32,226 bases of DNA from Dehalococcoidia bacterium (GTDB taxonomy: Bacteria > Chloroflexota > Dehalococcoidia > DSTF01 > JALHUB01): positions 1-32,226 of the forward strand of contig JALHUB010000301.1 of the NCBI GenBank assembly GCA_022865685.1, given 5' to 3'. Of the stretch, positions 1-32,226 are shown in pieces. Every line of letters begins with the position of its first letter. The stretch's first letter is position 1. The notes under the pieces were generated by a model. The model had not been told where the DNA came from. It searched no databases and saw only the letters and a list, made by a program, of their open reading frames with translations. Made by a program: the position numbers and the translations under genes.

Positions 1-387
1 GATGCCGCCGCTGGTGAGGGCGTCGAGCCAGAGGCGCATTCGCAGCACCATCTCACCCGACCGTTCTTTGAGGCCGTCGCCCGGTGTCACCGCGAGAACC
101 TGAACCAGCAGCTCCGAGGCGCCCACCAGGAGCGCGAGCGTATGGATAAAGACCGCGCGCCAGGGCAACCGCGCGAGAACGTAGCCGGTCGCAACGCCGA
201 ACACCGCTATCGGGTAGAGCGAGGGCATGTCCTCGACCCAGCCGGCGTTGTCGATAGCAGCGACTACGCTCAGGGAGATGGCAAGGACCATGAGGAGCGT
301 GACCGCGTCGCGCCAGGGGAACAGCCGGCTCACCGCGCCTGTTCTGGGCTCCATTTCGGTCGAATGGAGTGTCGCCAAAGCCGTCAT
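1..387 (-). CDS. N-terminal membrane part of a probable transglutaminase-like (TgpA/DUF3488-type) protein, truncated by the window edge
   Basis: Not in the ORF track. ATG at 387 overlaps the DUF58 stop (ATGA) and the frame stays open to base 1: MTALATLHSTEMEPRTGAVSRLFPWRDAVTLLMVLAISLSVVAAIDNAGW..., with several hydrophobic segments. Product inferred from the MoxR-DUF58-transglutaminase gene order; the catalytic domain is outside the window. Confidence 0.7.
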   Translation of the reverse strand, partial: MTALATLHSTEMEPRTGAVSRLFPWRDAVTLLMVLAISLSVVAAIDNAGWVEDMPSLYPIAVFGVATGYVLARLPWRAVFIHTLALLVGASELLVQVLAVTPGDGLKERSGEMVLRMRLWLDALTSGGI

Positions 388-1652
388 GGGTCGCTCCCGG
401 CCACCGCTGATAGCGAGGGTCGCCGGACGTCGCTCGATGCGGATGCGAGAGCGGTACCGAGGTCGCCGCCGCGCTTTACAACCGACGTGTGGATGCCCGC
501 CGCCGCCAGCGCGCCGAAGACGACGAGCGAATCGCGCTCGGCGCCGAACGTGCCCGGCTCGATGATGACGGCCGCCAGCTTGGCGCCACGCTCCGCGGAC
601 ACCCGCAGGCTGAGCACCCAGTCGTCCTGCGTCGACGGCGTGATCACTACGACAGTGCTATGCTGCCCGAAGCGCTTCCCTTCCTCGTTGAGGAGCTGCG
701 CTAGAGAGACGTCGCCGGTGGCCCGCATCATCGCCAGCGATTCCAGGATGCGCACGTATTGCGCCAACCCTCGCTCGGGCGGAACGAGGTGCGGGGTCTG
801 CCCGAAGGCCATCAGCCCGATGGAGCGGCTGCTCCGGCAGAAATGGTTGGCAATCGAGGCCGCGAGCGTGACCGCGGACTCCTCGGTCGACTCGTCGCCG
901 CTGCCGGCCTGCGTCTTCGCTTCCAGGTCCATGACGATCCAGACGTCGCTGGCGGGGTCCATCTCGAAGAGCTTGACCATGAGCTCGCGCGTGCGGGCCG
1001 TGCTCGGCCAGTGGATGCGGTTGTAGCTGTCGCCGAAGGCGTACTGACGGACGCTGACGGCATTCGACGTGACGTAGTGCGTCGGCCTGTGCAACGGCCC
1101 CTCGCCGAGCAGTTCCGCCGGCGGCAGGTGGACGCCGCTGAGCTCGACGGGTCGCGGGTAGACCAGGACGGTCTGCGGCCGGCCGAGGGACTTCGTGAAG
1201 CGGAAGAGGCCGAAGGGGTCGCCGCTTGTCACGGTGACGCGGCCCAGCGTATACAGGCCGCGCCGTCCGCAGGTGCTGACCGCTTTCCAGGAGCGTCGCT
1301 GCCGCGGCCGGAGGGAGACGACGCGTCGGATCGCGTGCCCCGGCAGGTCCGAAGGCTCGTCGACCTCCAGCCACAGCTTCGACAGCCAGCTCCGGTTCTG
1401 AATGGACACGCGTTCGCTCAGCGGTTGTCCCTGTTGCAGCCGGTCTGTCGCGCGCTCGATCTCGGCGTGGACGCCCCAGAGGCTCAGGCGAGCCCAGAGG
1501 AGGCAGAGCGGCAGCGCCAGCAGGATGACGTAGGCGAGCCGGAACGGTAGCCAGAAGCCGGTGGCGAAGGCGGGAACGAGGGATGCGACAAGGATGACAC
1601 ACAGCACCAGGACGGAGCGGTAGCGCCGGAAGAATCTTCGGGAAGCGGCCAT
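384..1652 (-). CDS. DUF58 domain-containing protein (MoxR-associated, vWA-like)
   Basis: Motifs RRGLYTLG..DPFGLF, VRQYAFGDSYNRIHWPSTAR and LMVKLFE; N-terminal TM segments. Start placed at ATG 1652 (MAASRRF), preceded by RBS AAGGGAG. Confidence 0.9.
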   Translation of the reverse strand: MAASRRFFRRYRSVLVLCVILVASLVPAFATGFWLPFRLAYVILLALPLCLLWARLSLWGVHAEIERATDRLQQGQPLSERVSIQNRSWLSKLWLEVDEPSDLPGHAIRRVVSLRPRQRRSWKAVSTCGRRGLYTLGRVTVTSGDPFGLFRFTKSLGRPQTVLVYPRPVELSGVHLPPAELLGEGPLHRPTHYVTSNAVSVRQYAFGDSYNRIHWPSTARTRELMVKLFEMDPASDVWIVMDLEAKTQAGSGDESTEESAVTLAASIANHFCRSSRSIGLMAFGQTPHLVPPERGLAQYVRILESLAMMRATGDVSLAQLLNEEGKRFGQHSTVVVITPSTQDDWVLSLRVSAERGAKLAAVIIEPGTFGAERDSLVVFGALAAAGIHTSVVKRGGDLGTALASASSDVRRPSLSAVAGSDP

Positions 1653-1678
1653 GGCTGTCACTCCCTTGTGGAGGCGCC

Positions 1679-2638
<960 letters not shown>

Positions 2639-2665
2639 GTCGGCCCTCCGTGTGGAATTACGTCA

Positions 2666-2674
2666 ATTATAACA
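2666..2674 (-). promoter_or_regulatory. Extended -10 promoter element for the moxR operon
   Basis: Minus strand reads TGtTATAAT about 28 nt upstream of the moxR start. Confidence 0.6.
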
Positions 2675-2841
2675 ACTTATCCATGCTGTCACTCTATCCC
2701 CGCAGTCAACCGGGCGCTTGACGCTTCCCCGACGGCGGTCGTGCGATTGCCCTACGCCTTCGGCAGCCCGGCGCGGTGCCGTTTGCGATTCTGCCGGATA
2801 AGTGGTAAATTCGTCCTTTAGACCTCTAGAAGGGCCGCAGG

Positions 2842-3711
2842 ATGCAAGCCGTCAAACCCGACACCGATTACCGGATCGAACAGTTCACCATCTTTAACGA
2901 CCGCGAGACCGACTTCTACCTCCATCGCACCGAAAAGGCCGTCTTCCAGGCCGTCCAGCGTCTGAACGGCAAGGGGACCGGCCGTCTGCTGGACGTCGGC
3001 TGCGGGCTCGGCATGCAGGCGGCGCGCCTGGCCCTCAGGGGCTGGGAAGCGTACGGAATCGACGCCTCCGACCAGATGCTGAAGCTCGGCCAGTTCCGCT
3101 TTCCGGCGGTCCACAAGAGGGTGCGCCTGGCCCGCAGCATCGCCGAGGCGCTGCCGTTTCGCGGCGGCTACTTCGACGTGGTGATGTGCCAGGGCGCGAT
3201 GGACCACTTCGCGGACAGGGGGCGCTTCGTCGCGGAGGTGGAGCGCGTGCTGAAGCCGGGCGGGCACTTCGTCGTGGCGCTGGCGAACTACGAGAGCCTG
3301 TCCTGTCGCATCGGCAAGGCGCTGGACGACCTCAGCCGCTTGCTGGGAGTGGACACGCCGCGGCGCTACCAGTTCTGGCGCATCCCGGCCGACCACACGT
3401 TTATCGGCAGCTACAAGCTGCTCAAAGGCCTCGACAACGGCACGATGCGCATCGCGCGGATCCATGGGGCGTCGATGTTCCTGTTCCTGCCGCCGTGGCG
3501 GGAGCTGCTGGAGGCGCTGCCGTTTGAGTTGGCGGCGGCCACGTTCCGCGTCGTCGACCGCGTGGCGTACCGGTTCCCGTCGGCCGCCGACGTCGTGATA
3601 GCGGCGTTGCGCAAGGAAGACCTCAGCGACCTCTTACAGCTTCGGCTAGAAGCTCGGGGGAACGGGAAGAAACGAAGTAGCGCCGTACCCTCGTACCTTC
3701 TGCGAGGGTGA
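2842..3711 (+). CDS. Class I SAM-dependent methyltransferase (Methyltransf_11-like)
   Basis: LLDVGCGLG, GIDASDQML, AEALPFRGGYFDVV, ERVLKPGG. The last ~29 codons overlap the convergent gene. Confidence 0.9.
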   Translation: MQAVKPDTDYRIEQFTIFNDRETDFYLHRTEKAVFQAVQRLNGKGTGRLLDVGCGLGMQAARLALRGWEAYGIDASDQMLKLGQFRFPAVHKRVRLARSIAEALPFRGGYFDVVMCQGAMDHFADRGRFVAEVERVLKPGGHFVVALANYESLSCRIGKALDDLSRLLGVDTPRRYQFWRIPADHTFIGSYKLLKGLDNGTMRIARIHGASMFLFLPPWRELLEALPFELAAATFRVVDRVAYRFPSAADVVIAALRKEDLSDLLQLRLEARGNGKKRSSAVPSYLLRG

Positions 3712-4117
3712 ATTCGACGCCTTCCGGCACGCCCGGCAGGCTCCAGGCGCGGCGGCCTCCGAGCGCATAGCGAATTCCCCAGCCGCCGTAGGTGAGCCAT
3801 CGATACTTCTTCGCCTCTACGGACTGGATCGCTGCAAGCGGAAGCGTCCTTCGGAGCATGCCGAAGGCGAACCGCAGCTCCTCATCGCTCACCGCAATTC
3901 GGAGGTATCGAAACGAGAAGAAGACGAAGACTAGCAGCGCACCCACAAGCGCCATGAACGGATAGTAGAGGGCATACGTCTGCCAGCCTACCTGCCCGGT
4001 CGCAGCGGACACCGCGACCCCTGCCACGAGCGCAGCCACCCCGAACAGGATGACAGCCTGAAGCCACAAGGGCGCAGGCACTTCCTCCTGGTACCGCAGC
4101 GGCGAGCTTGCCTTCAT
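3623..4117 (-). CDS. Membrane protein, two N-terminal TM helices plus a bacterial PH-like domain (DUF3093/DUF6141-like)
   Basis: Two hydrophobic helices, then a YGGWGIR motif and a C-terminal VSSRSPELLAEAV; RBS GAGGA. Confidence 0.75.
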   Translation of the reverse strand: MKASSPLRYQEEVPAPLWLQAVILFGVAALVAGVAVSAATGQVGWQTYALYYPFMALVGALLVFVFFSFRYLRIAVSDEELRFAFGMLRRTLPLAAIQSVEAKKYRWLTYGGWGIRYALGGRRAWSLPGVPEGVEFTLAEGTRVRRYFVSSRSPELLAEAVRGR

Positions 4118-4213
4118 AGGCGTTCCTCAACCCGTAGCTTCCTCCATCGTCGCGACGAAAGTCAAACCTTGCCCGCTATGATATGATCGTTGTACCTCGA
4201 TGGCAGGTGCACG

Positions 4214-4582
4214 ATGGACAGAGAACGATTCGAAGAGCTTGTCGAACGGGCGCTTCTCGCGCTGCCTGAGCAGTTCAGCGAGCGGCTCTCGAACATCGAT
4301 GTGGAAGTCAAGGACTACCCTAGCCCCGACGACCTTCGCGTGGCGCGTGCCCGACGCGGCCAGACGCTGCTGGGCCTATATCGCGGCATCCCCGTCACCC
4401 GGCGCGGCCTGGGCTACAACATGGCGCCGCCGGACCGCATCATCATCTTCCAGCGGCCCATCGAGCTGACCTGCCGGAGCGATGACGAGATCGTCGAGAG
4501 GGTCGGGCACGTGGTCCGGCATGAGATCGCGCACTACTTCGGCATCGACGACGAGGCGCTGCGCCGGATGGGCGCCTACTAG
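4214..4582 (+). CDS. Zincin-like metallopeptidase family protein (DUF1025-type)
   Basis: LLGLYRG, PDRIIIFQRPI, HEIAHYFGIDD (HExxH). Start moved to ATG 4214 (MDRERFEELV). Confidence 0.9.
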   Translation: MDRERFEELVERALLALPEQFSERLSNIDVEVKDYPSPDDLRVARARRGQTLLGLYRGIPVTRRGLGYNMAPPDRIIIFQRPIELTCRSDDEIVERVGHVVRHEIAHYFGIDDEALRRMGAY

Positions 4583-4596
4583 GAGACAGACCTGGC

Positions 4597-4821
4597 ATGG
4601 TCATGCTGGACGAGGACGAGGACGGCGAGCCTGAGGGCGAGGGTTGGGAGCTGGACCCGAACGACCCCAGTCATCCAGACTTCGACCTATCGGAGGCGGG
4701 CTACTCCGGCGTGGAACCCGAAGAGAGGCCGTGGCATCTGCCTCGGGCGCTCATCCTCATAGTCGCTATCCTGCTGCTCGTGGCGATGTTATGGCCGGGC
4801 TGCGCCCGCGTTCTCTACTAG
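4597..4821 (+). CDS. Small hypothetical protein, acidic N-terminus and C-terminal TM helix
   Basis: RBS AGGAGA; fits between flanking genes without overlap; D/E-rich first 45 aa then LILIVAILLLVAMLW. Confidence 0.65.
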   Translation: MVMLDEDEDGEPEGEGWELDPNDPSHPDFDLSEAGYSGVEPEERPWHLPRALILIVAILLLVAMLWPGCARVLY

Positions 4822-4831
4822 CGACCTCCGG

Positions 4832-6220
4832 CTAGACTCTCTTTGTCTTCCAGCGACCGCCCGCGAATCGGAGCCATATGAGGCCCGCGCGCACGTTCTG
4901 CTCCAGGACCGCACCGGCCCACGCGCCCGCCGGTCCCCAGCCGACGACGTGACTGAAGATGAAGGCGGCGGGAATGCGCACTGTCCAGGCCGTGAAAGTG
5001 AGCACGCCCAGGACGTAGCGGACGTCGCCGGCGCCGCGCAGGGTGCCCGAGAGCGCCATGCCCATTCCCATCATCGGGAAGGCGAGGGCGAAGACGCGCA
5101 GGCAGCGCGAGCCGATGTCGATGACCTCCGGGTCGTTCACGAACAGACCGACCATCTGCGGCGCGAAAAGTAGCACCAGCACACCCAGCCCGACCATCGT
5201 GATTAGCGCCCACTTTCGCGTTTCCTTGCCCGTTCGCTCGGCGAGGTCGGGCCGGCCCGCGCCCAGCGATTGCCCGACGACGGCCGTGCCCGCTGTCCCC
5301 AGGGCGAATCCGGGTACCTGCGCGATGTCGAGGGCGCGGAGCGCGATCGCGTGCGCTGCTGCTGCGGCGGTGCCAAAGTCGGTGATCAGGCGCGAGTAGA
5401 CGAGGAAGGCGAGGTTGAACTGAAGCTCCTCCAGACCAACGGGAATAGCGATATTAAGAAGCCGTCGCGCTTCGTCTCGGCCGAAGTGCAGCGCCTGCAG
5501 CGGGCGAAAGAGGATCGGGCCGTCGCCCCGGACCAGCACGCCGACGGCAATGAGCGCACCGGCAACACCGGCGCTGGCGATCCCGGCGCCTGCGGCTGCC
5601 GCTCCCAGCTTCGGCAGGCCGAAGACACCGCTGATCAGCAAGAAAGCCACAACGCCGTTGACGACGTTGGACACCATTATGACCAGCATCGGCGTCCTTG
5701 TGTCTCCGACGCCGCGCAGACAGCCGTTGGCCGCGAACATCAACACCATGAAGGGCATTCCCAGCGAGGTGACGCGCATGTAGTCGACGCCCGGGCCGAG
5801 CACGCCCTCTCGCGCCGCCATGAGCTGCATTAGCTGATGGGCCGCTACAACGAGGAAGAGCGAAACCGCCAGACCCCAAAGGAAAGCGAAGGTCAGGGAG
5901 GCGCGGACCGATCGTTGCAGGTCGTCGAGCGCCCGCGCGCCGGCGCTGTGGGCGACGACTATCGTCGAGCCGACGTTCACGCCCCAGGCGCCCGACAGGG
6001 GCAGCCAGAGCAGCAGTCCCGCGATACCGATAGCGGCCACGCCGTCGGAGCCGACGTACCTGCCGACAAGGACGGCGTCGACGATGCCGATGGCGGTTGT
6101 CGACAGGCGCTCGGCCACGAGCGGAGCGGAGAGACGGAGGATCGTACCGGTCAGCCGCTCTTCCCGCAAGTCAATGCCGATAGCTTCTTCGGCGCCGAGG
6201 GGTATGCCTTCGGAGGTCAA
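4832..6220 (-). CDS. MATE family efflux transporter
   Basis: About 12 TM helices; GCLRGVGDTRTPM, VGQSLGAG and LRGAGD motifs; TTG start. Confidence 0.93.
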   Translation of the reverse strand: MTSEGIPLGAEEAIGIDLREERLTGTILRLSAPLVAERLSTTAIGIVDAVLVGRYVGSDGVAAIGIAGLLLWLPLSGAWGVNVGSTIVVAHSAGARALDDLQRSVRASLTFAFLWGLAVSLFLVVAAHQLMQLMAAREGVLGPGVDYMRVTSLGMPFMVLMFAANGCLRGVGDTRTPMLVIMVSNVVNGVVAFLLISGVFGLPKLGAAAAGAGIASAGVAGALIAVGVLVRGDGPILFRPLQALHFGRDEARRLLNIAIPVGLEELQFNLAFLVYSRLITDFGTAAAAAHAIALRALDIAQVPGFALGTAGTAVVGQSLGAGRPDLAERTGKETRKWALITMVGLGVLVLLFAPQMVGLFVNDPEVIDIGSRCLRVFALAFPMMGMGMALSGTLRGAGDVRYVLGVLTFTAWTVRIPAAFIFSHVVGWGPAGAWAGAVLEQNVRAGLIWLRFAGGRWKTKRV

Positions 6221-6342
6221 CGGTGGAAAGTCCTTGTCGCTGGATGACGGATTTCCGCAATAATCGGGGACGTAGCGACAATTGTAGCGCAGGAGCTACC
6301 CCTGGCAGAAGGCCGCAGGGATTCGGTCTGCAGACGGCACGT

Positions 6343-6372
6343 TTGACAATTCCTGAGCGTCGGCACCATAAT
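6343..6372 (+). promoter_or_regulatory. Sigma70-type promoter for the CoA-transferase/thiolase operon
   Basis: TTGACA-N18-CATAAT. Confidence 0.6.
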
Positions 6373-6493
6373 TCGCTTGCCGCGGCCTCGGGAGGCGCTG
6401 AAGGCATCGGCCAAACATGACCCGAGGACGCCATTTCGACTATCCACGACCGAAGGCCCGGCCGCCCAGGCGTATCAGGGAGGTAAGAACAAG

Positions 6494-7462
6494 ATGCAGG
6501 TACTGGCTTCCGGGACGGGCGAGTTCAAGCCACCAAACCCCGACGAGATGCGAAGCTGGGTGCGCGAACACAAGGTGCGCGCGCCCGTGGACAAGGTGAT
6601 GACGGAGCACGAGGCGGTATCCCGCTTCGTCGACGACGGCGACTACATGGCATACGACATGAACATCGCCGCCAGAGGGCCCGTGTCGCTCTACCGCGAG
6701 ATCATTCGGCAGAAAAAGCGGGACCTCTGGATTGCCGCCAAGTTTAGCTGGGCGGACACGACCCTGCTGGTGGCCGGCGGCTGCGTGAACAAGGTCGACG
6801 TTGGCTGGATGGAGACGGGCGCGATCATAAACAACGCCCTGCGCGAAGACCGGCTCAAGTTCATCGAGTGGACGAACGGCGCTCTGTCCTATCGATTGCT
6901 GGCGGGCGCGCTGGGCGTGCCCTTCCTGCCGATGCGTTACGTCGGCGGCACGGACGTCTTTGAGAAGTCTGGCGCCAAGCTCGTCGAGGACCCGTACACC
7001 GGGCAGCCCATCGTGCTGGTGCCGGCTCTGAACCCGGACGTCGGCCTGATCCACGTCCACGAGTGCGACGCATTCGGAAACGCGCGCATTTACGGCGCGG
7101 GCGTGGCGCCGCGGGAGATCGCGATGGCGTCGAGGAAGCTGATCATTTCGACGGAGCAGATAATCGGCAACGATGAGATCAGGCGAAACCCGCAGCGGAC
7201 GACGATCCCCTACTACCTGGTCGACGCGGTCGTGCTGGCGCCGTTCGGCGGCTATCCGGGGAGCGTGCCCGGCCGCTACGTCGCCGATGCGGAGAACATC
7301 CTGGAGTTCGCCTTCGCGCAGATACAGGGCACGCTGGACCAGTACCTGGAGAAGTACATCTTCAGCGTCGCTTCGCACGAGGAGATGCTTGATAAGCGGG
7401 TCGGGGCTGCCAAGCTGCTCAGGCTGACACAGGAAGAGACCGTTCGGGAGGGCTACCAATGA
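6494..7462 (+). CDS. Family I CoA-transferase subunit A (GctA/CatI-like)
   Basis: DKVMTEHEAVSRFVDDGD, AGALGVPFLP, DPYTGQPIVLVPALNPDVGLIHVH..DAFGNA, IPYYLVDAVVLAPFG; ATG 6494 with GGAGG RBS. Confidence 0.9.
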   Translation: MQVLASGTGEFKPPNPDEMRSWVREHKVRAPVDKVMTEHEAVSRFVDDGDYMAYDMNIAARGPVSLYREIIRQKKRDLWIAAKFSWADTTLLVAGGCVNKVDVGWMETGAIINNALREDRLKFIEWTNGALSYRLLAGALGVPFLPMRYVGGTDVFEKSGAKLVEDPYTGQPIVLVPALNPDVGLIHVHECDAFGNARIYGAGVAPREIAMASRKLIISTEQIIGNDEIRRNPQRTTIPYYLVDAVVLAPFGGYPGSVPGRYVADAENILEFAFAQIQGTLDQYLEKYIFSVASHEEMLDKRVGAAKLLRLTQEETVREGYQ

Positions 7463-8271
7463 CTGAGCTGACCTTCACGGACCTGGAGCAGAATATCTGC
7501 ACCATCGCCAACATGATCGAGGAGGACAAGCTCTACTTCGTGCAGATGGCGGGACCGCCGCTGTTCGCGATCCTTCTCGCGAAGCGGATGCGCACGCCCG
7601 AGGTCGGCTTTCTCGTCGAAGAGGGCGCCATAGCCCCCAGCCCCAGCTTCCCCCTGCCGCGAATGATGCTGGGCGCGGCGCGGTCGCACTACCGGTCTGT
7701 CGCCTGGGAAGGGATGAACATCGTCGACGCCCACGCGGCTCTGGGCTACGTGGACTGGGGCATACTCTCGGCGGTGCAAATAGACAAGTTCGGTAACTTC
7801 AACTCGACATTCCTGGGAAAGGACTACGACCACCCGGACAGGCGCTTCGGCGGGCCCGGCGGCGCCAACGAGATCGCTTCTTGCTGCTGGGGCACGATTA
7901 TCATGACCAAGCTGGAGAAGCGCAAGTTCGTCGAGAGGGTCGACTTCGTCTCTTCGCCCGGCTACATTGACGGCTCGCCCGGCGCGCGAGAGAAGGTGGG
8001 CCTTCCTGCGAACACTGGGCCGTACCGCGTCGTCACGGAGAGGGCGCTGTTCGGCTTCGATGAGAAGACCCACATGATGAGGCTCGATGCCATCGCCCCC
8101 TGGATAACCCTCGACGAGGTGCTGGAGCGGATGGACTTCAAGCCGCTCATCGCCGAGCCGCTGGGCGTGATGCTGCCGCCCACCGAGGAGGAACTAACGA
8201 TCATCCGCGCGGAGATCGACCCGGGAGGGTACACGCTGAACCGTGGCGAGTGGCTTACGGTGACGGTTTAG
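7459..8271 (+). CDS. Family I CoA-transferase subunit B (GctB/CatJ-like)
   Basis: ATGA overlap with subunit A; LVEEG (catalytic Glu position), QIDKFGNFNST, GPGGANEIAS, FVERVDFVSSPG, GPYRVVT. Confidence 0.9.
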   Translation: MTELTFTDLEQNICTIANMIEEDKLYFVQMAGPPLFAILLAKRMRTPEVGFLVEEGAIAPSPSFPLPRMMLGAARSHYRSVAWEGMNIVDAHAALGYVDWGILSAVQIDKFGNFNSTFLGKDYDHPDRRFGGPGGANEIASCCWGTIIMTKLEKRKFVERVDFVSSPGYIDGSPGAREKVGLPANTGPYRVVTERALFGFDEKTHMMRLDAIAPWITLDEVLERMDFKPLIAEPLGVMLPPTEEELTIIRAEIDPGGYTLNRGEWLTVTV

Positions 8272-8312
8272 GTTCGTTTCGAGGCCATCGGTTCCGCCGA
8301 GAGGAGATGGGA

Positions 8313-8747
8313 ATGAGCGATTCCGGAGAAGGGTCCACGAAGCACATGGTGCCGCTGCGAGCCGGCATCTTCCGACTGCCGGACACGCCCGAGGGCAAGC
8401 CCGTGTTGCTGGGCAGTCGCTGCCCGAAGTGCGGCGCCTACTACTTCCCGAAACGGCACATATGCATCGGCTGTGGCCACGACGGCCTTGACGAGGCGGA
8501 GCTGAGCGCGCGCGGCAAGGTATGGACGTATACCATCGCCGGGCAGACGCCTCCCGGATCGCTGGTCGAGGCGCCGTACGCGCTCGCCGTCGTCGAGCTG
8601 CCGGAGAAGGTGGCGATCAGGGCGGTGCTGACCGACGTCGACCTCGATGCGGTGAGAGTGGGGATGGACGTCGAGATCACTCTGGCGAAGATGAAGGAAG
8701 ACCAGGATGGCAACGACGTCGTGTCATACAAGTTCCGGCCCGTCTAG
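8313..8747 (+). CDS. DUF35 Zn-ribbon/OB-fold protein (BbsA/ChsH2-like thiolase partner)
   Basis: GSRCPKCGAYYFPKRHICIGC (CxxC...CxxC), GKVWTYT, PYALAVVEL, VRVGMDV, YKFRP; RBS GAGGAG. Confidence 0.92.
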   Translation: MSDSGEGSTKHMVPLRAGIFRLPDTPEGKPVLLGSRCPKCGAYYFPKRHICIGCGHDGLDEAELSARGKVWTYTIAGQTPPGSLVEAPYALAVVELPEKVAIRAVLTDVDLDAVRVGMDVEITLAKMKEDQDGNDVVSYKFRPV

Positions 8748-8797
8748 GGGAGCGACGCAGAGGCCGCGGCGACCGCCGGCAAGCTAGGAGGAATACC

Positions 8798-9934
8798 GTG
8801 GGCAACGATGGCACAAGAGTAGTGGTATTGGGGGTCGGTCTCCACCCCTTCGGTCGCTTTCCCGAGAAGAGCATGTCGGACCTCGGCCGGACGGCTGCCC
8901 TGGAGGCGATGAAGGACGCCGGCGTCAGCTACAACGACATCCAGGCCGGCTATTGCGGCCGCGTGGTGGCGTCTACGGGCGTAGGGCTGAACATTTTCGA
9001 AGAGCTGGGCTCCACGGGAATCCCCGTCACCAACGTGGAGCTGGCCTGCGCCAGCTCCTCTCGCGCGGCGGAGTTCGCGGCGACGGCAATCAAGGCCGGC
9101 GTCCACGACATGTGCATGGTCGTCGGCGTCGAGAAGATGCCGCGCGGCATGCTGGACTTGGGTCAGAGCGGCGGCGGCGGAATGAGCTTCGCGGGCGCGA
9201 TGGGCTTGGCGCTCCTCCCGGGCGAGTACGCGATGCAGGCGCGACGACACATGGCGCTCCACGGCAGCAAGCGAGAGCACTTCGCACAGGTGTCCGTGAA
9301 GGCGCACAAGAACGGCTGCCTCAATCCGTACGCCCAGTACCAGGTGCCGCTCTCGCTGGAAGAGGTGATGAACTCGCGGATGGTCGCCGATCCGATCACG
9401 CTCTACCAGTGCTGCCCCACCAGCGACGGCGCATCGGCGGTTGTGCTCTGCTCGGAGGAGACGGCGCGCCGCTACACGACGAAGCCCGTCTATCTAACCG
9501 TGTCGATGGGGGCGACGCCGATCTATACGCCGGGCGAGGTGCAGCTTTCCGAAGGCCCAACTGCATGGCTGGCGCAAAGGGTGTACGAGAAGGCCGGCCT
9601 GGGCTCGGAGGACGTCGACGTAGCACAGTGCCACGATGCGTTCACGCCCGGCGAGGTGCTAACGGTCGAGAAGCTGGGTTTCTGCAAAGAGGGTGAGGGC
9701 GGCGTCTTCGTCTGGGAAGGCAACACGGAAATCACGGGCAAGAAGCCGATGAACACCGACGGCGGCCTTCTCAGTCGCGGGCACCCCATGGGCGCGACCG
9801 GCGGCGCCATGATCACTGAAATCGTGCGACAGTTGCGCGGTCAGGCGGGGCCGCGGCAGGTCGCGAATGCCAGGGTGGGCATGATCCACAACGCCGGTGT
9901 CGGCGGCATTCAATTGTCAATCCTCACGACCTAG
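8798..9934 (+). CDS. SCP-x/SCP2-type thiolase family protein (BbsB-like)
   Basis: NVELACASSS (active-site Cys), GVEKM, CCPTSDGASA, HDAF, NTDGGLLSRGHPMGATG; GTG 8798 with AGGAGG RBS. Confidence 0.92.
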   Translation: MGNDGTRVVVLGVGLHPFGRFPEKSMSDLGRTAALEAMKDAGVSYNDIQAGYCGRVVASTGVGLNIFEELGSTGIPVTNVELACASSSRAAEFAATAIKAGVHDMCMVVGVEKMPRGMLDLGQSGGGGMSFAGAMGLALLPGEYAMQARRHMALHGSKREHFAQVSVKAHKNGCLNPYAQYQVPLSLEEVMNSRMVADPITLYQCCPTSDGASAVVLCSEETARRYTTKPVYLTVSMGATPIYTPGEVQLSEGPTAWLAQRVYEKAGLGSEDVDVAQCHDAFTPGEVLTVEKLGFCKEGEGGVFVWEGNTEITGKKPMNTDGGLLSRGHPMGATGGAMITEIVRQLRGQAGPRQVANARVGMIHNAGVGGIQLSILTT

Positions 9935-9959
9935 CCCAAGGGCGAGCCCCGATAGCGCG

Positions 9960-9988
9960 TTGACGCCGTCCGATCGACGCTGTAAGAT
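9960..9988 (+). promoter_or_regulatory. Sigma70-type promoter of rex
   Basis: TTGACG-N17-TAAGAT. Confidence 0.7.
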
Positions 9989-10005
9989 TGTGCAGAAATT
10001 CGCAA
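9988..10005. promoter_or_regulatory. Rex operator (autoregulation)
   Basis: TTGTGCA-GAAA-TTCGCAA versus consensus TTGTGAA-N4-TTCACAA (2 mismatches), directly over the predicted transcription start of rex. Confidence 0.75.
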
Positions 10006-10098
10006 TCGTCGCCAAGGAGGGCGGCGCACCTCGGCGACCGGGAACGAGGCTCGTTCGGTGGTTCGTCGGGGTTGTGTGTCGTTTGTCGGAGGATGGCA

Positions 10099-10734
10099 AT
10101 GACAACGCTTCTCGGTGTTCCGGAAGTGGTAATCGATAGGCTGCCGGTATACGCGCGGATGCTCGCGATCCTTGAGAGCCAGGGCCGCCAGGTTGTCAGC
10201 TCGCAGGAGTTGGGCGATGAGTTGGGCGTGACTCCGGCCCAGATACGCAAAGACCTCAGCTATTTCGGACGTTTCGGCAAGCAGGGCCGCGGCTACAATG
10301 TGCAGCATCTCACCGGCGAGTTGCGGCGGATCCTGGGTCTCGATCAGGAATGGACGATGGTCCTGGTAGGCGTGGGAAACCTCGGCCGCGCCATCCTGAG
10401 CTACAGGGGATTCGCGCCGGAGGGGTTCAAGATCATCGCCGCCTTCGATACCCATTCGGATACCGTGGGAAGGACGCTCGGGGGCATCCGCGTCTACAAC
10501 GTCAAGAACCTGCCTCAGTTCTTGAAGAACAGCCCCGCAGACATCGGCATCGTCGCCGTGAATGCCGTTGCCGCTCAGGAAGTTGCGGACATTCTCGTGG
10601 GCTGCGGCATCAAGGGGCTCCTCAACTACGCGCCGGTAGCGCTGCGAGTGCCGGACGGGACTCAGTTGAAGGACATCGAGCCGGTGCTCGCCCTTCAGAG
10701 CATGACCTACTACCTGAAAGGCACCTCTCCCTAG
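10099..10734 (+). CDS. rex: Redox-sensing transcriptional repressor Rex
   Basis: RLPVYAR, SSQELG, QIRKDLSYFGRFGKQGRGYNV, GVGNLG (NAD-binding), GIKGLLNYAP; RBS GGAGGA before ATG 10099. Confidence 0.97.
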   Translation: MTTLLGVPEVVIDRLPVYARMLAILESQGRQVVSSQELGDELGVTPAQIRKDLSYFGRFGKQGRGYNVQHLTGELRRILGLDQEWTMVLVGVGNLGRAILSYRGFAPEGFKIIAAFDTHSDTVGRTLGGIRVYNVKNLPQFLKNSPADIGIVAVNAVAAQEVADILVGCGIKGLLNYAPVALRVPDGTQLKDIEPVLALQSMTYYLKGTSP

Positions 10735-10747
10735 ACCCCCTGTATCG

Positions 10748-11778
<1,031 letters not shown>

Positions 11779-11779
<1 letters not shown>

Positions 11780-13074
11780 CAGCCTCCCCCAAGCCTGTTC
11801 TCTTCACTACCCGCGGCGTCGAGACGCTCCACACAGCCCCCCAACGATCTCAGCTTCTCGTCGAACCGCTCGTAGCCGCGGTCCAGGTGGAATATGTCAC
11901 TGATCTCTGTCTTCCCTTCCGCGGTCAGAGCCGCGAGCACGAGTGCGGCGCCCGCCCTGAGGTCGACGGCGCGCACGTTGGCGGCGTAGAGCGGCGTCGG
12001 GCCGCTGATGATCACCGTCGTGCCGGAGGTGATCACCTCGGCGCCCATCTTCCGCAGCTCCGCGACGTAGAGAAGGCGGTTCTCGAAGACTCTCTCGTAT
12101 ATGGAACTTACGCCCTTCGCCTGGGTCAGGAGCGTCGCCAGGGGCGCCTGCAAGTCCGTGGCGAGGCCCGGATAGGGCACCGCCTGGGCGTTTATCGCCT
12201 GGAGCGACCCGGTGCCCCTGACGCGGAGCACTCCGTCCGTCTCCTCGACCTTCACGCCCGCCTCGTTCAGCTTCCATATGAGCGCATCGAGCTGCTGCGG
12301 GACGCCCTCCGCGATCTCGACGTCGCCCTGCGTGGCGGCAGCAGCGATGGCGAAGGTCCCCGCCTCGATGCGGTCCGGGATTATGCGGTGCCGGGCGCCG
12401 TGCAGCTCGCCCACGCCCTCAATCTCTATTGTGTGCCTGCCGGCGCCGGAGATACGCGCTCCCATCTGGGTAAGCATCTCGACCAGGTTCTCGATCTCCG
12501 GCTCGGCGGCGGCGTTGACGAGGGTCGTTCGTCCCTCGGCGAGAGTGGCGGCGAGTATGAGGTTTTGGGTGCCGAGGACACTCGGGTAGTCGAGGAAGAT
12601 CCTGCTGCCGCGCAGTCGGTTCGTGCGGGCGACGAACTTGTCGCCCTCGTGGCTCACGGCAGCGCCGAGGACGCGAAAACCCGCGAGGTGCACGTTCAGC
12701 GGTCGCAGTCCGATTATGTCGCCGCCGGGGGGGCAGCAGGCCGCCTCGCCGAACCGTGTGAGGAGGGGACCCATGACCAGGAAGCTACCCCTGAGATGGG
12801 TGGCCAGGTCGCTCGGCGCCGCCAGTGTGTTGACGCCCGCCGCGTTAACGCGCAGCGAGGAGGGCGAAGTGTGCTCTACGGTGGCGCCGAGGGCACGGAG
12901 GATTTCCACCATGAAGCGAACGTCGCCGATTACAGGAACGTTTTCCAGGTAGCAGTCGTCGGACGTGAGGAGAGTGGCGGCCATGGTGTGGATCGCGGCG
13001 TTCTTGTTGCCGCTGATTCGCACCTTGCCCTCTAGGCGATGCCCGCCCTCTACGAGAAAACGGTCTCCTGTCAC
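11779..13074 (-). CDS. murA: UDP-N-acetylglucosamine 1-carboxyvinyltransferase MurA (Asp at the Cys115 position)
   Basis: [64 protein letters not shown]; stop/start overlap with mreB. Confidence 0.96.
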
Positions 13075-13107
13075 GGTCCCGCCAATCGTCTCGGTACTTC
13101 GGGGTTA

Positions 13108-13136
13108 ACACTATCATCACGGCTACGCGACTTCAA
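13108..13136 (-). promoter_or_regulatory. Promoter for murA-mreB
   Basis: Minus strand TTGAAG-N17-TAGTGT with TG extension (TGaTAGTGT). Confidence 0.5.
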
Positions 13137-13243
13137 GCCGCTGCCGGGCACGGCTGTCTGCCGGCTGGCGCTGGTGAAATGTGATGCGCGCGCGACAGGA
13201 TATCCGGTGGAAACGGGTGCCGGCGGCGCGATGGTGAAGAGGG

Positions 13244-13696
13244 TTAGCGAGAGCTCTGGTCCGGCCCTGCTCCCGGACCGGACCGCCGGCGCTTTCGCTC
13301 CGCGACCTTCAGCCGGATGAGGGAGCGGCGCAGCTCCGCCTGAATGCGGGTGAGGTCGACCGCCGCTTCGCGACCGGCTAGGGCTCTCTCCGCGCGGGCC
13401 CGCGCTTCCTGCGCCCTGGCGATGTCGATCTCCTCCGCCCGCTCGGCGGACTCGGCGAGGATGACGACTTTGTCGTCGCGCACTTCCAGGAAGCCACCGG
13501 TCACCATCATGTAGGTCTCGTCGGCGCCGGCCTTCTGGAGGCGCAGCTCGCCGGGGACGAGGGACGTTATGAAGGACGCGTGTGAAGGCAGCACGGTCAG
13601 TTCTCCCGCTGCGCCCGGCGCGACGACGGCATCGATCTCCGTGTCGGAGAAGACGACGCGCTCCGCCGTTATAACGTCAACACTCAGCTTTGCCAT
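13244..13696 (-). CDS. atpC: F1 ATP synthase epsilon subunit
   Basis: GELTVLPSHA, VTGGFLEV, AERAEEIDIARA; last gene of the atp operon. Confidence 0.96.
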   Translation of the reverse strand: MAKLSVDVITAERVVFSDTEIDAVVAPGAAGELTVLPSHASFITSLVPGELRLQKAGADETYMMVTGGFLEVRDDKVVILAESAERAEEIDIARAQEARARAERALAGREAAVDLTRIQAELRRSLIRLKVAERKRRRSGPGAGPDQSSR

Positions 13697-13735
13697 CGAT
13701 TGCTTCCTCTCGCCGCCGGCGCAGCCCTTGCGGCG

Positions 13736-16028
<2,293 letters not shown>

Positions 16029-16034
16029 GTCGAC

Positions 16035-17546
<1,512 letters not shown>

Positions 17547-17582
17547 GTCACTCTCTCCGCTACAATCGTCTTCCTACGCGAC

Positions 17583-18164
17583 TCAACTGCTTTCCGCGGC
17601 GCTGCTCTCCCCAAGGGCCGGGGTCCAGCCGCCGCTTCCTTGCAGACTCTTCTTGAGGGCGCCAAGCCTGCTGCGTGTGCTGCCGTCGATGAGCGTGTCG
17701 CCGATGCGTGCGATGAGACCGCCGACGATCTCTGGGTCAACCATTTGCTCGACGCTCACCGTCTTGCCGGTGATCTGGCCCAGTCTGGCGGCGATTTCCG
17801 CCGCCTGCCCGTCGCTAAGGGGCACGGCCGTGGTCACTGTGGCCCGTGCCCGTCCCTCATGCGCGTCGAGCAGATTCCCGAACTCCTCGCGCACCTGGCC
17901 GGCCAGCCGAATGCGGCGCTTTGCCACCAGGAGACGGGCCAGGTTCAGGACCGCCGGGTCAACGTCGGGTAGGGCCGCCTTGAAAAGGATGTCTTTCTCA
18001 GCGTCCGGCACCCTGTCGCTCTGCAGCACCGCGGCTGCCTGGGGCTGGGCGACGAGGTCGACTAGCGCGTCCAGATCGCCGAGCCAGCGGTCGGGGTCGC
18101 CCTGCTCGAGGGCCACCGCGAAGGCTGCCTGCGCATAACGCTTGGCTGCTATGTCAATTCTCAT
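17583..18164 (-). CDS. atpH: F1 ATP synthase delta subunit
   Basis: AKRYAQA, VTTAVPLS, VDPEIVGGLIARIGDTLIDGS; start moved to ATG 18164 (MRIDIAAKRY). Confidence 0.95.
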   Translation of the reverse strand: MRIDIAAKRYAQAAFAVALEQGDPDRWLGDLDALVDLVAQPQAAAVLQSDRVPDAEKDILFKAALPDVDPAVLNLARLLVAKRRIRLAGQVREEFGNLLDAHEGRARATVTTAVPLSDGQAAEIAARLGQITGKTVSVEQMVDPEIVGGLIARIGDTLIDGSTRSRLGALKKSLQGSGGWTPALGESSAAESS

Positions 18165-18224
18165 GTTTACGCCCGGTCCCGGGACGGCGCGGTCGTCGCG
18201 CCCCTCTCGGTCCAATCGGAGCTG

Positions 18225-18767
18225 CTACTGCTGCTGCGCGCCCTGTCCCTGGAAACTCGACTGCGCCAGCACTTCCTCGATGAGGCGCTCGTGGGCCTGC
18301 TTGTCCAGGGACTGGTTGATGACCTTCTCGGCGGCGGCTATCGTCAGATCTGCGAACTCGCGACGGATCTGGGCGATAGCCTCATCGCGCTCCAGGGCGA
18401 CCGCGTTGCGCGCCCGCGCGATAAGCAATTCGCCCTCGGCCTGGGCCTGCTGGCGGGCCTCTTCCTGCATGCGGTTCGCGATCTGCTGCGTCTGACCGAT
18501 GAGCCCCTGGCCCTCCTGTCGCGCTTCTTCGAGCCGCTTCTGGACTGTGACGTCAGCCTGGGCGGCCTCCTCCTTCATCTTCTCCGCTGCCTCAAGCCCT
18601 TCCCTGATTCGCTGCGAGCGCTGGTCCATCATGCGGAGGATCGGCTTGTACGCTATCATCCGCATCAGTGCGAGCAGGACGGCGAATCCGATTAGCTGCG
18701 CCAGGAGTCCGGGCAGGTTAATGCCAAGAGCACCGATTCCCAAGACAGTGATTCCGTGGATATCCAC
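18225..18767 (-). CDS. atpF: Fo ATP synthase subunit b
   Basis: LGINLPGLLAQLIGF TM, YKPILRMMDQR, long coiled coil, AAEKVI. Confidence 0.96.
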   Translation of the reverse strand: MDIHGITVLGIGALGINLPGLLAQLIGFAVLLALMRMIAYKPILRMMDQRSQRIREGLEAAEKMKEEAAQADVTVQKRLEEARQEGQGLIGQTQQIANRMQEEARQQAQAEGELLIARARNAVALERDEAIAQIRREFADLTIAAAEKVINQSLDKQAHERLIEEVLAQSSFQGQGAQQQ

Positions 18768-18801
18768 GATACTTCCCCTCTTCCGGGCAGGTCTTGGCTC
18801 G

Positions 18802-19065
18802 TTAGAACACGAAGCCGATCATGACGGCCACGACGAGCGAGTAGATCGCGATGGCTTCGGCGAAGGCGATGCCCAGGATCATGTTCGTGGTAATGACGGG
18901 CTGCGCCTCCGGGTTGCGGCCGAGCGCCTCCATGGCCTTACCGGTGAGCATGCCGATGGCAAGCGCCGGCACAGCTCCTCCGAAGGCCATCGCCAGGCCG
19001 GCGGCCAGGTACTTCAGGCCTAGGTTGTCTATCGCCAACAGTGGAAACAGGTTGATCAGGTCCAT
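18802..19065 (-). CDS. atpE: Fo ATP synthase subunit c
   Basis: Helical hairpin with GRNPEA loop and FAEAIAIY carboxylate; RBS AGGGAGGAG. Confidence 0.97.
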   Translation of the reverse strand: MDLINLFPLLAIDNLGLKYLAAGLAMAFGGAVPALAIGMLTGKAMEALGRNPEAQPVITTNMILGIAFAEAIAIYSLVVAVMIGFVF

Positions 19066-19125
19066 ATCTCCTCCCTAAGTCTTGCTCTATTGCTTCCCAG
19101 GACGGGAAGACCGGCGTTCTGCAGC

Positions 19126-20202
19126 CTAGGGCGGCGCGGCCGGCTCCCTCTCATGGGTCTCGCCCTCCTCGTGTGACGTCACCGCGATGACCCCGAAGAC
19201 GAGGGTCAAAATCGCGAAAATGAAGGCCTGGATGAGCCCCACAAACAATTCCATACCGTAGACCATGTCCAGGGCCAGCACCGGCAACAAGAAGATTATC
19301 ACCAGGAAAAGGATTTCCCCGGCGAAGATGTTTCCGAAGAGTCGGAAGGTGAAACTGAGCAATCGTGCGAGCTCTGCAACGAACTCCAGCATACCTACAA
19401 ACAAGTCAATCCCGCCGTTCAGGATGTCGCCCTTGAGCAGCCGCTTCACGTTGAGGAACTTGCTGCCATAGCGGAAGAATCCCAGCGTGGAGATCCCCCA
19501 GTACTCGACGAAGATGGCTGACATGATGGCCAGCGCCAGCGGCCCGTTGATATCGGTGTTGACGCTGCGGAAGAAGGGGACGAGACGCCCCGCCTTCTGG
19601 TCCGGCTTCAGGTCCTTCGTGGCCTCGTCGAGAGCGGCCTTCTTCTGCTCCTCTGTGGCGTTGGCGGGCAGTTCAAGAGCGATGCTCTTCGGCTCGTGCG
19701 GCGGCCAGGACGGAACACCCGGCATGATCACATTGATTCCGGCCAGCTGATCGAAGACGACGCCTTCTTCCAGCACTTCACCGTGGCTCTCCAGTGGCTC
19801 CACCTTGCCCACGGTCGCCACGGTGGGGAAAAGGCCGAGCCAGTTCGAGGCTACGACGTACAGGAAGATCGTGCACACGACAGGGAAGAAACGGCGGCCA
19901 TGCTTCTCGCCGACGGTCTGGGTAACCAGGTTGTAGAACGCCTCCACGACCATCTCGACGAAGTTCTGGATGCCGCGCGGCACCAGCGCCATCTTCCTGG
20001 TGGCGAGGTAGAAGGTGAGTGCCAAGAGGACGATGACGATCCAGGAAGTCAGTATGGTGTTCGTCAGTGGGAAAGGTCCGATGTTAACAAGCGTCTCCGC
20101 CTTCAGCTCCACGATGGGGCGCGCCGAGCGCAGGGAGGTGAAGCCCACCAGCGTGAGGACGAGGACGGCTGCGATGATGGAATACAGCTTGAGCTTGCCC
20201 AC
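19126..20202 (-). CDS. atpB: Fo ATP synthase subunit a with a long inserted loop
   Basis: VPRGIQNFVE, SNWLGLFP, LSFTFRLFGNIFAGE (essential Arg), ELFVGLIQAFIF. Confidence 0.97.
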   Translation of the reverse strand: MGKLKLYSIIAAVLVLTLVGFTSLRSARPIVELKAETLVNIGPFPLTNTILTSWIVIVLLALTFYLATRKMALVPRGIQNFVEMVVEAFYNLVTQTVGEKHGRRFFPVVCTIFLYVVASNWLGLFPTVATVGKVEPLESHGEVLEEGVVFDQLAGINVIMPGVPSWPPHEPKSIALELPANATEEQKKAALDEATKDLKPDQKAGRLVPFFRSVNTDINGPLALAIMSAIFVEYWGISTLGFFRYGSKFLNVKRLLKGDILNGGIDLFVGMLEFVAELARLLSFTFRLFGNIFAGEILFLVIIFLLPVLALDMVYGMELFVGLIQAFIFAILTLVFGVIAVTSHEEGETHEREPAAPP

Positions 20203-20203
20203 C

Positions 20204-20428
20204 TCAGTCCCTCTTCTTTGGACCTATCGCCGATATCACGTCCATCAGCATTCGGTAGCCACCCCAGAAGGCCACGACAAGGCCGAGAAACAGACCTGTT
20301 AGGGTGAACGCGGGAGATACCTCGAACCGCGAATCAAGCCAGACGCCGCCCAAGGTACCCGCCGCGATACAGAACGCTACGTACCAGCCGACGCCGACAA
20401 GCCTCAGAGCAGCCGGAAGACCGCCCAT
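20204..20428 (-). CDS. atpZ: AtpZ/AtpI-family (ATPase gene 1) two-TM protein
   Basis: GGVWLDSRFEVSPAFTLTGLFLG signature; first gene of the atp operon. Confidence 0.88.
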   Translation of the reverse strand: MGGLPAALRLVGVGWYVAFCIAAGTLGGVWLDSRFEVSPAFTLTGLFLGLVVAFWGGYRMLMDVISAIGPKKRD

Positions 20429-20461
20429 CAGATTCGGCTCAAGCGTCGGGCTGGCTTCGGC

Positions 20462-20497
20462 TTGTGAACTATAGCACCAAGCATTTTTTTAAAACAA
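20462..20497 (-). promoter_or_regulatory. atp operon promoter overlapped by a putative Rex operator (20462-20479)
   Basis: Minus strand TTGTTT-N18-TATAGT with TGc extension. Plus strand TTGTGAA-CTAT-AGCACCA has one perfect Rex half-site and a CAC-containing second half. Confidence 0.65.
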
Positions 20498-20579
20498 GCG
20501 AGTTACAGATCATCGAATTCGCCTTCCGTGGACAGTTTGCTCTAAGGCGAAGATAAGGGGAAGAGTGGGTAGGAAGCGT

Positions 20580-21212
20580 TCAGATCTGGGTCGGACGGCG
20601 GATCCGGCGATGCTTCTCCGCCTCGACGATGGACACGATCCGGGAGATAGCGTCTGCCTGCCGGCCCTCCGCGTTCACGACGACGTAGTCGAACGCGCCC
20701 TCCTGCGCCATCTCACGAGCGGCAGTCTCGAGGCGCACGCGAAGATCGGCACCGGCGTCGGTCGCGCGGTCGCGGAGACGCTTCTGGAGGACTTCGTCGG
20801 ACTCAGGGGCGAGGACCACGAGGACGGCATCGGGGATGAGGCGTTTTATAGTGGCGGCGCCCTGGACGTCGACGCGCACGATCGCGTCCTGTCCCTTTCG
20901 CAACGCTGCATCGACCTCTTGCCTGGGGACGCCATAGCGATGTGTGTAGACGGAGGCCCGCTCCAGGAAGCCGTCCTCCGCGACGAGGCGGTCGTACTGC
21001 TCGTCGCGGAGGAAGCGGTAGTCGACGCCGTCGCGTTCGCCGGGACGCGGCGGCCGCGTTGTGACGGTGGTGGCGAAGTAGGCGGAAGGAAAAGCCTTCC
21101 TGAGGCCGGCAACGACGGCATCCTTGCCGACGCCGGAGGGGCCGGAGATCACGAGAAGAATGGGAGCGCTCGAAGAGGCGTTTGGGCTCGCGCGCTCCGT
21201 TCCGTCCTGCAT
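20580..21212 (-). CDS. gmk: Guanylate kinase
   Basis: ISGPSGVGKD, TTRPPRPGERDGVDYRF, YGVP, DVQGA, FDYVVVN. Confidence 0.96.
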   Translation of the reverse strand: MQDGTERASPNASSSAPILLVISGPSGVGKDAVVAGLRKAFPSAYFATTVTTRPPRPGERDGVDYRFLRDEQYDRLVAEDGFLERASVYTHRYGVPRQEVDAALRKGQDAIVRVDVQGAATIKRLIPDAVLVVLAPESDEVLQKRLRDRATDAGADLRVRLETAAREMAQEGAFDYVVVNAEGRQADAISRIVSIVEAEKHRRIRRPTQI

Positions 21213-21215
21213 GGA

Positions 21216-21494
21216 TCAGCGACTCCGGCCCGAGGGCTCCGCCGCCGTCTTGCCGGCCGCCCGGGCGGCGACGGTCTCCGGCGTGATGGCGGCGAGGATA
21301 ATGTGGCCGTCGTCCATGAACATTACCGCCTTGGTGCGACGGCCGCTTGTCATGTCGATGGCCATGCCTTTTGCCTTGTGCTCCTGCATCAGTCGGCGAA
21401 TAGGCGCCGCGTTCGGGGGCGCAATGGCGATAACGTGAGACGCGGCCAAGTGATTTCCGAAACCGATATGGATCAAGTCAGGGCTCATCACCAC
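21216..21494 (-). CDS. remA: DUF370/RemA family protein
   Basis: LIHIGFGN, APIRRL, IDMTSGRRTKAVMFMDDGHIILAAITPET; usual position upstream of gmk. Confidence 0.92.
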   Translation of the reverse strand: MVMSPDLIHIGFGNHLAASHVIAIAPPNAAPIRRLMQEHKAKGMAIDMTSGRRTKAVMFMDDGHIILAAITPETVAARAAGKTAAEPSGRSR

Positions 21495-21503
21495 ACCTCC
21501 CTG

Positions 21504-22811
21504 TCAGCTCGTGCCCTTTACGCTGTCCAAAACCTGCCAGAAACCGGGATAGGAGACATCCGATGCCTCTGCGCCGCGGATGACCGTCTCTCCTTCGGCG
21601 ACAACGCCGGCGACGGCAAGCGCCATGGCGAGACGGTGGTCGCCGTGGCTGTCGCAGACGGCGCCGGTGAACCTGTCCGTGCCTTCGATGACAAGCGCAT
21701 CGCCTTCTTCGTCGATGCGGGCGCCCATGCGCCGTAGCTCGTGCACGAGCAGCTTAACGCGGTCTGACTCCTTGAGGCGCAGCTCGCCCACGTCGCGGAC
21801 CATTGTCCGGCCTTCTGCCAGCGAGGCAGCAACGGCCAGGACCGGCACCTCGTCGATAAGGCGCACGACGGCTGGCCCGTCGACCTCGACGCCCCTCAGC
21901 TTGCCGGAGCGCGCCCGCAGGTCCGCCACCGGCTCTCCGCCGACGATACGCTCTTCACTCACGACGATGTCCGCGCCCATCTCCTTCAGCACGTCGAGGA
22001 GTCCGCTGCGGGTGGGGTTCAGGCCTACGCCGCGGAGCGTCAGGTCGGCGTCGGGATGGAGCGCGGCCGCGACGAGCCAGAAGGCAGCGGCGGAGAAGTC
22101 GCCGGGGACGCGCAGGCTGAGCGGCGCCAGGTCCTTCGCAAGCGGCGACAGTCGGAGGGCGTTGTTTTCTTCCCTCAGGCCGGCGCCCATGGCGCGTAGC
22201 ATCCGCTCTGTGTGGTCGCGTGACCGCACCGGCTCCTCATACAGGGTCTCGCCTTCCGCCTGCAGGCCGGCGAGCAGGAGCGCCGACTTCACCTGGGCAC
22301 TGGCGACGGGCGACCGGTAGCGTATTCCGCGAAGCCGCCTGCCCATGATGACGAGCGGCGCCAGCGTGTCGCTGTCGCGCCCGTAGACCTGAGCGCCCAT
22401 TTGCCGCAGGGGCTCGACGATGCGCGCCATCGGCCGGGAGCGGAGTGAATCGTCGCCGGTGATGATAGAGAGGAACGGGCGGCCGGCAAGGAGACCGGCG
22501 AGGAGTCGCATCGTCGTGCCGGAGTTGCCGGCGTCGAGGACGTCGGCGCTCTCACTCAGGCCTGCTAGGCCACGACCGGTTATCGTGAGGTCGCTGCCGC
22601 CGTCGTGGTTCTCGCGCAGCGACCACGAGACGCCGAGCGAACGCAGGCAGGCGAGGGTGGACAGGCAGTCCTCCGCGACAAGAAAGTTCTCGACGACGGC
22701 CGGGCCGGAGGCGATAGCGTTGAGGACGGCAGCCCGATGAGATATCGACTTATCGGGGGGTACCGTTATCGAGCCGCTGAGACGGCGCGGCGAGGAAATC
22801 CTTTTCTCCAT
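21504..22811 (-). CDS. aroA: 3-phosphoshikimate 1-carboxyvinyltransferase (EPSP synthase, class II-like motifs)
   Basis: DKSISHRA, DAGNSGTTMRL, SLRSRPM, ASAQVKSA, RDHTERML, NPTR, KESDR, DHRLAM; start ATG 22811. Confidence 0.97.
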   Translation of the reverse strand: MEKRISSPRRLSGSITVPPDKSISHRAAVLNAIASGPAVVENFLVAEDCLSTLACLRSLGVSWSLRENHDGGSDLTITGRGLAGLSESADVLDAGNSGTTMRLLAGLLAGRPFLSIITGDDSLRSRPMARIVEPLRQMGAQVYGRDSDTLAPLVIMGRRLRGIRYRSPVASAQVKSALLLAGLQAEGETLYEEPVRSRDHTERMLRAMGAGLREENNALRLSPLAKDLAPLSLRVPGDFSAAAFWLVAAALHPDADLTLRGVGLNPTRSGLLDVLKEMGADIVVSEERIVGGEPVADLRARSGKLRGVEVDGPAVVRLIDEVPVLAVAASLAEGRTMVRDVGELRLKESDRVKLLVHELRRMGARIDEEGDALVIEGTDRFTGAVCDSHGDHRLAMALAVAGVVAEGETVIRGAEASDVSYPGFWQVLDSVKGTS

Positions 22812-22815
22812 GCCA

Positions 22816-23847
22816 TCATCGCTCTCTCTGAGGGCGGTGTCTTGACCTGTGAGCACGCCCGGCTGGCGGCTCCTGGCTCTCTACGGCTTTCATCACCTCG
22901 CGGGTGCGGCTGGCGGCCCAGTGCCCCATTAGCAGGTCGCTGAGGCCGATTCCCGCTTCCACCGGTCGCTCCGGTCGCTTCACCTTGGCGCCGCCTGCCA
23001 GGAACGCGTCGCGTTCGAGCTGGACGCGGGCGAAAGCCTTGAACAGCGCTTCTTCGTCGTCGCCCCGGATGAGGTCGCGGTACTTTCTCAGTTCCGCGAC
23101 CATGCGGTCGAGCCAGTGGATGATGTTCTGCGCGTTGGTGTGACAGATGTCCTCGCTCATCTCGGGGCTGCCGGAAGCGAGACGCGTGACGTCGCGGAAG
23201 CCGCTGGACGCGAGCTGCGCCATCTCCGGCCAGGCGGCGCTGTCACGCACGAGCGAGAAGAGCGCCGTCGAAACGACGAGCGGCAGGTGGCTGATGGCTG
23301 CGACGTAGCTGTCGTGCTCTTCGGCGTCCATGAACACGGGTGACGCGCCGACCAGGTCCGCCAGGCCGACGACGGTGTTGACGGCCGTCTCCTTGGCGTG
23401 GACGAAAGGCACGATGCAGTAGGGCTTGCCTTCGAAGAGAGCGGCGTCGGCGACGTCGATGCCGGACCGCTCCTTGCCGGCCATGGGGTGACCGCCGACG
23501 AAGCTAACGTGATGCGGCAGAAGCTCCTCCGCCCAGCGCATGACCTGCGCCTTCGTGCTCGCGACGTCGGTGATGACGCAGTCCTGGGGAAGCGCCGGCG
23601 CTATCTGCTCCATTATGTCGGGGATAGCGGCGATGGGAGTCGCGATGATGACTACGGCCGCATCGCGCACGGCGTCCGTGGCATCCGATGCGGCACGATC
23701 GATAGCGCCCATTTTTCGCGCTTTTTCGCGCGTCTCGCGGCTGCGGGCGTAGCCGGCGAACTCGACGTCGCGGAGGCGTGAGCGCTTGAGGGCAAGGCCG
23801 AGAGAGCCGCCGATGAGACCCAGGCCGATGATAGCTATCCTTGCCAA
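22816..23847 (-). CDS. tyrA: Prephenate/arogenate dehydrogenase
   Basis: IIGLGLIGGSL, TDVASTK, FVGGHPMAGKE, EEHD..VAAISHLP, SGFRDVTRLAS; probable TTG start at 23847 after GAGGA. Confidence 0.93.
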   Translation of the reverse strand: MARIAIIGLGLIGGSLGLALKRSRLRDVEFAGYARSRETREKARKMGAIDRAASDATDAVRDAAVVIIATPIAAIPDIMEQIAPALPQDCVITDVASTKAQVMRWAEELLPHHVSFVGGHPMAGKERSGIDVADAALFEGKPYCIVPFVHAKETAVNTVVGLADLVGASPVFMDAEEHDSYVAAISHLPLVVSTALFSLVRDSAAWPEMAQLASSGFRDVTRLASGSPEMSEDICHTNAQNIIHWLDRMVAELRKYRDLIRGDDEEALFKAFARVQLERDAFLAGGAKVKRPERPVEAGIGLSDLLMGHWAASRTREVMKAVESQEPPAGRAHRSRHRPQRER

Positions 23848-23875
23848 CTCGTCCTCGTTTGGGTTTATCGGGAGT

Positions 23876-24385
23876 CTAGCACGATTCGTCGGCGGCACGC
23901 AGCAGCGCCTGGCGCGGGTCGTTGTCGCCGTCCGGCGTCTCGTGGCAGCGGACGAGGTGCACGACCTCGTCGGAGGCGCCGGACGCCCGCACGAGCGAGG
24001 CGCCGCGCTCCGCGTGATTGGCGATGGCCGCCAGGGCGCCGCGCCATGAGCCGCTCTCGCTGGATGCGAGCTTTCGCAGCAGGCCCGGCGACGCCGCGCG
24101 AATGAGCACGAAGGCGACGCGATGCCAGAGCCTGATGCGCCCCTTACCCACGTCGTGAAGGAGGGCCGCGGACAGAAGGTCGCGGTCCGTCTGGTTTTGC
24201 CGGAGCAGCACGTGCAGCACGTCGAGGGAATGTCGCTGGTCGCGCGCCCTCATGGAGAAGAACAGGCGACGCTGGTCTTCGGTGAGCAGCCGCGCCACCT
24301 CGGCTCGTTCGTCGTCGTCGATGGATGCGCCGACGGAGCAGAAGAACTGGCGGGAGCGGTAGAGACTCCTAGCCAAAAACGCCAC
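23876..24385 (-). CDS. HD domain-containing protein
   Basis: DQRHSLDV, AALLHDVGK, HAERGA, HE, AD motifs. Confidence 0.88.
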   Translation of the reverse strand: MAFLARSLYRSRQFFCSVGASIDDDERAEVARLLTEDQRRLFFSMRARDQRHSLDVLHVLLRQNQTDRDLLSAALLHDVGKGRIRLWHRVAFVLIRAASPGLLRKLASSESGSWRGALAAIANHAERGASLVRASGASDEVVHLVRCHETPDGDNDPRQALLRAADESC

Positions 24386-25091
24386 CGCTCACCCCCGTGA
24401 ACGCGCCGGCGAGCCCGTTGATGGCCGGGGACATGACCTGGAGGATTCCCACGGAACCGCCCGACATCATGGGCAGCAGGAATAGGATCAACAGTATCGC
24501 CATGCCGTATTGCTCCAGGCTGGCAACCGCCTCCGAGAGGTCATGCGGTAGGATGCCGACGGCGATTCGGAAGCCATCGAGTGGAGCAACCGGTATGAGG
24601 TTGAAAATGGCCAGCACGATGTTGAAGATGACGGTGGCGCTCAGGAAGAGGCCCAGGTAGTCGGAAGCGCCCCAATAGGAAGCGCTGTTGTAAACGACGA
24701 ACGGCGTGTGCCAGGGCAAGATACCCGCACGTATGGGGAGTCCTGCCAGCCCGGCGATCACCAGGTTGGACAGCGGCCCGGCGACGGCGACGAGCGCCAT
24801 CCCCGTCTTCGGGCCGGTTCTCAGGCGGTACGGGTTGACCGGCGCCGGTTTGCCAAAGCCGAAGCCCACCAGGAACAAGAGGACGGTGCCGATCGGATCG
24901 AGGTGCGCCTTCGGGTTCAGCGTCAGGCGCCCCAGGTTCTTCGCGGTGCGGTCACCGAGAAGGAAGGCGGTGAGACAGTGGCTGAACTCGTGGATGGTGA
25001 TGCCGATCAGCAGCGCCCCCACGACGGAGCCGAAGAAGACGAGAAACAGCGTAAGGCTGACCCCCAGGAGGTCGGCATAGGCAAAGATCAA
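24369..25091 (-). CDS. Site-2 protease family (M50) membrane metalloprotease
   Basis: HEFSH, GDRTAKNLGRLTLNPKAHLDP, AGPLSN, FNLIPVAPLDG; TTG start. Confidence 0.95.
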   Translation of the reverse strand: MIFAYADLLGVSLTLFLVFFGSVVGALLIGITIHEFSHCLTAFLLGDRTAKNLGRLTLNPKAHLDPIGTVLLFLVGFGFGKPAPVNPYRLRTGPKTGMALVAVAGPLSNLVIAGLAGLPIRAGILPWHTPFVVYNSASYWGASDYLGLFLSATVIFNIVLAIFNLIPVAPLDGFRIAVGILPHDLSEAVASLEQYGMAILLILFLLPMMSGGSVGILQVMSPAINGLAGAFTGVSGGVFG

Positions 25092-25120
25092 GGTTTCATC
25101 CTTAATTTTCTATCACAAAT

Positions 25121-25129
25121 ATTATAGCA
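25121..25129 (-). promoter_or_regulatory. Extended -10 promoter for the site-2 protease to gmk operon
   Basis: Minus strand TGcTATAAT 30 nt upstream of the start, in an AT-rich patch. Confidence 0.65.
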
Positions 25130-25224
25130 TGCCGCTTGGAGGCGAATTTGCCGTCGATTCTGACGGAACGGGTCCGCTGGTTCCCGATTGACCGCGACAG
25201 CGCCACGACTCAAACTTGTAGACG

Positions 25225-25515
25225 ATGTGGACGGTGATCGGGCTCGTCGCGGTTGCGGCCGGCGTCGTGCTGCTCGTGGTCTGGCACGGGCGCAACTTCG
25301 CCTATCGCTGCCGGCGCTGCGGCAACGAGTTCGCGATTTCGACGGCGCTCGACTTCGTCAGTCCGCACGGCATCTGGTTCGACGGCGGCTGGAAGCTGCT
25401 GCGCTGTCCGGGATGCCGTCGCTGGACGCGGGCGCGCATGATACGACGGCAGGAGATGGGAAGTGGCGACGGGAGGAAAGAGGGCCACGCTGACGTGGCA
25501 TCGGGCGGTGTCTAG
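25225..25515 (+). CDS. Small membrane-anchored Zn-ribbon protein
   Basis: N-terminal TM helix, then YRCRRCG..F and LLRCPGC (CxxC-x25-CxxC-like). Confidence 0.75.
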   Translation: MWTVIGLVAVAAGVVLLVVWHGRNFAYRCRRCGNEFAISTALDFVSPHGIWFDGGWKLLRCPGCRRWTRARMIRRQEMGSGDGRKEGHADVASGGV

Positions 25516-25606
25516 GGCAGACACGAGGGCCTTTCGAAGCCGGGTGTCGATGGCAGCGTCGGGACGCGTTGGGCACAGACACTTCCCGCAACGAAGCTCT
25601 TTTGCC

Positions 25607-25636
25607 TTGACAGGCCATTCGGCGCCTTGCTAGACT
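25607..25636 (+). promoter_or_regulatory. Promoter of dedA
   Basis: TTGACA-N18-TAGACT with TGc extension. Confidence 0.6.
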
Positions 25637-25670
25637 CGGCCGACAAATGCAGACCCGGGAGACGTAAACA

Positions 25671-26327
25671 CTGACCGGCGGAATAGAGAACGCACTACTC
25701 GACTTCATACGCGGCACCTACGACGTCATTTCCTGGCCGGGCGTCGCGGTGCTCATGGCAATCGAAAGCGCCTGCATACCCCTTCCCAGCGAGATCATAA
25801 TGCCCCTCGCGGGCTGGATGCTTGTCAAGGATCACGGACTGGGCGTGCCCTGGCTGTTCGTGGCCGCATTCGTCGGCGCGGCGGGCAATCTGGCAGGCTC
25901 GTTGCTTGCGTACTACATCGGCGCCATCGGAGGGCGGCCGCTGGTCAATCGCTACGGACGCTTCGTCCTCATGTCCCCACACGACCTCGACGTCGCCGAG
26001 AGGTGGTTTACAAAGTACGGAAGCTGGGCTATATTCTTCTCACGTGTGCTGCCCGTGGTGCGGACGTTCATCAGCCTGCCGGCGGGCCTCGCGCGGATGA
26101 ACGTATGGCGGTTCAGCCTGTATACATTCGCCGGTTCCCTTCCCTGGTCGCTGGGGCTGGCCTGGGCCGGCTACATTCTGGGAGAGCACTGGGAGAGGAT
26201 CCGCAACTGGATGCGACCGGCCGACGTGCCGATTCTCATAGTGGTCGTGCTGCTCATAGGCTGGTACATTTACCTGCACGTCAAGAGGTACCGGCAGAAA
26301 CCGGAAGCATCGACGCCTGAGGCATAG
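25671..26327 (+). CDS. dedA: DedA family membrane protein (probable CTG start)
   Basis: MAIESACIPLPSEIIMPLAG, WFTKYG, SRVLPVVRTFISLPAG. The frame opens after TAA 25665-25667; RBS GGGAGA lies 8 nt before CTG 25671. Confidence 0.9.
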   Translation: MTGGIENALLDFIRGTYDVISWPGVAVLMAIESACIPLPSEIIMPLAGWMLVKDHGLGVPWLFVAAFVGAAGNLAGSLLAYYIGAIGGRPLVNRYGRFVLMSPHDLDVAERWFTKYGSWAIFFSRVLPVVRTFISLPAGLARMNVWRFSLYTFAGSLPWSLGLAWAGYILGEHWERIRNWMRPADVPILIVVVLLIGWYIYLHVKRYRQKPEASTPEA

Positions 26328-26408
26328 ACGAGGGTCAGAAGGCACGGGGACCCGCCCGACAAGCGGAGACACTGTGCGGGTCCAGCCTGGAGACGCGAAG
26401 TCAGGGAT

Positions 26409-27587
26409 ATGATTTTGACCCAAGGCGCTGTTCGCGTCCTGCGACGGACCGGCAAGGCGGTTGGCGTCGTCGTTGTGGTGGGCGCGCTCGCGGTCGGGCT
26501 GTGGTCAGGCGTCAGCGCCCTCAGGGGCGACGAAAACGGCGCCGCAAAGGCCGGCGGCTCTCCTCTACTTATCTATAGCGAGTTCGGCCGCAACTCCGAC
26601 ACCATCTGGGCCGCTCCGGCCGACGACCCTTCTCGTCGCAGCAGACTAACCACTATCGACCACGCTCCTGAGTACGGCGTCGTCGCCGGCCTCTCACCCG
26701 ACGCAGAGCACATCGCCTACACGGTCCTGCCTCCGGGCGGCACCGCTGCCATCGATGCGCCGGCGGAAGTCTGGCTAATGGACCGCGATGGCCGGAATCG
26801 CAAGCGTCTGGCCGCCGATGCGGACCTGCCGGTGGCGCCCGTGTGGTCGCCGGACGGCTCTGCGGTCGTCTTCCGCCGCAGCGACAACAGTGAGTCGGGC
26901 GGCCACTTCCAACTCGTCCAGGTCACGACGTTGGGCGTCAGGAGGACGCTCGTCGACACGACGGCCGGCGTCATGCCCGTCGGCTTCACTCCCGATGGGT
27001 CCCTCTACTTCGTGAGCCTCTCGACTTCCGGCACCGACCTCGGCGTCGTCTACCCGTCCGGCGGGGTAATGTCGAATGTCGCGCACCTGAGCGACGACTT
27101 CGCTCGCGACTGGCACCTTTCGCCGGACGGCACCCGATTGGCGTACCTCGCTCCTAGACAGACCACGAGCGGCGTGTCCTACGGCGCGGTAGTACTCGAT
27201 CTCGACGATGGAGCGCCTAACCAGCTCAGGGCGGCGGCCGCTCCCAGCAGTCAGGCGGACGAGTTCAACCCGATCTGGCGCCCCGATGGCACAGGAGTCA
27301 CCATCGGTCGCCTGGCGCCGAACGCCGCGGGAGGAGCGCCGGTGCTCCAGATCGCCGCGGCAGGCGGTCCGGCGGTAAGCGCGCTGGCGGCGCCGTCGCG
27401 GGGGTTCGACGTGCCCCTAGCCTGGTCGTCGGATGCCGGCTACCTGGCGGCGCGCTTCTTTGAAGGGAGCTCGGTCACAAACCCCGGCCGCAGCTGGGTG
27501 ACAGTCGTAGGCGCGGACGGCAAGCGACAGACTGTGTCGCCCAACAGCGACGTCGAGGTCATGGGATGGGTGGATAGCGGAGGATAG
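26409..27587 (+). CDS. Exported/membrane-anchored TolB-like (PD40) beta-propeller protein
   Basis: N-terminal basic plus hydrophobic segment; repeated LSPDA, PVWSPDGS, FTPDGS, LSPDGTRLAY, PIWRPDG, LAWSSDA blades. Confidence 0.82.
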   Translation: MILTQGAVRVLRRTGKAVGVVVVVGALAVGLWSGVSALRGDENGAAKAGGSPLLIYSEFGRNSDTIWAAPADDPSRRSRLTTIDHAPEYGVVAGLSPDAEHIAYTVLPPGGTAAIDAPAEVWLMDRDGRNRKRLAADADLPVAPVWSPDGSAVVFRRSDNSESGGHFQLVQVTTLGVRRTLVDTTAGVMPVGFTPDGSLYFVSLSTSGTDLGVVYPSGGVMSNVAHLSDDFARDWHLSPDGTRLAYLAPRQTTSGVSYGAVVLDLDDGAPNQLRAAAAPSSQADEFNPIWRPDGTGVTIGRLAPNAAGGAPVLQIAAAGGPAVSALAAPSRGFDVPLAWSSDAGYLAARFFEGSSVTNPGRSWVTVVGADGKRQTVSPNSDVEVMGWVDSGG

Positions 27588-27595
27588 GACGCGCG

Positions 27596-28936
27596 GTGAA
27601 GCGCTTCGCCCTCGTTGCACTCGTACTCGCCATCGCCGCCTCAGTGTCAATGGGCGAGAAGGCGCCGCGGGCCACCGCCTGCGCCTTCTCGGTTGCGCCG
27701 ACGGCGTACGAGGGTCCAAAGGACCGCTCGCTGAACCTCAAGGCGATGGACCTGGCGGCATACAACATGATCGCGCCGGGAAACACCTTCTTCGGGCTGC
27801 CGCGCATCGAGAAAGGGCTCCGGGAGAAACGCAGCAGCGTCGAGCCGGTCATCCCGCCGATCCTGCTGAAGTCGATTAGCTGGATAGAAAGCGTCACCAC
27901 CCAGACCACGCGCGATGCTCCTTTCGGCGGCATCGGACCCGCGCTCATCTCCTTCGACTGCGGCCACGGCGTGATGCAGGTGACGAGCGGTATGACAGTG
28001 CCGCTGGGCACAGACGGCTTCGCCACGCCCGACCAGCTCCTTGTGGCGACTCACTACGCGTACAACATCGCCCGCGGCGCGGTCATCCTCGCCGACAAGT
28101 GGAACGCGGCTCCGGACTACCGCCCGATAGCGGGGACCGACACCGACTCCAACCCGAGCATCGTGGAGAACTGGTATTTCGCGGTCTGGAGCTATAATGG
28201 CTTCACGGGCCCGGGCGCCAAGCGCAGTAACCACCCCATGGACCCTGTATATGGCGCCTGGCCGCGCACACCGTATAGCTGCGGCGCCGCGAACGACGGC
28301 TTCGGCCACAACCGTGGCAGCTATCCTTACCAGGAGCTGGTCTGGGGCTGCGCTACCCGGCCGCCGGTCGTCGACGGCAGACAGCTTTGGGCGCCATTTG
28401 AGCTGAGCCTCCCTGACCTGAACGACTCTCGCTGGCGCAACCCGTTGCAGCTCGCGAACTGGAAATCACCGTACGTAGGCATGGACATGCCGACGCCGCT
28501 GCCGTCGCACGTCGACGGGACACCGCAGCCTCCGACGTCGATCCTCTACTCCATCCTTGGCTTGCCGAAGCTGGGCGTGCACAAGAGCAACATCTCGATA
28601 ACCGTTAAGGATGACGGGACCGCGGAGCCTCAGGAGGTCGAGATCGGAAACGCGGGCACGGGCGTGCTGGCCTGGGGCGCCACGTCCTCGGCGTCGTGGC
28701 TAAGCGTGTCGCCGGCGGCGGGCGTGGCCATCGCCAACGACGTATATTGCAGCGCAGGCGATCAGTGCGAGCGCGACGGCAAGCTGACCTTGAGCGTGAA
28801 CCCGTCCGGGTTGCGCAGCGGCAGCCAGCGCGCCACCGTACGGGTGTATTCGCCGCAGACCAAGGATACTCAGACAATAACGGTGACTATCGCCTCGGTG
28901 GGGAAGACCGGCGTTCCGGGGATCGTCAAGAACTAG
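27596..28936 (+). CDS. Secreted protein with an SLT/lysozyme-like domain and a C-terminal BACON/Ig-like domain
   Basis: Signal peptide MKRFALVALVLAIAA; SLT-like motifs WIES, GHGVMQV, YNIARGAVIL, WYFAVWSYNG; C-terminal IGNAGTGVLAW..SSASWLSVSP..LTLSVNPSGL. Confidence 0.75.
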   Translation: MKRFALVALVLAIAASVSMGEKAPRATACAFSVAPTAYEGPKDRSLNLKAMDLAAYNMIAPGNTFFGLPRIEKGLREKRSSVEPVIPPILLKSISWIESVTTQTTRDAPFGGIGPALISFDCGHGVMQVTSGMTVPLGTDGFATPDQLLVATHYAYNIARGAVILADKWNAAPDYRPIAGTDTDSNPSIVENWYFAVWSYNGFTGPGAKRSNHPMDPVYGAWPRTPYSCGAANDGFGHNRGSYPYQELVWGCATRPPVVDGRQLWAPFELSLPDLNDSRWRNPLQLANWKSPYVGMDMPTPLPSHVDGTPQPPTSILYSILGLPKLGVHKSNISITVKDDGTAEPQEVEIGNAGTGVLAWGATSSASWLSVSPAAGVAIANDVYCSAGDQCERDGKLTLSVNPSGLRSGSQRATVRVYSPQTKDTQTITVTIASVGKTGVPGIVKN

Positions 28937-28982
28937 CGGCTCGTTCGCCGATGAAGAACGGCCTCGCGCGCGGAAGTCGCTG

Positions 28983-28991
28983 TGCTATACT
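28983..28991 (+). promoter_or_regulatory. Extended -10 promoter for the DUF6391-like gene and tRNA
   Basis: TGcTATACT, followed by RBS GAGGAG. Confidence 0.55.
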
Positions 28992-29015
28992 CGATTTGGG
29001 GGTTGAGGAGGAGAA

Positions 29016-29504
29016 ATGTTAAGGGAACTGATAGGTTCCGTTCGCCGGAATCATGCTTTGGAGCATGCGACGATATCTATCCTGATGGGGCGGCTCGGTC
29101 CTGACACGCGACTTGTCGGTTGGGCCACTGCCAGCGGATTCTACATATACGGTAATGTCCCCAGCGAGGACGTCGAGGCGTCCGCGGAGCAGGGTCTAAG
29201 CCGTCTTCAAGCGGGAGAGTCGGTGCTGGCGGTCTCTCCGCTGTGCGGCACGAACTTGGCCGTCGCGGGAGTCCTCGCCGGACTGGCGTCGACAGTGAGC
29301 GCGGGGAATCGGAGTCGCTGGGAGCGGCTACCCGGCGTCCTACTGGCGTCGATGCTGGCCGTGCTGGCGGCGCAACCGCTGGGTCGCTGGCTGCAGAAGC
29401 ACGTGACGACAAGTCCTGACCTCCGCGACGTGGAGATAGTGGGAGTGCGCGGCAGCGGACGTCAGCGGGGGAACTACTATAAGGTAGAGACCGCACGCCG
29501 ATGA
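29016..29504 (+). CDS. DUF6391-like membrane-associated protein
   Basis: VRRNHALEHATI, GFYIYG, LAVSPLCGTN, PLGRWLQKHVTT motifs recalled for this family; strong RBS. Confidence 0.75.
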   Translation: MLRELIGSVRRNHALEHATISILMGRLGPDTRLVGWATASGFYIYGNVPSEDVEASAEQGLSRLQAGESVLAVSPLCGTNLAVAGVLAGLASTVSAGNRSRWERLPGVLLASMLAVLAAQPLGRWLQKHVTTSPDLRDVEIVGVRGSGRQRGNYYKVETARR

Positions 29505-29511
29505 GCGGAGC

Positions 29512-29587
29512 GTCCCTGTAGCTCAGAGGAAAGAGCGGCTGCCTTCTAAGCAGCGGGTCGGGGGTTCGAATCCCTCCAGGGACGCCA
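29512..29587 (+). tRNA. tRNA-Arg (anticodon TCT)
   Basis: Acceptor GTCCCTG/CAGGGAC + G + encoded CCA; D stem GCTC/GAGC; anticodon arm GCTGC-CTTCTAA-GCAGC; T arm GGGGG-TTCGAAT-CCCTC; 76 nt. Confidence 0.97.
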
Positions 29588-29795
29588 AAAGCCGCAAGTT
29601 CCACACAACGACCCCAACAAGGCGATGACAATCGTGAGGTGCGCTCGTCGAGCGCACTGATATTCTGCGCGCCGCGGGAGACAGTCGCAACGCCCCGCAG
29701 TAAGGTGCGTGTTCAAGCCTCTCCCAGGATGGACTGAGCCGATGCGACCGTGCCGTCGCGCACTCGTGGCCTGAGCCGACATAACGCACGGCCGC

Positions 29796-29823
29796 TTGAC
29801 AAGCGCTTCGCCGCAGCTATACT
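29796..29823 (+). promoter_or_regulatory. Promoter of HTH-PAS regulator copy 1
   Basis: TTGACA-N16-TATACT; hexamers conserved in copy 2 while the spacer differs. Confidence 0.7.
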
Positions 29824-29952
29824 TTAGGCGCTGGCATCTCGCGCCTGACCATCCCCGCTTGCCGATGCCGCCAACAGGGAGGTTGCGCGGATGCATGTTG
29901 CCGCTGTCCCGCCACTCCAACCCTGTGCCGCTGCGTCCTCATCGGAGGCGAC

Positions 29953-30501
29953 GTGAAAAGCGATGGGAAGTGGGACAAGCTCGACCCCCGCGAGCGGCAA
30001 ATCGCTGAGCTCCTGCTGCAGGGGAAGAGCAACGCGGCTATCTGCGCAGAGGTCTTCCTATCCAGAGCACGCGTTCAGGACTGCATCAAGGGGATCTTGA
30101 TCAAGACGGGAGCAGACAGCACGAGAGGCGCTATCGCTCTGCTCGTTGGGGAGAGGGAGACCCTATCCCTGCTCCGCGTGCTGGAGCAAGCGTCAGACGG
30201 TGTGATAATCATACAAGATCGACTTGTGAAGTTCGCCAATAGGGCCATGGAATCGATCCACGAGTATGAACCCAACGGAATGACGGGGAAGTACTTCTTA
30301 GACCTGATTGCTCCCGCATCCAGGGATGTTATGAGCAAGCGTTATGAACTGAGAGTGCAGGGTGAGTCTGTTCCTACCACCTATGCGATCAGAATCCTGT
30401 GCAAGGGCGGGCAAGAGAAGGACGCAATGATAGCCAGCGCAGGCCAGATCAGCTACTGCGGCAGGCCTGCCATCCTGGGGATTGTAGTCGAGCGCATATG
30501 A
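29953..30501 (+). CDS. Transcriptional regulator, N-terminal LuxR-type HTH + C-terminal PAS domain (copy 1)
   Basis: LDPRERQIAELLLQGKSNAAICAEVFLSRARVQDCIKGILIKTG (GerE/LuxR HTH pattern); VLEQASDGVIIIQDRLVKFANRA..GKYFLDLIAP..YCGRPAILGIV (PAS); RBS GGAGG, GTG start. Confidence 0.88.
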   Translation: MKSDGKWDKLDPRERQIAELLLQGKSNAAICAEVFLSRARVQDCIKGILIKTGADSTRGAIALLVGERETLSLLRVLEQASDGVIIIQDRLVKFANRAMESIHEYEPNGMTGKYFLDLIAPASRDVMSKRYELRVQGESVPTTYAIRILCKGGQEKDAMIASAGQISYCGRPAILGIVVERI

Positions 30502-30631
30502 GAGGAACAAGCTCGGGCTCAGTATCCTGTCCTAGACATTTGTCTCATTCTTCGACTTCCTTCGGTAAGGGAATCTGGAGAGACCTTGGCGTCGCGCACT
30601 CGTGGCCTGAGTCGACATAACGCACACCCGC

Positions 30632-30659
30632 TTGACTAGTGCCTCGCCGGAGCTATACT
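30632..30659 (+). promoter_or_regulatory. Promoter of HTH-PAS regulator copy 2
   Basis: TTGACT-N16-TATACT. Confidence 0.7.
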
Positions 30660-30786
30660 TAGCGCGTTGGCATCTCGCTCCTGACTATCCCCGCTTGCCG
30701 ATGCCGCCAACAGGAAGGTTGCGGATGCATCTTGCCGCTGTCCTGCTACTCCAACCCTGTGCCGGCGTGTGCTCATCGGAGGCGAC

Positions 30787-31335
30787 GTGATAAGCGACTG
30801 GAAGTGGGACACGCTCGACCCCACTGAGCGGCACATCGCTGAGCTTCTAGTGCAGGGGAAGAGCAACGTGGCCATCTGTGCAGAGGTCTTCCTATGCAGA
30901 GCACGCGTTCAGGACTGCATCAAGGGGATCTTGATCAAGACGGGAGCAGACAGCACGAGAGGCGCTATCGCTCTGCTCGTTGGGGAGAGGGAGACCCTAT
31001 CCCTACTTCGCGTGCTGGAGCAAGCGACGGACGGCGTGGTAATCATACAAGATCGACTTGTGAAGTTCGCCAATAGGGCCCTGGAAAGGATCCACTGTTA
31101 TGAACCCAACGGAATGGTGGGGATGCCCTTCGTAGAGCTGTCAGCTCCGGGATCTAGGAGCGCCACGATCAATCACTACGAACGGAGAATGCGGGGTGAG
31201 CCAGCTCCTACCAGCTATGCGATCAGAATCCTTTGCAGGGATGGGCAAGAGAAGGACGCAATGGTAGCCAGCGCGGGCCAGATCAGTTACTGCGGCAGGC
31301 CTGCCATCCTGGGGATTGTAGTCGAGCGCACATGA
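30787..31335 (+). CDS. Transcriptional regulator, N-terminal LuxR-type HTH + C-terminal PAS domain (copy 2)
   Basis: 182 aa, about 80% identical to copy 1 by manual alignment (36 differences); GTG 30787 after GGAGG. Confidence 0.88.
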   Translation: MISDWKWDTLDPTERHIAELLVQGKSNVAICAEVFLCRARVQDCIKGILIKTGADSTRGAIALLVGERETLSLLRVLEQATDGVVIIQDRLVKFANRALERIHCYEPNGMVGMPFVELSAPGSRSATINHYERRMRGEPAPTSYAIRILCRDGQEKDAMVASAGQISYCGRPAILGIVVERT

Positions 31336-31458
31336 GAGGAAAAGGCTCGGGCTCAGCATCCTGCAGACCGCTCGGTCTGTGACTGGTAGCCTCCAACATA
31401 TGTCCTAGACACTTGTCTCATTCTTTGGCTCCACTTGTCATAGAACCCCTCACTGGGA

Positions 31459-31487
31459 TTGACAAGCCGTGCGGCGCCTTCTACGTT
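31459..31487 (+). promoter_or_regulatory. Putative promoter into the non-coding structured region
   Basis: TTGACA-N17-TACGTT; shares TTGACAAGC with the copy-1 promoter. Confidence 0.45.
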
Positions 31488-31996
31488 TGGGGTGGGTCCA
31501 GCGCTTGCGTTGGAATCGCGCGGGAGACGCCCCCAAGGAAGCAGCCTGGCAAGGATGCCGTCTGCCTCCTACTGGTTGGGGTGTCTCTTCCGTGCAACAA
31601 GCGTCAACTGGTGGCCCACTCGACTTGTACTCTCCCCGCCTTGGACAGCTGTTTGCTGTCTTGACCCCGTGGCAGAGGGCATCGATGCTTGGTCGTGGTG
31701 TATCTACGACGCACGCCGCCGGCGCTGCGGCGCCCAGGCTGGGCATGAGGGCGCGCCGCAGGCCTCCTTCGAGAATGGGAAGAACCCGCCCATCGTCCTC
31801 TGCCGCCATCATGACTGTTGCGGTGAGGATGCTGTTCCCGTTCCCGTCGGGGGCCGGCGCGGCGCGCCGTTGAGGCTAGGCGGGCTTCCCGCGTGGTTAA
31901 CAATAGGGGTCCGGCATTTCCGCGATGGGCGGCAGCGCGAAGAAGCGCGCGGTGTGCCGCCGGACAAACAATAAATGTGAAGGGGGAGCACAAACA

Positions 31997-32226
31997 ATGA
32001 AAAAGATGCGTTGGATAGCAATGGTGGTGGTGGTGGTGGCTGTGAGCTTGTTGGGTCTGACCTCATTCGCTGCGCGCACCAGTGCGGGCAGCATTCTGGC
32101 GGTGGTTGGGCCAATCTTCATCCCTGCCCAAGATGATATCGGCACCTGTAATAATACTTGGGCTGTGGACAGCTTCAACAAGACCTATACGATTACCAAC
32201 GTCAGCGGGAACACGTACGATATACA
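31997..32226 (+). CDS. Secreted hypothetical protein, truncated by the window edge
   Basis: Not in the ORF track. RBS GGGGGAG; MKKMRWIAMVVVVVAVSLLGLTSFAARTSA signal peptide, then GSILAVVGPIFIPAQDDIGTCNNTWAVDSFNKTYTITNVSGNTYDI, open to the end. Confidence 0.8.
   Translation, partial: MKKMRWIAMVVVVVAVSLLGLTSFAARTSAGSILAVVGPIFIPAQDDIGTCNNTWAVDSFNKTYTITNVSGNTYDI

Follow-up and report, generated by a model that had tools for sequence, protein, structure and literature searches.

Two cassettes of about 835 bp lie in tandem in the 32,226-nucleotide stretch of Dehalococcoidia DNA analysed here (the window), and each carries one gene for a 182-residue protein with a helix-turn-helix (HTH) followed by a PAS domain (Table 1). 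This layout had been claimed in an earlier note on the same DNA, and the ORF list and a search for direct repeats both bear it out. The repeats are spaced 834-836 nt apart and pair 29746-29887 with 30582-30723 (89% identity) and 29887-30186 with 30721-31020 (92% identity), while the upstream non-coding parts of the two cassettes are identical at 182 of 207 nt. Tandem Repeats Finder returned 0 rows because the longest period that it searched was 500, which is shorter than the 835-bp unit. The open reading frame of copy 2 is called at 30769..31335 and contains an in-frame GTG at 30787; read from this codon, the protein has 182 residues and is collinear with copy 1 as well as with 182-aa homologues.

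Table 1. Features of the tandem array and its surroundings (positions of the window).
Feature	Position	Strand	Basis or remark
tRNA-Arg(TCT), left neighbour of the array	29512..29587	+	ARAGORN; Rfam tRNA, 69.4 bits
Cassette 1: promoter, uORF leader, copy 1 gene, palindrome	29746..30581	+	direct repeats D1, D2, D4
Sigma-70-like promoter of copy 1, TTGACA-16-TATACT	29796..29823	+	promoter scan; 11/12 matches
21-codon leader ORF of copy 1, strong Shine-Dalgarno in front	29891..29956	+	sequence, alignment
Copy 1, 182-aa HTH(LuxR/GerE)-PAS regulator, GTG start	29953..30501	+	ORF, domain matches, AlphaFold2 model
Copy 1 HTH, residues 10-56	29980-30120	+	domain matches and model
Recombination breakpoint interval in copy 1 (CDS nt 110-163)	30062..30115	+	gene-A type upstream, gene-B type downstream
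108-nt run shared by the copies (CDS nt 111-218; recognition helix, start of helix alpha4)	30063..30170 = 30897-31004	+	alignment
Copy 1 helix alpha4/linker, residues 57-78	30121-30186	+	domain matches and model
Copy 1 PAS, residues 83-180	30199-30492	+	domain matches and model
Variable PAS patch, residues 104-152 (Dalpha-Ealpha-Falpha, FG loop, start of Gbeta)	copy 1 30262..30408; copy 2 31096-31242	+	dS, dN, allele comparison
Palindrome AGACATTTGTCT after copy 1	30534..30545	.	genome-wide site search
Cassette 2: duplicated upstream region, copy 2 gene, palindrome	30582..31430	+	direct repeats
Sigma-70-like promoter of copy 2, TTGACT-16-TATACT	30632..30659	+	promoter scan; 10/12 matches
21-codon leader ORF of copy 2	30725..30790	+	sequence, alignment
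Copy 2, 182-aa HTH-PAS regulator	30787..31335	+	ORF, alignment
Palindrome AGACACTTGTCT after copy 2, candidate operator	31407..31418	.	genome-wide site search, alignment
Conserved promoter-like element TTGACA-17-TACGTT	31459..31487	+	sequence; 40 nt after palindrome
Start of conserved, apparently structured leader	31494..31580	+	alignments, RNAalifold
Secreted repeat-protein gene, 5' end, runs off contig	31997..32226	+	ORF list

Both genes are preceded by a sigma-70-like promoter (a generic promoter scan found 4 sites against 1.1 expected), and a promoter about 155 nt ahead of the start codon is present in many first genes of the clade. The TGA of the leader ORF overlaps the GTG start of copy 1 (GTGA) and likewise the GTG of copy 2 at 30787, and an equivalent uORF is found ahead of 15 listed genes in the GTG-start clade. 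This arrangement suggests a role in translational coupling, and part of the uORF may mask the main Shine-Dalgarno sequence. RNAalifold gave a weak consensus for the leaders upstream of the genes (-5.35 kcal/mol, with a double change in 2 of 16 pairs), and an Rfam scan of 29400-32226 at E<=1 had the tRNA as its sole match, with no family for these leaders or for the RNA-like element further downstream. The same tRNA-Arg(TCT) also stands before the array at L025, L027, L030, L031 and L044 (numbers with L denote loci or contigs from other assemblies), and we rejected a mobile element at the tRNA as an account of the array given that this synteny is kept in five other contigs. Segment 30582-30773 is missing from the syntenic arrays L025, L027 and L031. 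A transposase-like ORF was noted in L015 only.

The earlier note had named an assembly artefact as a possible refutation, and the material gives some grounds for concern: The assembly is a metagenome bin of 329 contigs, the runs contain several strains side by side (numerous variant letters show up in X2, X3 and X5, where depth is higher), and our checks of junction and depth were made on assembled contigs (Logan). Strain mixing, or a collapse or jump at the shared 108-nt segment, could in principle have created a false tandem or mosaic. As far as the contigs show, this did not happen. An independent Logan contig of run X1, the best-holding run and perhaps the source sample, covers 30467-30924 with 0 differences and bridges the 3' end of copy 1, the spacer, and the 5' end of copy 2. 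Contigs from two other studies also contain the cassette junction (X5, 30528-30773, 1 difference; X3, 30618-30768, 0 differences), and the junction at 30581/30582 is bridged by contigs from three runs. Depth in X1 is 12.5 over the shared segment 30092-30246, about twice that of the copy-specific pieces (7.5-8.8 for copy-1-only pieces and 5.4 for copy 2), and holes in the contig cover (e.g., 30925-31050 in X1) fall on the segment common to both copies and are therefore uninformative. Of the 20 rows listed as containing the sequence, none is recorded as RNA. With one shared segment, the order seen in the window would be the only linear path that uses each unique piece once, and tandem arrays of the family exist on long contigs elsewhere, such as the 156-kb contig L018. 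We therefore consider an artefact very improbable.

Domain order and family

In the copy 1 protein, the Pfam family GerE covers residues 10-61 with 25.7 bits (cut-off 23.5), and the Pfam family PAS covers residues 75-149 with 26.0 bits (cut-off 22.6); the corresponding matches of copy 2 are below cut-off (GerE 15.8, PAS 18.2 bits), and TIGR00229 sensory_box detects both proteins (34.9 bits for copy 1 and 35.1 bits for copy 2, cut-off 22.9). An AlphaFold2 model (pLDDT 89.8, pTM 0.76) has helices at residues 12-22, 27-34, 38-52, and 57-78 followed by a PAS fold, and in it the HTH is tetrahelical with the recognition helix third (pLDDT about 90). Foldseek aligned the model to many PAS structures with probability 1.00. 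Domain matches and predicted fold together show a LuxR/GerE tetrahelical HTH that comes first and whose fourth helix runs on as a long linker into the C-terminal PAS domain, which is the order that the earlier note had read from the sequence. There is no receiver domain N-terminal to the HTH, and the protein begins 9 residues ahead of it. The Pfam scan at E<=1 yielded no Xre-type family (the HTH matches were GerE, HTH_38, and HTH_23), and the NarL, MadR, and MctR models matched the C-terminal 50-60 residues alone, far below their cut-offs. NCBIfam PedR, a small redox-sensitive LuxR-type regulator, was rejected as the family at 19.1 bits against a cut-off of 120.

A search for relatives recovered 103 family proteins at E<=1e-3 among 237 candidates, and among 53 members, GerE (at E<=1e-3) was found in 45 and PAS in 44. 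Full-length matches occur in 8 of the 41 related genomes searched (G000 counted), and the hosts are Dehalococcoidia or "Chloroflexia" MAGs. The genome that holds the window (2.06 Mb in 329 contigs, 92.6% complete) has only two copies of the family, both in the window; beyond it, arrays of 2-4 copies are present at 17 of the 63 fetched loci (L014-L076), a count to be read with many of the single-copy loci being contigs under 2.5 kb. These numbers supply the tally of paralogues and arrays for which the earlier note had called. A profile search of 1.84 billion representatives returned mostly multi-PAS proteins among the best 150, with only P0083, P0095, and P0116 (full length) and P0248 (partial) belonging to the family. 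The ESM Atlas contains many GerE+PAS clusters of 180-213 aa, mostly from Pseudomonadota, which are listed without domain order.

Differences between the copies and signs of recombination

Between copy 1 and copy 2 there are substitutions at 36 of 182 residues and at 66 of 549 nt. Here the alignment reproduces what the earlier note had reported: Residues 38-80 are identical, including the 108-nt run without any change; 19 of the 36 differing residues fall within 111-143; and copy 2 gains Cys37, Cys104, and His130 (S37C, E104C, and R130H relative to copy 1). Across the family, the recognition helix has a mean entropy of 0.47 bits versus 1.70 bits for Falpha, where positions 126-130 are the most variable of all (2.4-3.1 bits). 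The cluster of differences in Ealpha-Falpha maps to the predicted ligand pocket and not away from it, which would have spoken against the earlier note: Positions 127, 130, 140, and 143, the equivalents of pocket residues in the related regulator FG214 (see below), all differ between the copies, and by this alignment the pocket-lining Ealpha/Falpha residues are among those that have changed.

A heterodimer model built from alignments made for this analysis passes the controls with an ipSAE of 0.74 against 0.41 for the best control (the mark applied is one that 116 of 157 solved complexes and 2 of 215 mismatched pairs attain), a pass to which known dimers of the GerE/NarL type and of PAS domains may in part have contributed. 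At least 97% of contacts are shared between the runs, with a partner pLDDT of at least 87, and only 3 of the 36 differing residues (22, 81, and 143) lie inside the modelled interface of 42 residues. Judging from the near-invariant recognition helix and the nearly identical modelled interface, one would expect both proteins to recognise the same DNA and to be capable of pairing with each other, and the model thus lends substance to the heterodimers that the earlier note had envisaged.

Synonymous divergence between the copies is 0.30, 0.035, 0.14, 0.42, and 0.165 over residues 1-36, 37-73, 74-110, 111-143, and 144-182, respectively, a heterogeneity that is statistically weak from these two copies by themselves (rough chi-square p about 0.1). 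Residues 111-143 have a dN/dS of 0.96, and the whole variable patch shows a dS of 0.38 and a dN of 0.30. Relaxed constraint could likewise account for a dN/dS of about 1 in the patch, and we dismissed positive selection in place as the only source of the variable block because dS is high there as well.

The history of the copies was approached through outgroup contigs from metagenomes, which are population assemblies. Before nt 110, copy 1 equals gene A (L025_1) at 15 of 15 informative sites, and after it 63 sites match copy 2 and 14 match gene A (Fisher p = 1.2e-9, with no correction for the roughly 500 breakpoints tried). Copy 1 shares 100% identity with gene A over nt 1-120 and 97-100% with gene B in nt 120-240, and these comparisons make it a chimera whose 5' end is of the gene-A type and whose sequence is that of gene B once the recognition helix begins. 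The 108-nt run common to both copies starts at this breakpoint. Copy 2 has 99.5% nucleotide identity to the second gene of L027 (L027_2), yet upstream of 30774 the window is unrelated to the L027 spacer. Comparison of the B alleles L025_2 and L027_2 gives 34 mismatches over the 147 nt of the patch and 8 over 398 nt elsewhere (p = 3e-14), and the patch of copy 1 follows the L025_2 allele at 28 of the 34 informative sites.

Other arrays display a similar division, with dS in the HTH versus the PAS part of 0.02 versus 0.77 (L038), 0.02 versus 1.59 (L045), and 0.18 versus 0.79 (L019), and with nucleotide identity of mostly 93-100% over codons 1-80 that then drops to 43-87%. Array mates cluster in the HTH tree and not in the PAS tree. 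Between loci, the median ratio of synonymous differences in HTH over PAS is 0.88, so that silent sites in the HTH do not, as a rule, change slowly.

A simpler history would be a plain recent tandem duplication followed by point mutation, in which purifying selection keeps the HTH uniform and relaxed or diversifying selection acts on the PAS domain without any gene conversion. The family-wide conservation of the HTH, the upstream non-coding identity (which is similar to that of the coding part), and the weak dS heterogeneity of the copy pair are all what such a history would leave behind. However, it accounts poorly for the switch of copy 1 from gene A to gene B, for the near-identity of copy 2 to L027_2 next to an unrelated upstream sequence, for a patch with high dS and high dN whose copy 1 version recurs in another sample's allele, and for the low HTH dS of other arrays, and we regard it as improbable.

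The explanation that we favour, and that we hold as a whole to be somewhat probable, is that the two genes are genuine paralogues in tandem and belong to a compact family of one-component regulators of about 182 aa, found so far in Dehalococcoidia of soil, peat, and sediment; that the uniform HTH half reflects purifying selection together with recombination between array members; and that the variable PAS patch has been exchanged as a block between alleles, since dS is high there too and the copy 1 version is shared with another sample's allele. The suggestion in the earlier note that gene conversion or selection keeps the HTH uniform thereby gains support for part of the HTH half, from the breakpoint at nt 110-163, the homogenised 5' halves elsewhere, and the conserved recognition helix. 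Its idea of a diversifying PAS domain stands insofar as the differences cluster in Ealpha-Falpha, but this does not appear to have arisen simply in situ.

A candidate operator and its downstream gene

Each gene is followed by a palindrome, AGACAyTTGTCT, and these are the only two sites in the 2.06-Mb assembly. It is also the sole genome-wide site and adjoins a family gene in genomes G001, G003, and G017, the 13-mer is missing from 5 of 5 relatives without the gene, and 38 distinct sites (up to 4 mismatches of 15) were found behind the 62 genes with enough downstream sequence, though such co-occurrence counts overstate the evidence as kin genomes are non-independent. Genome G006 has two exact palindromes away from its two family genes, G019 and G005 have degenerate ones only, and in G003 (L015) the palindrome is upstream of the gene instead of downstream.

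Across loci, the palindrome precedes a TTGACA by either 40 nt or 28/29 nt, that is, at distances one helical turn apart; within 90 nt of the first palindrome of the window (30534), there is no TTGACA. The TTGACA-17-TACGTT element after copy 2 was missed by the generic promoter scan because its -10 is weak. It is followed by the apparently structured leader, for which RNAalifold gave -22.97 kcal/mol with compensatory changes in 5 of 24 pairs, and then by the gene at 31997, which continues on the near-identical contig L029 as a tandem-repeat secreted protein. Genes downstream of family arrays encode large LamG, beta-helix, or repeat secreted proteins.

We infer that AGACAyTTGTCT is likely the DNA target of the regulators and hence a candidate operator. 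It might instead belong to the 3' end of the regulators' own transcript, as a weak terminator or RNA stability element, with the regulators acting elsewhere: The arms of the palindrome are only 5 bp long, a T-rich tract comes after it, conservation is stronger in the right half than in the left, and it travels with the cassette, so that co-occurrence with the gene would be expected anyway. Yet the stem would have just 4-5 bp around a loop of 2-4 nt, the scan for terminators returned 0 sites, the sequence itself is kept beyond what pairing demands across proteins that are only 50-60% identical, and the two classes of distance to the -35 fit a protein site phased with RNA polymerase. We rate an RNA element as a possibility worth keeping in mind, though a doubtful one.

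A mechanism can be sketched with FG214 as the model. On sensing a signal in its PAS pocket, the protein would shift to a dimer, this dimer would be held by helix alpha4 and the PAS beta-sheet, and it would bind an inverted repeat. After copy 2, the candidate operator has a weak promoter downstream of it, with 40 nt between it and the -35, and this promoter may serve a long, apparently structured leader and a gene for a secreted repeat or giant surface protein.

A broader and more speculative reading, to which we give slightly less credence than to the RNA element, is that the arrays form a recombination-driven system with a shared reader and a swappable sensor. Gene conversion would keep the DNA-binding and dimerisation module uniform while the Ealpha-Falpha block is shuffled among paralogues and strains; homo- and heterodimers would integrate several signals at one unique palindromic operator; and this operator would control a strain-variable giant surface protein via its long structured leader. 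If true, it would be a transcription-factor analogue, in bacteria, of cassette-type diversification. The arrays in any case offer a natural experiment in the modular evolution of one-component regulators, with one half homogenised and the most variable element, the pocket helix, apparently moving as a block, and they lead to predictions of a shared operator, of heterodimers, and of different ligands. A genome-unique palindrome before a giant secreted-protein gene provides a candidate operator and target in uncultured hosts whose gene regulation is almost wholly undescribed, and for sensor engineering, PAS pockets that vary in nature while the DNA-binding scaffold stays constant could be a useful panel.

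Comparison with known regulators

NarL binds inverted-repeat sites of the 7-2-7 type. The DNA-binding half of our family is of this GerE/NarL kind, as its profile matches GerE (1fse, E = 2.7e-6) and the DNA-binding domains of NarL and DevR in the PDB, and the candidate site can also be read as 7-2-7 (CTAGACA-CT-TGTCTCA). In contrast to these regulators, the proteins described here have no receiver domain and a PAS domain after the HTH, and their operator is a predicted one.

MmyB combines an Xre-type HTH with a fatty-acid-binding, PAS-like C-terminal domain. The HTH of the window copies is of the LuxR/GerE type instead. As described in the available part of its paper, MltR of Chloroflexus aurantiacus is an MmyB-like, HTH-first regulator of Chloroflexota and thus resembles our proteins in domain order, in having a ligand-binding sensor part, and in host phylum (PMC3406030). 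A literature search that reached few subscription journals found this paper and the one on FG214 as the only relevant ones, and it turned up no prior description of the family or of gene conversion of DNA-binding domains in bacterial regulator arrays.

PimM-type PAS-LuxR regulators have the sensor first and the HTH last. Like EL222, they resemble the window copies in combining the same pair of domains in a one-component regulator of comparable size, but the order is opposite, with the GerE match here preceding the PAS match. EL222 (LOV-HTH), whose 4alpha helix docks on the PAS sheet, and the PimM-type proteins of Streptomyces are both named in the FG214 paper (PMC13060918).

The earlier note had put the system forward as undescribed, and for the domain order this does not hold; membership of an already characterised family was one of the refutations that the note itself had listed. 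FG214 of Fimbriimonas ginsengisoli, described in 2026, is a characterised haem b-binding one-component switch with a LuxR-type HTH before the PAS domain (PMC13060918, bioRxiv 10.64898/2026.03.15.711900, PDB 10JX) and, as far as the available text goes, the one characterised member of the HTH-first LuxR-PAS regulators. According to that text, its roughly 200 residues comprise an N-terminal tetrahelical HTH, an alpha4 linker, and, at the C-terminus, a PAS domain, and haem ligation in the PAS pocket (by His156 as proximal and His175/Met172 as distal axial ligands) frees helix alpha4 for dimerisation (PMC13060918). The window copies have the same order and a similar size, and their modelled dimer is held by the alpha4/alpha4 and PAS-sheet contacts that are seen in the FG214 crystal (PMC13060918). 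FG214 is also the closest solved relative, in a comparison that covers linker and PAS and leaves out the HTH, since the 10JX construct lacks residues 1-72: 10jx_A is the best of 20 PDB matches (E = 4.9e-8, profile positions 69-160; the next PAS, DosP, has 4.9e-4), and 10jx has the highest TMq (0.55) among the Foldseek matches listed.

It is tempting to conclude that both proteins are haem-based redox or gas sensors working exactly as FG214 does, all the more so as haem PAS domains (EcDOS, FixL, DosP, and FG214) head the Foldseek matches, His130 of copy 2 aligns with FG214 His159, and Falpha contains a His at some position in 50 of 136 family members. Nevertheless, His156, His175, and Met172 of FG214 (PMC13060918) align with residues 127, 143, and 140, which are M, T, and V in copy 1 and T, S, and A in copy 2. 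Not one of 136 family members has His at residue 127, the eight commonest residues at 143 (S, T, L, R, N, G, D, and I) do not include it, and copy 1 lacks any His in Falpha. Canonical haem ligation as in FG214 is unlikely on these alignments, and we likewise consider it unlikely that both proteins work exactly as FG214 does. Recombining tandem arrays, a dedicated palindrome, and a giant secreted-protein neighbour, none of which is mentioned in the available part of the FG214 paper (PMC13060918), further set the present family apart. What it adds to FG214 is the HTH-first LuxR-PAS architecture without the haem ligands, in another phylum, and in the form of tandem arrays.

Two HTH-first regulator genes in tandem

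The tandem pair of regulators with an N-terminal LuxR-type helix-turn-helix (HTH) and a PAS domain at the C-terminus, which the earlier note had read from the sequence, is real: open reading frames, repeats and Pfam/TIGR00229 matches bear out two cassettes with 182-aa products of this order (see table). In copy 1, a GerE match at residues 10-61 (25.7 bits) exceeds the Pfam cut-off of 23.5, and a PAS match at residues 75-149 (26.0 bits) exceeds that of 22.6; in copy 2, both domains are matched but stay under the cut-off, and the TIGR00229 cut-off is passed by both copies. Direct repeats link 29746-29887 to 30582-30723 (89%) and 29887-30186 to 30721-31020 (92%) at a spacing of 834-836 nt, but the spacing is 873 nt for a 30-nt repeat 3' of each stop codon, and cassette 2 therefore has a 39-nt insertion behind its gene. 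BLASTP finds 145 of 179 residues identical between the two products; over the full length, 36 of 182 residues differ, as do 66 of 549 nt of the genes. Residues 38-80 are the same in both copies, an identical run of 108 nt covers CDS nt 111-218, and 19 of the 36 differences fall into residues 111-143; relative to copy 1, copy 2 carries S37C, E104C, and R130H. A recount agreed with every figure first reported, including Cys37, Cys104, and His130. The genome itself (a 2.06-Mb bin of 329 contigs) holds these two family copies only. G+C content is 0.53-0.60 across both cassettes (30000-31400) versus 0.63-0.70 in the upstream flank, and the order of the three conserved left neighbors (DUF6391, BACON-like, PD40) is the same at two other loci (L030 and L044).

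Whether the duplication might be an assembly artefact was checked on Logan contigs of sequencing runs. The best-matching run (X1; 0.91 of sampled words present), which may be the source sample of the window genome, contains a contig that matches 30467-30924 with 0 differences and links the 3' end of copy 1, the spacer, and the start of copy 2. Its depth is 12.5 for the segment common to both copies (30092-30246), 7.5-8.8 for pieces found only in copy 1, and 5.4 for those only in copy 2. The cassette junction at 30581/30582 is spanned in two other studies (run X5, 30528-30773, 1 difference; run X3, 30618-30768, 0 differences). Given one shared segment, the tandem order of the window would be the sole linear path that uses each unique piece once, and other assemblies likewise hold tandem arrays of the family. 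At contig level, the bridging contigs in three runs and the raised depth of the shared segment thus uphold the tandem duplication.

Coordinates of features in and around the two cassettes and at related loci
Feature	Position	Strand	Remarks
PD40/beta-propeller protein	26409-27587		392 aa; conserved left neighbor
BACON-like-domain protein	27596-28936		446 aa; conserved left neighbor
DUF6391 protein	29016-29504		162 aa; conserved left neighbor
Sigma-70-like promoters	29796-29823, 30632-30659	+	one per cassette
uORF	29891-29956, 30725-30790	+	21 codons, Pro/Ala-rich; stop TGA overlaps regulator GTG start (GTGA)
Copy 1 ORF	29953..30501	+	182 aa
Codons of Cys31, Cys44, Cys150 (copy 1)	30043-30045, 30082-30084, 30400-30402		
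Copy 2 ORF	30769..31335	+	when started at the in-frame GTG at 30787, the product has 182 aa and aligns collinearly with copy 1
Perfect palindrome AGACAyTTGTCT	30534-30545, 31407-31418		after each gene
Apparently structured RNA leader	31494-31720		also L030:5696-, L038:5712-, L044:4566- and others
Tandem-repeat secreted protein	31997-32226		repeats of ~190 aa; also L029:1128-2024

Recombination and selection in the reader half

Both gene conversion and selection had been offered as causes of the uniform HTH, and both were found, in the form of a breakpoint at nt 110 and of low entropy in the recognition helix. The window is syntenic with three other loci (L025, L027, and L031), where a first gene (gene A) and a second one (gene B) lie behind the same tRNA-Arg. 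Copy 2 shares 99.5% nucleotide identity with gene B of L027; for copy 1, identity is 100% with gene A over nt 1-120 and 97-100% with gene B over nt 120-240. Before nt 110, 15 of 15 informative sites of copy 1 agree with gene A, while 63 of the later ones agree with copy 2 and 14 with gene A, placing the best breakpoint after CDS nt 110 (Fisher p = 1.2e-9, uncorrected for roughly 500 breakpoints tried). Because the informative sites switch there, the 108-nt identical run starts exactly at the recombination breakpoint. The segment 30582-30773, a copy of the region upstream of copy 1, is missing from the three syntenic arrays, where the gap between genes A and B is 120 nt, and at least 2 recombination events therefore separate them from the window.

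The variable PAS block itself is also mosaic: within CDS nt 310-456, the gene B alleles of L025 and L027 disagree at 34 of 147 nt, versus 8 of 398 elsewhere (p = 3e-14), and copy 1 matches the L025 allele at 28 of these 34 sites. Between copies 1 and 2, dS is 0.30 in residues 1-36, 0.035 in 37-73, 0.14 in 74-110, 0.42 in 111-143, and 0.165 in 144-182, with dN of 0.40 and dN/dS of 0.96 in residues 111-143. This joint clustering of silent and replacement changes is consistent with a block that was imported or has long been maintained rather than with an in-place burst of positive selection. Mean column entropy over 136 distinct sequences is 0.47 bits in the recognition helix (residues 38-52) and 1.70 bits in Falpha, and among internal positions, 126-130 vary most (2.4-3.1 bits), surpassed by the two C-terminal residues alone. 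As judged from these sequences, the recognition helix is under purifying selection across the family.

Other arrays repeat the contrast between the HTH half (residues 1-70) and the PAS half (residues 81-182), with within-array dS of 0.02 versus 0.77 in L038, 0.02 versus 1.59 in L045 (copies 4.2 kb apart), 0.18 versus 0.79 in L019, 0.44 versus 0.86 in L030, and 0.78 versus 2.73 for copies 2 and 3 of L048. Others show little contrast, and it is reversed in L020 and for copies 1 and 2 of L048. Within arrays, nucleotide identity is mostly 93-100% over codons 1-80 and then 43-87%, with the minimum usually at codons 101-160. As a control, 1751 between-locus pairs were compared after removal of identical sequences and partial genes and cutting of a fused ORF (L049; see below), and their median HTH/PAS ratio of synonymous differences was 0.88, so that silent sites of the HTH do not in general evolve slowly. 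Low HTH with high PAS divergence occurred in 48 of 1443 between-locus pairs with PAS pS > 0.4, and all 48 involve the same two PAS types that are found together on L038 and L045. In FastTree trees of short alignments, array mates (L038, L019, L030, and copies 3 and 4 of L034) are joined by the HTH and set apart by the PAS, and copy 1 sits with the first gene of L025 in the HTH tree and with the second one in the PAS tree. Homogenization of the 5' half is counted in at least 3 lineages, namely L019 and the clades of the window and of L038/L045. Taken together, these comparisons support that uniformity of the reader half is maintained by recombination between array members together with selection, and that the pocket block is variable and mobile.

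Family, regulatory anatomy, and the downstream gene

Of 237 candidates from a word-indexed search, 103 proteins matched at E<=1e-3; their length is 179-209 aa in nearly all cases, and four of 301-307 aa (P0002, P0004, P0005, and P0006) have a second PAS after the first (HTH-PAS-PAS). GerE is matched by 45 and PAS by 44 of 53 aligned members (E<=1e-3), and the family records are titled Dehalococcoidia or "uncultured Chloroflexia" MAGs. A match at E<=1e-10 exists in 12 of 41 genomes (the own one and relatives); in 4 of the 12, it is a PAS-only match in a large protein, and full-length family genes are present in 8 (G000, the own genome, as well as G001, G003, G005, G006, G017, G019, and G023). 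Two to 4 copies, almost all adjacent, occur at 17 of 63 loci on genome and metagenome contigs (L014-L076), many single-copy loci being on contigs too short to reveal further copies. Two arrays contain a frameshifted member (L018:3382-3904 and L067:2041-2563), probably a pseudogene in each case, and arrays lose copies as well as gain them.

Several loci show individual peculiarities. On a 1.6-kb contig, an in-frame fusion of two family genes forms a 408-aa HTH-PAS-HTH-PAS ORF (L049:184-1407) that could be real or a sequencing error. The array at L033:1774-2707 is a close relative of that in the window, and its first gene, which aligns from residue 40 onward only and lies directly 3' of an upstream-region piece, looks like a 5'-truncated copy. 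Downstream of the inverted-order array in L019, a 759-aa protein (5834-8113) has the usual sensor-first order, its four to five PAS domains preceding a GerE HTH at the C-terminus. At L015 (G003), which is probably rearranged, the single family gene has the palindrome (3815-3826) on its upstream side and a transposase-like ORF (rve, HTH_21; 5241-5966) on its downstream side.

Each promoter is followed by a conserved leader of ~60 nt and then a strong Shine-Dalgarno sequence and the uORF, which in the GTG-start clade precedes 15 listed genes and was not seen before ATG-start clades or second genes with short spacers. This arrangement suggests translational coupling or attenuation. Transcription starts are predicted near 29831 and 30667 for the two cassettes and near 31494 behind the second palindrome. 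The two palindromes are the only such sites in the 2.06-Mb assembly, and in G001, G003, and G017 the single genome-wide site adjoins the family gene; in G006, two sites lie elsewhere, and G019 and G005 have degenerate versions only. The palindrome 13-mer is missing from five relatives without the family gene, which are kin and hence not independent. Behind 62 genes with enough downstream sequence, 38 distinct sites (<=4 mismatches of 15) were found, usually behind the last gene of an array. A conserved TTGACA-17-TAyGTT element follows the palindrome at 40 nt (nine sites at 40 and one at 41, with eight more, where a spurious TTGAC had been picked first, at 40 by eye) or, in five sites, at 28/29 nt, the two spacings being one helical turn apart. 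The first palindrome of the window has no TTGACA within 90 nt and instead TTGGCG at the 40-nt position, exactly on the cassette junction.

The conserved sequence 3' of this palindrome-linked promoter has a consensus fold of -22.97 kcal/mol (RNAalifold), with compensatory changes in 5 of 24 pairs and no match in Rfam; in its long hairpin, a Shine-Dalgarno-like stretch pairs with an anti-Shine-Dalgarno-like one. A large secreted-protein gene comes after this leader, with LamG in L025, L030, and L048, beta-helix in L044 and L018, and tandem repeats in L029 and in the window, whose contig ends inside a repeat. Since these giant proteins are not homologous between strains yet occupy the same position, the site is a strain-variable surface-protein site. 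In the mechanism that we propose, both regulators, perhaps as heterodimers with different ligands, would act at one operator on the surface-protein gene.

Dimer model, sensor pocket, and comparison with FG214

When copy 1 was modeled together with copy 2, ipSAE was 0.74 versus 0.41 for the best control; of 157 solved complexes, 116 reached the calibration mark, as did 2 of 215 mismatched pairs. Because own alignments were supplied, these counts hold only roughly here. At least 97% of contacts recur between runs, partner pLDDT is at least 87, and the modeled interface is symmetric (residues 21-26, 54-82, 142-143, 161-167, and 175-179) and holds 3 of the 36 differing residues (22, 81, and 143). 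Known dimers of the GerE/NarL and PAS types may account for part of this score. The model supports, rather than shows, the heterodimer suggested earlier.

AlphaFold2 with a 53-row alignment (pLDDT 89.8, pTM 0.76) predicted helices at residues 12-22, 27-34, and 38-52 and a long helix at 57-78, followed by a PAS fold with Falpha at 121-135. Three cysteines are near-invariant among 136 family members, Cys31 in HTH helix 2 (126), Cys44 in the recognition helix (117), and Cys150 in PAS strand Gbeta (121), and may form a thiol or redox switch. The top Foldseek matches are heme PAS domains (EcDOS 1s66, FixL 8js6, DosP, and FG214 10jx), with the highest TMq among the matches listed for FG214 (0.55), a protein of Fimbriimonas ginsengisoli. 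A profile search of PDB sequences likewise placed 10jx_A first (E = 4.9e-8, positions 69-160), ahead of GerE 1fse (2.7e-6) and DosP as the next PAS match (4.9e-4).

According to PMC13060918, FG214 consists of an N-terminal LuxR-type HTH, a helical linker, and a PAS domain at the C-terminus, and the vast majority of >6000 PAS and LuxR co-occurrences in SMART have the opposite order. The HTH-first architecture, which had been put forward as undescribed, is thus already known from a characterized protein. The same paper describes that the FG214 PAS binds heme b via His156 (proximal) and His175 or Met172 (distal), that reduction or ligand binding releases helix 4alpha from the PAS sheet, and that the released protein dimerizes by contacts of 4alpha with 4alpha and of PAS with PAS and has a preference for inverted repeats (PMC13060918). 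In the profile alignment, His156, His159, Met172, and His175 of FG214 correspond to residues 127, 130, 140, and 143 of our family. Position 127 is His in 0 of 136 members and position 130 in 28, and canonical FG214-type heme ligation is not conserved. All four equivalent positions differ between copy 1 and copy 2 (127 M/T, 130 R/H, 140 V/A, and 143 T/S), and the variable residues thus map to the pocket as defined by FG214, as had been anticipated.
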